A stretch of DNA of 64,000 bases. It comes from Acidobacteriota bacterium (GTDB lineage: Bacteria > Acidobacteriota > UBA6911 > RPQK01 > JAJDTT01). Positions 1 through 64,000 of the stretch are shown one piece after another. Numbering within the stretch: the first letter of the stretch is position 1; each line of letters starts with the position of its first letter. The position numbers and the translations under genes are program-made. The stretch lies in the NCBI GenBank assembly GCA_965263035.1, contig OZ253580.1, forward strand, positions 3,968,001 through 4,032,000, given 5' to 3'. The notes below the pieces were generated by a model. It saw nothing but the letters and a program-made list of their open reading frames with translations, did no database searches and was not told where the DNA came from.

Positions 1-872
1 CAGTGGTCATCTGATTTTTTCCTCAAGTCCGTCTCGCTGTCGTTTCAACAGCGCACGGCAGGTCATTTGCAGCATTTCCTGCACTAAAGGGCGCACCAAG
101 CCGTCGGGAAGGCTGGCGTCGCAGCGAAGGAAATCTATAAGCTCGGAGGACCGTCCAAGAACCTGCTCATCTCGAACAGGCGGGTCTCCGACCTGTGGAT
201 CGATCCATCGCGTGCCGACAACCGTCGGCGTTTCGCTGCTGTCGACCTGGTCGACGAGGATGACGTTCGCATCTTGCAGCGATACCTCGATGTCTTGCAC
301 TCGGGCCGTCCGAGTCCGGCGGTTAAACTGTAGTTTCAGCCTGAGATCGCCATAAAAAAAGTAGTGTTCCAAGGTTTCCCCGCCACCGCGTGATCCAGTC
401 CGACTTCCGCTGTGTCCGTCTCGGTCACCTCCCAAGAACCAGCCGGGACTTCCGCGCCAGAGGACGAGCACCTCCAGTTCTCCGTCACCCGCCTGCGAAT
501 GATTGGTGAGCAACGTGGCTACCACAGCGGGAGACACCGGCCGAGACCCGCCGGCTCCCGAAGGGGGACGGTCCCGTGCCTGGGCATGGAGGGAGGCTGA
601 CGCCAAGACGCCTAGCCTGCATTTCTCATCAGTAGAACAATAAACGGAAGTTGAACCGTCGTCTGGGTGATTCTTTATCCATACGAGTTCAAGAGGCAGT
701 TTTCGTGCTCGAACGTGCCGACCAACGGCCAGATGCAGCGCTTCTCCAGAGCCTTTTGACGCCCATCCTGCGCTTCTGAGCGACGACTCTCGACCCGGTG
801 CCCACTCCGGGGCGCAGTCCATCCTGGGGACTCCCAAGTCGCCATCGTCCAAAGAGTTCTTTCCATCCGTTG

Positions 873-2285
873 CTAACAGCGAAGCGGGAGGGCTTGCACT
901 TGCGTCAGAGCCGTCCTCAACAGCGCCGCATACGGATAGCTCTCGGAAAAGGACAACCAGACCTTGCGGCTGGTGATCCGGACCTGTGCCCCGATCTTCA
1001 GCAATCTCACCCGCAGGGTCCAGCTCTGCGCCCGCGCCAGCTTCGTCCCCGCCAGCCCCACCCGTCGCAACGTCTCCATCATCACGTAGGCGAATGCCGA
1101 GAAATACAACCGCAGTTGATTCCCCGCCAGCTTCCGGGTCGACGTGCGGTCCGCAAACAGACCCATCTGCTGTTCCTTTATCCGATTCTCCATGTCTCCC
1201 CGCGCGCAGTAGACCTCCTCGTACAATCTTCGCCCATCGCATTCCTGGACCGGGACCGAAGTCACGATGAATCGCGGGTTCTTTCCCCGGGGCAGGTGCT
1301 CCACCTTCGCCACCACCCGGCGCTCGCACGACCAACTCTTGTGCGTCTGATAGCGCAGTTCCTGGAACTGCCTCACGGCCTTCCCGATCGCCCGCTGCAA
1401 CTGCCGGACGGTCTCCATCCGGGTCGCGATCCTCCGCTTCAGCCGATCGTTCTGCGCCAACCCCAGGACGTAATCGATCCCTTCCTTCTCGCACCAGACC
1501 ATCAACTCGTCGTTGGAGAAGGCACTGTCCCCTCGAACCGTGATCCGCACCTGGGGCCACGCTTCACGCAGCCGCCTCACGATTGGTTCCAACTCCGCCA
1601 CCACCCCGTGGGCCGCGCCTCGATCCGCCGTGCGCAGCCGCGCACGCAACAGGTGTTCCCCACAGAAGACGTACAGCGGCAGGTAGCAGTAGCGTTTGTA
1701 ATAGCCGTGGAAGAACCGTCCCTCCTGCTTCCCATGCAGCGGATCGTCCGTGGCGTCTACATCCAGGATCACCTCCTCCGGGGGCTCCGGATGCGCTTCC
1801 ACAAACACCTCCAGCAGCAGCTCGTCCATCCCCGCCGGGTCGGCCACGATCTTCTTGTACGCGCCCTCCGGTCCCTCCAACGGAGTCCGCTCCAGTCGGT
1901 TCAGGGTGCTCTTGCCTGCCAGCGGCTTGCCTCGATCCGACTCCACGCGCCGGAACTCCCCCGTCAGATCATCTCGATCACACAACAGCGCCAAGAGCCG
2001 GTCCCGGCACAACTCGTCGTGGTCGTTGAGGTCCTCGTAGCCCAGGCACAGCCCCAGCACCCGCTGTTTGATCAACGCCTCCACCGGGTGTTCGACTCGA
2101 TCCGAGTCTCGATAGTCGGTGAAGCATTCGCTCAGACGACCCAGAATCCGGGTCCGCTGCTCCACTTCGCGCAGGAGCACGCCACCGGCGTCGGAGGTGA
2201 TCTCGCCGCCGTCGAACCGGCCCACGACATCCCGTCCGTCCAGGCCCTGAAATCTGAGCTTTATTCTGGTACACTCTGCGGTCAT
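873..2285 (-). CDS. IS1380-family DDE transposase
   Basis: Motifs FDGGEITSDAGG, GYEDLNDHDELC, ILDVDATDDPLHGKQEG, VRGDSAF, YCARGDMENRIKE. Confidence 0.93.
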   Translation of the reverse strand: MTAECTRIKLRFQGLDGRDVVGRFDGGEITSDAGGVLLREVEQRTRILGRLSECFTDYRDSDRVEHPVEALIKQRVLGLCLGYEDLNDHDELCRDRLLALLCDRDDLTGEFRRVESDRGKPLAGKSTLNRLERTPLEGPEGAYKKIVADPAGMDELLLEVFVEAHPEPPEEVILDVDATDDPLHGKQEGRFFHGYYKRYCYLPLYVFCGEHLLRARLRTADRGAAHGVVAELEPIVRRLREAWPQVRITVRGDSAFSNDELMVWCEKEGIDYVLGLAQNDRLKRRIATRMETVRQLQRAIGKAVRQFQELRYQTHKSWSCERRVVAKVEHLPRGKNPRFIVTSVPVQECDGRRLYEEVYCARGDMENRIKEQQMGLFADRTSTRKLAGNQLRLYFSAFAYVMMETLRRVGLAGTKLARAQSWTLRVRLLKIGAQVRITSRKVWLSFSESYPYAALLRTALTQVQALPLRC

Positions 2286-2308
2286 AAGGTCGCGTCCCTT
2301 CTGCTTTG

Positions 2309-2321
2309 TAAGTTATTGATT
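2309..2321 (-). promoter_or_regulatory. IHF-like binding site inside the IS1380 end
   Basis: Reverse complement AATCAATAACTTA matches the WATCAANNNNTTR consensus. Confidence 0.45.
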
Positions 2322-2729
2322 ACACAACACTTATAGCAGAAAACGCGGCCTTTATCAATCTTTCTGATGAGATATCCGGGCTAGCAAAAGGAAGCATTGC
2401 ACTTTTCGTGACATTGTGTTCCCCGGTCACGTTCAAATCAGCGGTTCGCCCAGGCAAGTGACCGGAACATAGTCAACGACTTTCGAACGCTGTGCCTCCG
2501 CGAGCTGAAGAAGATCGAGTAGGCGTGGCCGGGCCTGAATACCGGGCAAACACGCTCGCTTCCCGCCGAATTGAACGGAACAACGCCCTCGTTTCATCTT
2601 ACAAGTGGCTGTAAGCAAGTAGTTAACTACCTGCAACCGGCGCGCGCGGCACTGGGGAAACCGCCAAAGAGAAGAATCCCGGGCGGCGACGGAGGAGGAG
2701 ACGCGAACGGAGACACCCGAGGAGAGCTG

Positions 2730-3317
2730 ATGATCGAGCGGAACAAGATCGCACTTTGGCGTTGGAGGAGCAGCTGCCCGGCCCCTCGCGGAAGACTGGC
2801 CATTCCCACCGTCCTCTCGATGCTGCTGCCGGTGTCGGCCGCCACGGCGAGCGGCCAAGAACACGTGTCCGTTTCCGATCGCAGTCGCTTCATGTTGTAC
2901 AACGCCTGCCGTCCCATGGGAGTGTGGCGGGGTGAGTTCGGACTCTCCGCTTCTGATGAGAGCACCATCGAACTCACTCCGGAGCACATTCAGGCCGTTG
3001 CCGAAAGCCGCTTACAGGAGCAGTATCTCTACACGGCTTTGCCAAGCGAATCGAATCAGGCGCACCTGGGTTTCTCCGTCAATATTCAGGAAGTCTGCGC
3101 CGGAGAATCGTACGCATACGACATCTCACTGAAATACAATAAGCTGGTGACCGACGCGGCTACCGGCGTGGAGTACACGGCGACCACGTGGAGATCCGGA
3201 AGCAGCGGGTCCGGAGCGACAGATTCCGAATTCATCGTGGAAAGTTTCATAGAACTCCTCGATAGGTTCTTGGAGGAGTACCTGCGAGTGAACGGAGAGG
3301 ACTGCCACTGGCCCTGA
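2730..3317 (+). CDS. Hypothetical exported protein
   Basis: GGAG RBS before ATG; hydrophobic signal-like stretch; ends FLEEYLRVN..C. Confidence 0.65.
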   Translation: MIERNKIALWRWRSSCPAPRGRLAIPTVLSMLLPVSAATASGQEHVSVSDRSRFMLYNACRPMGVWRGEFGLSASDESTIELTPEHIQAVAESRLQEQYLYTALPSESNQAHLGFSVNIQEVCAGESYAYDISLKYNKLVTDAATGVEYTATTWRSGSSGSGATDSEFIVESFIELLDRFLEEYLRVNGEDCHWP

Positions 3318-3365
3318 GCTACAGGAGATCAAGGAGTCGTGGCCCGGATCGCCGCCGTCGACTAG

Positions 3366-3524
3366 GAGCCTGCGCCGCAGAAATTGATCTACTGCGAAAG
3401 CGGTAGAATCGGTCCATATTTCCCCGATTTCTCGGCGAATAGAACGACTATGCACCTCCAAATCGAGAAAATCTGGCCTCGATTCCCCACTTTCTCGCTA
3501 CGATCATTTCTACCGCGCAGACTC
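3366..3524. mobile_element. MITE A (159 bp, non-coding)
   Basis: Terminal IRs GAGCCTGCGCCGCAGAAAT and GAGTCTGCGCGGTAGAAAT (16/19), imperfectly extending about 65 bp; CTAG duplicated at 3362-3365 and 3525-3528. Confidence 0.75.
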
Positions 3525-4049
3525 CTAGATAAAAATATCCTCGTCCGTGGTGTAGTCGTCCGCCGGCCGCCCATCCCGCCCGAACCATCGCTCCACGATC
3601 GACCGGCCCGCCTGAATCAGAGCTGAAATCTGCTGCGTCGGCACCATGATGCTGCGGTGGATGCGATAGGTTTCCGTCGAGATCCGGTTCAGGGCCCTGT
3701 TCATTTGGGAGGCCGCTTCCTGGGCGCCTGCCCGCAACGTATCCAGGCTCCGGGCGGTCTTCTCCTCGATCTCCCGGACCGAGTCGCGCACGCTGTCCGA
3801 ATGTCCGGAGGCCTCACGGGCCCAGCCGGACACCATCTTCAGGACGGGGATCATGTCCTCCAATCTGTCGTCGGCCTGTCTGACTGCTTGCCGAAACCGC
3901 TGGGACGTCCGGGTCAGTTCCTGGCACAATGAGCCGAGACCGCGCAGAGTGGAGGTCAGCAGGAAGGTGGTGAAGAGAGTCTGCACGATGACCAGAATCG
4001 TCATGATGACGACACCGATCACCACCGGTTGGGAGAGTTCGGATCCCAT
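3525..4049 (-). CDS. Hypothetical membrane-anchored coiled-coil protein
   Basis: N-terminal transmembrane helix followed by a helical region. Confidence 0.7.
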   Translation of the reverse strand: MGSELSQPVVIGVVIMTILVIVQTLFTTFLLTSTLRGLGSLCQELTRTSQRFRQAVRQADDRLEDMIPVLKMVSGWAREASGHSDSVRDSVREIEEKTARSLDTLRAGAQEAASQMNRALNRISTETYRIHRSIMVPTQQISALIQAGRSIVERWFGRDGRPADDYTTDEDIFI

Positions 4050-4144
4050 GCCGGGAAGAAACGTATCACATTCCCCCGGGTGCGGGAAGAAGTGTCTGAG
4101 GGCTCTTCACCCTGACGCTACCCGTGATTGAAGGCCGGGCCAGG

Positions 4145-5173
4145 ATGGAGCCGAATCGTCGCGCTCAGCTCACGCACAAGATCAAGAAGAGAGCCCGCCA
4201 ACTGGGATTTCATGGCGTAGGCGTCTCACCGGCGGACCCGGGACCCGATGACAAGCTGCGTGTCTGGCTGGAACTCGGATTCCAGGGTTCCATGGACTAT
4301 CTGGAGCGCCAGGCCGGGAAGAGGCTCGATCCGGGGAAGGTGTTGCCGGGCGTCCGGTCCATGATCTGCCTCGCCTTGGCCTACCCGCATTCCCAGCCGT
4401 TGCCCTACGACGATCCCAACCGGGGAGTCATCTCCAGGTATGCATCGGGGGACGACTACCACTCGGTCATGGGATCCCTCATGGCGCGGCTCCTGGAGTC
4501 GATCCGGGAGGAACTGCCGGGCGTCGGGGGCAGGTCCTACGTCGACAGCGGTCCGGTGATGGACAAGTACTGGGCGTCCCGGGCGGGAATCGGGTGGCTG
4601 GGGAAGCACACCAATATCCTGGACCGGAAGCTGGGATCCTGGTTTTTCCTGGGCGAGATACTGGTGGACGTAGAGTTGGACTATGGCGAACCGGCCCTGG
4701 ACCACTGCGGCTCCTGCACCCGCTGCATCGATGCCTGTCCCACGGACGCCATCGTCGAACCCTACCTGCTGGACAGCCGCCGCTGCATCTCCTATCTGAC
4801 CATCGAGCTGAAGGAGGACATTCCCGAGGATCTGCGAGAGCCTCTGGGCAACCTGGTCTTCGGTTGCGACATCTGCCAGGACGTCTGTCCCTGGAACCAT
4901 CCGGTTCCCGATTCCTCCGTCCTTGAACTGGAGCCTCGTCGCGTCAACCGGTCGCCCGAACTCTGGGAGCTGGCCCAGTTGTCGCCGGACGAGTTCCGCG
5001 AGAGGTTCAGCGGCAGTCCCGTCAAGCGGGCCAAGTGGCGCGGTTTCGTCCGCAACGTCGCCGTGGCCATGGGCAACTCCGGCAACCCCGGTCTGCAGCC
5101 GGAGTTGACGAGTCTCCTGGACTCGGAGGATCCCATGGTCAGGCGCCACGCGGGTTGGGCGCTGAAACAGTAG
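4145..5173 (+). CDS. queG: tRNA epoxyqueuosine(34) reductase; HEAT repeat appears cut by TAG, frame stays open to 5296
   Basis: ISRYASGDDYH, VDSGPVMDK, CGSCTRCIDACPT, CISYLTIE, FGCDICQDVCPWN. Confidence 0.93.
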   Translation: MEPNRRAQLTHKIKKRARQLGFHGVGVSPADPGPDDKLRVWLELGFQGSMDYLERQAGKRLDPGKVLPGVRSMICLALAYPHSQPLPYDDPNRGVISRYASGDDYHSVMGSLMARLLESIREELPGVGGRSYVDSGPVMDKYWASRAGIGWLGKHTNILDRKLGSWFFLGEILVDVELDYGEPALDHCGSCTRCIDACPTDAIVEPYLLDSRRCISYLTIELKEDIPEDLREPLGNLVFGCDICQDVCPWNHPVPDSSVLELEPRRVNRSPELWELAQLSPDEFRERFSGSPVKRAKWRGFVRNVAVAMGNSGNPGLQPELTSLLDSEDPMVRRHAGWALKQ

Positions 5174-5288
5174 GGCACGCGGGAGGCGCTGGACGCCGTC
5201 CGCAGGCGTTGCTCCCGGGAGTCGGATTCTGAGACGAGAGCGACGCTGCGCGAACTGCTCGACGACGAGGCGGCCGATCCGGCGGGGG

Positions 5289-5759
5289 TCAGTTGATCCG
5301 GGTCGAGGAATGCTGCCCGACTCCGGCTGCGGCGGCGATTGGCGCCATCCTGCGCTCCAGATCCGCCAGTTTCTGCCGGTTCGCCTCCAGCGTCTTGGGC
5401 TGGACGACCTGGCCGATGAACTCGACGTGCATGGTCCAGGCTTGTTCCACTTGGCCGGTGTCCGGATTCCGGTACCAGCCCGCCTCCCAGGTACGCTTGT
5501 TGTTCAGTTCCCAGGAGATGATCTGACCCGGCTGGTAGCTGTACCGAGTCGGAACCACATCCAATTCCAGGATCTGGTCGTCGGGATCCAAAGGCAGCAG
5601 CACGGCGATGCGGGCATCGGGAATCTGGTTGCGGCACTCCGGGTCGGAGAACCCGGGCAGGTCCGTGTAAAGGACCCGATAGGGCACGATCGGCATCTGG
5701 TCTGTTTCTTCGGGACGAGCACCCAACTGGGCTGTAGACTCGCTTGTTTCTTCGGACAT
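5289..5759 (-). CDS. Hypothetical protein
   Basis: GGAGG RBS upstream of ATG; typical codon usage. Confidence 0.7.
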   Translation of the reverse strand: MSEETSESTAQLGARPEETDQMPIVPYRVLYTDLPGFSDPECRNQIPDARIAVLLPLDPDDQILELDVVPTRYSYQPGQIISWELNNKRTWEAGWYRNPDTGQVEQAWTMHVEFIGQVVQPKTLEANRQKLADLERRMAPIAAAAGVGQHSSTRIN

Positions 5760-6165
5760 TTCAGGAACCTCCCAGGCCGGCTTTCTCCGCACGGGCGTGA
5801 ACGCGGCGTTCGGATCTGACGTGAGAGCCGCCGGCCAAATTGGAGGGGAATGATAGCAGAGGAGAACGAGAAAAGAGAAAAGAGGAAAGCTCCCTCACCG
5901 GCTGGGCTCCGGAGGATTCATGGAAGAAACAAGCCTTCGAACCAATCTGGCTCCAGAATCCTTAACCAGATCGTTTTCGGTAGAGGTGCCCGCTACGCGT
6001 GAACTACACGCCTTTCTTCACTCTTTGCTCTTTCCTCTGTTTCTCAGAAGAGTGTGGGGGAGCGGGTTGGTCACATGGAGGTGAGAGAGTTGCCCCCGGT
6101 TTGGCCAGTGAGTGTGTCGCCGGTCATTGTTGCAACTGGATCGTTCGAGAACGGATCTTGACGGC

Positions 6166-6717
6166 ATGAGCAGTTTCGTCGCCATCGATTTCGAGACCGC
6201 CAATGACAGCCGGGACAGTGCGTGCTCGGTGGGCCTCGTCGTGGGCCGCGAGGGCAAGATCGAGGTTTCGCGGACGTTTCTGATTCGGCCGCCGGCGCCG
6301 GAGTTCAGTTTCACCTGGGTCCACGGACTGGACTGGGAGGACGTTCGCGGTGCGCCCACCTTCGGCGAACTCTGGCCGACACTGAGTCCTTGGATCAAGA
6401 GTGCGGAGTTCGTCGCTGCTCACAACGCGCCGTTCGACAGAAGCGTCCTCAGCGCCTGTTGCGCCACCTATGGCGTCGCGGCTCCCCGAAAGCCCTTCGT
6501 CTGTACGGTGCAGTTGGCGCGGTCGCAATGGGGGATCTTCCCGACGACGCTGCCCCATGTCTGCCGGCGGCTCCGCATCCCCCTGAATCATCACGAATCG
6601 GGATCGGACGCGGAAGCGTGCGCACGCATCGTCCTTGCCGCCGAGGCGGCGGGATGGAGTCGTTTGCGACCCGGTCGCCGTCGGAAACGATTTTCCGGGT
6701 CGCATCGAGGCCGGTGA
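6166..6717 (+). CDS. DEDDh 3'-5' exonuclease (DNA polymerase III epsilon-like)
   Basis: FVAIDFETAN, AHNAPFD, HHESGSDAEACA. Confidence 0.9.
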   Translation: MSSFVAIDFETANDSRDSACSVGLVVGREGKIEVSRTFLIRPPAPEFSFTWVHGLDWEDVRGAPTFGELWPTLSPWIKSAEFVAAHNAPFDRSVLSACCATYGVAAPRKPFVCTVQLARSQWGIFPTTLPHVCRRLRIPLNHHESGSDAEACARIVLAAEAAGWSRLRPGRRRKRFSGSHRGR

Positions 6718-6927
6718 GGAGAACAATAATCCTTGGAAATATGCAGGTGACTTGCCGATTTTCAAGGATTATGGGGCTTCGTCATGCTGCTGGAACAGGA
6801 CTCCAGTTTCAGCACTTGGCTTCGACTGTCATTTAGGCACCTTCAACCGGAGGGACTTCAGCGGTGTCCATTAGCATTTCGGGATTGCGCTGCTATCGCC
6901 GCAACAAGCCCTGAGAAGAATTTTGGC

Positions 6928-7179
6928 ATGAAGAAGAAAGTCAGCGTCTATCCGTTGCGTTTGCCGGCGTCCTTGAAGGCGGCCGTCGCCGAGATAAGCA
7001 GAGAAGAGGGCACGAGCATCAATCAGTTCGTGGCCATGGCTGTCGCCGAAAAGATCTCCGCCATGAAAATCGCCGAATTCTTCACTGCCCGAGGTGCCGA
7101 AGCCGATATCGAGGCGGCACGCCGCCTGCTTCGGCGAGACGGGGGCCAGCCACCGATGCCCGATGATCGCCTGTCATGA
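6928..7179 (+). CDS. RHH/HicB-like antitoxin
   Basis: YPLRLPASLKAAV...EGTSINQFVAMAVAEKISA. Confidence 0.8.
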   Translation: MKKKVSVYPLRLPASLKAAVAEISREEGTSINQFVAMAVAEKISAMKIAEFFTARGAEADIEAARRLLRRDGGQPPMPDDRLS

Positions 7180-7441
7180 ATTTGCCGTGGTTGGGGTGGT
7201 CAAGGACGCATGCGAATATGGCTCGGTGGACACGGGGCCTGAATCGATTGTCGCGGATAAGAGCTGAGCGCGTCTTTTTCGACAAGAATGTTCTGGAGGC
7301 GGCTGCATTACGGTCGTAAGGCGTGCCGCCAAAGGGCTTTGGTGGTGAACTCCCAGTCACCGCCCGTGCTTGGATGCAGGCTTGGTCGACAGACCGGCGG
7401 TCGCTCTCAGGATCTTCTCCGTCACGACCGATCAAAAACGC

Positions 7442-8782
7442 TCATGTCAGCCGGCCGAATCCCTGTTCCGGCAAGGGACCTTTCAGCCTCGACTCCAAGT
7501 CGTCCTTCCGGAGGGCTTGTTTCAGGACGGCCAGGACCTCGTCCAGGGCTGCCAAATAACCGTCGATGACCTCGTCGGTGTGGGCCAGGGAGACGGTGAA
7601 CGCTCCCGTGGACAGGTAGCCTCGGTCCAGCATTTCCTGGGCCATCAGCGCCTGCAGCGCCAAGTTCTTGTCACCGTGCCCGAAGGCCATGTGCGACATG
7701 GGGTATTGGCCATGGGGCTTCATGGCGATTCCGTGCCGCCGGGCCAACTCCCGCCAACCGTCGTGGACCTTGGCGCCGATTCTCATGGTGTGCTCCGACA
7801 GGCGGACCCGCTCCATCTTGCGGATGGCGGCGAGGGCGGCGGTCGGTCCCACGGCGTCGGTCCAGTAGGTGCTGCTGATGAAGGAGCTCTGAGCCGCCTC
7901 CATCACCTCCTGCCGCCCGATCACGGCGCCCATGGGATAGCCGTTGGAGGTGGACTTGGAATAGGCGGCCAGGTCCGGCTCCACGTCCAGCGTCAGATGG
8001 GCGCCACCCAGGCAGAACCTCCAACCGGCGCTGATCTCGTCGATGATCATGACCGCGCCGATCTGGTCCGCCAGCTCGCGGATCCGGTGGAGAAAGCCGT
8101 CCCGGGGAGGATGATCCCGCAGCGGTTCCGTGATGATGGCGGCCAGTTCGCCGCCCGTCCGGTCGATGATGGCCTCCAACTCGTCGATCCGGTTGTAGTG
8201 GAAGGGCAGGGCGGTTCCCGCCAGGGAGCGGGGCACTCCGGTCGGGTTCAGCCCCGGCATGAGAAGGCCGTCCAGGGCGTCGTGGTCGCCCAGGTTGGCC
8301 GCCAGGTACCAGTCGCTCCAGCCGTGGTAGCCGCAGAAGGCCACCTTCTCCCGCCCCGTGGCGGCGCGGGCGATACGGACGGCGACGGTCATGGTCTCGC
8401 CCCCGGCGCGGGCGTAACGCACCATGTCGGCCCAGGGGTGGAGTTGGCAGAACAACTCCGCCAGCTCCACCTCGGCGGGGGAGTTGAGAGTGGAAATGTT
8501 TCCCCGGTCGATGGCGCCCCGAACGGCCGCGTTCACGTCCGGGTCCGCGTATCCCAGGAGGCAGGCCCCCACGCAGTGGATGGTGGTGTCGTAGAAGTGC
8601 CGCCCGTCCAGGTCCCAGATCTCGCACCCGCGAGCCTTGCTGAAATAGGCTGGCCACTGCCGGGGCAGAAACCGTTCGGGCCGCTTGGAGAGCAGTTGAA
8701 CTCCTCCCGGGATGATGTTCTTGGCTTTTCGATACAGCCGTGCGCCCGTGGTTTCGGTCCAATCCACGCCGGAGTAATCCAT
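7442..8782 (-). CDS. Class III PLP aminotransferase (glutamate-1-semialdehyde aminomutase-like)
   Basis: IPGGVQLLSKR, FCGYHGWSDW, IIDEISAGWR, YSKSTSNGYPMGA. Confidence 0.88.
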   Translation of the reverse strand: MDYSGVDWTETTGARLYRKAKNIIPGGVQLLSKRPERFLPRQWPAYFSKARGCEIWDLDGRHFYDTTIHCVGACLLGYADPDVNAAVRGAIDRGNISTLNSPAEVELAELFCQLHPWADMVRYARAGGETMTVAVRIARAATGREKVAFCGYHGWSDWYLAANLGDHDALDGLLMPGLNPTGVPRSLAGTALPFHYNRIDELEAIIDRTGGELAAIITEPLRDHPPRDGFLHRIRELADQIGAVMIIDEISAGWRFCLGGAHLTLDVEPDLAAYSKSTSNGYPMGAVIGRQEVMEAAQSSFISSTYWTDAVGPTAALAAIRKMERVRLSEHTMRIGAKVHDGWRELARRHGIAMKPHGQYPMSHMAFGHGDKNLALQALMAQEMLDRGYLSTGAFTVSLAHTDEVIDGYLAALDEVLAVLKQALRKDDLESRLKGPLPEQGFGRLT

Positions 8783-8953
8783 GATGTTTGCCTCGACTTT
8801 CCGTTTTCGTGCGCCAGGCAGGCGCCTGCGACTTCCTGTGATAGGCAAACGTTAGAACCGTCTCCCGGACAAAGTCAACCGCCCCCACCGGGGTTGGAGG
8901 AGCCGGTTCCCAATCTGCGGATTGACGGTGCCCCGGGGATACCCGATTCCGGT

Positions 8954-8962
8954 TGATATAAT
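8954..8962 (+). promoter_or_regulatory. Extended -10 promoter (TGnTATAAT)
   Basis: TGATATAAT ends 7 nt before the GTG at 8970. Confidence 0.55.
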
Positions 8963-8969
8963 CCGCAGG

Positions 8970-10772
8970 GTGCAGGATCTTCGGCGGCTCTTCCCTTTCA
9001 TTCGGCCCTACTCTCAGCTTCTGGTCCTGGCCTTCGTGCTGCTGGCCGTCACCAGCGCCGTGGAGACAGGAATCGTCCTCTTGCTGGGCCCCCTGTTCAA
9101 CCAATGGGCGGGGACCCCCCTAGGGCCTGCGGGCGGGTTCGTGGACAAGTTCGCGTTCCTCCGCGACCTCCTGGGCATCGGCGAGGACAATTTCACGCGG
9201 ATCGCCGTGGCCCTGGTGATCTTCTCCTTCCTGAAGGGCGTGTTCCTCTATTTCGCGGAATATTCCATGAGCTACACGGGCCAGCGCGTGGTGGCCGATC
9301 TGCGCAAGCGGCTCTACGGTCATCTCCTGGGCCAGTCCCTCTCCTTCTTCGCCCTCAACCCGACGGGGCGCCTCATGTCCCGCCTCGTTGTCGACACCGA
9401 GCGGTTGCAGCTCATGGTGAGCCGCATGCTGACCGACCTGATGCGGCAGGTCTCGCTGTTCGTCTGTTTCCTGATCCTGATGATCTACATCGATTGGCTG
9501 CTGTCCCTCTTCGCCTTTGTCGTGGCCCCGCTGGTCGTGGCGCTGGCGCTGACCTTGGGCCGCCGGGTCCGCCGGGCCGGGCAGGAGAGTCAGGAGAATC
9601 TGGAGGAGATGAGCCATCTGCTGCAGGAGACCATCGCCGGTCACCGCACGGTGAAGGCGTTCTGCATGGAGGAGTACGAAGCGGGCCGCTTCCGCGAACT
9701 CAATCGCCTTCAGGTGCGGGTCAACGTCCAGGCCGCCCGGATCGGCGCCCTGGGGTCCCCTGTGACCGAGCTTATCGGTTACGTCTCATTCGTGCCGTTC
9801 CTGTTGTACGCCCATAGTCAGATACAACAGGGCTTCAGCCTGGGAGCCTTCGTGGTCTTCATCGTGGCCTTGTTCCGGCTCTATGAACCCGTGCGCAAGC
9901 TCTCTCGAATGCACCTGCACTTCCAGCACGGTTTCGCTGCTTCCACCCGCATCTTTCAGTTGCTGGACACCCGGCAGGAAGTCGCCCGCGTTCCCGACGC
10001 GCCTCCGTTGGCGCTCCTGAGCCGGGAGATCCGGTTCGAGGACGTGACGTTCACCTATGAGGATGGAGCCACGGCGGCGCTCCAGGACATCGACCTGTCC
10101 ATTCGCCAGGGAGAGGTGGTGGCTCTGGTGGGGCCGAGCGGGGCCGGCAAGACTACCCTGGCGAGCCTGATTCCCAGGTTCCTCGACGTCAGCCGGGGGC
10201 GGGTCGCCATCGACGGGACCGACATCCGCCAAGTGGATCTGGACAGCCTGCGGGATCAGGTCGCCATGGTGACCCAGGAGGTATTCCTCTTCAACGACAC
10301 GGTCCGGGACAACATCGGCTACGGCCGGGAGAACTGCTCCCGGGAGGAGATCGAGGAGGCCGCACGAGCGGCCTTCATCCATGAGGTCGTCACGGCTCTT
10401 CCCTCCGGCTACGAGACCGACATCGGCGAGTGGGGCGAGAAGCTCTCCGGCGGGCAGAGGCAACGCCTGGCCATTGCCCGGGCCATCCTGAAACAGGCTC
10501 CGATTCTGATTCTGGACGAGGCCACGTCGGCCCTGGACAGCGAATCGGAGCGGTTGGTCCAGGAGGCCCTGGATCATCTGATGGCCAACTGCACGACCCT
10601 GGTCATCGCCCACCGGCTGTCCACCATCCAGCGGGCCGACCGGATCGTGGTGATGGACTCGGGACGGATCGTGGAGCAAGGCGACCACCGGACGCTGCTG
10701 GAGCGATCCGGCCTCTACCGCCGCCTCTACCAGCTTCAGTTCTCGGCGCCCGGGTCGGGCAACGGAGGGTAG
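8970..10772 (+). CDS. MsbA-like ABC exporter (permease plus ATPase)
   Basis: Transmembrane domain, GPSGAGKTT, LSGGQRQR, ILILDEATSALD. Confidence 0.92.
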   Translation: MQDLRRLFPFIRPYSQLLVLAFVLLAVTSAVETGIVLLLGPLFNQWAGTPLGPAGGFVDKFAFLRDLLGIGEDNFTRIAVALVIFSFLKGVFLYFAEYSMSYTGQRVVADLRKRLYGHLLGQSLSFFALNPTGRLMSRLVVDTERLQLMVSRMLTDLMRQVSLFVCFLILMIYIDWLLSLFAFVVAPLVVALALTLGRRVRRAGQESQENLEEMSHLLQETIAGHRTVKAFCMEEYEAGRFRELNRLQVRVNVQAARIGALGSPVTELIGYVSFVPFLLYAHSQIQQGFSLGAFVVFIVALFRLYEPVRKLSRMHLHFQHGFAASTRIFQLLDTRQEVARVPDAPPLALLSREIRFEDVTFTYEDGATAALQDIDLSIRQGEVVALVGPSGAGKTTLASLIPRFLDVSRGRVAIDGTDIRQVDLDSLRDQVAMVTQEVFLFNDTVRDNIGYGRENCSREEIEEAARAAFIHEVVTALPSGYETDIGEWGEKLSGGQRQRLAIARAILKQAPILILDEATSALDSESERLVQEALDHLMANCTTLVIAHRLSTIQRADRIVVMDSGRIVEQGDHRTLLERSGLYRRLYQLQFSAPGSGNGG

Positions 10773-10796
10773 CTCCCGTCGGTAGCACCGGACCCG

Positions 10797-11627
10797 TCAG
10801 CCCTCGTCGGGCCCGGACAGGGCATCCAACAGCGCGTCGCTCATGCCGACGGAGCTGAACCCGCCGTCGTGGTAGAGGTTCTGCATCGTGACCTTTCGAG
10901 TCAGGTCCGAAACCAGCGCCACCACGAAATCGGCGCAGTCCTCGGCCTGGGCGTTGCCCAGGGGGGACATCCTGTCCGCCGCCTCGTAAAGGCGGTCGAA
11001 TCCCTTGATCCCGCTCCCGGCGGTGGTGCGGGTCGGACTCTGGGACACGGTGTTGATCCGGATCCCCCGCCGGCCCAGCCGATAGCCGAAGCTTCGGGCC
11101 ACGCTCTCCAGCAGGGCCTTGGCGTCCCCCATGTCGGAATAACGGGAAAAGATCCGTTGCGCTCCGATGTAGGTCAGGGCCACGATGCTGCCGCCGTCGT
11201 TGAGGCTGTCGGACTTGAGCGCTTCGACCACGATCCGGTGCAGGGAGAGGGCCGAGACGTCGAGCGTCTTGTGGAACCAGTCGTAGTTGAGGTCGTCGTA
11301 GGAACGCTGCTTGCGGACGTTGGGAGACATGCCGATGGAATGGACGATGAAATCGACCTTTCCCAGCGTGGATTTCAACTCCTGGAAGGCCTTCTCCAGG
11401 TCCTGCGAGGAAGAGGCGTCGCAGACGATGAGAGGCGCGTCCCCGCAGATCTCGGCCAATTGCCGGATGGGGCCGAAGCGGAACGCCATCTTGGTGTTGG
11501 AAAGGGCCAATCGGGCTCCCTCCCGGTGGCAGGCGAGGCTGATCTGCCAGGCCAGGCTCTGTTCGTTCAGGGGACCGAAGATGATTCCCCGTTTTTCCCG
11601 CAGCAGGTGATGACTCTCTTGTGACAT
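10797..11627 (-). CDS. fabI: Enoyl-ACP reductase
   Basis: GIIFGPLNEQSLAW, HSIGMS, YSDMGDAKALLES, TMQNLYHDGGFS. Confidence 0.9.
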   Translation of the reverse strand: MSQESHHLLREKRGIIFGPLNEQSLAWQISLACHREGARLALSNTKMAFRFGPIRQLAEICGDAPLIVCDASSSQDLEKAFQELKSTLGKVDFIVHSIGMSPNVRKQRSYDDLNYDWFHKTLDVSALSLHRIVVEALKSDSLNDGGSIVALTYIGAQRIFSRYSDMGDAKALLESVARSFGYRLGRRGIRINTVSQSPTRTTAGSGIKGFDRLYEAADRMSPLGNAQAEDCADFVVALVSDLTRKVTMQNLYHDGGFSSVGMSDALLDALSGPDEG

Positions 11628-11641
11628 GAGCGATTCCTTCG

Positions 11642-12373
11642 TTAGTTGACGGGAACGGTATCTCCCAGCGTGACCCGGTCCAGATCGATCCTGCAGCGCC
11701 TCGCCACTATCTGCACGCCTTGAGCCCGGGCCTCGTCCAGGGCGGCGGCGAAATCGGGGTCCAATTCCCGGGCCGCCCGGAAGCGGCGGACGTCCTCTCG
11801 TTGGATCACGAAGAGGATGGCGGCGCTCCAGCCGTCCAGTTGGGCCAGTTGGGCCAGTTCCCGGGCATGGCGGGCTCCCCGTGCGGTGACGGCGTCGGGA
11901 AAGAGCCCCACTCCGTCTTCCACCAGGGTGACGCTCTTCACCTCCAGGGCCAGCCGCCGCCCGTCGTCCCGGCCCAGGAGAAAATCGATCCGGGAGCGCC
12001 CCAGGGTCGCTTCCGCCCGTAGGAGTTCCCAATCCCCGAATTCCTCCAGTGCCGACTGCGCCAGAGCCTGGCCGATGAGGCGATTGGGGATCCGGGTGTC
12101 GACCGAAACCAGTCCGCGACGGTCGGGGCTCTCCACCAGGAGAGCAGTCCAGCGGGTCTTTCTCTTCGGGCCCGAAGCCGGCAGCAACCAGATCCGAACC
12201 CCGGGAATGAGGAGTTCCCGGAGGCGGCCCGGATCAGCCAGATGGGCGTCCACCGGTTCCGCCTTCCCGCGCGGCCGGCACCTCACCAGAAAACGGTTGG
12301 GGCGCTCCACGAAGACCGCCTCCTGGAGTTCGCCCGGAATCGGGATCCAGGTTCTCGTTCGTTCTTCCAGCAT
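11642..12373 (-). CDS. sfsA: Sugar fermentation stimulation protein / nuclease
   Basis: RPNRFL, DPGRLREL, SRIDFLL, EVKSVTL, FPDAVTARGARH. Confidence 0.92.
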   Translation of the reverse strand: MLEERTRTWIPIPGELQEAVFVERPNRFLVRCRPRGKAEPVDAHLADPGRLRELLIPGVRIWLLPASGPKRKTRWTALLVESPDRRGLVSVDTRIPNRLIGQALAQSALEEFGDWELLRAEATLGRSRIDFLLGRDDGRRLALEVKSVTLVEDGVGLFPDAVTARGARHARELAQLAQLDGWSAAILFVIQREDVRRFRAARELDPDFAAALDEARAQGVQIVARRCRIDLDRVTLGDTVPVN

Positions 12374-12425
12374 TCCTGGCCGCCCAGTCTACTACGCAGC
12401 GATCATCCAGCAGTAGCCGCCGTTC

Positions 12426-12552
12426 GGGATGGGAGCGGGGGTTTTTAACCCCCGATTCTTGGGATCGTGAGGGACAAGACTGTCTCCCTTGCTGCGTGGG
12501 GGACAACATGTCCCCCCTCCCATGTGGGGGACAAGACTGTCCCCCCTTCTAC
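12426..12552. repeat. REP-like cluster: GGATGGGAGCGGGGGTTTTTAACCCCCG hairpin plus three GTG(A/G)GGGACAA..TGTC(C/T)CCC units
   Basis: Units at 12467, 12496 and 12524; a reverse-oriented copy of the composite occurs at 54844-54902 plus 55533-55538. Confidence 0.8.
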
Positions 12553-12617
12553 TCGACTCTCAGGGAAATGGGGAAAGTCCAGGGGCCATGTTAGAGTGAC
12601 TTCCAGAGGAGGCCGCT

Positions 12618-13616
12618 TTGGAATCTTTACGAATCGCCCTGGCCGGTTACGGCGAATGGACCCGGGAAGCCCTGATCCCGTCGCTGGAGCGGGACGGCCG
12701 GGCGAGGATCGTGGCCGCGGCGGCGCGCACCCCGGCGACTCGCGAGCGCATCCGGTCGGAGCTGGGCTCCCAGGTCGCGCTCCATTCCGACTTCGCCGAT
12801 CTCTTTGACGAGGCAGTGGACGCTCTCATCCTGGCTCTTCCCTCGTCCCTGCACGCGGAAGGCCTGCTGGCCGCCATCGAATCGGGGCTCCCCTTCTTCC
12901 ATGAGCCTCCCGTGGCCAACCACCGGGACCGGGTTCGTCCCGTCCTGCGGCGTCTCCTGGCCACCGAGCAGGTGACACACGCCGACATGGAACTGCGATT
13001 CATTCCGGTCATCATCCGCGCGGCCCAACGGGTCGCGGAGGGCGCCATCGGCGAGCCCCGCACCGCGATGATCCGGATGAGGGGTTCCTGGAGTCCCGAT
13101 CCCACGTCGGGCATCAGTCTCATGCACTCCCTCTCGCCCTGGTACATTGACGCCCTGGACCAGGTCCTGGGAGCCTCCCCCAAGCGCGTGCTGGTGCAGG
13201 AAGGACGGGGGTATCCGGGACGGATGCAATCTTACGCTCTGACTCAACTGGACTACGGCGGAGTCTGGGGCAGCTTCGACGCCAACATCTCGGCGGTCCC
13301 GGGTATGACCACCACACTCGAGGTCACGGGCACGGAAGGCGACCTGCAAACGGACCTCTTCACCGCCGAAATCCGGCTGCGGACCCTGACCCGGCCGGAG
13401 CCGGAGATCGAACGGGTCCCGGCCCTGGAGCCCTATGCCGGATGGCCCGGGATGTGTGAATGCGTCGCGGCCTTCCTGGATGCCGTTTCCGGACTGGGTC
13501 CCGAGCGTGCCGGAGCCCGGGCCGTTGCCCGCAGCCATCTGGCGGGACTGGCCGGCGAGCGCTCCATCGACACCGGGACCTGGGCCGAAGTCGAGGGGCT
13601 GGAGGATCTGGAATGA
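12618..13616 (+). CDS. Gfo/Idh/MocA oxidoreductase
   Basis: LRIALAGYGEW Rossmann fold; FHEPPVA variant of the EKP motif. Confidence 0.82.
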   Translation: MESLRIALAGYGEWTREALIPSLERDGRARIVAAAARTPATRERIRSELGSQVALHSDFADLFDEAVDALILALPSSLHAEGLLAAIESGLPFFHEPPVANHRDRVRPVLRRLLATEQVTHADMELRFIPVIIRAAQRVAEGAIGEPRTAMIRMRGSWSPDPTSGISLMHSLSPWYIDALDQVLGASPKRVLVQEGRGYPGRMQSYALTQLDYGGVWGSFDANISAVPGMTTTLEVTGTEGDLQTDLFTAEIRLRTLTRPEPEIERVPALEPYAGWPGMCECVAAFLDAVSGLGPERAGARAVARSHLAGLAGERSIDTGTWAEVEGLEDLE

Positions 13617-14143
13617 GCCTCTGGCGGCTTCTGGGCCTGGAGAAGTTGGAACCGCGCGAGGAGTCCGCCGAAGAGGGACATATCGTCCGCGAGATCGCCG
13701 CCAAGCTGGATCAGCTGGAGGACGCGGAAGCCCGATACATCGCCTGCTTCTCCTACATTCTGAGCCGTGTGGCCCACGCCGATATGGAGATCAGTCTGGA
13801 GGAAGTCGCCCAGATGGAGAAGATCGTCCAGGAGCAGGGGGGCCTGCCTGAGTCGCAATCGGTTTTGGTGGTTCAGATGGCCAAGACCCACAATCGCCTG
13901 TTCGGCGCCACCGACAACTACCTGGTGACCCGCGAGTTCAATCGCATGGCCACCCGCAGGCAGAAGCTGGATCTGATGGGTTGCCTCTTCGCCGTGTCGG
14001 CTTCGCACGAAGGGATCTCCGCGGCCGAGGATGCCGAGATGCGCCAGATCACGCGCGAACTGCAACTCTCCCACCGGGACTTCATCGCCCTCCGTTCCCG
14101 CTTCCGGGATCACCTGAACGTCCTCAAGAGATTCGAGGAGTAG
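13613..14143 (+). CDS. TerB-family protein
   Basis: RVAHADMEISLEE, LFAVSASHEGISAAEDAEMRQI. Confidence 0.8.
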   Translation: MSLWRLLGLEKLEPREESAEEGHIVREIAAKLDQLEDAEARYIACFSYILSRVAHADMEISLEEVAQMEKIVQEQGGLPESQSVLVVQMAKTHNRLFGATDNYLVTREFNRMATRRQKLDLMGCLFAVSASHEGISAAEDAEMRQITRELQLSHRDFIALRSRFRDHLNVLKRFEE

Positions 14144-14252
14144 GGAACTGCGCCGCCCGGAAGCGGCTCGGAGGGGCGACACTCTTGTCGCCTGCTCTTC
14201 TTTGCTGCTATGCGATTCGGTGGCCGGAAAGTGTAGAGTGGGGACTCCGTCC

Positions 14253-15611
14253 CATAAGCGCTAACCTGATTGCCTGACCGCTATCTTGTATAGTGAGAGC
14301 ATGAGCGGAACGGTAGTAAATGCGGCTGCGAATGAGGACTGGGACTTGCTGGTGTCATTTTTCCCAGCCAATTGGCTGGATCTGGCGGCCTCGACCGGAG
14401 CCCTGAAGGGACTGCGCAAGGACAAGTCGCCGGAAAACCTGCTGCGTACCCTGCTGATCCATCTCGGCTGCGGGCATTCCTTGCGCGAAACCGTGGTGCG
14501 GGCTCGGCAAGCGAGCCTGGCCGATTTGTCCGACGTGGCCCTGCTCAAGCGGCTGAGGAAATCCCGCGACTGGCTCTACGCCCTCTGCGTGGAACTGTTC
14601 CGGGAGCATGGCATCGCGGTGTCGAAGAGCGCCGGCTTCCAAGTGCGGGCGTTCGATGCGACGACCGTGCGCGAGCCCGGCCGGACCGGGTCGGTGTGGC
14701 GCCTTCACTACAGCGTCAACCTGCCTTCGCTCGGCTGTGATTTCTTCAAGCTGACCGCGACGCAGGGGCGCGGCACTAGCGAGTCGTTCAGGCAGTTCCC
14801 GATCCGGCCGGGCGACTACGTGCTGGCCGACCGCGGCTACTCGACTGCGGTCGGGATTCAGCACGTCGCGGCTGGCGGAGGGTCCGTGACGGTGCGCGTG
14901 AACACCGGATCGCTGCTGCTGGAAACCGAGGCCGGCCAAGCGTTCGACCTGCTCGCAGCCGTGGAAACGCTGCTGCGACCGGGGCCGGTCGGCAGTTGGA
15001 GGGTCCGCACAGTGGCCCGGTCCGGGCCACCCGTGGCGGGCCGGATCTGCGCGGTGCGCAAGACCGGCGAAGCCATCGAAGTCGCGCATGCCAAGATCCG
15101 TCGGACGGCTCAGCGCAAGGGCAAGCAGGTCCAGCCCGAAACCCTGCGGTTCGCGCGCTTCGTCATCGTTTTCACAACCTACCCAGCGGAGAAATTCCCA
15201 GCGGCCGAAGTGCTGGAGTGGTACCGCCTGCGCTGGCAAGTCGAACTGGTCTTCAAGCGCTTCAAGTCCCTGGCCCAGCTCGGGCACCTGCCGAAGCACG
15301 ATGAGGCAAGCGCCCAAGCCTGGTTGTACGGCAAGCTGCTGGTGGCGCTGCTGGTCGAAAAGGTGGTCCGCCATGCGCGGACCATTTCCCCCTGGGGATA
15401 CGACGTCGCGACCGGACAGGACTCCCAGCCCGTGGCGTGACTTCAAATTCGCATTGAACCAAGTCACGCGAGCCATCGAACCGGCGTATTCCCTGAGACG
15501 CATGTTCGCCGAATGGCGCGAAATCTCAGCATCCTTGGCAGAACCTCCCCGGAGAAGGTCCAATCACGTTGATAGCCACTTTCCAGCCCATTAATTAGGT
15601 TAGCGCTTATG
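14253..15611 (+). mobile_element. IS4-family insertion sequence, complete (CAT ends, IS231-like)
   Basis: Perfect 15-bp IRs CATAAGCGCTAACCT and AGGTTAGCGCTTATG; 11-bp direct repeat GGACTCCGTCC at 14242-14252 and 15612-15622. Confidence 0.92.
14301..15440 (+). CDS. IS4-family DDE transposase
   Basis: AFDATTV, LADRGY, YRLRWQVELVFKRFKS (YREK motif). Confidence 0.9.
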   Translation: MSGTVVNAAANEDWDLLVSFFPANWLDLAASTGALKGLRKDKSPENLLRTLLIHLGCGHSLRETVVRARQASLADLSDVALLKRLRKSRDWLYALCVELFREHGIAVSKSAGFQVRAFDATTVREPGRTGSVWRLHYSVNLPSLGCDFFKLTATQGRGTSESFRQFPIRPGDYVLADRGYSTAVGIQHVAAGGGSVTVRVNTGSLLLETEAGQAFDLLAAVETLLRPGPVGSWRVRTVARSGPPVAGRICAVRKTGEAIEVAHAKIRRTAQRKGKQVQPETLRFARFVIVFTTYPAEKFPAAEVLEWYRLRWQVELVFKRFKSLAQLGHLPKHDEASAQAWLYGKLLVALLVEKVVRHARTISPWGYDVATGQDSQPVA

Positions 15612-15666
15612 GGACTCCGTCCCCCCTTGACCCCCCTGTCGGCGACAAGAAAGTGGCCGCTCCCCT

Positions 15667-17493
15667 CTAAAGTAGTCCCAGCCGCCTGGCGGTGCTACGG
15701 ATCCGCTCCATTCGATCCTCTACGGGCACGATCTTCGTACCGTCCGGATTCGGCCTGGAGAGGTGGGCGTACTCGTAGACGTCGAAGCCGGCGAATCGCG
15801 GGTCGTGGCAGATCTGATCCAGGTCGGAGACGTACTCCTGCATGGAGTTGGTCCGCTTCAGGTAGCGGTTCAGGTAGACGGGGATTCTTTTGCGGTTGCA
15901 CAGCGCCAGGGCTTCCTCCACCACCGGATCGTCCAGGGCATTGCGGAGCAGCCCCCGATCCGCCTCGGGAGCCTCGAACCAGGTGGTCCGGAGCGTGATG
16001 CCGTCGGCCAGCCCCTCCAGGAGCCAGGTCCGCCAATCGAATTCCAGGTTGGCGGGAAAACCCATGAGCTGGCCGTGGCACGGGTCGGGCCCGAAGGCCT
16101 CGGCGTGGACGTGGACCTGGAACTTCTTTCCGGCGCTCCGGATTCGCCGGCTGGCCTCGCGGATGAATCGGGTGTAGTGGCGGCCCCGGAGACGGGCGAG
16201 TCGTGCGAGATCCCCATCCGTACTCCCGATTTCGGTCCCGTACCTCTCCCGGTACTCCTCCAGAAGCGGAGCGTTGAAGCCATACTCGAGGGGTTCGTCC
16301 GTCAGGGATCCGTGGGCGGAGACGCGAACGTCCACTCCGTCCACGCCGGCGTCCAGGAGCCGGTCCACCCAGCCCATCCAGAGCTTCTCCACCTCGGGGT
16401 AGAGGGCGCAGGGAGTGCAGGCCAGCGTGTCATTTCGTCCCCGGGCGAAGGCGATGCAGCCTCCCCAGTTCCATTTCGACTTCTTGACGATGCCGAACAT
16501 GGTGCCTTCGGTGGAGGCATTGTCGGTGTCCAACAGGACCGGGAACGGTCCTATCCCCGAGTCGAATTCCAGTCCCCCTGTCCGGAAGTCCCGGGGGCGG
16601 ATCCACATGGCGCTTCGGGTCGCGATGACGATGGGCAGCGGGTCCGGACCGGGACCGTAGGCTTCGATCATGGCCGCGGGAGCGTTGCCGAAGTCTCCCT
16701 CCTCGTCCTCGAAGTCGGTGGTGACGAGGATGAAGCGGTCGGTCAGATCGAGGCCCTCCAGCGTCAGGGTCCGCACGGGTGCGCCGGAAGCGGTCAACAG
16801 GTCGCCGAAGAACTCCCGGACCTCCCGGGGAGAGGGCTCCACCCGGTCCGTCAGGGAGAAGTCCACCGGCTGTCTCCGATAGCGGTAGTTGTCGGGGCTG
16901 GTCCAGATCTGGAGACGCTCCTTGCGGATGCGGGTGGGCGAATCATCCGACTTGAGGAGCCGAATCTTCCGGATCGGAAGGTTCTCGAGGTCCGGCGGAG
17001 CGTCCCAGGGCCGGCGTCCGACCCGGGTGTGGGGGAACCGCTCCACGAACGGAAACACCTGTTGGAGGCAACCCCCGATTCGATGGACGCGGCTGTGGTT
17101 TCCCTCCGGGGAACCCTGGGGATACGTGCCCGCCATCCCCGTATTGAAGGGCTTCAGGACCGCGTAGACCTCCAGCCCGTGACGGTGGGCGATGGGAGTC
17201 ACCGCCTTCAGAGGCTCCCCGATTCGATCCAGGGTGGCCGCACCATACTTCATGTAGTCGAAGGCATTGCCGGCCCAATACGATTCGGTCTCCACGTCGC
17301 CGTAGTAGAGCCAGTAGATTCTGCGGACTCCCAGACTCTTGATCTGGGTGACCATTTCCTCCAGCAGCTCCAGGCTGTACGGCCCGTAGCGGACGTCGTC
17401 CGGGAAGTCGACGGTGGCCGAGAGCAGAAATGGGCGGGTGCTCAAGCGGCGGGCTCCGAGGAGAGGCTCATACTGTCGCCATCCAGCCTCCAT
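15667..17493 (-). CDS. Hypothetical protein, possibly a TIM-barrel glycoside hydrolase (start may be TTG 17445)
   Basis: Long ORF with typical codon usage; AGVDGVDVR motif. Confidence 0.7.
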   Translation of the reverse strand: MEAGWRQYEPLLGARRLSTRPFLLSATVDFPDDVRYGPYSLELLEEMVTQIKSLGVRRIYWLYYGDVETESYWAGNAFDYMKYGAATLDRIGEPLKAVTPIAHRHGLEVYAVLKPFNTGMAGTYPQGSPEGNHSRVHRIGGCLQQVFPFVERFPHTRVGRRPWDAPPDLENLPIRKIRLLKSDDSPTRIRKERLQIWTSPDNYRYRRQPVDFSLTDRVEPSPREVREFFGDLLTASGAPVRTLTLEGLDLTDRFILVTTDFEDEEGDFGNAPAAMIEAYGPGPDPLPIVIATRSAMWIRPRDFRTGGLEFDSGIGPFPVLLDTDNASTEGTMFGIVKKSKWNWGGCIAFARGRNDTLACTPCALYPEVEKLWMGWVDRLLDAGVDGVDVRVSAHGSLTDEPLEYGFNAPLLEEYRERYGTEIGSTDGDLARLARLRGRHYTRFIREASRRIRSAGKKFQVHVHAEAFGPDPCHGQLMGFPANLEFDWRTWLLEGLADGITLRTTWFEAPEADRGLLRNALDDPVVEEALALCNRKRIPVYLNRYLKRTNSMQEYVSDLDQICHDPRFAGFDVYEYAHLSRPNPDGTKIVPVEDRMERIRSTARRLGLL

Positions 17494-18241
17494 CCACCAC
17501 CAGCGCGGAACCAGTGACCCAGGAGGCGTCGTCGGAGGTCAGGAAGACACAGGCCCGGGCGATGTCTCGGGGCGTGCCGAAACGGGGCAGGAGCGTGCGC
17601 TGGCGCCCCTCCTCGATCTGTTCCGGTGTCAGGTAGTCCTGGTTCGCGGTCTCGATGAATCCGGGGCAGACCGCGTTGACGGTAATGCCCAGAGGTCCCA
17701 GCTCCACGGCCGTGTCGCGGGCCAGATTCACCACCGCGGCCTTGGTCGGGGCATAGACCGGTCCCGCCCCTCCGCCCCGGTAATTCACCGAAGCGATATG
17801 GATGATGCGGCCGTGGGGAGAGCGCTTCAGGTGGGGAACCGCCGCCTTGGTGGTCAGGAAGAGGGCCCGAAGATTGATCGACATGACCCGGTCCCAGTCG
17901 GAAACGGCCAGCGTCTGGGAGGTTCCCGGGATGTGGACGCCGGCATTGTTGACCAGGATGTCCAACGCCCCGAATTCCTGGACCGTCCGGTCTACGAGCT
18001 GTTGGACGAAGTCCTCGCAGGCGATGTCCCCCTGGAGGAAGATCCCCCGGCCGCCGGCGTCTTGGATCTCCTCCACGGTGGGCTTGCGGGGCTCGGTCTC
18101 GTAGTAGCGGCCGACCTTGGGCGTGTTCCGGATGTCGGCGACCGCCACGGCGGCCCCCTCCCGGGCCAGTTCCAGGCAGATCCCTCGGCCGATTCCCGAA
18201 CTCCCTCCGGTCACGATGGCCACTCTGTTCTTCAATCGCAT
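17468..18241 (-). CDS. SDR oxidoreductase
   Basis: TGGSSGIG, NNAG, YAPTK. Confidence 0.92.
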   Translation of the reverse strand: MRLKNRVAIVTGGSSGIGRGICLELAREGAAVAVADIRNTPKVGRYYETEPRKPTVEEIQDAGGRGIFLQGDIACEDFVQQLVDRTVQEFGALDILVNNAGVHIPGTSQTLAVSDWDRVMSINLRALFLTTKAAVPHLKRSPHGRIIHIASVNYRGGGAGPVYAPTKAAVVNLARDTAVELGPLGITVNAVCPGFIETANQDYLTPEQIEEGRQRTLLPRFGTPRDIARACVFLTSDDASWVTGSALVVDGGWMATV

Positions 18242-18340
18242 AGAACGTTACCTTGGGAATTGACCGCGAAGTGGGGGAATGATACCAGACTCCCCGGCGG
18301 GACCGTTCCGGTCCATGCCCGTTGCCGTAGGCGGATCCGA

Positions 18341-19057
18341 ATGCTTGGGAGCGCGTTCAAGGCCGAGTATCTGGACTTCGGGAAGGGCATCCGGGTGGGG
18401 CACCTGGAACCCCGTGCCCGCATCACCCAGATCCTCAAGCTGTCCCTGCAGGAGCTCTACGGGCAGGATTTCATCATCGATCGCTGGGGCCGCGGCGTCT
18501 ACTGGCAGTGGATCTGTTTCGTACCGCGGGCCAATCGCCGGGCCAAGCCCCTCTCGGGCGGCCGCAGCTACTCCAGCGCCAAGTTCTTCATCATGGTCGA
18601 CCGGGAGGAGGGACTATTCAAGTCCGGTCTCCATGTGGAGCGAGGGTTGATCCAGCCGCCGGACGCACAAGAGGCCTACCGGCTCCGCCCGGACTGGGAC
18701 TGGCATCGGCTCGCGCAGGGTTTGGAGCCGACCGGATGGTGGGAACGGGAGGTCCGCCGGTTGATCGAAGAGGACGGGTTCCAACTGACGCTGGGGTCGT
18801 TCAGAACCGGTCTCCGATCCTTCTCCCGACGTCTGCCTCCGGCATCGGACCTTCGCGAAATCATTGCGGACGCGCCGCCGGACAAGTGGTTCGTATTCCA
18901 GCTGCACTATCCCATGACGCCGGAAGAGGTCGAGGGCTCGGCGGGACCCGACCTGGTGGCCGGCATGTTGGCCGTCTTCCGGGAACTGACACCGGTGATG
19001 AACCTCTGCCTGGAGGAATCCGCAGCGCTGCAGGTGGCGCCCGGACCCGCTACTTGA
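18341..19057 (+). CDS. Hypothetical protein
   Basis: Globular ORF with IDRWGRGVYWQWICF. Confidence 0.72.
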   Translation: MLGSAFKAEYLDFGKGIRVGHLEPRARITQILKLSLQELYGQDFIIDRWGRGVYWQWICFVPRANRRAKPLSGGRSYSSAKFFIMVDREEGLFKSGLHVERGLIQPPDAQEAYRLRPDWDWHRLAQGLEPTGWWEREVRRLIEEDGFQLTLGSFRTGLRSFSRRLPPASDLREIIADAPPDKWFVFQLHYPMTPEEVEGSAGPDLVAGMLAVFRELTPVMNLCLEESAALQVAPGPAT

Positions 19058-20408
19058 CCAGCCGGGTGTTGGGAAACTGGGCTCGCCAGCCGAACCAGAA
19101 GGCGCGGTGGGCGGCCAGGCGGATGAGTTTCTCGTCGTTCGGTCCCACCAGAGCGGTCTCCGTCGCCTCCCACTGCTGTCCCGAACTGTCCCTGACCTTG
19201 GAATTCCGGTTCCATTTGGTGAAGGTGACGCCCGTGGCGTCGTAGGCCCGGCTGGCCCCCGACTTGTCGGTGAGGATGACCACCTCCTGTCCTCCCACGC
19301 GGTCTTGGTGCAACCGGCGCTTGCGCAGGTACCGGGTGTCGTAGGCGACCGACTCCCCGTCCATGAGCATGGCCAGGACCTCCTGCTTGTTCTTCAAGCG
19401 CTCGTCCTGAAATGGGGTGGGGAACATGAGCCGGTCGGTGGCGAAATACTCCCTGTAGGCGGCGCCTTCCCCGTAGTCCCGCTCGTGGCCCGTGTCCAGG
19501 GACAGGACCTTGGTCTCCGGGTGACGCCGCCGCCACTCTTTCCAGCGGGTGGTGACGATGGGCAGGCGTTTCAGCTGCAACCCGGAGCCCACCAGGGAGC
19601 CCATGACGGGAACCCCCTCCAGGGCCGACCAGAGGGTGTTGGTCTGGCGGTCGTACATCAGCTTGTTGGAACGGTAGAGGAAGCCGCTGGTCCCGAAACT
19701 GAACTGACGCTCCCCCACCTTCTGGTCGTAGAGGACGGCGGAGCCGCACAAAGTGCAGTAGGCACAGGTGACGTCGATTCCGCCGATCTTGTCGTTGAAG
19801 AGTTCATGCCAGGCCAGAATCCGTTTGGGATAGGCCTTGGCTTCGCCGTTCAGGTAGACGCCGAAGACGATGTGATCGTTCTTGAGGTAGTCCGCCTCCG
19901 CCGCGGAGATCATCTTGGGATATTCCAGCGGCGGAATGCCGTCCTTTTTCACTCCGCCCCAGACCACCTCGTCGAGACGAATCGTGCGCGGGGTCCCGGG
20001 GACGAAGTAGCGGGCGAAACGTTTGTCGATGAAGGAGTAGAGAGTGGTCTTGAAGGTTGCGTATTCGGGATGTTCCTGCTCGTCCTGACTCCAGATCCAG
20101 CGCCACCAGCGGTCCGTGTCCGCCGGCAGATTCTGGCCGGTCCCTTTGCGCAGTAGCCTCAGGACGTTCTGGCCGCGAACGTCTCCGGGGGGCAGAAGCA
20201 TAAAGATCTCCACCAGCATGGGGGCGAATCCCGGATGCCAGTTGGCTTCCAGCCTCCGGGCGGCGGCCCGATGCACCTTGCGGTCGCGGTCGGCCATGTC
20301 GCCGACGGCGGCGGCAGGGGAGGAGTCCTTGGTCTGGGTGGCCTGAGCCAAGACGTGAGGAGGGACACCGCTCAGCAGAAGCAAGACCACCAACGCGCCG
20401 ATCTTCAT
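19050..20408 (-). CDS. DUF3179 domain protein, exported
   Basis: WGGVKKDGIPPL, AYPKRILAWHE, YCTLCGS, FGTSGFLYRSNKLMYD. Confidence 0.88.
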   Translation of the reverse strand: MKIGALVVLLLLSGVPPHVLAQATQTKDSSPAAAVGDMADRDRKVHRAAARRLEANWHPGFAPMLVEIFMLLPPGDVRGQNVLRLLRKGTGQNLPADTDRWWRWIWSQDEQEHPEYATFKTTLYSFIDKRFARYFVPGTPRTIRLDEVVWGGVKKDGIPPLEYPKMISAAEADYLKNDHIVFGVYLNGEAKAYPKRILAWHELFNDKIGGIDVTCAYCTLCGSAVLYDQKVGERQFSFGTSGFLYRSNKLMYDRQTNTLWSALEGVPVMGSLVGSGLQLKRLPIVTTRWKEWRRRHPETKVLSLDTGHERDYGEGAAYREYFATDRLMFPTPFQDERLKNKQEVLAMLMDGESVAYDTRYLRKRRLHQDRVGGQEVVILTDKSGASRAYDATGVTFTKWNRNSKVRDSSGQQWEATETALVGPNDEKLIRLAAHRAFWFGWRAQFPNTRLVK

Positions 20409-20475
20409 TCCCGTTCCGGCTTGCACTCCATCTCTGCCCGGCATCGATCCCCTGCGAAATGCGGGCATACACGGG

Positions 20476-20997
20476 TTAATAGACGATTTCCGTCCCCTCG
20501 CGCAGTACCCAGAAGAGCCGTTGTGCCGCCGGTTCCTCCATCTCCAGTTGCAGGACCGATACCTCCCGGACAAGGGCTTGAAACTGGGCCAGGATCAGGC
20601 GCAGGCGCCGGCCGGAGCGCTTCTTCCAGGTCAAACCGCTCAGATCCGGAGGAGCGACGAACAGGACCGAACCGTCTTCCAACTCCACCGCATAAGTGCC
20701 GGGCATGGAGGCGACGCCTCGACGGGAGGTTAGCGGAACCGGTTTTCCCTGGGAAGCCCGGATTTCCTCCACGGGACGGGGAGGGACCAGTCTGGAAACT
20801 CGGGAGGAACGAAGGGGGGTGGAATCGCGGTTGGATCGCTGTATGGGGATCTCCTTGAGCAGGACTCCCCGTTGCAGGATCCGTGCCGAATGGGTGCCGA
20901 TCTCCACCAGCGGTCCGGGCTTTTCCGAGAGCGACCACCCGGGAGGCTGCATTCCCAGGAAAAGGATCGGCAGAAGGAGTTGGTCACGCCTCCCCAT
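20476..20997 (-). CDS. Degenerate L,D-transpeptidase-like protein
   Basis: Translationally coupled (TGATG); YkuD-like C-terminus without the His/Cys motif. Confidence 0.55.
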   Translation of the reverse strand: MGRRDQLLLPILFLGMQPPGWSLSEKPGPLVEIGTHSARILQRGVLLKEIPIQRSNRDSTPLRSSRVSRLVPPRPVEEIRASQGKPVPLTSRRGVASMPGTYAVELEDGSVLFVAPPDLSGLTWKKRSGRRLRLILAQFQALVREVSVLQLEMEEPAAQRLFWVLREGTEIVY

Positions 20998-21536
20998 CAG
21001 AAGATGAAAACCGGAGTCCCCAACGGGGCCAGGTCCACGAGCCTGTCCAGATCGGCTTCGGACAGGCGGATGCAACCGTGGGTCACGTTCTGTCCCAGAA
21101 GCCGGGTGTACAGAGTCCCGTGGATGTAGTAGCCGTCTCCGATTCCCAGGGCGAAACTTCCCAGCACCCCGTATTCCATCCGATCGCCGTCCCGCGCGGG
21201 AAGGGGCTCACCCTCTTCCACGAACGCCCAGTCGGGTTTCCGCCAGACCGGGAACTCGGTCACGTACTCGATCTTGAATTCACCCCGGGGGGTATCGAAG
21301 GTCCACTCCCGGTCGCCGACGATCAGACGGTGACCACTGCCGGTTGCGCACAGTGCATCGAGAAGGACCCGCTGCCCGTGACGGACATAGAGACGGTTTT
21401 CCGCCGTGTCGATGAGAATAATGCGCCCTCGCGGCGGGGTTTCCTGGGGTTTGGAAAGATCCCGCGCCGCCGGGGCGGGGCTGGCGCCGTACGCTTCGAA
21501 CCGGCTCTCGGGGCTGGAAAAGGCGGAAGCCCCCAA
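20997..21536 (-). CDS. L,D-transpeptidase (YkuD)
   Basis: FDTPRGEF, YYIHGT...VTHGCIRL, GTPVFIF. Confidence 0.9.
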   Translation of the reverse strand: MGASAFSSPESRFEAYGASPAPAARDLSKPQETPPRGRIILIDTAENRLYVRHGQRVLLDALCATGSGHRLIVGDREWTFDTPRGEFKIEYVTEFPVWRKPDWAFVEEGEPLPARDGDRMEYGVLGSFALGIGDGYYIHGTLYTRLLGQNVTHGCIRLSEADLDRLVDLAPLGTPVFIF

Positions 21537-21568
21537 TATGGCGGCGCCAACCAGGAGAATGCCTCGGG

Positions 21569-22168
21569 TCAGCGTCGCCTTCTCTGCTGAATGGCCTGCT
21601 CAATCTCGGAGCTGACTCCGTCCGCCTTCCGCTTGACTGCGCCGAATTGATTCAAGGCGTCCATGTACTTGCCCGCTTCGTAGACCTGCTGCGCGCCTGC
21701 CAGCATGGCTTCGGCCGAGGCTACGTCGCCCTCCAGGGCGGCTACGCTCTCGCGGGCTCCCTTGCCGCGTCGCGGCGCCTTGCGCAACATGGCCTGGGCG
21801 TTTTCGATGGCGGCCTGAGCCGCTTCGTTCGCCGCCTCCGCCTGACCCTTGACCTTGATCTTGTTTTCACCGGCAGCAGCGGTTGCAGCCTCAGCTTCGG
21901 AGGTCGCCCGGCTCACCAGTTCTCGGGCCTGATCGTAGCTGCGGGTCAGGGCGAAACTTCCATCCTGCACCGCGATCTCGGCTTCGGCCTCCTTCAGCGT
22001 CCCCGCAGCCTTGCGAAGCTCGTCCGGCGCGTAGGTTTCGGCCTCCGCGGCCCGGGCCGCGTCCAGTGCCTGGCGCGCCGCGTCGAGTTCCGATGCCGGC
22101 GGGCTGTCGCAACCCGTGAGTAGCACCAGCAACGCTGCGCAAGACGAGAACAGGAGAGCTCTTCTCAT
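21569..22168 (-). CDS. DUF4398-like helical lipoprotein
   Basis: Lipobox LTGC; AEAETYAPDEL; alanine-rich helices; GGAGG RBS. Confidence 0.8.
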   Translation of the reverse strand: MRRALLFSSCAALLVLLTGCDSPPASELDAARQALDAARAAEAETYAPDELRKAAGTLKEAEAEIAVQDGSFALTRSYDQARELVSRATSEAEAATAAAGENKIKVKGQAEAANEAAQAAIENAQAMLRKAPRRGKGARESVAALEGDVASAEAMLAGAQQVYEAGKYMDALNQFGAVKRKADGVSSEIEQAIQQRRRR

Positions 22169-22325
22169 GTGACCTCCTTCAGACCATCCCGAGTCTGTTC
22201 GTGAGAGTGAAAAATAAGCATTGTCCAATAATTGGTCCATGTTAGCATGTTTCCCGCCGGACCTGGAACCGGGGATTTGTCTTGATTTCCGGAGCGTGGC
22301 CGGAAACAGTCGGAGCAGTCATTCC

Positions 22326-23528
22326 ATGACCCAGCGACTCTATCACCAGGACTCTTATCTCAAGACTTTTCGTGGGCGGGTCGTCGATGTCGTCCGATGG
22401 AAGGGAAAACCGGCCGTGGAGCTGGACCGGAGCTGCTTCTATCCCGCTTCCGGAGGGCAGCCTGCCGACCGTGGCGTTCTGGAGGGGTTGCCGGTCGTGG
22501 AGATGGCGGAGCCGGGCGGCCGGCTTCTGCACGTCCTGGAGCAGGGGTGCCCGGAGGAAGGTCAGGACGTGAAGGGAAGCCTCGACTGGGAACGGCGCTT
22601 CGACCACATGCAGCAGCATACGGGCCAGCACATATTGTCGCAGGCCTTCATCGAGGTCCTGGATTGGGAAACGGTTTCTTTTCATCTGGGGCGGGAGTCT
22701 TGCACCATCGATCTCGCCGGAGCTGCACTGTCCCCGGAACTGATCTACCAGGTGGAAGACGTGGCCAATAGGATCATCATCGAGTGCCGGTCCATCCGAG
22801 TCCATCTTGTCGACGCTCGCCGCCAGGGCGATTTTCCCCTCCGCAAGCCGTCCGACCGGAAGGGAACCTTGCGAATCGTCGAGATCTCGGACTTCGATTT
22901 CTCGGCCTGCGGCGGAACCCATTGCCGATCGACGGGGGAGGTCGGTCTCATCAAGATCCGCCGCTGGGAGCGGGCGAAGAAGCGGGCCCGGGTCGAATTC
23001 TACTGCGGAGGGAGAGCCTTCCGGGACTACCGCTGGAAGAACCGGGCCGTGTACAGTCTCTCCCGCCTCTATTCCCGGCCCGACCGGGAAGTGGTGGAGG
23101 CCGCCATGGAGCACCTGGAGCGGGAAGAAGGGCTGCGCAAAAGGCTGGTGGAGGGTCAGGACCGCTACCTGGAATCGGAGGCCGCCCGGCTGCTGGCTGG
23201 CGCTCAGGAGGTGCGGGGAATTCGAGTGGTCCGGCGGGTCTTGACCGGGATGGATATGGGGGCGGTTCGGGAGCTGGCCCGCAAACTGGTCCAGGACGGC
23301 GAAAAGAGGCTGGTTCTATTGGGGTTGGAAGGTGATTCTCCGGCTCTCGTCTTTGCCCGTTCGGAGGACCTGCCCTGGCACATGGGAGATTGGATCCGCA
23401 ACGCCGCACCCCTGATCGCGGGCCGGGGAGGCGGCAGTCCCCGCCACGCTCAGGCCCGAGGCTCACGGTCCGAAGGATTGGAAGCGGCTCTCGATGACGC
23501 TTTGAACCACGTTCGCGAGGAGGACTGA
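22326..23528 (+). CDS. Alanyl-tRNA editing protein AlaX with DHHA1 domain
   Basis: FYPASGGQPAD, HMQQHTGQH, CGGTH, GRGGG. Confidence 0.9.
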   Translation: MTQRLYHQDSYLKTFRGRVVDVVRWKGKPAVELDRSCFYPASGGQPADRGVLEGLPVVEMAEPGGRLLHVLEQGCPEEGQDVKGSLDWERRFDHMQQHTGQHILSQAFIEVLDWETVSFHLGRESCTIDLAGAALSPELIYQVEDVANRIIIECRSIRVHLVDARRQGDFPLRKPSDRKGTLRIVEISDFDFSACGGTHCRSTGEVGLIKIRRWERAKKRARVEFYCGGRAFRDYRWKNRAVYSLSRLYSRPDREVVEAAMEHLEREEGLRKRLVEGQDRYLESEAARLLAGAQEVRGIRVVRRVLTGMDMGAVRELARKLVQDGEKRLVLLGLEGDSPALVFARSEDLPWHMGDWIRNAAPLIAGRGGGSPRHAQARGSRSEGLEAALDDALNHVREED

Positions 23529-25042
23529 TGCTCCGTTCCCGGATTCCCGCCTTTCTGATTCTCCCTGCGCTGCTCTGGTCCTGCTCCGAGCCCGGTCCCA
23601 CGTCCACACCCGTTCTGGAAATCGGCGTCCAGCCCCAGGTGCTGGTGGATAATTTCATTGTGGAGCGAACCGAGGCCCTCAGCCGCCGGTTGAATCCGTT
23701 GGCAAAGCATGCGGCGAATCCGGTGCTGAGTCCTCAGCGGCCCTGGGAAGGACGGTCCACCTTGCCGACCACCGTCCTCTTCGATAACGCGGACCGGCGC
23801 TTCAAGATGTGGTACCAGTGCCGGGACGAGCTATCGAGTTCCCGCCGGGGCCGGGATCGCTGGGCCTACGCCGTTTCCGGTGACGGCATCACCTGGGAAA
23901 AACCCAACCTCGGACTCACCTCCTTCGCCGGCTCCCGCCGTAACAATTTGATTCCCTATCCGGTCAGCCGTGTGTTGCTGGATTCCACGGAGTCCGATCC
24001 CGAACACCGCTTCAAGGCCTTGGCATACGACCGGATCCACGAGGATGGACCGGCCGGCATCTTGGTCGGGTTTTCTCCCGACGGTCTTCGTTGGAGCCTT
24101 CAGTCGCCGAGTCCCCTCCTCGCCGAGACCAGGGGCCAAGGGACGCACGCCGGAATCGGCGACACTCATACGGTTTTGGGCTGGGATGAACGTTGGGACA
24201 GGTATGTGGCCTTCATGCGACCCAGCCGCCGTTTTCGGGACATCGGTCTCTCCCACAGCACCGACTTCACGGACTGGCGCCTACCCACGCCGGTGCTGAC
24301 CCCAGACCCAAACGATCCGCCGGGAACCCAGTTCTGCGAGATGGCGGTGTTTCGGGATCGCGGCGTCTACTGGGGACTGCTCTCGGTCTACCATCCCGAC
24401 TCCCTCATGGTGGACGTGCAGTTGGCCTTCAGCCGCGACGGGGTCGGCTGGCGACGCGTCGGCCGGCGGCATCCCATTCTCACATACGGGCTTCCGGACC
24501 GGTTCGACTCCCATCAACTGAGGGCGCTCAATCCGCTGTTGGTGGGTGACGAGATCCAGGTCTACTACGCCGCCGAGAACGAACCGCATGCCCTTACTCC
24601 TCAGGATGCGCCCCTTCTGACCCATGCCGTTGATGCCCCTCCCGAGACACCCCCCGAGCAGGGTTGGGTCCGGCAGGGACGCGGGTTTGGAGGCTTGGCC
24701 CGATGCCGGCGGGACGGATTCGTCTCGCTGGACAGCGGCTCGTCTCTGGGGTCCCTGCTGACCAAGCCCTTCACCTGCCGGGGAGACCGGATTCTGTTCA
24801 ACGCGGACGCCGGTCGAGGGGAGATCCGGGTGGGGATCCTGGACGCTGAAGGGCGGCCTCTGGAGGGTTTCGCCGAGGCGGATGGGGAGCGTATCCGGGG
24901 GAATTCCATGCGCCACGTCGCTGCATGGAGAGGAGATCCTGATATTTCTTCCCTGAAGGGCCGGGCCATCCAGCTCCGGATCACCATGACCAATTCCAAG
25001 CTCTACTCCTTCGCCATTGGCGAATCCGGGAGGCCAAAATGA
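23528..25042 (+). CDS. Lipoprotein, five-bladed beta-propeller glycoside hydrolase-like
   Basis: LWSC lipobox; KMWY, AVSGDGITWEKPNLG, RRDGFVSL. Confidence 0.75.
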   Translation: MLRSRIPAFLILPALLWSCSEPGPTSTPVLEIGVQPQVLVDNFIVERTEALSRRLNPLAKHAANPVLSPQRPWEGRSTLPTTVLFDNADRRFKMWYQCRDELSSSRRGRDRWAYAVSGDGITWEKPNLGLTSFAGSRRNNLIPYPVSRVLLDSTESDPEHRFKALAYDRIHEDGPAGILVGFSPDGLRWSLQSPSPLLAETRGQGTHAGIGDTHTVLGWDERWDRYVAFMRPSRRFRDIGLSHSTDFTDWRLPTPVLTPDPNDPPGTQFCEMAVFRDRGVYWGLLSVYHPDSLMVDVQLAFSRDGVGWRRVGRRHPILTYGLPDRFDSHQLRALNPLLVGDEIQVYYAAENEPHALTPQDAPLLTHAVDAPPETPPEQGWVRQGRGFGGLARCRRDGFVSLDSGSSLGSLLTKPFTCRGDRILFNADAGRGEIRVGILDAEGRPLEGFAEADGERIRGNSMRHVAAWRGDPDISSLKGRAIQLRITMTNSKLYSFAIGESGRPK

Positions 25043-26790
25043 GACGTTTCCTTCTGCTTGGGGTTCCGGGCGCGCTCCTCATAGCCTCCTGCGGCCAGGC
25101 ACCCACCGTGACCACGGGAGAGGCGACTCCCCTGGGTCTGGGCGCCCTGAGCCTGAACGGTGAGATTCATCCCAAGGGGATCTACACCACCTATCATTTC
25201 GAGTACGGTCCCACGCCTTCGTTCGGATTCAAGACCCGGGAACGGCCGCTGCCGCCGCGCTTGGCGGCCCATTACCGGGAGACCTGGGATGAAGGCTCCG
25301 GGGGTTGGAGCAGTTGGGCTCAGGAGCATATCCATCATCCCGAAGGAGGAGCTTCAGGGGGGTATATCGAGTGGCGCCAGCCGGCGGCCAACAACGACTT
25401 CAACCACATGGCCGCCGACGTGCTGCACTTGGTGAAATTCCTCCGGACCGGGCTGCTGCCCCAATGGAGACAGGAGGGCAACGCCACCCTGGGCGGATCG
25501 GATCCCGATCTCCGGGATGCCCGCGTCTCCATCTGGGTCCGGGGAGACGGGTGGAAGCCCAGGGGCTCGGAGCTGACGTGGTGGCTGCAGAGCCAGAGCA
25601 ACCCGGGAATGGGGAACCAAGTGGGTTGGCGGCGCGCCAACTGGGCCTACAGCGGCACTACCCTAACCGACGAGCTCTTGGACGGTGAGTGGCACCACGT
25701 CGTGTACCGCCTCGAGAACGACACCAACAAGTGGAACTACGGCGGAAAGAACATCGGCCAGGGCCGTGCGTCCCAGCGCTACGAGTACTGGTCCATCGAC
25801 CAGGCCCTGGGGCACAACAACAACAATTTCTTTCACCTCCTGTCTTTCATAGATCCCCAGAACCTCCCGGTCGGCGCCATTCACTTCGACGAGTTCGAGT
25901 TGACCTACCGCAACGAGTCCCTGCTCCTCGTCAGCAACGGCGGCCGCTTGATCCGTTGGCCGGACAGCGGGAACGACGATCCGTCCACCCTGACGGACGG
26001 GTGGCGCCACGGCGAGGGGAAGATGTGGCGCAGCGGGCCGGATCCGTCCGAGCCCTTGGAATTCGTGTACGAGTTTCAGGATCCGGTGACCATCGAGACG
26101 ATTCAGGTGCACCAGAATTCCGAGTGGCCGAGCCGGGACCTGGAAATCTCGGTTTCGACGGACGGAGATGCGTTCACCCCGATCAGCCGCTTGGCGCTGC
26201 CCGAAAAAGGCGAGCCCAACGCCAACTTCGCCTTCACCGTGGAGACCGGGCTTTCGGTACATGCTGGGTTCCTGAAGGTCCGAGTGCTGTCCGGCTACCG
26301 CTCGCGGCATTGGGGTCTGGGAGAGATCGAGGTGTTCGGGAAAGGCGCCAGGATGCTTCCCGACGACGACCTCTACCACGTGAACCAGGATGTCTGGGAC
26401 CTGCGCCCGGGCGCCACCATTCACTACCGGGTGGTGGCAACGGGTGCCGAAGGCGTCGCCCGGGGCGAAACCAGGAGCTTCACCCTTTCCCCGGATCGAC
26501 GGCCCCACGTCCGGGCGCTGGAGCCGCTTCGCTCGACCCCGGCCACCGCCCGGCTTCAGGGCAGGCTTTCGCCCATGGGGCTTCTCACCTACTACCACTT
26601 CGAATACGGTGCCGATCCCGGTCTGGGAAGCAGGACTCCCCTGCGTTACGCCGGAGCCGAGATCACTCCCCGGTCGGTCTTCGCCGACCTGGACGGGCTA
26701 CCGCCGAAAACCCGCACCCATTACCGGCTGGTGGGTATCAACGCAGACGGCGTGGTCCGGAGCGAAACTGTGTCGTTGCTGACGCGTTGA
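25039..26790 (+). CDS. Lipoprotein with FN3-like repeats and a discoidin-like domain
   Basis: IASC lipobox; repeated YHFEYG; WGLGEIEVFG. Confidence 0.7.
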   Translation: MRRFLLLGVPGALLIASCGQAPTVTTGEATPLGLGALSLNGEIHPKGIYTTYHFEYGPTPSFGFKTRERPLPPRLAAHYRETWDEGSGGWSSWAQEHIHHPEGGASGGYIEWRQPAANNDFNHMAADVLHLVKFLRTGLLPQWRQEGNATLGGSDPDLRDARVSIWVRGDGWKPRGSELTWWLQSQSNPGMGNQVGWRRANWAYSGTTLTDELLDGEWHHVVYRLENDTNKWNYGGKNIGQGRASQRYEYWSIDQALGHNNNNFFHLLSFIDPQNLPVGAIHFDEFELTYRNESLLLVSNGGRLIRWPDSGNDDPSTLTDGWRHGEGKMWRSGPDPSEPLEFVYEFQDPVTIETIQVHQNSEWPSRDLEISVSTDGDAFTPISRLALPEKGEPNANFAFTVETGLSVHAGFLKVRVLSGYRSRHWGLGEIEVFGKGARMLPDDDLYHVNQDVWDLRPGATIHYRVVATGAEGVARGETRSFTLSPDRRPHVRALEPLRSTPATARLQGRLSPMGLLTYYHFEYGADPGLGSRTPLRYAGAEITPRSVFADLDGLPPKTRTHYRLVGINADGVVRSETVSLLTR

Positions 26791-26893
26791 AGGGGAAGAG
26801 GGTGAAGAACAGGCGGTTGGAGGTCCCGAATTCCGATATCCGGACCGGAGAGATCCTTTCCGGCTGTCGGCTGCGTCAGGCGGGAGATTCTCA

Positions 26894-27847
26894 ATGAACT
26901 CGGCTGAGTTCCTGGAGGCCCGGGAGCGACTGTCGACGGTTGCCCGGGTGACCCCGCTGATCCAGTCCAAGCTCGATCCCGGGCTTCACTTCAAGGCCGA
27001 GAACCTGCAGGTGACCGGCTCTTTCAAGATCCGGGCCGCCTATAACCAGATGATCCAACTGGACCAGGAACAACGGGACCGGGGCATCGTCACCTCCAGC
27101 TCCGGGAACTTCGCCCAGGCGGTGGCCTACGCCGCCAAGATGTTGGGACTCTCGGCCAAGATCGTGATGATGGAGAACTCCAACCCCATGAAGGTGTCGG
27201 GCACTCGCCGCTGGGGCGGTGAGGTGGTCTTCTGCGAGAACCGCTTCGAGGCCCGAAACCGGACCGTGGAGAGGATCCGTGAGGACGAGGACCGGAGCAC
27301 GGTCCACCCCTACGACCACGCCGCCGCGGTGGCGGGAAACGGGACCGCCGGACTGGAGATCTTGGAGCAACTGGACGAGGTGGAGAACGTAGTCGTTCCC
27401 ATCAGCGGCGGCGGACTCATCAGCGGAATTGCCATGGCCGTCAAGGAACGGAAACCTTCGGTCAAGGTATGGGGCGTTCAACCGCGGGGTTCCAACGCCA
27501 CGTATCTATCGTTCCGAAAGCAGGAGCCGGTGGCCCTGGAGCGGGCCGATACCGTGGCCGACGGCCTCACCGTCACCCGGCCCGGAGGCCTGACCTTCCC
27601 CCTGATTCTCCGCTACGTGGACGGCGTGGAGATGGTGGAGGAAGACTCGATCCTTTACAGTGTGGGGCATCTCATGGGAGAGGAGAAGCTGGTGGTGGAA
27701 CCCTCCGGCGCCGTCCCCCTGGCAGCGGTTCTGGAAGGCAAGGTCCCCCTGCGAAACACGGTTCTGGTTCTGAGCGGGGGAAACATGGGGCAGGAGATCA
27801 TGAACCGGTCTCTCGGTCTCTTCTCCGAGGGAAGGAGTCCAAAATGA
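26894..27847 (+). CDS. Threonine/serine dehydratase
   Basis: KAENLQVTGSFKIR, SSGNFAQ, PISGGGL, VEPSGA, LSGGN. Confidence 0.92.
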   Translation: MNSAEFLEARERLSTVARVTPLIQSKLDPGLHFKAENLQVTGSFKIRAAYNQMIQLDQEQRDRGIVTSSSGNFAQAVAYAAKMLGLSAKIVMMENSNPMKVSGTRRWGGEVVFCENRFEARNRTVERIREDEDRSTVHPYDHAAAVAGNGTAGLEILEQLDEVENVVVPISGGGLISGIAMAVKERKPSVKVWGVQPRGSNATYLSFRKQEPVALERADTVADGLTVTRPGGLTFPLILRYVDGVEMVEEDSILYSVGHLMGEEKLVVEPSGAVPLAAVLEGKVPLRNTVLVLSGGNMGQEIMNRSLGLFSEGRSPK

Positions 27848-28971
27848 AGATCCGATCCGGTCGAACGTCGCACACTTGGCTGAGTACGGGTGCCCTTGTC
27901 CTGGGAGTCGTCTGGTCCTTTGCGGGAGGAGTCTCTGCCCAGGAGGCCTTCGTCATGGACGAGTTGCAGGCGGAACGCGTGGTGGTGGCTCCCGGCGGAT
28001 ATTTCCCTCGCATGGAGATCCTGAAGAACGGCGATCTGCTGGTCTCGGTGAAGGCGGGCGCCGCTCATGTCGGCAAGACGGGACGCGCCGACGTCGTCCG
28101 CTCCACCGACGGCGGCCGGACCTGGGGCAAGCCGGTGACCGTATTCGACCTGCCCGGCCGGGACGACGCCATCGACGCCATGGGGCGCCTCTCGGACGGA
28201 ACCCTGATCGCCGGCATCGTGTCCTATTCCTGGACGGGTGAGCGCTACACGGGAGAGGGTTGGAGCGCCGACACCTGGGTGATCCGCTCGTCCGACCACG
28301 GGTTTACCTGGAGCGAGCCGGTCAAGCTGGAAGCCACGCCCCACGATTGGCTCTATCCCTTCGGACGTCCCGTGGAGTTGGAGGATGGAACCGTCCTCCT
28401 GTCCGGATACGGTTCGGCTCTTCCCAGGGACCGCAAGACGCCCACCACCTCCTTCGTGGTCCGGTCCCGGGACGGCGGCAAGACGTGGGGCGAATACGTC
28501 GCGGTGGCCAGCCGTTTCGACGAGCTCTGCATTGCCCGTCTGCCCTCGGGGAAGCTGGTCGCCGCCCTGCGCGCGACCGGCGGCTCGGCCTCCCTCTCCT
28601 TTTCCTCCGACGACGGCCGGACCTGGAGCAAGACGCGCCGCTTGACCGAGGCCGCGGAACATCCCGCGGACCTGCTGGTGCTGGCCGATGGCAGGCTGCT
28701 GATCACCTTCGGCGTGCGCCACCAGCCCTATGGAGTCCAGGCCATGCTCAGCCGGGACGGAGGCGAGATCTGGTCCAAGCAGAAGAGGATCCTGTTGGCA
28801 TGGGATGGAGAACACGGTGACCTTGGCTATCCGGTCTCCATTCAGAGGCCCGACGGCAGAATCGTCACCGCCTACTACATCGTCTACGGTGAACGGGACT
28901 CCTGGGGAGACAAAGGGGTCGCCATGAAGAACTCCTTCACCAAGGCGGTCATCTGGTCGCCGCCCCGATGA
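27844..28971 (+). CDS. Exported sialidase-like BNR/Asp-box protein
   Basis: Five Asp boxes (STDGGRTW, SSDHGFTW, SRDGGKTW, SSDDGRTW, SRDGGEIW); DLGYP. Confidence 0.85.
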   Translation: MKIRSGRTSHTWLSTGALVLGVVWSFAGGVSAQEAFVMDELQAERVVVAPGGYFPRMEILKNGDLLVSVKAGAAHVGKTGRADVVRSTDGGRTWGKPVTVFDLPGRDDAIDAMGRLSDGTLIAGIVSYSWTGERYTGEGWSADTWVIRSSDHGFTWSEPVKLEATPHDWLYPFGRPVELEDGTVLLSGYGSALPRDRKTPTTSFVVRSRDGGKTWGEYVAVASRFDELCIARLPSGKLVAALRATGGSASLSFSSDDGRTWSKTRRLTEAAEHPADLLVLADGRLLITFGVRHQPYGVQAMLSRDGGEIWSKQKRILLAWDGEHGDLGYPVSIQRPDGRIVTAYYIVYGERDSWGDKGVAMKNSFTKAVIWSPPR

Positions 28972-30794
28972 GCCGAGCCCGGAGAGCCCGGTCTCGAGCC
29001 GCCCGGCGGCGGAAGCCGGCCCGTCCGGCGAGCCGATTCGACACGTCCCGTCTGTTTCCCCTGCTCCTCTTCCTGGTGGTGCTGGGCCTCTACGCCCCAT
29101 CGGCGGTCAACGACTTCGTTTACGACGACAACGAAGTGATCGTCAACCAGAAGGCGCCCACTTCATTCGCCGAGGTGGCCGGGATCTTCGGCGAACGCCA
29201 CTTCCCCAATCTCCCCTACTACCGCCCCGTCACCCGTACCACTCTGCTCCTGCAGAAGACCTTCCACGAAGACAATCCGGCGCCGTTTCACCTCTTGAAC
29301 GCCACCTTCATGGCCCTGGCTGCCCAAGTGGTCTATTTCCTGCTGCGGCTCCCCGTCTTCGGGGTGGCCCGGACGCCGGCACTCCTGGGAGCGGCGCTCT
29401 TTGCGCTGCATCCCATCGCCTCTTCCTGTGTCTACCCCACCGCCTCGGGGCGGGAGACTCTGCTGCCGTCGCTCTGGACCCTGCTCTCCATGTACGCCTT
29501 CCTGAGGCGGGGCCGGGGCTGGCAGGCGCTTTGCCTGGCGGCTTTCGCCGGCGCCCTCTTCAGCAAGGAACAGGCGGTGGTGATCCCCGTTCTCTTCGTG
29601 CTGGCGGACGCTTTGGGCATCTCGCCCGATCCGCCCGGCCGGAACCTGCGCCGGTGGGTGGTGCGATACCTGCCGCTGCTTCCGATCCTGGCCGGGTATT
29701 TCTGGATTCGGCACCTGCTCTTCGGCGGTTCCGAGTACGCCTTCGGCGAGCTCACGGGTCCGCTGTTCGCATTGGGCTACGCGATCCAGACCCTGCTCCT
29801 GCCCTTCGCCCAACTGGTCTACGAACCTACCCTGCCGATCTGGCTCTCCTGGCCCCGTCTGATCCTGGCTTGTCTGGCCACCGGGGGACTGGTGGTGCTG
29901 GCCCTGCGCCTGGAGCCCCGCCACCGTCCAGTGCTTCTCTTCTGGTCGGGCTGGTTCGTGGTGACTTTGGCTCCCACCGCCAACATCATCCAACAGGAGG
30001 CCAAGTACGATGAGCGCTACGTGTTCCTAGCGTCTCTGGCGCTGATCGCCGTAGGCGCGGCTGTGGTGTCCCAGGGAGAAAGGTCAGGCGGGTTCGGCAG
30101 GATCGGATCCGCAGTGGGTCTCCTCCTGGTCGGCGTCGCCGGACTCATCAGCTTCCACCGATCCGCCTACTTCCACGACAACCTGGCCTTCAGCCACCAA
30201 TGGCTCCGCACCGATCCCCAATCGGTCAATGCTCACTACAACCTGGGCTTCGGTCTGGCCCAACTGGGACGTCATCAGGAGGCGGTGCAGGCCTATGAGC
30301 GGGCTCTGGAGATCGAGCCGGACTACGGCTACGCGCACAATAATCTGGGGAACGCCCTGACCCAGGTGGGAAAACGTGCAGAGGCGATCGGACACTTCCG
30401 AAAGGCCTTGGAGCTCGATGCCTCCTATGCCGAGGCCCACCACAATCTGGCCAACGTCCTGGTGGAGGAGAACCGGCGTGACGAAGCGTTGGAGCATTTG
30501 CAGGAGGCCGTGCGGCTCCGGCCCGACTTCGCCGAGGCCCAAATGAATCTGGGCAACCTCCTCACCGGAAAGGGAAACGCCGCGGAGGCGGTCACCCGCT
30601 ACCGCTCGGCCCTGAAACTGAAGCCCGACTTCGCCGAGGCCCACAACAATCTGGCCAACGCACTGGTAGCGTTGGGGCGGCTTCGAGAGGCGATCTCCCA
30701 TTACTCGGAAGCCCTGCGAATCCGGCAGGACTATCCCGAGGCCCGGCGCAACCGGGAACTGGTATTGATGGAGTTGACGAGAACCGGAGGTTGA
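28968..30794 (+). CDS. TMTC-like membrane glycosyltransferase with TPR repeats
   Basis: FVYDD, YYRPVT, LFALHP, LFSKE, ERYVFL followed by TPRs. Confidence 0.85.
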   Translation: MSRARRARSRAARRRKPARPASRFDTSRLFPLLLFLVVLGLYAPSAVNDFVYDDNEVIVNQKAPTSFAEVAGIFGERHFPNLPYYRPVTRTTLLLQKTFHEDNPAPFHLLNATFMALAAQVVYFLLRLPVFGVARTPALLGAALFALHPIASSCVYPTASGRETLLPSLWTLLSMYAFLRRGRGWQALCLAAFAGALFSKEQAVVIPVLFVLADALGISPDPPGRNLRRWVVRYLPLLPILAGYFWIRHLLFGGSEYAFGELTGPLFALGYAIQTLLLPFAQLVYEPTLPIWLSWPRLILACLATGGLVVLALRLEPRHRPVLLFWSGWFVVTLAPTANIIQQEAKYDERYVFLASLALIAVGAAVVSQGERSGGFGRIGSAVGLLLVGVAGLISFHRSAYFHDNLAFSHQWLRTDPQSVNAHYNLGFGLAQLGRHQEAVQAYERALEIEPDYGYAHNNLGNALTQVGKRAEAIGHFRKALELDASYAEAHHNLANVLVEENRRDEALEHLQEAVRLRPDFAEAQMNLGNLLTGKGNAAEAVTRYRSALKLKPDFAEAHNNLANALVALGRLREAISHYSEALRIRQDYPEARRNRELVLMELTRTGG

Positions 30795-30932
30795 GCCGGC
30801 GTGGCGCGTCCCGTTCCCCCGTTGGGCTACGAGCGGGTCGAACGTGGGGACGGCTCTTGCCGCGGGCTGATATCATAGGGGAGCGAATTCAATCGTATCG
30901 CGCGCAATGCCCGATCAAGGGGGAAAAGACAG

Positions 30933-32558
30933 ATGCCCTCGAGCTTGAGATGGAGCGGCGGTCCAGTAGCGGGCTTGGTCTTGGTGGCCCTGTTGGCCGG
31001 CGGATTCCGGCCTGGGATGAAGGAAGAGCAGGATCAGCGGTCGAAGCAGGCTCAGGAAGAGCAGGACTACTTCAAGAAATGGCTCAACGAAGACGTGGTC
31101 TACGTCATCACCAACGAGGAACGGAGCGTCTTCGAGAAGCTCAACACGCCTGCGGAGAAGGAGCGGTTCATCGAGCAGTTCTGGGTCCGCCGCGATCCCT
31201 CTCCGGGCACCTCTTACAACGACTTCAAGGAAGAGCACTACCGGCGGATCAAGTACTCCAACGAGCGCTACGCCGCGGGCTTCCCGGGCTGGATGTCGGA
31301 TCGGGGGAAGATCTACATCAAGTTCGGTCCTCCCGACGAGATCCGAAGCAACCCCAGCGGCGGGATCCACTCTCGAGAATTCTACGAGGGAGGCGGCACG
31401 GCGGTCACCTATCCCTTCGAAATCTGGTGGTACCGGCATATCGAGGGGATGGGACAGGACATCGAGATGGAGTTCGTGGACCGGCTCAACAGCGGAGAGT
31501 TCCGCCTGGCCATGGACCAGTGGGAGAAGGAGGTCGGCTTCGAGATGGGGATCGGACCCACCACCTTTGAGCAACTGGGACTGGTGACCCGGGCGGAAAT
31601 GAACCGGGCGCGCTATTTGGGCAACTCGGGCAATCCCTACGTTCGCAGCACCCGCATCCAGGACCAGCCCCTGGAGCGCCTGAGTCGTTACGCCCAGCTC
31701 ATGAAACCGCCCGTGATCCGGTTCGATGACCTGCGGACGGTGGTGGAGACCCGGGTCCGGTTCCAACAGATTCCGGTTTCGGTGGTGGCTCACGTGACCC
31801 CCATTCACGAGAACCTGAGCCTGGCGCTGGTGACGGCCAAGATCCAGGTCAGTCCGGAAAACTACGCCCAGACCGGAGACGTCTGGCGTTCGGAAACCCA
31901 TATCTACGGCCGGCTGAGCGACCTCACCGGGAAAGTGGTCTACGAGTTCGACGACGACGTGGTCAGCACCCTCGGCGCCGCACCGTCGGGTCGCGGACTT
32001 GCTCAACGCCTTTATCAGAGGAAGATTCCCGTCAAGCGCGGGCGCTTCAAGCTCCAGTTCGTGGTGCGGGAGGTGAAGGCGGAAAAGACCGGAACCTTGG
32101 AGACCGTGGTCGTGGTGCCGGGTCCGTCGGAAAAGCTCCGGGGCACCATGGTGCTGGCGGACCGGGCAGCCCCGGTCCGGCCCGGAGAGTCCCTGGTGGA
32201 CCCCTTCGTAGTCACCGAGGACCTGAAGGTGTATCCCAGCATCGATGGACAGTTCGCTCCCTCGGACCGGCTGGGCGTCTATCTGGAGGTTCACAATCTG
32301 TCCCAGGACATGGCCACCCAAACGGCGGACGTGAAGTTCCGTTACAGCGTGGTCTCCAAGGATGGAACGCTCGTCGCCGATCTGGCCAAGGAGCTGGAGC
32401 CGAGGCGGGTCGAGAACAACTCGGTCGTCAACGCATTCTTCGCCTTCCCCCTCCAGACCTTGGCGGCCGGAGAGTACTCGTTCCAGATGGAGGTGACGGA
32501 CCTGATCTCGGAAAACCGTCTGCTGCTCAAGGACAACTTCCGCGTCGAAGCCAACTGA
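30933..32558 (+). CDS. GWxTD domain protein
   Basis: YFKKWLNEDVVYVI, FWVRRDP, PGWMSDRGKIYIKFGPPD. Confidence 0.9.
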   Translation: MPSSLRWSGGPVAGLVLVALLAGGFRPGMKEEQDQRSKQAQEEQDYFKKWLNEDVVYVITNEERSVFEKLNTPAEKERFIEQFWVRRDPSPGTSYNDFKEEHYRRIKYSNERYAAGFPGWMSDRGKIYIKFGPPDEIRSNPSGGIHSREFYEGGGTAVTYPFEIWWYRHIEGMGQDIEMEFVDRLNSGEFRLAMDQWEKEVGFEMGIGPTTFEQLGLVTRAEMNRARYLGNSGNPYVRSTRIQDQPLERLSRYAQLMKPPVIRFDDLRTVVETRVRFQQIPVSVVAHVTPIHENLSLALVTAKIQVSPENYAQTGDVWRSETHIYGRLSDLTGKVVYEFDDDVVSTLGAAPSGRGLAQRLYQRKIPVKRGRFKLQFVVREVKAEKTGTLETVVVVPGPSEKLRGTMVLADRAAPVRPGESLVDPFVVTEDLKVYPSIDGQFAPSDRLGVYLEVHNLSQDMATQTADVKFRYSVVSKDGTLVADLAKELEPRRVENNSVVNAFFAFPLQTLAAGEYSFQMEVTDLISENRLLLKDNFRVEAN

Positions 32559-32588
32559 CCGGGTGGTTGACTGGCCCCTGGCTCGAGC

Positions 32589-34484
32589 ATGCGCCCGTTC
32601 ATCGACAATCTGCCGGAGCGGATCTCCCGAGCCCTGGCGTGGGCGGTGGCGCTGCTGCTCGCAGGCGTGGCCTCCCTGACGGCTGCGGAGCCGCTGTCCA
32701 CACCGTCGACCGGTCAGGGTCGTCCTTCCGCCCCTTCGGGAATCATCCTGATCACAGTGGACACGCTTCGGGCTGACCGGCTCGAAACCTACGGCTACAC
32801 GCGGACACCGACTCCAGCGGTCAACGCCCTGGCTGCCGACGGCGTCCGGTTTTTGCAGGTCATCGCCCAGTCGCCGCTGACACTCCCTTCCCACTGCTCC
32901 ATTCTGACCGGATCATTTCCCTACCACACAGGAGTCCGGGACCAGGCCGGGTTCAGCTTGAAGCCGGAGCATCTGACGCTGGCCGAGCGGCTCCGGTCCG
33001 AGGGGTATCGGACGGCGGCCTTCATCGGCTCCTCCGTCCTCAACGCCGGTACCGGGCTGGATCAGGGGTTCGACCTCTACTGGGATCTTCCTGAGCAGGG
33101 TCCTCCCGAACGGCGGGGCGGGGAAGTGATGGGCCGGGCGCTGGAGTGGATGTCTACCCAAGGTGACGGCCGGTTCTTTGCCTGGATCCACCTCTTCGAT
33201 CCCCATGCCCCCTATGCCGCTCCCGAGCCCTTCAAGAGCCGTTACCGGACTCGCCCCTACGATGGCGAGGTGGCCTACGTCGACTCGCTGACCGGCGACC
33301 TGGTCCGGCATCTGAAACAGCTTCGGCTCTACGATCGGACGCTCCTCGTCTTCACCAGCGATCACGGCGAGAGTCTGGGAGAGCACGGCGAATCGAGTCA
33401 CGGCATGTTCCTCTATGACGCCACCGTGCGGATTCCGCTCATCATCAAAGCTGCCGGCTCGACCTGGAAGGGCAAGGTGATCCGGGAACAGGTGAGGGGC
33501 GTGGATATCGCCCCGACCATCCTTCAACTGGCCGGTCTGCGGGTGGATGACCAGATTCAGGGTAGGGGTCTCCTCTCCCTGATCCGCGGGCGTTGGAACC
33601 AGCCGGGGCTGACCGCCTACAGCGAGACCTACTATCCGTACTACCACTTCCAGTGGAGTCCGCTCTTTTCCATGCGGGCTCGCGGCTTCAAGTACATCGA
33701 CGCGCCCCAGCCGGAGCTCTACGACTTGGCAAGGGACGCCGGAGAGCGGCGCAACATCATCGGGGAACGGCCCTCCATGGCGGCGTATCTGCAGGAGACG
33801 TTGGAAGGGGAGTACCAGAAGTTCTCCGCCGGCCGGGAAGAGCCTCCACAGCCGGAGCAGGTGGACCGCGCCACCACCGAGCGCCTCAAAAGCCTGGGCT
33901 ACCTGGGTTTTGCCGCGGGTACGGTGAAGCTCCCGTCCACCGAGGGACTGGCGGACCCCAAGGACCGGATCGGGCTCTACGAACTGCTCCAGCAGGCGTT
34001 CCAGGATTCGAAGGAAGGCCGTCTCATCGAATCCAACAGCAAGTTGAGGAAGGTAGTGGCCCTAGAGGAGGGTCTTATCGACGCCCACCTCTACCTGGGT
34101 CTGAACTCGGTGCAGATGGGGCAATTCAGCGATGCCGTCGAGGCCTTCAAGACTGTGCTCCGCCGCGATCCCAGCAACCTGATGGCTCTTTACAACCTCT
34201 CCCTCTCCTATCTCAATCAAGGCCGCCCCGAGGCAGCCGTGCCGGGCCTGGAACGGACCCTGCAGTTGGACCCGGAAGACGTGGCGGCCCGGGTCGCCTT
34301 GGGAAAGGCGTACCAGTTGGTCGGCAGGCTCGATGACGCCGTCGATGCGCTGGAGACGGCGGCCGCCGCCCGTCCCGATTTTGCCGATGCCCTGGACTTT
34401 CTGAGCCAGGCCTATGCCCAAAAAGGATGGACGTCCAAAGCCGAAACGGCGCGCCGGCGCGCCGACGCCGCGCGAAAACGCTGA
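32589..34484 (+). CDS. Sulfatase-like hydrolase with TPR repeats
   Basis: ITVDTLRAD, TLPSHCSILTG, SDHGESLGEHGE, LKSLGYL. Confidence 0.88.
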   Translation: MRPFIDNLPERISRALAWAVALLLAGVASLTAAEPLSTPSTGQGRPSAPSGIILITVDTLRADRLETYGYTRTPTPAVNALAADGVRFLQVIAQSPLTLPSHCSILTGSFPYHTGVRDQAGFSLKPEHLTLAERLRSEGYRTAAFIGSSVLNAGTGLDQGFDLYWDLPEQGPPERRGGEVMGRALEWMSTQGDGRFFAWIHLFDPHAPYAAPEPFKSRYRTRPYDGEVAYVDSLTGDLVRHLKQLRLYDRTLLVFTSDHGESLGEHGESSHGMFLYDATVRIPLIIKAAGSTWKGKVIREQVRGVDIAPTILQLAGLRVDDQIQGRGLLSLIRGRWNQPGLTAYSETYYPYYHFQWSPLFSMRARGFKYIDAPQPELYDLARDAGERRNIIGERPSMAAYLQETLEGEYQKFSAGREEPPQPEQVDRATTERLKSLGYLGFAAGTVKLPSTEGLADPKDRIGLYELLQQAFQDSKEGRLIESNSKLRKVVALEEGLIDAHLYLGLNSVQMGQFSDAVEAFKTVLRRDPSNLMALYNLSLSYLNQGRPEAAVPGLERTLQLDPEDVAARVALGKAYQLVGRLDDAVDALETAAAARPDFADALDFLSQAYAQKGWTSKAETARRRADAARKR

Positions 34485-34642
34485 TCCACTCGACCCGTAA
34501 TTTTCCGAACCAAATTTCTCTCAATCCTCATCTGGTGTTCTTGACCGGCAACCCTCCGGCGGCTACTCTTTGCGCGTTGAAACCGGGGCCGCGGTCGATC
34601 CGTCCGCGAGCTTTCACCCGTTCATAAGGAGGCAGGAATCGA

Positions 34643-35656
34643 ATGTATCTGACCAACGAGAAAGTCGTCGTTCTGGGCGCCGCCGGCGCCATTGGTTCCA
34701 ACCTGGTGCAGTCGCTGCTTCAGACCGGGACCGCCAATCGGATCTCCATGTACGACCCGATGGAGGGTCCGCTCAAGGGGTCGGCCGAAGAGATCTACCA
34801 CTGTGGATTCCCGGGAGCCCAGGTGACCTGGACCGTGGATGAAGCGGAAGCCCTCGCGGACGCTGCCTACATCATCACGGCAGGAGGCGCTCCCCGCCGG
34901 CAGGGGATGACCCGGGAGGACCTGCGCAAGGACAACTGCAAGATCGCCAGGAACCTGGGCCAACAGATCAAGCGGCATTGTCCGGCCTGTAAGCTGGCCG
35001 TCGTCATCTTCAATCCCGCCGACATCACGGGTCTCACCACACTGGTCCACTCGGGCCTGCCGGGGTCGGCGGTCGCCACCCTGGCCGCGTTGGACAGCAC
35101 CCGGCTCCAGAGTGCCCTGGCCCAACATTTCTCGGTCGCCCAGGACCAGGTGACCGGTTGCGCCACCTACGGGGGGCACGGCGAACAGATGGCCGTCTTC
35201 AAGGGCAGCATCGCCGTTGCAGGGACGCCCCTTGGCGAGATTCTCGATGGCGCCACCGTCGAGGGGCAGGGTCTGACGCCAAGCCAATGGACCGATCTAA
35301 AGCAGCAGGTCCGGGGGGGCGGCTCGGCTATCATCAAGCTGCGAGGGCGCTCTTCCTTCCAGTCCCCGGCCCACCTGAGCACTTCCATGCTCCGGGGACG
35401 TATCGGCGCCGACGAGTTCCCCTGGCCCTGCGGCACCTACGTCAATCGGGGCGAGTTCCGCCACATCATGATGGCCATGGACACGCGCTTCGGACCCGAC
35501 GGCCTCGAGTACTCGAGGCCCGAAGGAGACGCTGAGGACATGGCCGCACTCCGGAACTCCTACCAGCACCTGACGAACCTCCGGGACCAGACCATCGCCG
35601 ACGGACTTCTGCCACCGTTGGACGAGTGGAAGGACGTGAATCCGAACTTGGTGTGA
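34643..35656 (+). CDS. mdh: Malate dehydrogenase
   Basis: GAAGAIGS, GGAPRRQGMTREDL, IFNPAD, LDSTRL, GGHGE. Confidence 0.88.
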   Translation: MYLTNEKVVVLGAAGAIGSNLVQSLLQTGTANRISMYDPMEGPLKGSAEEIYHCGFPGAQVTWTVDEAEALADAAYIITAGGAPRRQGMTREDLRKDNCKIARNLGQQIKRHCPACKLAVVIFNPADITGLTTLVHSGLPGSAVATLAALDSTRLQSALAQHFSVAQDQVTGCATYGGHGEQMAVFKGSIAVAGTPLGEILDGATVEGQGLTPSQWTDLKQQVRGGGSAIIKLRGRSSFQSPAHLSTSMLRGRIGADEFPWPCGTYVNRGEFRHIMMAMDTRFGPDGLEYSRPEGDAEDMAALRNSYQHLTNLRDQTIADGLLPPLDEWKDVNPNLV

Positions 35657-35752
35657 AGTGTTACGGTCGCTCGATACCGGGCGATCTTGGCACCGATTCC
35701 CCGTCTTTTCCGCTGCTCTGAGTTGGCGGGGGCGCAGCAGACAGAGCATCGT

Positions 35753-36094
35753 TCATACGGCCCCCAGCTCCTGTAGGAGCTTTCCCGTGACCAGTCTGAC
35801 CTGACCCGCCACCACCCGCCCCAGCTTGGAGGCAGCAGACGCGTCGATCGTCGCTATCTTGGCACTGCGGATGAGGGATGGGACGGGCAGGCCCGCCATC
35901 TTCAGGTCAGCAACCGAAACATCGTCGGGCCAGCCTCGGTTCTCGGCGCTGGTAATCATAACGATCCACAACAGGCCGTGTAGATCCTGAAGTCGAGCCG
36001 TCGATACCACCAAGGCTGGTCGCCACTGACGCGTCGCGCTGTCCGTGTACGGGAACGGAACCTTGACAACGTCACCTCGCTCAAAGGTTTGCAT
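35753..36094 (-). CDS. PemK/MazF-family toxin
   Basis: RGDVVKVPFPYTD...RPALVVS, MITS. Confidence 0.9.
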   Translation of the reverse strand: MQTFERGDVVKVPFPYTDSATRQWRPALVVSTARLQDLHGLLWIVMITSAENRGWPDDVSVADLKMAGLPVPSLIRSAKIATIDASAASKLGRVVAGQVRLVTGKLLQELGAV

Positions 36095-36299
36095 AGGCCT
36101 TGGTGTCCGCTTCCGATCGCCATTCCTCGAAGGTGCGGAACGGGTCGTCCGTCGTGGCGCCTCGCCTCGCTTTGGTGAGGATTACTTGTCCATCAATGAT
36201 CTCGTACAACAGCTCGTCCCCGGGCTGCAACCCGAGCGCAGTGCGGATCGGAAGCGGGATGGTTGTCTGGGCCTTGGAAGTTAGCTTGCTGATGATCAT
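36081..36299 (-). CDS. AbrB/MazE (PrlF-like) antitoxin
   Basis: SKLTSKAQTTIPLPIRTALGL; overlaps the toxin start. Confidence 0.88.
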   Translation of the reverse strand: MIISKLTSKAQTTIPLPIRTALGLQPGDELLYEIIDGQVILTKARRGATTDDPFRTFEEWRSEADTKAYANL

Positions 36300-36337
36300 G
36301 GCCCCCCCCTCCGTCTGTTCTGTCGGACTCCCCTATT

Positions 36338-36354
36338 GTAAGGAACTTCCTTAC
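36338..36354. promoter_or_regulatory. Palindromic operator upstream of the antitoxin
   Basis: GTAAGGAA-C-TTCCTTAC perfect palindrome. Confidence 0.6.
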
Positions 36355-36523
36355 TTGCTGTCACCTCTCCATGACATCACCTCTCGGAAGAGAGGAGAAG
36401 GGGACAGTCACTTTCTCTTGAATCCGGTTGGACGAGTGGAAGGATGTGAATCCGAATCTGGTGTGAACTGAGTGTTCCCGGGACCAGGCTGCTGCCAATC
36501 CCGCGAAGTGAATAGAGCTTGGC

Positions 36524-36891
36524 TCAGTGGACTCTGCCGGGTGAGAAGGCTTTCTCCTCCTCGTACCCATGGGTCAGGACGAAGAAGTACGACGGGCTCG
36601 GGCCCGCATCCGACTCGTGACCAGCTCGTAGAGGTTCTCGTTGTCGGTCTCTCCGGCCACCGCCTGGACGTAGCGAATCTCCTCGGATTTGACGAAAAGC
36701 TCGCCCAGCAGGAGCTTGCCCCGGAGAACCTGAACCAGCAACGTGCCGTCGGGCTCGCTGGCGAAATGCCAGTGGAGGTCCTCGTCGTCGTAGAGGACGG
36801 CGTTCATGGTCCCCGCCCTCAAGATGCAGTTGGGATGGGCGTTGAGCCATCTCCAGAATGCGTCGAACGTCATCGTAAAAGGAGCTTCCAT
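36524..36891 (-). pseudogene. Hypothetical protein with an apparent 1-nt deletion near 36617
   Basis: ...NLYELVT continues plausibly as ESDAGPSPSYFFVLTHGYEEEK...VH* in another frame. Confidence 0.6.
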
Positions 36892-36949
36892 GGGGTTGAT
36901 GTTAACAGCCCGTCGTAAGCGTCGTCACGGCATGCGACCGGGTCTCCGG

Positions 36950-38194
36950 TTATCGCCGGAGCGCCGCGTCGACGCCCAGATATCCTGCCAGCAGGAAAAA
37001 AAGGAGGATGGAGGCCAGCACTACCGAGGTCCAGGGCCGGTTCCTGTAGCGGTGGCCGATCCATCCAGCCTTGCCGTTCATGCGCAGCAACGCGGCCGCC
37101 AGCATGGGGACGAAGAGCACCCCCACGATGGCATAGGTCTTCTGCATCCGGGCGAACCCGACCCACAGACCCAGCATCGGAATCGTGGCCATGGCGTACA
37201 TGTAACCCCGGTAGAATCTGGAGTCGCAGTCCACTCGACGGCGCTTGCCCGACCCCTTGACCCCCATCAGCGAGGTCAGATCCGTAAACAGGTACGGAAT
37301 GCTCTGCCACGCTCCCAGCAGGCTGCTGAAGATGGCTCCCCAGGCTCCCAACAGGAACGCCCATCCCCCCAAAGGACCCAGGGAGTCCGTCAGACGTTCC
37401 GCCAGGCGAATCAGCAAGGTGGCGCCGCCGCCCCCAACCTCGATCTGGCTGCCGATGATCACCATGGCCAGCCCGAACAGGGCCGTCACGACGTAGGCGG
37501 CGGCCAGATCGAGACGGCAGACTCTGAGCGCCTTCGTGCCGGTGCGCCCTTCCTCCTGGATCCAGTAGCCGTAGCAAAGAATGGTGACCGTTCCGCCCAC
37601 GCCCCCCATGAGGGCCAGCGTCCAACCCAGTCCCTGTCCGCTCGGCTGGGGAATGGCGGGCCACACCAGACCGGCGGCGACGTCCCCCCAATCGGGAGCC
37701 AGGAGAAAGGCGGAGATCACGACCGTGCAGAACATCAGGCCGATGCAGACTTTCATGACCCTTTCGAAGAGCCGGTAGCCCCCCAGGCGGACCATCAAGA
37801 CTCCGATCAGGCTCCACACGACCCCGTGGACGATCTTGCCGGTGGCCGGGTCGGAGTGGAGAGGCAGGAGGGCGTGGGAAGCCACCCCGCAGGCGCTCAT
37901 CAGCGCCGCCGCCACCAGGAAGCTCCAGACCACCAGGTATCCCAGGAAGAGGTATTGGACGGGGCGGCCCAGGCGATCCACGGCTCCTTCCACCAAGGTC
38001 TGGCCCGTAGCCAGTTGCCAGCGGGTGATCCCCTCGCTGAGGACGAACTTGAAGAAACTCCCGGCCAGCACGGCCCAGAGGATGGCGACCCCCAGCTTCG
38101 ATCCGGCGAAACCGGCGGTGGCCAGGTCGCCGGCGCCCACGCCGGTGGCCGCCACCAGAATTCCGGGTCCCAATATGGAGAGCGGATTTCTCAT
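36950..38194 (-). CDS. Nramp-like transporter
   Basis: LGPGILVAATGVGAGD; many transmembrane segments. Confidence 0.85.
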   Translation of the reverse strand: MRNPLSILGPGILVAATGVGAGDLATAGFAGSKLGVAILWAVLAGSFFKFVLSEGITRWQLATGQTLVEGAVDRLGRPVQYLFLGYLVVWSFLVAAALMSACGVASHALLPLHSDPATGKIVHGVVWSLIGVLMVRLGGYRLFERVMKVCIGLMFCTVVISAFLLAPDWGDVAAGLVWPAIPQPSGQGLGWTLALMGGVGGTVTILCYGYWIQEEGRTGTKALRVCRLDLAAAYVVTALFGLAMVIIGSQIEVGGGGATLLIRLAERLTDSLGPLGGWAFLLGAWGAIFSSLLGAWQSIPYLFTDLTSLMGVKGSGKRRRVDCDSRFYRGYMYAMATIPMLGLWVGFARMQKTYAIVGVLFVPMLAAALLRMNGKAGWIGHRYRNRPWTSVVLASILLFFLLAGYLGVDAALRR

Positions 38195-38268
38195 CTTGTG
38201 CCTCGCGCCAGTCTGCTACAGTGAGCGGCTGTTCATCGGATTTCCAGCCAATTTTTAAGGGGTTGAAT

Positions 38269-39810
38269 GTGAACCTGTCACCGGCCCGAGCTTTTCTGCT
38301 TGTTCCGATCCTCTGCGCTGCGGCGGCAACATCGGCCCCGGCGCAGGATTCCTACACTTATACGATAAGACCGGGCGTGCGCGAGCTGTTCCTGGACGAC
38401 TTCCATCTGGGAGCCGTCTACAACCTGGAGCGCCAGGTTCACGCCGTCGAGAAGCACCCCGGCGGGCCCGTAGTGCGGGCCGACCGTCCCTGGGAGAAGA
38501 CCCCCGCAGGCGAGAACACCTTCAGCGAGCTGGTGGAGTACTACGGTGCTCCCGGTTGGGACCCGGACGAAGGGGTCTGGAAGATGTGGTACGTCGTCGG
38601 CGACGGGCAACGGGCGGGGTTTGCCCGGTCACGGGACGGAATCCGCTGGGAGAAGCCGAATCTGGGCAAGGTGCAATACGAGGGATCCGGCGAGAACAAC
38701 CTGGTCATGGTCGAGGGAGATCCCAGGGCCCTGATCGTCCACGTGCTCATGGATCCGAACGCCCTGGCGGACCGCCGCTACGTCGGCTTGTGCTGGGTGG
38801 GGCGACGAGGCAGGGAGGCCATCGTGTCCTCCGACGGCTACGTATTCCGAAAGCTGGGGTACCCACCGATCCCGGGACAGGACACGTCCCATCTGAACTA
38901 TGACGAAAAAGGGGGACGTTACCTGCTGACCGTCAAGCATCCCGGCCCCTTCGGCCGCTCCGTCTATCTTTCGTTGAGCCGCGATCTGCGGGAGTGGACT
39001 CCCCACGAGCTCATCTTGCATGCCGACCTGCGGGATCAGGAGTTGGGACGGGAGCGGATCCGCACGCATTTGTCCGACCCCGGGCTCCACACTCCCACCT
39101 ACCATCGTCCCCAGGAGTACCGGACCGAGATCTACAACATGCCCGTCTTTCCCTACGAGAGCCTCTACATCGGGCTGCCCACCCTCTTCGAGGCCAGTGG
39201 CAACATCCCCCTGCCGCGGGGCAATCAGGACGGGTTCAACTCGGTCAAGCTGGCCAGCAGCCGGGATCTCAAACACTGGAACAAAGTGGGCCGGCGCGAG
39301 TCCTTCATTCCCGTCTCCCGGTTGTCGGAAGGACGGCTGGACACGGTGCAGGTCCTGGCCGCCTCCCGTCCGGTGGTGAAGGAAAAGGAGCTCTGGTTCT
39401 ACTATTCGGGCATCCAGGAACGGTTCACCCCCGACGGTGCCTATCACGGAGCCATCTTTCTGGCCAAGCTTCGGCGCGACGGTTTTGTCTCCTTCCGGGC
39501 CGGTGCCGAGGGAGGCTTCGTGGAGACTCGTCCGCTCCGGTTTCACGGAGACCGCCTGTTCTGCAACGTGGACGCCCGCGGCGGTGAACTGACGGTGGAG
39601 GTGGTGCCGCCGTCCAGAAGGAGAACCGAGTTGCAAGAGTGGGCCGGAAAGCGGTCTCGGCCCATCCGGGGGGACCGGCTGGAGGCGGAAGTGACGTGGG
39701 ATGGAAGAGACGACCTCCGGGAACTGAACGGCAAGGTCCTCCGTCTGCGTTTTCACCTCACGGACGCCGATTTCTACTCCTTCTGGTCGGAATCGGGTAG
39801 GAAGCCATAG
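38269..39810 (+). CDS. Exported beta-propeller glycoside hydrolase-like protein (paralog of 23528-25042)
   Basis: KMWY, SRDGIRWEKPNLG, LRRDGFVSF. Confidence 0.75.
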   Translation: MNLSPARAFLLVPILCAAAATSAPAQDSYTYTIRPGVRELFLDDFHLGAVYNLERQVHAVEKHPGGPVVRADRPWEKTPAGENTFSELVEYYGAPGWDPDEGVWKMWYVVGDGQRAGFARSRDGIRWEKPNLGKVQYEGSGENNLVMVEGDPRALIVHVLMDPNALADRRYVGLCWVGRRGREAIVSSDGYVFRKLGYPPIPGQDTSHLNYDEKGGRYLLTVKHPGPFGRSVYLSLSRDLREWTPHELILHADLRDQELGRERIRTHLSDPGLHTPTYHRPQEYRTEIYNMPVFPYESLYIGLPTLFEASGNIPLPRGNQDGFNSVKLASSRDLKHWNKVGRRESFIPVSRLSEGRLDTVQVLAASRPVVKEKELWFYYSGIQERFTPDGAYHGAIFLAKLRRDGFVSFRAGAEGGFVETRPLRFHGDRLFCNVDARGGELTVEVVPPSRRRTELQEWAGKRSRPIRGDRLEAEVTWDGRDDLRELNGKVLRLRFHLTDADFYSFWSESGRKP

Positions 39811-39949
39811 TCTCCGGAGGCGCTTCAGTTGGCGCCCCAAGCTGCTCCGGGATGAGGTTCGCTCGGCGCAAAGATGTCCTGCGCCGATGAGTGTGGGAAG
39901 AGACTGCGAATATTGAATCGTGGTCCGGATGGGAAGTCCGGCCCCTGGA

Positions 39950-41182
39950 TCAGCGCCGGCCCAGGAGTTGGGACAACTGGGACATGGCCGGATGAGCAGT
40001 CGATACGGCAGACGGCATGCTTTCATACCGATCCAGCAGTTCCGACTCAGCAAATAGTTGTGGCCAGTCCAGGTTGGCGGCGATTCGTCCTCCATCCAAC
40101 ATGACGGCGGATAGTTCCAACAGGCCGAACAGATCTCTCGCCATTGCGCGATCGGGATGCTTGAGACCCAGGTAAAGCGCTCGTCCCCGATTCACCAGGT
40201 CGCGCGGTTCTGTTGGGCCGGTGTCCAGCAGGATCTCCAGGATCTCCAGCTGGCGCTGGGCCAGAACTCGACGGCGAGGACTGCGTAGTTTCCCAAACAA
40301 CAATCTGGCGAATTCCCGGAACAGCACTCGCCGATGGTTGGTGGCGATGGCCTCGGCGACCACGTTGCATCTCTCGGCCACCGCCGGCAGCGCAAACTTC
40401 AGGAACGGCGTCAGATCGTGTCCGTTCTTCCGGGTTTCGTACAGAGCGGTCAGGTATTCGTCTTTGTGTTCGTAGTAGTAGTTGGACAGGCTGACCATGA
40501 TCACGTCGTTGATGCCGGCCCGCCGCAGCATGAACGCTTCCAGGGCACGGGCGGTGCGGCCGTTTCCGTCGCCGAAGGGGTGCATCGCGCCGATGTGGTA
40601 GTGAGCGGCGATGGCCTGAATGAGGCGGTCGTGGGGCCGAAACTCTCCGGCGATGGCGGCAGCGACGCCGTCGAAGGCGGCGCGGCATTCATGGCCGCCC
40701 TCAGCACCCCGGCGGCGTGGCGTCCCGAAGGTGACGTTGCACCCGTCTGGACGTGTCCTGCCCGGTTCGCAATGATCATCGTCGCATCCGGTCACGATGC
40801 GCCGGTGGATTTCCCGGATGAACTCGGCGCTTACCGGCTGTTCGGCGGGTCGCGAGCGCAGCCAGCGGTAGGTGGCGTCGGCGGCCCGCAGCTGACGTTG
40901 GGAATGGGTCAATCTAGTCGTCGCAGTCAAGGTGGGAGCGAGGGCTTCGTCCTGTTCGTGCTGCGTGAACTGGGCGCCTTCGATGCGCGAGGTGCCGGCC
41001 GCTTCCAATCGCAACTGCTCCTCGTGCACCTGCTCGATCCACTGGGGAAGATACGGCATCTGATTCAGAATGCCGCCGGCGGTTCTGGCCTCGATCAGCA
41101 GCTGGAAAACGGCAGAGGGGTCGTAGTGCACCCATCGCCGGGGGACCCTATAGCGACTGACGTTTTCAGCGGTCATTTCCAT
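39950..41182 (-). CDS. Fic-family protein
   Basis: HPFGDGNGRTAR catalytic motif; N-terminal TSRIEG inhibitory motif. Confidence 0.92.
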   Translation of the reverse strand: MEMTAENVSRYRVPRRWVHYDPSAVFQLLIEARTAGGILNQMPYLPQWIEQVHEEQLRLEAAGTSRIEGAQFTQHEQDEALAPTLTATTRLTHSQRQLRAADATYRWLRSRPAEQPVSAEFIREIHRRIVTGCDDDHCEPGRTRPDGCNVTFGTPRRRGAEGGHECRAAFDGVAAAIAGEFRPHDRLIQAIAAHYHIGAMHPFGDGNGRTARALEAFMLRRAGINDVIMVSLSNYYYEHKDEYLTALYETRKNGHDLTPFLKFALPAVAERCNVVAEAIATNHRRVLFREFARLLFGKLRSPRRRVLAQRQLEILEILLDTGPTEPRDLVNRGRALYLGLKHPDRAMARDLFGLLELSAVMLDGGRIAANLDWPQLFAESELLDRYESMPSAVSTAHPAMSQLSQLLGRR

Positions 41183-41481
41183 ATTATTTCTAGTTCATTT
41201 CAGGTTCATTTTTTTGGAACCCAACTATTTTAAGCTATTTAAACCAGTAATTGGTACATTCATCTCGGTCTCATTTCCAGTTCGTTTCGCTCTTGTTTCT
41301 GCCGTCTTCCAGGAATCGAGTCCGTGTTCCGAGAAATACCTTTCCTGGTGACCGTACTGTGACAGTCGGGACGTCGCGGGGAGACTCAGCGTTTGATAGG
41401 GTCCGATTCAACCGGAGGGCCGCCGCCCGGCCCGGCCATGAATTGCCGGAAGTTTGCTTGGACCTTCGTAGGGAGTTTCCG

Positions 41482-41583
41482 TTACGAGTCTCCGAGTTCG
41501 AAGAGCCGGAACTTCACGCGGTGCCCCGTCGGTCGTGCCAGTTTGGAGTCGCAAGTGACGATCGAAGCGTCGATTACCAGCAT
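41482..41583 (-). pseudogene. Internally deleted VapC/PIN toxin
   Basis: MLVIDAS joined directly to IVTCDSKLARPTGHRVKF, the N- and C-terminal motifs of VapC. Confidence 0.65.
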
Positions 41584-41608
41584 CCAAGTCGACCCTTGCA
41601 GGAGCTAG

Positions 41609-41717
41609 GAGGCTGTCCGAGAACTCGAAAAATCATAGTTTTTTAAAACTTAACCCTTTATAAATCAATAGTTTACAAACAAGACTTTTTGAAAATAGTC
41701 TATTCTCGGACAGCCTC
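41609..41717. mobile_element. MITE B (109 bp, AT-rich core)
   Basis: Perfect 15-bp IRs GAGGCTGTCCGAGAA and TTCTCGGACAGCCTC; CTAG duplicated at 41605-41608 and 41718-41721; IHF consensus AATCAATAGTTTA at 41663-41675. Confidence 0.88.
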
Positions 41718-41945
41718 CTAGCCACGCTCGCGCAACTCACGGATGACCCGGGCGGCGTTCGGTTCCAGTTGGACCGGCTCCCTCAGGAGCAAGCGTTGGC
41801 GAAGCTCCCGGCGGGTCGGACGCTTGGCGAATTTTTCCAACTCTGCGAGCAGGAAAGCCGACAGCGACGTGCCCTCGAGGGCCGCCTTCGCTTTGAGGGT
41901 CCGATACAGTTCGGTGGGAACGTTGGGCACCTGAAGATTGGGCAC
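41718..41945 (-). CDS. FitA/VapB-like RHH antitoxin
   Basis: LQVPNVPTELYRTLKAKAALEGTSLSAFLLAEL. Confidence 0.8.
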   Translation of the reverse strand: MPNLQVPNVPTELYRTLKAKAALEGTSLSAFLLAELEKFAKRPTRRELRQRLLLREPVQLEPNAARVIRELRERG

Positions 41946-42048
41946 GCATCCATCAAACTTGCATGAAATCTGCATGTTGACTGCTGAGATGGGAACCCCT
42001 CGACGTTTCCCCTTTCGACCAGTAACCTGACCTGCTAGGAGGTGCGCA

Positions 42049-43584
42049 GTGACTTTCCAGTGTTCGTGGAGAATTGTTGGCATTGCGGTGTCGTTGTTCC
42101 TGGCATTGTCGGGACCGGCTCTCGCCGAGGTCCGGTTGCCGGCCGCGATCTCGGAACACATGCTGCTGCAGCATGGGGTTCCGGTGCGGATCTGGGGTTG
42201 GGCCGGCGCCGGCGAGACCGTCCAGGTGAGTTTCCGAGGCCGCAGTTACACGGCGACCGCGCCGTTGCCCGGGGATTCGGGTGACTGGGAGGTGCATCTG
42301 GCCCCCTCGGAAGCGGGTGGCCCCTTTCGTCTGGAGGTCCGGGGGACCAACACCATCACCCTGAAAGACGTTCTGGTGGGCGACGTCTGGGTGGCTTCGG
42401 GTCAGTCCAACATGGACTGGTCGGTCCGGCGCTCGAAAAATCCGGATGAGGAGATCGCCCAGGCCAACTTTCCCAGGATCCGGCTCTTCAAGGTCACCCG
42501 CAAGGTGGCCGACTCGCCGCTGGAGGACGTGGAAGGGGCATGGCAGCCCTGTTCTCCCGAGTCGGTGGGCGAATTCTCGGCCGTCGGCTACTACTTCGCC
42601 CGCCATCTGCACCGGAAGCTGGGTCACCCCGTCGGGGTGATCCAGACGGCGTGGGGAGGAACCCCGGCGGAGGCCTGGGTGAGCCGGCCCCGCTTGGAGT
42701 CCGACCCCCGCCTGACCTCGACACTGGAGGCCTGGAAGCAGGTGCTGGCCGAATATCCGGAACGGCAGAAGGAGCACTTGGCGGAGGTGGCTCGCTGGGA
42801 ACGGGAGGCCGCGGCCGCCAGGAAAAAGGGCGAGCCGGAGCCTCGCCGTCCCCGCCGCCCTCTGGGGCCGGGGCACCCGTGGACGCCTGGCGGGCTCTAC
42901 AACGCCATGATCGCTCCCCTCGTGCCTTACGCCGTCCGCGGCGCCATCTGGTACCAGGGTGAGAACAACGCGCACCGGGCGGAGGCCCAACTCTACCGTT
43001 CGCTGTTCCCGGCTCTGATCCAGGATTGGAGAGCGCATTGGAGAGTGGGTCCGTTCCCCTTCCTGTTCGTCCAGTTGGCCAATTTCGACAATACCCCCGA
43101 GGGCAGCGAATGGCCCGAGCTCCGGGAGGCCCAGCTCATGACGCTGAGCGTCCGGAACACGGGCATGGCGGTCATCATCGATATCGGCGATCCGGAAGAC
43201 ATCCATCCCAAGAACAAACAGGACGTGGGCAAGCGTCTGGCTCTGGCGGCCCGCTCCCTGGCCCACGGCGAGGACCTGGTCTATTCGGGACCCATCTTCC
43301 GCCGGGTCACGGCCGAAGGAACCGGACTGCGGATTTGGTTCGACCATGTGGGAGGTGGACTCGAGAGCCGGGGGGGAGAGTTGAAAGGCTTTGAGGTCGC
43401 CGGAGCCGACCGCCGCTTCGTGCCGGCGGCCGCCCGTATCGAGTCCGGTACGGTGGTGGTCTCCAGTCCTGAGGTGGAGCGAGTCGTGGCCGCCCGTTAC
43501 GGCTGGAGCGACAGTCCCGTCTGCAACCTGTACAACGCCGAGGGGCTTCCCGCCTCGCCCTTCCGCAGCGACGACTGGGAATAG
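42049..43584 (+). CDS. Sialate O-acetylesterase (SGNH)
   Basis: GDVWVASGQSNM, WYQGENN, DIHPKNK. Confidence 0.92.
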   Translation: MTFQCSWRIVGIAVSLFLALSGPALAEVRLPAAISEHMLLQHGVPVRIWGWAGAGETVQVSFRGRSYTATAPLPGDSGDWEVHLAPSEAGGPFRLEVRGTNTITLKDVLVGDVWVASGQSNMDWSVRRSKNPDEEIAQANFPRIRLFKVTRKVADSPLEDVEGAWQPCSPESVGEFSAVGYYFARHLHRKLGHPVGVIQTAWGGTPAEAWVSRPRLESDPRLTSTLEAWKQVLAEYPERQKEHLAEVARWEREAAAARKKGEPEPRRPRRPLGPGHPWTPGGLYNAMIAPLVPYAVRGAIWYQGENNAHRAEAQLYRSLFPALIQDWRAHWRVGPFPFLFVQLANFDNTPEGSEWPELREAQLMTLSVRNTGMAVIIDIGDPEDIHPKNKQDVGKRLALAARSLAHGEDLVYSGPIFRRVTAEGTGLRIWFDHVGGGLESRGGELKGFEVAGADRRFVPAAARIESGTVVVSSPEVERVVAARYGWSDSPVCNLYNAEGLPASPFRSDDWE

Positions 43585-43605
43585 CGGGTCCGGGCCGGCG
43601 CCGGG

Positions 43606-44592
43606 TCAGCCGCCGGCGAAGGCGGGCATGACCCGGCCGGCGAAAAGTTCCATGGACTCCAGCATCTCCCGTTGGGAGACGCCCTGGTGCTGGCAGTGGT
43701 AGACGAGGGTGTCGGCGCCCATGTCGCGATAGACGGCCACCTGCTCGATGCACTCCTCGGGCGTCCCCAGGATGAGGCGGTCCTGGAAGTCGTCCAGCCG
43801 CCCGTACCTGTACCGCGTCCCCTCCGGAGTTTCCTTCATCCAGCCGGAATAGCGCCGGTATTGGGTGAGCAGCGGCTTTTCCACCAGCGCTCGGGCCCGG
43901 GCCCGGCTCTTGGCCACGAAGCCCAAGCGGGGCACCACCAGGGTCCCCTGCTTGCCGAACTCGTCCAGGGCGTTCCGATAGACCCGGATCTTCTCCCGGA
44001 GCTCACGCCGGCCGAGGCTGGCGCTGGGAATCCAGCCGTCCGCCAGCCGGGCCGAACGGCGAACGACCCGATCGGCGGTGCCGCCGATCCAGATGGGAGG
44101 GCGGGGTTTCCGGACCGGCAGGGGGCCGATGCGGACGTTTTGGCACTGGAAGAACTTCCCCGAGAAGGTAACCGACTCGCCGGCCCAGAGCCGGGAGATG
44201 ACCTCCAGGTTCTCCAGGAACCGGCCCCGCCGTTGCCGTAACTGGACGGCCGAGATGGCCAGCTCCTGCTCCCGGTACCCCAGAACCAGCCCGAAGATGA
44301 GCCGCCCGCCCGAGATCACGTCCACATGCGCCGCCTGCTCGGCAAGCAGGATCGGGTTGTAGATGGGCAGGATGAATCCGCTGGAGCAGAGCTGGATCCG
44401 GCTGGTGACCGGAGCCAGGGCGGCCAGGGTGGTGAGCATCTCGTGGAAGCCCGAGGGCCAGAGGTGCCGGTCGCCCAGGCAGACCAGGTCGAAGCCCAAC
44501 TCCTCCGCCACCTGGACCCTCTCCCGGAGCTGGTCGAAGCTGGCTTGTCCGGAGTCGGTGAAGGTCTGCCCGAGTATGATTCCAAAGTTCAT
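43606..44592 (-). CDS. LLM-class flavin-dependent oxidoreductase
   Basis: NPILLAEQAAHVDVISGGR, PPIWIGG. Confidence 0.9.
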   Translation of the reverse strand: MNFGIILGQTFTDSGQASFDQLRERVQVAEELGFDLVCLGDRHLWPSGFHEMLTTLAALAPVTSRIQLCSSGFILPIYNPILLAEQAAHVDVISGGRLIFGLVLGYREQELAISAVQLRQRRGRFLENLEVISRLWAGESVTFSGKFFQCQNVRIGPLPVRKPRPPIWIGGTADRVVRRSARLADGWIPSASLGRRELREKIRVYRNALDEFGKQGTLVVPRLGFVAKSRARARALVEKPLLTQYRRYSGWMKETPEGTRYRYGRLDDFQDRLILGTPEECIEQVAVYRDMGADTLVYHCQHQGVSQREMLESMELFAGRVMPAFAGG

Positions 44593-44784
44593 GCCTGTAC
44601 TTTTCGCTGCTGTCTGGACCCTGGTCAATCTCACCACGGATATCCGGGATGCCCAGGGGGTTACGGGCCGATATTCTACTGAAGGGGGGGCCAGGAAGGT
44701 ATCCTGTCGGTCGGAACCTCCGGTCATTCGGTTCTACCGTAAGCTGTGCAGCGGGATCGCGACCGGCGGGTGGCGAGGCGGAAC

Positions 44785-46620
44785 GTGACGGCAATACTGG
44801 GAATTTCGGCCTTTTACCACGACTCGGCGGCGGCTCTGGTCCGGGACGGCGAGATCGTGGCGGCCGCCCAGGAGGAGCGATTCAGCCGCAAGAAGCATGA
44901 CGCCTCCTTTCCCGCCCAGGCCATCGAATACTGCCTGAGGGAAGCCGGTCTCACTCCGGGCGATCTGGACTACGTGGGTTTCTACGACAAGCCCCTGATG
45001 AAGTTCGAGAGACTCCTGGAGACCTACCTGGCCTTCGCCCCCAGGGGGTTCTCCTCGTTCGTGAAGGCGATGCCGGTCTGGCTCCGGGAAAAGCTTCATC
45101 TTCCCGGACAGATGACCCGGGGGCTCGACCGGGCCTACCGCAGGCGGTTCATCTTCACCGAGCATCACGAGTCCCACGCGGCCAGCGCCTTCTTCCCCTC
45201 ACCGTTTCGGGAAGCGGCCATTCTGACCGTGGACGGGGTGGGGGAATGGGCCACCGCCGCGTACGGTGCCGGAAAGGACAACCGGATCCGGCTGACCCAC
45301 GAGCTTCGCTTTCCCCATTCGCCCGGGCTGCTCTATTCCGCCTTCACCTATTTCTGCGGATTCCGCGTGAACTCGGGGGAGTACAAGCTCATGGGGCTGG
45401 CGCCCTACGGCGAACCCCGATACGTGGACCTGATCCTCCGGCGCCTGATCGACCTGAAGCAGGACGGCTCCTTTCGCATGGACATGTCCTGCTTCAACTA
45501 CTGCCAGGGCCTGACCATGACCTCCCGCAAGTTCGAGCGTCTCTTCGGCGGACCCCCCAGGAAGCCCGAGTCGCCGCTGACGCAGCGGGAGATGGACCTG
45601 GCAGCCTCCATCCAGCGGGTCATGGAGGAGATCCTGCTCCGGATGGCTCGGCACGTCCACTCCCGGACCGGGCAGTCGAACCTCTGCCTGGCCGGCGGCG
45701 TCGCCCTCAACTGCGTGGCGAACGGACGGATTCTCAGGGAAGGTCCCTTCGGGGAGATCTGGGTTCAGCCCGCGGCCGGTGACGCCGGCGGCGCCCTGGG
45801 AACGGCCCTCTTCATCTGGCACCAGCTCCTGGGAAACTCGCGCCGTCCCCGGACGCCGGACGGACAGTCGGGTTCTCTTCTCGGTCCCTCCTATGCGGAG
45901 CCGGAGATCCGATCCTTTCTCGACCGGGTGGGGGCTGACTACCAACGGATCGACGATCCCGAGGCGCTGGTGCGGCGTGTGGCCCAGGTCATGGCCGACC
46001 AGAAGGTAGTGGGGTGGATGCAGGGGCGCATGGAGTTCGGACCCCGGGCCCTGGGAAGCCGGAGCATCCTGGGAGACGCCAGAAGCGGCCGCATGCAGTC
46101 GGTGATGAACCTCAAGATCAAGTTTCGGGAGTCCTTCCGGCCCTTCGCTCCGTCGGTCATGAGGGAGCATGTGGACGAGTATTTCGAGATGCGGCCCGAA
46201 GAAGACAGTCCATACATGCTGCTGGTGGCTCCGGTGAAGGCTTCCAAGCGGATAGCTTCGGACGGGGAGACGGGTCTAACTGGTCTGGACAAGCTCAACG
46301 TCGCTCGCTCCGTGGTCCCGGCCATCACCCACGTGGACCACTCGGCCCGGGTGCAGACCGTCGACTCGGAGAGGCATGGGGACTACTATCGGCTGCTGCG
46401 GGAGTTCGAGCGCATGACCGGGTGTCCCGTGGTCATCAACACCAGCTTCAACGTCCGGGGCGAGCCCATCGTCTGTTCTCCCGAGCAGGCCTACCGCTGC
46501 TTCATGTCCACCAACATGGACGTCCTGGTCATGGAGAGCTTCATCCTGTTCAAGGACCGGCAGCCTCAGGCCCGCCAGTACGAAGTCGGCGCCTACCTGG
46601 CACAGTTCGAACTGGACTAA
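44785..46620 (+). CDS. O-carbamoyltransferase (CmcH/NodU, SxtI-like)
   Basis: GISAFYHDSAA, EHHESHAASAF, EYKLMGLAPYG, EFGPRALG, NTSFNVRGEP. Confidence 0.94.
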   Translation: MTAILGISAFYHDSAAALVRDGEIVAAAQEERFSRKKHDASFPAQAIEYCLREAGLTPGDLDYVGFYDKPLMKFERLLETYLAFAPRGFSSFVKAMPVWLREKLHLPGQMTRGLDRAYRRRFIFTEHHESHAASAFFPSPFREAAILTVDGVGEWATAAYGAGKDNRIRLTHELRFPHSPGLLYSAFTYFCGFRVNSGEYKLMGLAPYGEPRYVDLILRRLIDLKQDGSFRMDMSCFNYCQGLTMTSRKFERLFGGPPRKPESPLTQREMDLAASIQRVMEEILLRMARHVHSRTGQSNLCLAGGVALNCVANGRILREGPFGEIWVQPAAGDAGGALGTALFIWHQLLGNSRRPRTPDGQSGSLLGPSYAEPEIRSFLDRVGADYQRIDDPEALVRRVAQVMADQKVVGWMQGRMEFGPRALGSRSILGDARSGRMQSVMNLKIKFRESFRPFAPSVMREHVDEYFEMRPEEDSPYMLLVAPVKASKRIASDGETGLTGLDKLNVARSVVPAITHVDHSARVQTVDSERHGDYYRLLREFERMTGCPVVINTSFNVRGEPIVCSPEQAYRCFMSTNMDVLVMESFILFKDRQPQARQYEVGAYLAQFELD

Positions 46621-46888
46621 GTGACCTTGGTGCGAGCACCGCGTCGCATCGTGATCTGTGGAGCGGGACGGACAAACGGTGACCGTGTGGAGGCGAACCT
46701 TGTCGTCGCCCGTCCCCTACCGACAGCCGGCATGCAGCGCCAGCATGCAGTTTGGCGACTCTCTTGTTCAATGCGTCCGAAATTGTCCGAAAAACGACTG
46801 GGACATCAGTGTGGACACGGTGTGTTCTCGCCGTGTGGTCGGGCGTTGCGATGAATCGTATCTTCGCCTTGAATCCCAATCAGGGACC

Positions 46889-47357
46889 CTATCGGCTCTG
46901 ATCGACATAGGCGAATCTGATCCAAACACGATTCAGGTGATCGAAGTCTTTGTCGGTCGACAGGAGTGTCGCCCTGGTTTCATGAGCGGTCGCTGCAATC
47001 CAGAGATCATTTTGTGTCATTGGGATAGCCGGTCTTGGAGGAGGGGTCTGCGCGGGAGCGGCCACAGGTTTCCCGTGGGTCCAGGCATCAATCAGAGCAT
47101 ACGCACTCAAAACGCCCCTCTTGTTTAATGTCAACCGTAGGAAAATCCTCCAGCACGTGCTCGAGCCGAAGCCGTTTGTTCCTACCCCAGCCATTCTTTT
47201 CAGCAAGCGCAAGAAGCTCGCCCCGGCAGATGATGGAAGTAAAGACCATCGTCTCCCTGTCTCCCCGATTGAACATCTTCCGAGCCCGAATTGCCCATGG
47301 CGCCTCCCGAACGAAACCGAGCAACGTGCCCGTGTCCAGCAGATACCGACGTTTCAT
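46889..47357 (-). pseudogene. PIN/VapC nuclease with a 1-nt frameshift near 47125
   Basis: YLLDTG in one frame; NDLWIAATA..LLSTDKDFDHL in another; extra A in ATTAAACAAG. Confidence 0.75.
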
Positions 47358-47365
47358 TGAATGGA

Positions 47366-48310
47366 TCAATCGAGCTGAGCCAGGAGTTCATCGATGGGCT
47401 CGTTGCCTGGCCACGCTCCCGCGAGAAGAATGGGATCGCTGGATAGAACCCGGCGTCTTCGCTGAGCCCGAACAGGGTCCAGCGCTTCCTCACCTTCTGC
47501 CGATGGGATCTGTTCGAACACGCTGTCCCCTTCAGCACTTCCACTCATCCGACGCGCCTCGATCCATCGCGCCTGTCCGTTAGCTTTGAAGTGAACCAGT
47601 CCCTCTACGGTAGTCGGATTTCCCCAAAGCGGGCGTAGGACCTCGGTGTCCAGCAAGTCCGGGTGCAGCTTTCCTAGGAGTTGATCGTTCCGGCCAAGCA
47701 AAAGGCGAAAGCGGCCACCACCATATTTAATTTGGTCTAGTCTGCCGCTCACAATGAACGACCTGGGTGGCGGGATGCTCCTCAACCGCTCGGATACCTG
47801 CGTACAGACGTGCTCATCCAGCACAAACCCCGAGCCTGTCGAACCCTGTGGAATCAACTCGTAGCGAATACCGGGAGTCCCCGCGGCTGTCTTGAATCTG
47901 AGAATTGCATTCAGAACGTCGGCGTCGAAATGGTCGCCCGGGGATTCGGTAGACGTGGCTTCTTCAATCGCACGTGCCGCAATATCGAGCGATGTATCAT
48001 CGAGATTCGGCTTGTCCTGCCAAAGCTCCTGTTGCGCAAGCTCCCTATAAGCCGTCTCACGAAAAAGAGGCGCCTCAATGTCGAGAATCGTCGAGCCGGA
48101 GTTCAATCCAGTGACCGTGAAGTTGACGCTTGCTTGAAGCCATTTGGGCTTCCGGCCCCTCCCGCTGCTCTGCCCGGTGACGATCAAACGGGTGGCTCGT
48201 TCCCCCATCTGTAGTAGAGCGTCCAGAATACGGCATAGGCTGGCAACCTTAATCTGCCCTGTGGGTTCTGGGAGGCCGCTGATTCGCAATTGATACCGTT
48301 GCGTGTTCAC
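47366..48310 (-). CDS. Hypothetical 314-aa protein upstream of the PIN gene
   Basis: GGAG RBS and GTG at 48310; lower GC; acidic tail AGAWPGNEPIDELLAQLD. Confidence 0.75.
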   Translation of the reverse strand: MNTQRYQLRISGLPEPTGQIKVASLCRILDALLQMGERATRLIVTGQSSGRGRKPKWLQASVNFTVTGLNSGSTILDIEAPLFRETAYRELAQQELWQDKPNLDDTSLDIAARAIEEATSTESPGDHFDADVLNAILRFKTAAGTPGIRYELIPQGSTGSGFVLDEHVCTQVSERLRSIPPPRSFIVSGRLDQIKYGGGRFRLLLGRNDQLLGKLHPDLLDTEVLRPLWGNPTTVEGLVHFKANGQARWIEARRMSGSAEGDSVFEQIPSAEGEEALDPVRAQRRRRVLSSDPILLAGAWPGNEPIDELLAQLD

Positions 48311-48355
48311 TGCAAGCTCTCCTTTCCCCGGCGCGCTAGGTTTTTGGGCCAGTAT

Positions 48356-48430
48356 AACCCTCACGTGGCGCTGCTGCCGGCGGTCAAGGAGGGAGACCAA
48401 AGTTCCGGCATCCGGCAGCAATTCACACGC
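48356..48430 (-). pseudogene. N-terminal remnant of a PIN toxin
   Basis: ELLPDAGTLVSLLDRRQQRH directly after the antitoxin; resembles the LLDTGALVSLLD start of PIN toxins. Confidence 0.5.
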
Positions 48431-48674
48431 GATGCCGAAGAGATTTCAAGATGTATTCTCGATGTCGCGTCGCCAGTTCGGGAATCCCGGAATCGAGAGA
48501 ACCCAGGAGTTCGACTACCCGTTGGGCCGGGCGCTGCCGGCTGGCACCGATGCCGAGGAACTGGCGTAGGGTCAACCGCACTATTTGTGAAGGCGTTAGT
48601 TGCAGCTTCCGAGAAGCGAGGGCCACTCCTTCGCTCAGGTCGTCGGGGATACGCACGGTCAATTGTCGTGACAT
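48423..48674 (-). CDS. CopG/RHH antitoxin
   Basis: QLTVRIPDDL...SQIVRLTLRQFL...LLGSLDSGIPELA; palindrome TGCATTACA-T-TGTAAGGCA at 48674-48692. Confidence 0.8.
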   Translation of the reverse strand: MSRQLTVRIPDDLSEGVALASRKLQLTPSQIVRLTLRQFLGIGASRQRPAQRVVELLGSLDSGIPELATRHREYILKSLRHRV

Positions 48675-48821
48675 GCATTACATTGTAAGGCACAACGTGG
48701 GGGGGGCACTCAACGCCGAATGACGCCGTCGCCGGGTACTCTCGCCAAGGACTCCCATACGGAGGCTTCATTCGGGAGTGGATCCGACCCTGGAGAGGTC
48801 TTATTATCAGGAGGGAAATTC

Positions 48822-49934
48822 ATGAAAGTCAACAGAAGGAATTTTGTCCGAGCGGCTGCGGCCGCCGGGGTGCTGCGGGAAGCGGGATTCGGCCGAACCG
48901 CCTCGGGCGGTTCCGAGGGTCGGAGAATGCGGGTCACCGCCTTCCCGCGTGCGGTTGGACGGGATCCGTCGCCGTTGTCCAAGGCGGCCCTGCGCCACGT
49001 GCGGCAGATGGGGGTCCGGGACATCCGGATCGTCTCGGCATGGGTGCCGGGTTACGACCGGGACGGCGAGATGGATCTGGACGAGTTGATGCGAGTCAAG
49101 AGGCGCGCCGAAAGTGTCGGACTCAAGATCGGCGCCGTCTATCTGCGAAAGGTGGACACCGCCAACCTGCTTCTGGACCGGCCCGGCTGGAACCGGGAGC
49201 TGGAGAAGATCTCCCGAACCATCGTGAGCATGGGGAAGGCGGGAATTCCGGTCCTGGAACACAGCCTGCTCCTCTCCCGAGTCACCCGGGACGTCTTCGA
49301 GCTTCCGCTGCCCGGCTACCGGCACGTTCTCGAGGGCAGGGGCGGATCCCGCATGTACAGGTTCGACGGGAAGGGAACCGAGGAGCACGGCCGGCCCGCC
49401 GGCTCCGTCTCCGCAGATCAGTTGTGGGAGCGGATCACCCGCTTTCAGGAACACTGCATCCCGGTGGCGTCCGAAGCCCGAGTCCACGTAGCCTGTCATC
49501 CCGATGATCCGCCGTCGGCCCGCTACTGGGGAGTCACCCAGGCCCTCAACAGCAAGGAGGGCCTGGACCGGCTCATCAACATCGTTCCCAGCAAGTACAA
49601 CGGCATCCTCCTCTGCCTGGGGACGATGCAGGAGTCGGGGGCCGACGTCATCGACCTGATCCGCTATTTCGGCGGCAAGAAAAAGATTTTCGACATCGAT
49701 TTCCGGGCCGTCCGCGGGACCGTTCCCAACTACGACGAGGTGTTTCTGGACGAAGGCGATCTGGACATGTGGAAGGTGGTCCAGGTGCTCCGTGAGGTGG
49801 ACTACCAGTGGACTCTGGAGCCGGACCACGTCCCCGGCATCACCGCCGAAGAGAAGGGCGACCTGATCTCCTATGCCTGGGCCATCGCCTACATCATGGC
49901 TCTGATCGACGCCGCCTACGGCGAACGGATATGA
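48822..49934 (+). CDS. Mannonate dehydratase-like (UxuA family) protein with a Tat signal
   Basis: RRNFVR; CHPDDPP, LCLGT, DFRAVRG, EPDHVP. Confidence 0.8.
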   Translation: MKVNRRNFVRAAAAAGVLREAGFGRTASGGSEGRRMRVTAFPRAVGRDPSPLSKAALRHVRQMGVRDIRIVSAWVPGYDRDGEMDLDELMRVKRRAESVGLKIGAVYLRKVDTANLLLDRPGWNRELEKISRTIVSMGKAGIPVLEHSLLLSRVTRDVFELPLPGYRHVLEGRGGSRMYRFDGKGTEEHGRPAGSVSADQLWERITRFQEHCIPVASEARVHVACHPDDPPSARYWGVTQALNSKEGLDRLINIVPSKYNGILLCLGTMQESGADVIDLIRYFGGKKKIFDIDFRAVRGTVPNYDEVFLDEGDLDMWKVVQVLREVDYQWTLEPDHVPGITAEEKGDLISYAWAIAYIMALIDAAYGERI

Positions 49935-49977
49935 GAACCGGACCCGTCAGTTGCTTCTCTGGACGAGGTGCGGGAGG

Positions 49978-51045
49978 TCAATCCCTTTCCACCACCCAGA
50001 TGTTGCGATAGCGCACCGGGTTGCCGTGGTCCTGCAAGTAGATGGGCCCGGGTTCGCCTTCCTTGAACTTGAGCTCGTCCACTTCGGGTGGAAGCCGCGG
50101 CAGCACGACTCGGTCGTGGATCAGGACTCCGTTGTGCCGGACCGTCATCGTCGCCGGGGAGATCTTCTTCCCCGCCGAGTCGAACCTGGCCAGGGTGAAG
50201 TCGATGTCGTAGGTCTGCCAGGACAGCGGCGGAAACGACATGTTGATCCGGGGCCCCACCATTTCGTGGATGCCCCCGGCCCGGCCGAATTTGGACAGCC
50301 GCTCGAACTTGCGGTTCTCGTGGTGCCAACCGAAGGAATCGACGATCTGCACCTCCCATTCCCGCCTGACGTAGACGCCGCTGTTGCCCCGCTTCATGCC
50401 CCGCGCCGTCGGCATGAAGGGGCAGCGGAACTCCAGGTGGATCCGGACACTGCCGAACTCCCGTTTGGTAGTCGTTCCCGCGTCCAGCAGCCGGTCCTCG
50501 ACCAGACGGCCGTCTTGCCACTCCTCGACGCCCGTACCGTCGAACAGCAAGATGGCTCCGGCGGGCGGCTCGGCGCCCAGCGTCGGCGATCGGCGCAGCA
50601 CCTTCTTCAGAAGGAATTCAACGCCGTCGGCCCGCCCGTGGAAGGTGTGGGCGTCGCCGGTGAAGACACCGTCCCGGATGGAGCCCCGGAAGTTGGAACT
50701 GGCGAATTTGAGCCGTTCGCCGTGAATGCCGTGGAAGGCGGCCCGTCCGTCCTCCTGCGTCTTGCCCCCAATGTGGGAGACGGTGCGCTCGTCCCAGCCG
50801 GCCCCCGGAAGGCCCCCCGAAAAGACCACCCCTTGGAATTCGTGGTTCCCCAGGGCAATCACCTGAATACCGATGGGGAAGCCGAAGCCCACATTGCCGG
50901 CGTACTCCCCCTGAACCTGGAAGTCGCGTCCCGCGTCGGCCGGATTCGTGAACAAGGGGAGTTCGGACGCCAAGCTGATGGAGCCCGGAGTCTCGAGAGT
51001 CGTCCAAACGGTCACGAGAATCAGGGCGAGCAGGAGGCGGCGCAT
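49978..51045 (-). CDS. DUF1080 (3-keto-disaccharide hydrolase-like) exported protein
   Basis: HLEFRCP, GNSGVY, WQTYDI, LQDHGNPVRYRNIW. Confidence 0.88.
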   Translation of the reverse strand: MRRLLLALILVTVWTTLETPGSISLASELPLFTNPADAGRDFQVQGEYAGNVGFGFPIGIQVIALGNHEFQGVVFSGGLPGAGWDERTVSHIGGKTQEDGRAAFHGIHGERLKFASSNFRGSIRDGVFTGDAHTFHGRADGVEFLLKKVLRRSPTLGAEPPAGAILLFDGTGVEEWQDGRLVEDRLLDAGTTTKREFGSVRIHLEFRCPFMPTARGMKRGNSGVYVRREWEVQIVDSFGWHHENRKFERLSKFGRAGGIHEMVGPRINMSFPPLSWQTYDIDFTLARFDSAGKKISPATMTVRHNGVLIHDRVVLPRLPPEVDELKFKEGEPGPIYLQDHGNPVRYRNIWVVERD

Positions 51046-51071
51046 GGTCGGCAGAAATCTGGTTACAGTAG

Positions 51072-51506
51072 TCAGTGCATGAACTCCTTGGCCCGCTCGG
51101 CCAGCTCCTCCGGAGTCAGATCCTCCTGGTGGGTGGCGATGCACCAGGTGTTGCCGGCCGGGTCCTGGACGAAGGCGTTGCGGTCCCCGTAGAACATGTC
51201 GGTCGGCTCCTGCATGGATGTCGCCCCGGCCTCCAGCGCCTGCGCGTAGGTGGCGTCAGTGTCCGGCACGTAGAGGTAGAGCATGCAGGGGAGTTCAGGG
51301 AAGCCTTTCTGCGCCCGACCCATCATCACGTACGAATCGCCGATGAGGGCCTCCGCGTGCCCCGTCCGCCCGTCCTGGCTGGGGACACGCTCCTTCTCCG
51401 TAGCGGCGAAAGCCACCTTGAGAAAATCGAGGAACTGGTCGATGTCGGCAACGACGATGTACGGTGTCACCGTGTGGAAGCCATCGGGGATCGGATTCAC
51501 GGCCAT
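51072..51506 (-). CDS. VOC/PhnB-family protein
   Basis: PDGFHTVTPY, FYGDR, DPAGNTW. Confidence 0.9.
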   Translation of the reverse strand: MAVNPIPDGFHTVTPYIVVADIDQFLDFLKVAFAATEKERVPSQDGRTGHAEALIGDSYVMMGRAQKGFPELPCMLYLYVPDTDATYAQALEAGATSMQEPTDMFYGDRNAFVQDPAGNTWCIATHQEDLTPEELAERAKEFMH

Positions 51507-51683
51507 GGAATCGTTCTCCTGTTCACGGCTGTTGTAGTTCGGCGTCGACAGGGCACTGAGGTTATCCAACCTTCTGCATCCCAGCAAGGGCGCGTCCAAC
51601 CGCGCCGGCAACCGCGGCAATTCAATTGAATACCGCTAACTGACTAACGGTCAGGTCGCATTCGTCATATACTCAGCGACTCT

Positions 51684-54600
51684 GTGCGAAATTCCAGCTT
51701 AGTTATCCTGCTCCTTATCAGTGTTTTGTGGACGGCTGATTCGGGCATAGCTCAGAGTCAGGTTGCGGTGTTGGAGGGGACGGTCCGGGAACTGGACGGC
51801 GGTCCTCTGACCCGCGTCGAGATCCGGGCCCGGCGGACGGAGACCAACGAACTCTTGGTCCTCGAAACCGACGCCTCCGGCCTCTACGGCTGGGACGGTC
51901 TGCCGGTGGGAGACTACGAAGTCCTGGCCTCCAAGGATGGCTTCGATTCGCAGCGAAGGATGCCGGTCCGGCTCCAGGTCGGACAGCGGGTCCGCCTCGA
52001 TTTTCGCCTCCGCACCAGCCCGCCGGGGGAGGCTTCCAAGATCGAGGGGGACCTGTCCCGGCTCACCGTCGAGCGGGACGACGTGGGCCAGCTCATCGAT
52101 CGCAAGCAGCTGCGAAACATGCCCTCCAAGGAACGCAACTTCACGGACCTGGTCACCCTGGCTCCGGGGGCTGTCTCGAGGGGGACGCGGCGCATTCAGG
52201 TCCTGGGGATGAGCTGGCGGGACAACCTGACCTATTTCGATGGGACCCTCATCACCGGCGGCGACGGGTCTACCAACATGACTCCCTCGTCGGAAGCCAT
52301 CCGGGAATTCGATGTCAAGACCGGCCTCTATTCGGCGCAGTACGGCATTCGCTCAGGAGGTCAGGTACTGTTGGTGAGCCGGCACGGCGGCAACCGTTTC
52401 CATGGCGGCCTCTTCTGGTTTCACCGCAACGACAATCTGGATGCGCGAAACTACTTCGAACAGCGGAAGGCGGAATTCAAACGGAATCAGATGGGGGGCA
52501 CTCTGGGGGGTCCCCTGATCCTGCCCGGTCTGAACCGGAATCGGGACAGCGCCTGGTTTTTCATCTCCTATCTGCATTACACGATTCGGGAGACGCTTCC
52601 CCTGACGGCCGTGGTGCCCACTCCGGAACAACGTGAGGGCCGGTTCGCCGGCGCCATCCTGGATCCGGTGACTGGGAACCCGTTTCCCGACAATCGAATT
52701 CCGGCCCATCGAATCGACCCGGTGACCCTGCAACTGCTCAGCTTCTACCCTCTTCCCAACACTGCGGGACCCCTCAACTTCACGAGTCCCGATTCCAAGC
52801 GGCCGCACGACAATCGGCAGGTCATCGCCCGCGTCGACCTGAGGACCTCTTCGTCCAGCAGTTGGGCATTCCGTTTCGCCGGTGATCGACGGCCCACGAC
52901 CCGGTCCAGAGTTTTCAGCGTCTTCACAACCCGGATGCCGCTCGGGAGCTACAGCCAAGCCATCACCAACACCCGGAGGCTCTCGGCAGGATCGGTCAAC
53001 TATTTCGGTCTGCACTGGTTCCGGAGACCCTACACGGCCGCGGTGGCCCGGCCCAAGACCGAGGCCGTGAGGCGGTTGGGAATCCCCCAACTGTTGGAGA
53101 CGGAGATCGACCGCGACGGCATTCCCCTGGTGTCGATCCAGGGATATACGGGCTTCGGGGATCTCCAGCGGATCGGACCGGTCATCGTAGGGAACTGGCA
53201 GGTGAAAGACGATCTGGCACTTCAACGCGGGCCCCACTCGTTCCAGATGGGCGTGGAGTTCCGGCAGAATTACAATTTCTTCGGCCTGCAAGGGCGGTCC
53301 CGCTTCGATTTCTTCGATCGTTACACCGGGAACGCGCTTGCCGACTTCCTCTTGGGTTACCCGTCCAGGACCCTGTTGGGAGGCGAGGAACGCCGGGGCA
53401 GTTATCACCAGAACAGCATCTACAGCTACCTGCAGGACCGTTGGCGCATCACGCCGGCGTTGGCTCTGACCCTGGGCCTCCGGTACGAATGGAGAAACCC
53501 GTGGCGGGACAAACGGGGATTCATGGGCAACTTCGATCCCGTCTCCGGAGAACTCTTTCCTCTTCTCCTGGACCTGGAACTGGCCCCGGGAGAAACGGGC
53601 CGCTTCCGTCCCAATTTTCCGCTGGTGGAGTGGCGGCCCTGGGAGGGACTGCTGCCCCGGCTGGGAATGGCTCTTCGGCTCGGCCAATCCTCGGTGCTCA
53701 ATCTGGGACTCGGGCTCTATTCCAATGAGACGGATCTCTCGATGATTCAAGGACTGGGGAAGAATCCCCGGCCCGGATCCCGGCTTCTGACCTTCAACGG
53801 CCCGCTGGAGAGTCCCGGGTTGACCCTCTCCGATCCCTTTCCTGCCGCGCTGGCCAGTTCAGCCGTTCCCACCTTGACGGGACACGTGACACCCACGCCG
53901 CTGCCCCGGACCCGTACCTGGGGACTGTCGCTGCAGCACCGCTGGACCCCCGACCTGATACTGGACATGGGCTACCAGAACTCGCGGACCGGCGGACGGT
54001 TGGAGACGGTCTCCTTCAACGACGCCGTACCCGGCAGCGGTGACCGGCAATCCCGGCGCCCCTTTCCGGAACTGCAATCGGTCCTGTTCACGGCGGCCTT
54101 TGCCGATGCCTGGTATCACAGCTCCTTCCTCCAGTTGGAAAAGAGGCCGGGTCCCGACGGGCTCCGCTTGCAGGGGTCCTTTTCCTGGGCGAGCCTGATC
54201 GATACGGGGGGCGGAGACCAGGGGAACCAGAGCGACTTGCTGCTTCGGTCCATCAACGTGTCGCCGGAGCTGAATCGAGGCGTATCGGACTCCCAGATCA
54301 AGAAGCGTTTACTCTTGTCCGGCAGCTACGACCTTCCCTTCGGTTCCAGAAGGCGATTCGTGCGGACCGGATGGGCGGGACGAATTCTGGGCGGCTGGTC
54401 GCTCCAGGGCATTTCCACCTTCCAGGACGGAGCCTGGTTCACCGTCTATTTGCCCGGTGACCCGCTCGACACCGGGTCCCATTATTCTCAGTGGCCCGAT
54501 CGCCTCCGTGAAGCCAATCTGCAGCCGTCGGAGCGGCATCCCCAGCGCTGGTTCGACACCGCCGCCTTCGCCCGGCCGGAGGGCTTTCGCTACGGAAACG

Positions 54601-54845
54601 GAGGGCGCAACACCATCGAGGGTCCCGGGGTCATCAACCTCGATGTCTCCCTCCGCCGGGTCTTGCAGGTGCGGGACGAGGAGACTCTCGAGGTGAGGCT
54701 GGAGGCGTTCAACAGCCTCAACCGCGCCAACTTCAACCCCAGGGTGCGGGACGGGATCACCCAGTTTGGAACCCCCGAATTCGGAGTCGTGGGCCGGGCC
54801 CTCGCCGGCCGCCAACTCCAGCTGGCGCTCAAGTACTCGTTCTAG
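51684..54845 (+). CDS. TonB-dependent receptor with a carboxypeptidase-regulatory N-terminal domain
   Basis: Signal peptide, FHRNDNLDARNYF, LQDRWRITP, C-terminal QLALKYSF. Confidence 0.9.
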   Translation: MRNSSLVILLLISVLWTADSGIAQSQVAVLEGTVRELDGGPLTRVEIRARRTETNELLVLETDASGLYGWDGLPVGDYEVLASKDGFDSQRRMPVRLQVGQRVRLDFRLRTSPPGEASKIEGDLSRLTVERDDVGQLIDRKQLRNMPSKERNFTDLVTLAPGAVSRGTRRIQVLGMSWRDNLTYFDGTLITGGDGSTNMTPSSEAIREFDVKTGLYSAQYGIRSGGQVLLVSRHGGNRFHGGLFWFHRNDNLDARNYFEQRKAEFKRNQMGGTLGGPLILPGLNRNRDSAWFFISYLHYTIRETLPLTAVVPTPEQREGRFAGAILDPVTGNPFPDNRIPAHRIDPVTLQLLSFYPLPNTAGPLNFTSPDSKRPHDNRQVIARVDLRTSSSSSWAFRFAGDRRPTTRSRVFSVFTTRMPLGSYSQAITNTRRLSAGSVNYFGLHWFRRPYTAAVARPKTEAVRRLGIPQLLETEIDRDGIPLVSIQGYTGFGDLQRIGPVIVGNWQVKDDLALQRGPHSFQMGVEFRQNYNFFGLQGRSRFDFFDRYTGNALADFLLGYPSRTLLGGEERRGSYHQNSIYSYLQDRWRITPALALTLGLRYEWRNPWRDKRGFMGNFDPVSGELFPLLLDLELAPGETGRFRPNFPLVEWRPWEGLLPRLGMALRLGQSSVLNLGLGLYSNETDLSMIQGLGKNPRPGSRLLTFNGPLESPGLTLSDPFPAALASSAVPTLTGHVTPTPLPRTRTWGLSLQHRWTPDLILDMGYQNSRTGGRLETVSFNDAVPGSGDRQSRRPFPELQSVLFTAAFADAWYHSSFLQLEKRPGPDGLRLQGSFSWASLIDTGGGDQGNQSDLLLRSINVSPELNRGVSDSQIKKRLLLSGSYDLPFGSRRRFVRTGWAGRILGGWSLQGISTFQDGAWFTVYLPGDPLDTGSHYSQWPDRLREANLQPSERHPQRWFDTAAFARPEGFRYGNGGRNTIEGPGVINLDVSLRRVLQVRDEETLEVRLEAFNSLNRANFNPRVRDGITQFGTPEFGVVGRALAGRQLQLALKYSF

Positions 54846-54902
54846 GAGGGGACATTCTTGTCCCCCACAGTGGCAAGAATCGGGGGTTGAAAACCCCCGC
54901 TC
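54844..54902. repeat. REP-like composite (same family as 12426-12490), serving as the 5' exon of the intron
   Basis: AGGAGGGGACATTCTTGTCCCCCAC...CAAGAATCGGGGGTTGAAAACCCCCGCTC. Confidence 0.8.
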
Positions 54903-55532
54903 GTGCGCCCGACATGGGCTGTATCTAAGGGATGAAAGATCCCAAGGGAGGTGATGGGACCAACCCTAGCCGAACCGCAAGGCGTAGCCGCGAGGTGAAG
55001 CTGAAGGAAGCGGAAGGCAAACCCACGACCGCAGGAACACGAACCGGCAGCGAGGCCGGGTGCGGGCGGTGAGCTGGCGAGCAACAGCGAAACCCGAACC
55101 CCATCCAGACGTACCAGGTAGAGCCGGGCGGCCCGGGGGGAAAGATGCAGCACCTTACTCGGGGAGATCTCAAGGGTGAGAGCCTTTGAGAAGTCAGCAG
55201 AGGTCATAGTAGCGAAGAAGCCGGATAATGCCGGTGGAGCGAAGGACCGAAGGAGTCGGACGGGCCCTATGGTGGACTCGTCAGCGGGATCGCAACTACC
55301 TCCGGAAACGGGGCGGGGGGAGGCCCCTCGGACCCGGCACGGAAGGCCCAAGGGTGGAACCCGTCAAGCCGGAAGGGCGGAGATCAAGTCCCAGCGGCGG
55401 CGAAAACCGGAAAGAAAGGCCCTTTACGAGGCTCGAAAGAGCCTCGAGTGACTCCAACCGCCGGATACTGAAAACGGTACGTCCGGTGGTGTGGGAGGGT
55501 GCAGGGGCGCAATCCCCTGCACTCGACCCGAT
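54903..55532 (+). ncRNA. Group IIC intron, ORF-less (630 nt)
   Basis: 5' GTGCG; 3' ACCCGAT; domain V ACCGCCGGATACTGAAAACGGTACGTCCGGTGGT with CGC triad; domain VI hairpin; AAGTCAGCAGAGGTCATAGTA motif; about 200-nt domain IV closed by GGAGTC/GACTCC. Confidence 0.92.
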
Positions 55533-55625
55533 CCATCCTTTTTCTTCCGGGATTTCGGCGGACCCCGGCCGGCGGGAAAGCCTTTCAGAGACAAGAGGGA
55601 GTTCGTGTGCAGCTACCTCACCGGG

Positions 55626-55904
55626 CTAAACCAATTCGATATGCACACGTCGTCCGACGATCGCCGCGGCCCGCTGGAGGCTGGAGAGTGTAATGTCGTC
55701 GTTCGGATCGAGCAGACGGTCCACCTGGGAACGGCTGGTTTTGAGCAGCTTGGCCATCTTGCTCTTAGAGAGATTCCTGCTCTTCATGGCGGCGGCTAGT
55801 TGCCACGCGACAACCTCTTTAATCGACTGCGTTTGAGCTTCATCGAAGGTGCCTTCTTCCCTGAGAAAATCATCAAGGCTCGATCCCATGTGTTGCTCGC
55901 TCAT
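55626..55904 (-). CDS. XRE/HigA-type antitoxin
   Basis: GSSLDDFLREEG, TSRSQVDRLLDP. Confidence 0.9.
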   Translation of the reverse strand: MSEQHMGSSLDDFLREEGTFDEAQTQSIKEVVAWQLAAAMKSRNLSKSKMAKLLKTSRSQVDRLLDPNDDITLSSLQRAAAIVGRRVHIELV

Positions 55905-56251
55905 CGTTCCAACTCCTTCCGGCGCTTGCGCGCGGTGGCCAGATCGGCTTTCGGCGTGGCTCGCGTTTTCTTGATGAACCCGTGCAACGCCACAAGGTGT
56001 TCACGGAAAAAACAGAGCAGCACTCGCGCCGTCCGGTTCGTTGGCAGGTCTGTCCGGACTTCCCAGAGACCTTCGCCCAACGGGCGACTCAGGGGCATAC
56101 CCACCGGCCAACGCCATTGCGCCCGCATCAGATCGTTCCCTATCGCTCGCCGCTCTTTCTCATCCAACCCTTTCAGCCCTTCCCTGACGGGTTCGCGGCC
56201 CGCACCAGTGCGGTAGAACACCAACGGGGTTTTCTGCGGCCTCTCTACCAT
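55901..56251 (-). CDS. RelE/HigB (Gp49-like) toxin
   Basis: FYRTGAGREPVRE, GLWEVR, LHGFIKKTRATP. Confidence 0.9.
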   Translation of the reverse strand: MVERPQKTPLVFYRTGAGREPVREGLKGLDEKERRAIGNDLMRAQWRWPVGMPLSRPLGEGLWEVRTDLPTNRTARVLLCFFREHLVALHGFIKKTRATPKADLATARKRRKELER

Positions 56252-56629
56252 GCCGTCTTTTCAGTGCCAATTCACCGCGAAGTGTACCATAAATAATGCA
56301 CTATATGCGGTCTGACCGGAGTGGGTTCCCGCCACCTCACAGTCGTGTAAGAGCCGCATCTGGCAAGGTGTCGCGCTCGCGGGCGACCCACTCCGTACAG
56401 CAACTCGAGGACAAAGGAAGAGAGTGTTGAGGTGGTCCCGCCGAATGCTCAGCTGCGCTTCCGGTTTCCCGAGGATTGCGCTATGCTCTCTCTTCGCCTG
56501 AATTGCCCCCGTTCGAGTCGTTTTCGAAGACCTTTCGAGCGACTCTGGAAACGCCTGCCAAGGCTGGGATTTCGCGGGTCGCAGGCGGTGTGATCCAACT
56601 TCATCGGCGGTTTCGGAGACCAGCGGAAC

Positions 56630-57049
56630 GTGGCCGTCATCGAGATCAACAGGCATCCTTCTAACCGTGAGCTCCGCCAGTTCGGTGCCATCGGGTGGCC
56701 CATCTTCTGCGGTGTGCTGGGAGCTTGGCGGGCCTACTATTCCGGTGATTGGACCCTGGCGGGGATCGTCTGGTCGCTGGGTGTCCTGGGAGCCGTCATC
56801 GGATGGCTGAGGCCGGCCTGGGTGCGGCCCGTCTACGTGGGTTGGATGTATGCGGTGTTTCCCATTGGCTGGACCGTCTCTCATCTGGTCCTGGCCGTCA
56901 TCTATTTCCTCATCCTCACTCCCATCGGACTCGTGGTACGCTGGTTCCGGCCCGACCCGCTGGGGATGAAATTGGACCGGAAACGAGACACCTACTGGGT
57001 TCCTCATGAGCCCGGCCGCGATCCGGAACGCTACTTCCGACAGTTCTGA
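56630..57049 (+). CDS. SxtJ-family membrane protein
   Basis: ELRQFG, PVYVGWM..PIGW, TPIG, DPL, TYW, YFRQF. Confidence 0.85.
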   Translation: MAVIEINRHPSNRELRQFGAIGWPIFCGVLGAWRAYYSGDWTLAGIVWSLGVLGAVIGWLRPAWVRPVYVGWMYAVFPIGWTVSHLVLAVIYFLILTPIGLVVRWFRPDPLGMKLDRKRDTYWVPHEPGRDPERYFRQF

Positions 57050-57071
57050 GGAAGATTTCCGGAGCGATTCC

Positions 57072-57278
57072 ATGGCGAACGACAGCTCATCCGAAGCTTC
57101 CCGGTTCCGCCAGGGCGCCGAACGGCCCCAGACCGGAATCGTTCGTGAGTTTTGGGACTTCCTGCGCCACAACAAGAAGTGGTGGCTGACCCCCATCATC
57201 ATCGTGTTGCTGTTGCTGGGGATTCTGATCGTGCTGTCGGGGTCGGCGGCGGCGCCCTTCATCTACACTCTTTTCTAA
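57072..57278 (+). CDS. DUF5989 (SxtK-like) small membrane protein
   Basis: EFWDFLRHNKKWWLTPI...AAPFIYTLF. Confidence 0.88.
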   Translation: MANDSSSEASRFRQGAERPQTGIVREFWDFLRHNKKWWLTPIIIVLLLLGILIVLSGSAAAPFIYTLF

Positions 57279-57291
57279 CGGGGCGGAGACC

Positions 57292-58335
57292 ATGAACAAC
57301 TATCCGAAGCTTCACAACGCCGGCTGGCCGGGGGTCGTGGGGAAGGGGCCGGACGCCGAGGAGCCTTTCATCGATCTGGACACCATGCTGGACTGGACGG
57401 CGGCGGCCGAGGTGGACGGCGTCCGGTTCGACGGAGTCGACCTCTTCCTGAGCGCTCCCCACGTGGACATCGACTCCTCCGACGACGACCTGAAGAGGCT
57501 GGCCGAGAAGGTGCAGTCGCGGGACCTGGTCATCGGAAGCGTGGTGGCCCCGGTGTGGCTGCCCACCGGCGGCGGATCGGCCATGGGAGACGTGGCCGAA
57601 CGGGGACGGTTCCTGAGCATGGTCGAGAAGGCCTGTGCCATTGCCCGGCGGCTCGGAGAACTGGGCGTGCGTCCCTATGGCGTGGTCCGCATCGATTCCT
57701 CGGTGGATCCGGGGACCTGGGCGGCTGACCCGGAAGGGAACACCGGACGCATCGCCGAGACCTTTAGAGCCGCGTGCGAACGGGCCGGGGACCAGGGCGA
57801 GCTCCTGGCGGCCGAGGGAGAGGTCTGCTGGGGCGGGATGCACAGTTGGAAGGAGATGCTGAAGCTCCTGGAACTGGTCGACCGGCCGGAGATTCTGGGC
57901 TTTCAGGCCGACATGGCTCACACGCTGCTCTATCTGCTGGGCGTCAACGCGGAGAGCGACGCGATCCTTCCGGCGAACTTCGACTGGCAGGACCAGGAGG
58001 CTTTCCAGCAGGCCTACCGGACCCTGACCGGCAGCCTCCGACGCTGGACCATCGATTTCCACGTGGCCCAGAACGACGCCACGGTCAAGGGTTCCGGCTC
58101 CCACGACAAGACGGGCCGTCACTGCCTGCCCTCCGACCCGGGGGGCAAGTTGGATGTGGTCTGGGCCGCCGGACACTGGCTCCGTGACTCGGAGGGTCAG
58201 GTCACCCGAACCTGCAGGCACATCTGCTGGGACGGCTGCATGTTTCCCAATGCGGTCATGGCGGATCCGGGAACCTGGAATCAGATCCTCTCCTGCATGA
58301 TCCAGGTCCGCGATGCCCATGGTTGGGAGGAGTGA
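57292..58335 (+). CDS. Xylose isomerase-like TIM-barrel protein
   Basis: AEGEVCWGGMHSW, DMAH, FHVAQND, HICWDGC. Confidence 0.8.
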   Translation: MNNYPKLHNAGWPGVVGKGPDAEEPFIDLDTMLDWTAAAEVDGVRFDGVDLFLSAPHVDIDSSDDDLKRLAEKVQSRDLVIGSVVAPVWLPTGGGSAMGDVAERGRFLSMVEKACAIARRLGELGVRPYGVVRIDSSVDPGTWAADPEGNTGRIAETFRAACERAGDQGELLAAEGEVCWGGMHSWKEMLKLLELVDRPEILGFQADMAHTLLYLLGVNAESDAILPANFDWQDQEAFQQAYRTLTGSLRRWTIDFHVAQNDATVKGSGSHDKTGRHCLPSDPGGKLDVVWAAGHWLRDSEGQVTRTCRHICWDGCMFPNAVMADPGTWNQILSCMIQVRDAHGWEE

Positions 58336-58353
58336 GTCGGCCTCGGGAGTGAA

Positions 58354-59322
58354 ATGGCTCGAAACGAGTCCCTCCTGCCCTCCGCCGTAGAGGCCATCGG
58401 TGAGACCCCCCTGGTCGAGCTCTCGCGGATCACGAGCGGCGGTCAGGGACGGATCCTGGCCAAGCTGGACCACCTCAATCCGGGTTTTTCCAAGAAGGAT
58501 CGGATCGCGCGGCAGATCATCGAGGATGCCGAAGCCGGCGGCGAGATCCGCCCGGGTCAGACGGTGATCGAGCTCACCAGCGGGAACACCGGAACCGGTC
58601 TCGCCATCGTCTGCGGCCTCAAGGGCTATCCCTTCGTGGCAGTCATGTCCAAGGGCAACTCGGGGGAGCGGGCGCGCATGATGAGGTCTCTGGGCGCGGA
58701 AGTGGTCCTGGTGGACCAACTTCCGAATTCGGTTCCGGGCCAGGTGTCGGGGGGAGACTTGGAACTGGTGGAGCAGGCTACGCGGGAACTGGTGCGGGAG
58801 CGCCGGGCGTTTCGCGCCGATCAGTTCCTGCACCGGGGGAACTTCCGGGCCCATTACCTGCACACGGGCCCAGAGTTCCTGCGGCAGTCGGGCCACTCGA
58901 TCCAGGCTTTCTGCGACTTCGTGGGGAGCGGGGGCACGTTTGCCGGCTGTGCGGCGGCGTTCAAGGAATACGACCCGGGGATCCGGTGCTATGTGGTGGA
59001 GCCGGAGGGGGCCGCGGTCCTGGCCGGCCAGGAGGCCGGACGGCCGGGCCACCGGATCCAGGGAGGGGGCTACTCGATGGCCGATCTGGCCTGCATCGAT
59101 CGGGCCCACGTGGACGGGTATCTGCAGGTCTCCGACGACGAGGCGATCCGGATGGCCCGCCGCCTGGCCCGGGAGGAAGGCATCTTCGCCGGTTTCTCCA
59201 GCGGCGCCAACCTGGCCGGAGCCCTGCAACTGCTGGCCGGACCTTGCGCCGGGAAGACGGTCGCCATCATGATCTGTGATTCGGGATTGAAATACCTGAG
59301 CACGGACCTATGGCAGGATTAG
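58354..59322 (+). CDS. Cysteine synthase-family PLP enzyme
   Basis: IGETPLV, NPGFSKKDR, TSGNTG, DSGLKYLST. Confidence 0.88.
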   Translation: MARNESLLPSAVEAIGETPLVELSRITSGGQGRILAKLDHLNPGFSKKDRIARQIIEDAEAGGEIRPGQTVIELTSGNTGTGLAIVCGLKGYPFVAVMSKGNSGERARMMRSLGAEVVLVDQLPNSVPGQVSGGDLELVEQATRELVRERRAFRADQFLHRGNFRAHYLHTGPEFLRQSGHSIQAFCDFVGSGGTFAGCAAAFKEYDPGIRCYVVEPEGAAVLAGQEAGRPGHRIQGGGYSMADLACIDRAHVDGYLQVSDDEAIRMARRLAREEGIFAGFSSGANLAGALQLLAGPCAGKTVAIMICDSGLKYLSTDLWQD

Positions 59323-59398
59323 TCCCACGCCCTCAAGATTTGGTGCAATTGGACGAAGAATTTTTCGTATACATTTTTCTCAGAATTGAGGTGTAGTG

Positions 59399-60238
59399 AT
59401 GAGAGCGACGAGACGCGGACTTTTCAGGCTGGGGGTGGCGGCGGCGTCAGCGGGGATCTTTGCAGGCCGGACTCGGGTGGCGCGCGCGAAAAAGCGGTCC
59501 TTGAAGTTGGGGGTGGCCAGTTACTCGCTGCGCAACATCCCCCGTCCCGGGGCCATCGAAATGGTACGGGAGTTGGGGACGCCTTACGTCAACATCAAGT
59601 CCTTTCACATTCCCTATGAGACTTCAAAGGACGAGCGGGCCCGAGCTCGGGCAGAGATCGAAAAGTCCGGTCTCCGGATCGTCGGAGGGGGGACCATCGG
59701 CATCAAGGAAGACACGGACGACGCCGTCGAGTTCTACTTCGAATATGCGAAACAGTGTGGCATGCCCCTCATGGTCATCGCTCCCACGGCCCAGGTCATG
59801 CCCCGGGTGGAGAAATACGTCAAGCGCTACGGTATCGCGGTGGCCGTCCACAACCACGGTCCCGAGGACGAGCAATTTCCGGCGCCCTCCGACGGGCTCA
59901 AGGTGATCAAGGGAATGGACCCGCGCGTGGGGCTGTGCGTCGACGCGGGTCACACGGCCCGCACGGGAGTCGACGTGGTGGAAGCGATCCGGCAGGCCGG
60001 CGACCGGGTGCTGGACATGCACATGAAGGACCTCCGCGATTTCACCGACCGGGAGAGCCAGTGCATCGTCGGTCAGGGCAAGATGCCGGTGGCCGGCATC
60101 TTCCGGGAGTTGATCCGGATGGGTTATTCGGGCCACGTCAACCTGGAATACGAGATCGAACCGGACACTCCCCTCCCGGGCATGAAACAGTCCTTCGCCT
60201 ATATGCGGGGAGTTCTGGACGGTCTGGCGCGGTCCTGA
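59399..60238 (+). CDS. Tat-exported sugar phosphate isomerase/epimerase
   Basis: TRRGLF; HNHGPED, DAGH, HMKD, LEYE. Confidence 0.85.
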   Translation: MRATRRGLFRLGVAAASAGIFAGRTRVARAKKRSLKLGVASYSLRNIPRPGAIEMVRELGTPYVNIKSFHIPYETSKDERARARAEIEKSGLRIVGGGTIGIKEDTDDAVEFYFEYAKQCGMPLMVIAPTAQVMPRVEKYVKRYGIAVAVHNHGPEDEQFPAPSDGLKVIKGMDPRVGLCVDAGHTARTGVDVVEAIRQAGDRVLDMHMKDLRDFTDRESQCIVGQGKMPVAGIFRELIRMGYSGHVNLEYEIEPDTPLPGMKQSFAYMRGVLDGLARS

Positions 60239-60265
60239 CGCGCTATTGCGCCGGAGCGGCGACGA

Positions 60266-61381
60266 TCATTCGATCCGGTCGAAAATCCCGACGAAGGTGG
60301 GCTTCTCACTCGTGGGAACCGGGTCTCCGATCCGGGTCAGGCGGCCGTCCGAGCCGATCCGGAAGATGAGGATGGAATCGGCGTCCTGATTCGCCACCAG
60401 CAACAGCCGGCCGCTGGAATCGATGGCGAAGTTCCGGGGAATCCGGATCAATCCGTCCGCCCGCTCCCACCCGACCCGCTCCAGCCGTCCGGTCTCGGAA
60501 TCCACACGGAAAATGACGATGCTGTCGTGTCCCCGGTTGGAGGCGTAGACGAAACCTCCCGACGGGGAGACCAGAATGTGAGCGCCGGTGTTGCGGCTCC
60601 GGTCGAACCCGGCAGGCAGGGAGTCCACGGTCTCCCGAGCGGAGAGCCGGCCGGTGGCTGTGTCGTAGCGCCAGGAGTGGACCGTGCTGTTGGTCTCGTT
60701 GACGGCGTAGGCGAAGCGGCCGTTGGGATGAAACGCCAGGTGCCGGGGACCGGCTCCCTGGTCGGTGGGGGCCACCGCCGGTTCGTTCGGTTCCAGCCGG
60801 CCCGATTCGGCGTCGAAGCGGAACTGGGCAATGAAGTCGGAGTTGGTGCAAGGCACGAAGTAGTGGTTTCCGCCGGGACCGATCTGGACCATGTGGGTCT
60901 TCTTCCCCACTTTCCTCGTCTGCACGGGATCTCCCGCGGCGCCGTCGGTACCCAGGGGCAGCACCGAGACGTAACCGGCGCCGGGGTGGTAGTGAACCAC
61001 CAGCAACCAGCGTCCTGAGGGGTGCACGTGGAGGTGAGGAGGCGATCCCGGACCGACGGGAGTCCGTGAAATCCGCCGCAGGCTGCGGTCCCCGTCCTCG
61101 ATGGCCAGCGAGACCACGTGAGGCGGTTCCAAACGGTCCAGGGCATACAGGAATTTCCGGTTGGGGTGCCGTGCCACGTAGGGAAAGCTGCCCGAGTCGT
61201 CGGTGGGCCGCAGGGACCCGGCGCCCCGCTTCTCCAGGGTTCCCCGATTCAGGTCCAGGGTATGGATGTCGATCCGGCTGCTCCCGCCGGCCATGTACAC
61301 GACCGGGTCCGCCTTCCGAGCCATTCCCGTATGAGTCAGCGAGAGGATCATGAGGCAGTATCCAAGGTGTCTGAGAGTCAT
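60266..61381 (-). CDS. 6-phosphogluconolactonase-like beta-propeller lactonase
   Basis: GAGPRHLAFHP, YASNRGHDSI, PRNF. Confidence 0.88.
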   Translation of the reverse strand: MTLRHLGYCLMILSLTHTGMARKADPVVYMAGGSSRIDIHTLDLNRGTLEKRGAGSLRPTDDSGSFPYVARHPNRKFLYALDRLEPPHVVSLAIEDGDRSLRRISRTPVGPGSPPHLHVHPSGRWLLVVHYHPGAGYVSVLPLGTDGAAGDPVQTRKVGKKTHMVQIGPGGNHYFVPCTNSDFIAQFRFDAESGRLEPNEPAVAPTDQGAGPRHLAFHPNGRFAYAVNETNSTVHSWRYDTATGRLSARETVDSLPAGFDRSRNTGAHILVSPSGGFVYASNRGHDSIVIFRVDSETGRLERVGWERADGLIRIPRNFAIDSSGRLLLVANQDADSILIFRIGSDGRLTRIGDPVPTSEKPTFVGIFDRIE

Positions 61382-61453
61382 CTGTGTGCCTGCGGCGGCC
61401 CATGATAGCATGCCCTCCCCGAGATCTCGGGGAGCCAACCAGAGGAGGTTTCC

Positions 61454-62968
61454 ATGTCTCAACCGATCGATCGGCGCCAGTTCCAGAAACGGCTTTCGGC
61501 CGCTCTTGCCACCACCGCGTTGCTTCCGTTGGGATGTGCCACACAGGGTCCGGGGGGTTCAGAGACTCCGGCTTCGTCCGGAAAGGAAATTCCGGCGGGC
61601 GGCAGCGGGATCCTGAAGGTGACCCGGGGGGCTCCCGTCCTGACGGTGCCGGAGGTCATGCCGGAAGGCGCGCGCTGGCGCTACGGTCTGATTCTCCCCT
61701 TCCAGGCCGGGCCCACCACCGGCGGCGCCTTCGTCAACGTGCGCATCCGCAACGGCGTCATGGGCCACAAGATCGGGCACGGCGACTACGAGGCGGGCAA
61801 CGACGTGGTGCTCTTCGATTCCGTCGAGGGGGTTCTTCCCGGCTCGACCCTGACTCTCCACCGCAATCACGACGAGCCGAATCCCCATTCCGATCCGCCG
61901 GGGCAGACCTCCATCATGGTCAAGTACCCGATGCGGGGAGGCTTCGTTCCCTTGGGGGCGAAAAACGCTTCCGGAGCGGACCACCCGGGCGCGGGCACCG
62001 GGTTCGGCATCAGTCTGGCGCTGGCGCGGCGCAAGAAGGCATCGGACCATCCGGACGGAGCCGGCTTCAGCCTGGAGGAGAACTACCAATACTTCGAGGT
62101 GTTCCAGTTGGCCTTCGACGGCGAACGGATGCGGCAGGCCGAGGTAGAGAGGTTCCGGTCGGAAACCATGGTCAAGGGCTGGTGGATCTACAACGGCGGG
62201 CTCGCCAATGCTATTCCCTCAGGCGACGACCTCCTGCTGTGCGTGTCTGCGGCGGCGCCTGGGGGCGGGGGCAGCTATGACCCCCGCGTGCCGGGCGGCT
62301 CCGGCGTCCTGCGGTGGAGCCGGCAGGGAGGCCGGTGGCAACCCGACTCGTTCGTCATGGTGACGGGCACGGACTCCTCCAGTGAGGCCAGTCTGATCCG
62401 GGATCTGGACGGATCGCTCCTCCTCGCGGCCCGGCCCGGCCCGCAGGATTTCCACTCGGTTCGGGCCTGGCGGTCACGGGACGAGGGGGAGTCGTGGGAG
62501 CAGATCATCGATGTCCGCGGGATCATCTCCATCGCGCCCATCACTCTGAATCGGGCTCTGGACGGCACTCCATACATCGCGTCCAACATCTATCTGGTTC
62601 CCACCCACCCCATCGACCAGCGCTTCCGCCCCTTTCAAGACCGGCAAGGCCGCGTGATGGGGGGTGGCTGGACCCGGCAGAAGCTCTACCTCTGGCCGCT
62701 GAACCAGGAACGTAACGGGCTGGAGACGCCCATCCTGGCCCGGGACTGCCGGGCGGAGTTCGGTCCGCCGCCGGGAGAGTCCATGTGGCGGGTAGACCAC
62801 CCCTTTGCCGCCAATCTCCGGTTGGCGGACGAGAAATGGCACAACGTCATGGGCTACCGGATTCACGAGGATGTGGAGGACCACGACACCGTCTCGCCTC
62901 CCCAGACCGGCGCCTACCTGGAAGAGGTCATTTCGGCCGGCCAGCCGATACCTGATTGGATCTTTTGA
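61454..62968 (+). CDS. Tat-exported hypothetical lipoprotein with an Asp box
   Basis: DRRQFQ, LGC; SRDEGESW; GGAGG RBS. Confidence 0.75.
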   Translation: MSQPIDRRQFQKRLSAALATTALLPLGCATQGPGGSETPASSGKEIPAGGSGILKVTRGAPVLTVPEVMPEGARWRYGLILPFQAGPTTGGAFVNVRIRNGVMGHKIGHGDYEAGNDVVLFDSVEGVLPGSTLTLHRNHDEPNPHSDPPGQTSIMVKYPMRGGFVPLGAKNASGADHPGAGTGFGISLALARRKKASDHPDGAGFSLEENYQYFEVFQLAFDGERMRQAEVERFRSETMVKGWWIYNGGLANAIPSGDDLLLCVSAAAPGGGGSYDPRVPGGSGVLRWSRQGGRWQPDSFVMVTGTDSSSEASLIRDLDGSLLLAARPGPQDFHSVRAWRSRDEGESWEQIIDVRGIISIAPITLNRALDGTPYIASNIYLVPTHPIDQRFRPFQDRQGRVMGGGWTRQKLYLWPLNQERNGLETPILARDCRAEFGPPPGESMWRVDHPFAANLRLADEKWHNVMGYRIHEDVEDHDTVSPPQTGAYLEEVISAGQPIPDWIF

Positions 62969-63212
62969 GAAGCAGGACTTATGTCAACTGGAAGACAGGA
63001 TCGTCCCCGCTGGGAGGGGAGGGGATCCCTCCCGCGACGCGGCTGAAGTTCTGGCAGTACCACTCCCGCGAGTGGACCGACTTCTGGCGCACCGACACCG
63101 GCGAGCACGTCGGCGAGCGCCTCCTGGAGTTCGGCTCCCACGATCCTGGGCGGTAACGCCGCCCGGCTGTTCGGTCTGGAGCGTTCGGCGCTGGCAGGCT
63201 GAAGCCGCCGGG

Positions 63213-63614
63213 TCACGCCCGCTGGTAGACCAGGGCGGCAGCGAGTCCGCAGGCGACGACCTGGATCGTCCCATAGACGAACCAAGCCATGGCCATCGAG
63301 AGAGTGATGGGCTGCACGGCATAGGTGGCGAACGCCATCGGGACGGAGATCAGGAGTCCGACCAGCAGTCCGTACCGAATCCCTTCCATGGGACCCTTCC
63401 CTTCGTAACCCTTGGTGAAGATATAGGTGAAAAGCAGGGACCAGATCGCGGCGACCAGGTAGATCAGGCCCAGGTTGATCTCCTCCGGCATGCGCCACAA
63501 TGAGTAGGTCTCCTGGTAGAAGGGTGTCATGAGCACCTGATGGATGATGAATCCCAATACCTCATGCACGACGAAAACCGCCGCGACGGCCAAGAAAAAC
63601 CTCTTGTTATTCAT
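63213..63614 (-). CDS. Small four-TM membrane protein (DUF1761-like)
   Basis: Four hydrophobic segments; EGIRYGLLVG; AAGGAAGG RBS. Confidence 0.75.
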   Translation of the reverse strand: MNNKRFFLAVAAVFVVHEVLGFIIHQVLMTPFYQETYSLWRMPEEINLGLIYLVAAIWSLLFTYIFTKGYEGKGPMEGIRYGLLVGLLISVPMAFATYAVQPITLSMAMAWFVYGTIQVVACGLAAALVYQRA

Positions 63615-63733
63615 TTTCGTTCCTTCCTTGAATTGAATCCGGTGCCCTATTGCATGGGGGTGACCCGAGAGTATCGACCCGTCTCGACTATTGCAGCACC
63701 GCCTCGTCGCATTCCTGATGGGGAAGCGCCGAT

Positions 63734-64000
63734 CTACGCCCGCTGGTAGACCAGGGCAGCGGCGAATCCGCAAGCTATGGTCTGGACCAGTCCGTACCCG
63801 TACCAGTGCACGGCCATCGAGAGAGTGATGGGCATCACGGCATAGTTGACGAACAGTGCGGGGAAGAAGATGAGATTGCCGATCAGCAGTCCGTACCGGC
63901 CCCCTTCCATGAGACCTTTCCCCTCGTAGCCTTGCGTGAAGACAGCCATGAAGAACAGGGAAAAGATCAGGCCGCCCAGAAAGACCAGGCCCGAGTTGAT
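63734..64000 (-). CDS. Tandem paralog of 63213-63614 (5' end outside the window)
   Basis: GYEGKGLMEGGRYGLL...AAALVYQRA. Confidence 0.75.
   Translation of the reverse strand: MNSGLVFLGGLIFSLFFMAVFTQGYEGKGLMEGGRYGLLIGNLIFFPALFVNYAVMPITLSMAVHWYGYGLVQTIACGFAAALVYQRA

Follow-up and report, generated by a model that had tools for sequence, protein, structure and literature searches.

An ORF-less group IIC intron behind REP-like hairpins of an Acidobacteriota genome and its probable spread with the RT/maturase of sister copies

Within a 64,000-nt stretch of an Acidobacteriota genome (the window) we describe a group IIC intron that lacks an RT of its own and is very probably a non-autonomous element, its ORF looped out, which spread after REP-like hairpins by using the RT/maturase of sister copies. 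We infer this trans-mobilisation from the anatomy, the copy number, a shared deletion, the target rule, EBS1/IBS1 covariation, a strand bias and empty sites, all of them read from genome sequences.

Results

Group IIC introns combine a compact ribozyme with a CGC triad that replaces AGC in domain V. The window carries such an intron at 54903–55532 on the forward strand (630 nt, 5' GTGCG, 3' GAT; RNA termini GUGCG...AU, in agreement with the group II pattern GUGYG...AY). A sequence-only reading of the window had proposed a 630-nt group II intron with canonical ends, and it does lie inside the span then given, 54844–55538, although that span takes in flanks. Rfam matches cover D1-D4-3 (RF02001, 54984–55151, 81.4 bits) and D1-D4-1 (RF01998, 55154–55247, 47.2 bits), both above the gathering score; RF00029, the domain V/VI model that the reading had named for an Infernal check, matches at 55456–55532 (E 6e-6) and, with 39.0 bits, misses its gathering score of 40 by 1 bit, and seven sister copies of the intron reach 40.3–40.4 bits. 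As proposed, domain V is of the IIC type, with CGC aligned opposite the AGC of RF00029, and domain VI is present. The whole-intron fold recovers both domains and leaves GA at 55525–55526 unpaired, 7–8 nt from the 3' end. Without its domain IV of 204 nt, the ribozyme is a compact 426 nt (630 - 204). That domain IV spans about 200 nt without an RT was borne out, as no RVT_1 match falls within the window and all 8 matches of the genome lie elsewhere; to call it neatly base-paired was too strong, because its multi-branched fold, with the closing stem GGAGUCG/GACUCC, has a modest z-score of -2.1.

Table 1. Features of the intron and its surroundings, in window coordinates (a slash marks the insertion point)
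Feature	Position	Strand	Basis
Upstream 1053-aa ORF; stop 57 nt 5' of the intron	51684..54845	+	ORF list
First hairpin of the composite repeat unit, GGGGAC-ATTCTT-GTCCCC	54848..54865	+	sequence
REP-like target hairpin CGGGGGTT-GAA-AACCCCCG; intron 3 nt beyond	54881..54899	+	sequence
Candidate IBS1, GCTC, last 4 nt of the 5' exon; G is the final stem base	54899..54902	+	sequence; 24/24 copies
Domains I–III of the ribozyme	54903..55247	+	RF02001 and RF01998 matches
Candidate EBS1 stem-loop GCUG-GCGAGCAA-CAGC, GAGC at 55079–55082	55073..55088	+	hairpin in RF02001 consensus
Domain IV without ORF, 204 nt	55252..55455	+	fold; alignment to 1848-nt copies
Deletion-junction hairpin CGAGGCUC-GAAA-GAGCCUCG	55427..55446	+	stem base that holds the ORF in full-length copies
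Domain V, CGC at 55459–55461	55458..55489	+	RF00029 alignment, fold
Domain VI and 3' end GAU; unpaired A 55526, candidate branch point	55493..55532	+	RF00029 alignment, fold
First 3'-exon base C, candidate IBS3	55533..55533	+	C in 23/24 occupied sites
Paralogous empty site of the window hairpin's subfamily, ..CGGGGGTTAAAAACCCCCGCTC/CCATCCC	12426..12460	-	sequence

The intron stands directly 3' of the hairpin CGGGGGTTGAAAACCCCCG followed by CTC, and the empty copy on the minus strand of the window gives the junction ..cgggggttaaaaacccccgctc/ccatccc, both as the reading had stated. Likewise, an uninterrupted ..cgggggttgaaaacccccgctc/ccatcc.. occupies the orthologous locus in two sister species, G006 and G007. 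Since the upstream ORF runs on the intron's strand, its read-through transcripts would contain the intron in sense orientation; by a crude gene caller, too, the closest gene upstream has the intron's orientation and lies 58 nt away. The two-hairpin composite unit found here recurs 5' of most of the 28 hairpins of the window's type (G5).

The ORF-less intron is a multicopy element and no lone relic. A BLASTN check for further copies and their flanks, run against the 6.2-Mb genome (G000), returned not the single relic without helper RT that would have spoken against trans-mobilisation but a family of 24 copies, 22 of them ORF-less and two RT-encoding (1848 nt). The ORF-less set comprises 19 full-length copies (630–632 nt, 94.9–100% identity) and three interrupted by inserts. 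Four other copies are 100% identical to the window intron, five in all, and nine copies reach at least 99.7%; segmental duplication was rejected as their source, the flanks differing among copies. One deletion junction is common to all 22 ORF-less copies, and the variants shared among them split 11:8 and 13:6, which defines at least two subfamilies and therefore suggests that several source lineages proliferated. Relative to the nearest upstream gene, as called by a crude home-made codon-usage caller, only 15/24 copies run in sense, so some copies may not be transcribed.

The two 1848-nt copies supply the RT-encoding relative that had been sought; they differ at 6 positions and both hold an intact open frame of 515 codons. 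The predicted protein, which has the YADD motif, matches RVT_1 (3e-38), GIIM and TIGR04416 (362.7 bits). Its best solved-structure match is the GsI-IIC RT (451 bits), followed by a second group II RT/maturase (346 bits), LtrA (124) and a third maturase RT (6me0, 110); no extra C-terminal domain was seen beyond the GsI-IIC RT match, which covers residues 56–451 of 466. These matches suggest a class-C-like RT/maturase, putatively without endonuclease domain. Aligned to the 1848-nt copies, the ORF-less form lacks the ORF between approximately its start codon and a point some 10 nt short of its stop. Intron positions 1–356 of the window copy are 98.6% identical to an RT-encoding copy, and the ORF-less core is 98.6–100% identical to these class-C copies; the 5' arm of domain IV is 64% (positions 357–440) and 88% (441–520) identical between ORF-less and resident RT-encoding forms, and four ORF-less forms conserve positions of about 441–520 but vary at 357–440. 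A simple recent deletion from a resident RT copy was rejected on account of this 64–88% identity, the arm being closer to that of the ORF-less copy in the sister species G001. The complete genome of G001 holds a single ORF-less copy and lacks a cognate RT (best RT match 36% identical), and G000 has the helper RT copies together with its 22 ORF-less ones.

The ORF-less copies could also be immobile fossils of a burst that has ended, helper-dependent or not, persisting as neutral passengers or as elements capable of splicing only, in 3' untranslated regions. In the part of PMC4424553 at hand, RT-less group II introns of bacteria are described as uncommon and for the most part immobile, and those without IEPs as having generally lost retromobility; in line with this, insertions have already disrupted three copies and G001 retains its single ORF-less copy without a cognate RT. 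We nevertheless consider such a fossil state unlikely, because the five identical copies sit at separate loci, near-identity extends to nine copies, both helper ORFs are intact, and the 11:8 and 13:6 variants speak for proliferation from several sources.

A hairpin and then GCTC precede all 24 copies, the intron always starting exactly 3 nt beyond the stem; copies scattered over unrelated terminators, the other outcome contrary to the sequence-only reading, were thus not what the genome held. An intrinsic terminator was also rejected as the target in the window, where the stem has no T-run right after it, the scan called no terminator-like site at 54881–54899, and the repeat consensus past the stem is CTCC(ca). 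The occupied hairpins comprise at least five variants (G/A and C/T covarying stems, the G5 type, GGGGACAAGGATGTCCCCG and GGCCATCAGGTCGATGGCC). Among perfect hairpins followed by CTC/C, 20 with G-ending stems are occupied and 310 empty, and for C-ending stems the figures are 0 and 321. The loop said to present GAGC to the exon end GCTC is present, and this candidate EBS1/IBS1 pairing co-varies between species: in G001, G003 and G008 the loop reads GAGG and the exon end CCTC (one ORF-less copy in each, plus 5 RT-encoding copies in G003), a covariation that represents one compensatory event between lineages. The candidate IBS3 position is uninformative, because its C is found at 180/182 empty sites as well. 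With the origin near 2.87 Mb (dnaA match and skew minimum) and the terminus assumed to lie opposite, 20/24 introns are inserted in the lagging-strand template, compared with 63/182 empty sites (Fisher p 7.6e-6). Altogether, the EBS1 co-variation, the occupancy of G-ending stems, the strand bias and the empty sites are evidence for an insertion that would be RNA-guided, as far as genome comparison can tell.

The main REP-like family counts 282 copies (up to 3 substitutions), 224 of which lie outside genes according to the crude caller, which covers 91.5% of the genome; 19/24 introns follow its units. The G5 subfamily has 28 copies (up to 2 substitutions), with two occupied, the window copy included. 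The claim that a multicopy REP family is exploited therefore stands as regards the repeat, since at least 21/24 introns sit at members of these two counted families, and the units display REP hallmarks (a short GC-rich palindrome, high copy number, extragenic location). That the target is a bona fide RAYT-mobilised REP is only partly supported. Two Y1_Tnp (RAYT-like) matches were found in the genome (36–39 bits), one located between two G5-type units in direct orientation and the other with a REP unit directly after it; no inverted flanking REP pair was seen around these two matches, and BIME-like alternation is absent, with 84 direct vs 23 inverted among 107 neighbouring pairs less than 60 nt apart.

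Besides, the REP that the ORF-less IIC intron uses is shared by a second RT-less intron unrelated to it, family B, with 7 copies. This second intron lies on the other strand, within the loop of the REP hairpin, and the genome has no cognate RT for it.

The adjacency of RAYT-like genes to REP units raises the question of whether REP and intron moved passively as one unit, by a RAYT-like transposase or by inter-REP recombination and with no reverse splicing; IS200/IS605-type enzymes, too, act on the lagging-strand template, as the part of PMC6006769 at hand has it. We judge this very improbable: the five or more hairpin variants all stand at the same 3-nt distance from the intron, a REP flanks most copies on just one side, EBS1 changes together with the exon end, and the empty REPs have the opposite strand bias.

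Discussion

Spread assisted by the sister copies' protein, the reading that we favour, would proceed from an intron that has a complete ribozyme (domains I–VI) and has lost the RT/maturase ORF through a loop-out from domain IV. Read-through from the upstream gene would transcribe the intron, and the RT/maturase of the two 1848-nt copies would bind it and aid splicing, with ligated exons predicted to read ..CCCCCGCUC/CCAUCC.. The RNP would then reverse-splice into single-stranded DNA just past a REP-like hairpin, recognising the hairpin together with a 4-bp EBS1-IBS1 pairing of GAGC with GCUC, and cDNA synthesis would be primed at the replication fork, on the lagging-strand template. We infer this last step because a fork-primed mechanism is established for endonuclease-less IIC introns. 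The outcome would be the present 22 RT-less copies vs 2 autonomous ones.

As the domain IV arm has diverged, recognition by the sister-copy protein is assumed, not evident. Mobilisation or splicing by a different protein, be it the RT of an unrelated family or a host factor, hardly commends itself all the same: this divergence from the cognate copies and four further RT-encoding introns (at 984 kb, 5.05, 5.54 and 5.84 Mb) would allow it, but the unrelated family has another ribozyme type (RF02003, AGC in domain V), the ORF-less core is nearly identical to that of the class-C copies, and as a rule a group II RT/maturase is specific to the RNA of the intron that encodes it.

Trans-mobilisation of the ORF-less intron would bear on several wider points. 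The single well-studied proliferation, that of Thermosynechococcus, concerns a different intron class, and here a IIC lineage is dominated by its RT-less form. This dominance, a simple checkable targeting rule (hairpin + GCUC) and a natural set of sites, several hundred of them empty and 24 occupied, make the trans loading of a IIC RNP, hairpin reading and repeat-shaped spread directly testable. REP-type repeats can be landing pads for retroelements, not for insertion sequences alone, and a compact RT-less IIC ribozyme with a separable helper is the format of intron-based tools. More tentatively, and as a possibility rather than an expectation, the relationship of LINEs and SINEs may have a bacterial counterpart in this genus, superimposed on a third parasite. 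RT-less introns of the IIC type would then have at least three origins, and an old RT-less lineage common to G000 and G001, its core and EBS1 matched to the resident autonomous intron, would outnumber the latter 11 to 1. The REP units, themselves non-autonomous and tied to RAYT-like genes, might provide near-unlimited safe sites, and an RT may serve non-cognate introns. Since the ORF-less IIC intron and family B both lie at a REP, REPs may be general havens for group II introns.

TeI3 introns belong to the IIB/CL class, not to IIC. The ORF-less TeI3 introns of Thermosynechococcus elongatus are the closest precedent, going by the part of PMC2882425 at hand: there as here, many ORF-less copies (17 TeI3, 22 here) have one domain IV deletion breakpoint and coexist with RT-encoding relatives, whose protein acts in trans in TeI3 and would do so in our genome. 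TeI3 diversified its target sites by EBS changes, with high temperature implicated (PMC2882425), whereas one hairpin rule and hundreds of pre-existing units are seen here.

Among group IIC introns, B.h.I1, O.i.I1 and GsI-IIC insert after intrinsic terminators, as described in the available parts of PMC12584367 and PMC4748821. Our intron resembles group IIC introns in its small ribozyme (426 nt without domain IV), its insertion past a DNA hairpin, its short IBS1 (3–4 nt in the class, 4 nt here) and its bias towards the lagging-strand template; the predicted RT/maturase of the sister copies, putatively without endonuclease domain, has the GsI-IIC RT as its closest structure. Unlike in those three introns, the window copy is ORF-less and the hairpins are REP-like, multicopy and without a T-run; unlike in typical IIC introns, the non-autonomous form exceeds the autonomous one 22 to 2. 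The group IIC-attC introns, a IIC lineage at the attC sites of integrons, are likewise specialised on the repeated hairpin-forming sites of another mobile system, but they target attC and encode an RT (PMC3001079, in the part at hand), in contrast to the REP-like target and the RT-less form found here.

Nothing specific on group II introns in Acidobacteria was found in the literature, and on group II introns together with REPs a table entry in PMC1525189 (Tobes & Pareja) was the only hit in the portions of papers at hand; the list of genomes with expanded ORF-less introns in PMC8919778 might include the present genome. According to that entry, ISPpu9, ISPpu10 and IS1397 target REPs and a group II intron of P. 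putida KT2440 is REP-associated in 2/9 copies (PMC1525189). As for these insertion sequences, REPs would be safe landing sites for other mobile elements; the set in that table consists mostly of DNA transposons, with its intron at REPs in 2/9 copies, whereas here 24/24 copies follow a hairpin, at least 21 of them at members of the two counted repeat families.

An ORF-less intron and its RT-encoding sister form

The group IIC intron of the window displays CGC in place of the usual AGC in domain V (RF00029 alignment), and folding of the whole intron recovers domain V and also domain VI, where a GA located 7-8 nt before the 3' end is unpaired. Domain IV, described in the sequence-only reading as neatly base-paired and about 200 nt long, has that length and is folded; the fold is multi-branched with a modest z-score, not a single hairpin. 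As that reading also held, the intron is without a reverse transcriptase (RT), no RVT_1 profile match being present within the 64-kb window. A 1053-aa ORF lies upstream on the same strand, with its stop codon 57 nt before the intron.

A blastn census of the window intron against the source genome (G000, a single 6.2-Mb contig; the window is G000:C1:3968001-4032000) returned 19 full-length copies of 630-632 nt with 94.9-100% identity (five identical), three further ORF-less copies broken by inserts, a 51-nt fragment, and two copies of 1848 nt, about 92% identical to the intron over its positions 1-517 and 540-630. Between them these long copies show 6 differences in 1848 positions, and each has an open 515-codon frame, in which a 466-aa ATG ORF matches RVT_1 (3e-38), GIIM and TIGR04416 (362.7 bits, cut-off 300). 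The best solved-structure match is the GsI-IIC RT (6ar1; 451 bits, residues 56-451 versus chain 2-399), followed by another group II RT/maturase (7uim; 346 bits), while LtrA and a third group II maturase RT (6me0) score only 124 and 110 bits. Translation likely starts at M58, which would give a protein of about 409 aa with YADD intact; there is no space for an endonuclease domain. Best matches, rather than a tree, would place this putative helper RT in class C.

An alignment of the two forms shows the short one to be missing the ORF from near the start codon until some 10 nt ahead of the stop, and the deletion junction is capped by CGAGGCUC-GAAA-GAGCCUCG. This junction is common to 22/22 short copies, the 19 intact ones all having lengths of 630-632 nt and the three interrupted ones matching through it. 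Variation affects 47 of 632 alignment columns in the 19 intact copies, and many variants split 11:8 or 13:6, which argues that more than one source lineage of the short form multiplied. We infer that the short form splices and is mobilised in trans.

Features of the window (bare positions) and of the genomes G000 and G001
Feature	Position	Strand	Details
Group II intron	54903-55532	+	630 nt, starts GTGCG, ends GAT (sequence)
RF02001 match	54984-55151		81.4 bits, above gathering (Rfam)
RF01998 match	55154-55247		47.2 bits, above gathering (Rfam)
RF00029 match (domains V/VI)	55456-55532		39.0 bits, E 6e-6, one bit below threshold
Domain IV	55252-55455		204 nt, multi-branched fold, 7-bp closing stem, z-score -2.1 (modest)
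EBS1 candidate hairpin	55073-55088		loop GCGAGCAA
Target hairpin CGGGGGTTGAAAACCCCCG	54881-54899		intron starts 3 nt after it
Tandem hairpins at empty site	12468-12545		three
Hairpin of the same type	54848-54865		precedes target hairpin
ORF-less copy in G001 (L002)	G001:C1 4991714-4992361		single, 648 nt, after GGGGGGACAGGGATGTCCCCCC hairpin + CTC
Y1_Tnp match (L016)	G000:C1 3478135-3478365	+	one unit of the window's hairpin subfamily on either side
Y1_Tnp match (L017)	G000:C1 2482924-2483100	-	238-codon frame, HVH and YWDR-type motifs
Family B intron	G000:C1 2437044-2436403	-	
Family B intron	G000:C1 3066875-3067516	+	
Family B intron	G000:C1 6115527-6114886	-	
Family B intron	G000:C1 3743283-3743925	+	
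Family B intron	G000:C1 3351629-3352271	+	
Family B intron	G000:C1 2482801-2482159	-	
Family B intron	G000:C1 681390-680748	-	
Third-family intron	G000:C1 about 983491-985512		
Third-family intron	G000:C1 about 5052866-5057108		split (interrupted copy)
Third-family intron	G000:C1 about 5536885-5538891		
Third-family intron	G000:C1 about 5841468-5843473		
Best RF00029 match in genome (L015)	G000:C1 340877-340952	-	52 bits
1782-bp insertion sequence in ORF-less intron	G000:C1 3067891-3069672		position and orientation differ from next
1782-bp insertion sequence in ORF-less intron	G000:C1 3923461-3925242		opposite orientation
4.7-kb insert	G000:C1 5180577-5185272		replaces positions 121-264 of one intron copy
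Weak RVT_1 match	G000:C1 1811265-1811774	-	30.7 bits

Most copies follow a REP-like repeat

Directly 5' of 24/24 copies stands a hairpin followed by GCTC, and the outer flanks differ between copies. Nineteen copies follow CGGCG[G/A]CAAGAAAG[C/T]CGCCG, a 28-copy variant (CGGGGGTTNAAAACCCCCG) precedes the window copy and one other, and three follow other hairpins. The main type occurs 282 times in G000 when up to three substitutions are allowed: 19 units are occupied, 182 are empty and followed by CTC (CTCC in 180), and 81 carry other triplets. By a rough gene caller covering 91.5% of the genome, with gene context thus approximate, 224 of the 282 units lie outside called genes, 95 of these between convergent genes. 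Units are often clustered (84/107 close pairs in direct orientation), and the genome has two Y1_Tnp (RAYT-like) matches in their midst; the frame of L017 ends 2 nt before a main-type unit occupied by an intron of a second family (family B, below). A consensus scan found no terminator-like character in the target hairpin. Being mostly extragenic, clustered, with Y1_Tnp nearby and not terminator-like, the repeat is fairly named REP-like, and the proposal of a REP family as target stands to that extent, full REP/RAYT membership being only partly shown. Within the window, three tandem hairpins of the type GGGGGACA(A/T)G(A/T)(C/-)TGTCCCCC adjoin an empty site, and the same type precedes the intron's target hairpin.

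The loop proposed as EBS1 presents GAGC, complementary to the exon end GCUC. Among perfect hairpins (loop 3-9, stem of 6 bp or more) that precede CTC|C, G-ending stems in G000 are occupied in 20 cases and empty in 310, versus 0 and 321 for C-ending stems. Among other genomes of the genus, G001, G003 and G008 each have one ORF-less copy, and these three, like the five RT-encoding copies of G003, follow CCTC and carry GAGG in the EBS1 loop, a compensatory change that counts as one evolutionary event. Occupancy and covariation both support the candidate. The 3' exon starts with C in 23/24 copies; this is uninformative because C is also found in nearly all empty sites.

Signs of retrohoming

The eight other genomes of the genus all have the locus downstream of the 1053-aa ORF. 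G006 and G007 read cgggggttgaaaacccccgctc|ccatcc here without interruption, as an empty site, while the target hairpin is absent from the locus in G002, G003 and G005. Since intron matches were found nowhere in G002, G006 or G007, the repeat is older than the intron at this site. The orthologous sites being continuous across the junction, insertion is exact and without target duplication, as the sequence-only reading had it.

The origin of G000 was placed by the cumulative GC skew minimum near 2.85 Mb and a dnaA match at 2,872,067. Assuming a terminus opposite the origin (the skew peaks at 5.8 Mb), the lagging-strand template carries 20/24 introns (binomial p 0.0015) but only 63/182 empty hairpin-plus-CTC sites (Fisher p 7.6e-6). 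The empty units are thus strand-biased too, by their CGGCG..CTC strand, in the direction opposite to the introns.

Repeated ORF loss in the genus

The deletion junction differs among the four ORF-less forms, and in every case a stem is left at the foot of the arm that holds the ORF. By the segment identities, the G003 short form is freshly derived from the G003 long form. Domain IV of the G000 short form is nearer to the G001 short form than to the resident long form. Distinct junctions and segment identities together point to at least three ORF losses and to an old G000/G001 short lineage. G003 holds five long copies and one short, G000 two long and 22 short. In the complete genome of G001 no cognate RT was found, the best RT match being 36% identical.

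Identity between intron forms by segment (%)
Comparison	Core (1-356)	Domain IV 357-440	441-520	Domains V-VI
G003 short vs G003 long	100	97.7	98.8	100
G000 short vs G000 long	98.6	64	87.7	100
G000 short vs G001 short	94.7	82.6	90	94.1

Other introns and inserts in G000

Family B comprises seven further ORF-less group II introns of 642-643 nt (91.5-99.4% identity; RF02005 match, 165 bits; AGC in domain V), all seven on the lagging-strand template; blastn found no RT-encoding relative in G000. Six copies interrupt the same REP, on its opposite strand and inside the hairpin loop (GGAGCGGCGRCT|intron|TTCTTGYCGCC), and an intron loop AGUCGC can pair with exon GCGACU; the seventh lies at a different site ending GUGCCC, with a corresponding loop GGGUGC. 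A third family of four copies of about 2 kb (RF02003, AGC in domain V) encodes an RT in 438-471-codon frames. Its 114-nt 3' flank recurs at at least 20 other places, so that it seems to home into another multicopy element. The best RF00029 match of the genome has no neighbouring RVT_1 match, and D1-D4 matches are absent within 3.5 kb; it could represent another ORF-less intron or a fragment. A weak RVT_1 match lies inside a 1253-codon open frame, in a context that is not that of a group II intron.

Two of about 10 copies of a 1782-bp insertion sequence, whose 388-aa ORF we take to be IS3-like by its C-terminal motif, lie in ORF-less introns; this is far above expectation, the introns being roughly 0.3% of the genome. 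The 4.7-kb insert, parts of which recur at four other loci, carries a 710-aa ORF, with an N-terminus that presumably resembles large serine recombinases, and a weak match to a Bac_DnaA-type ATPase.

Comparison with known systems

Bacterial ORF-less introns are described as rare and nearly always found alongside a related RT-encoding intron (PMC4424553), and a survey reports them as increased in certain genomes (PMC8919778). In the best-studied proliferation, that of Thermosynechococcus, 17 TeI3 introns have a single deletion in common and are assisted in trans (PMC2882425); one deletion is likewise common to the 22 short copies of G000. IIC introns are known to read terminator DNA hairpins (PMC12584367) and attC sites (PMC3001079). 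For group II introns at REPs, the only record found in the literature as accessible to us is a table entry in which two of nine P. putida introns are REP-associated (PMC1525189). The kind of element is thus already known, and we rate as new here a IIC lineage that resides in a REP-like repeat family and in which the RT-less form is dominant.
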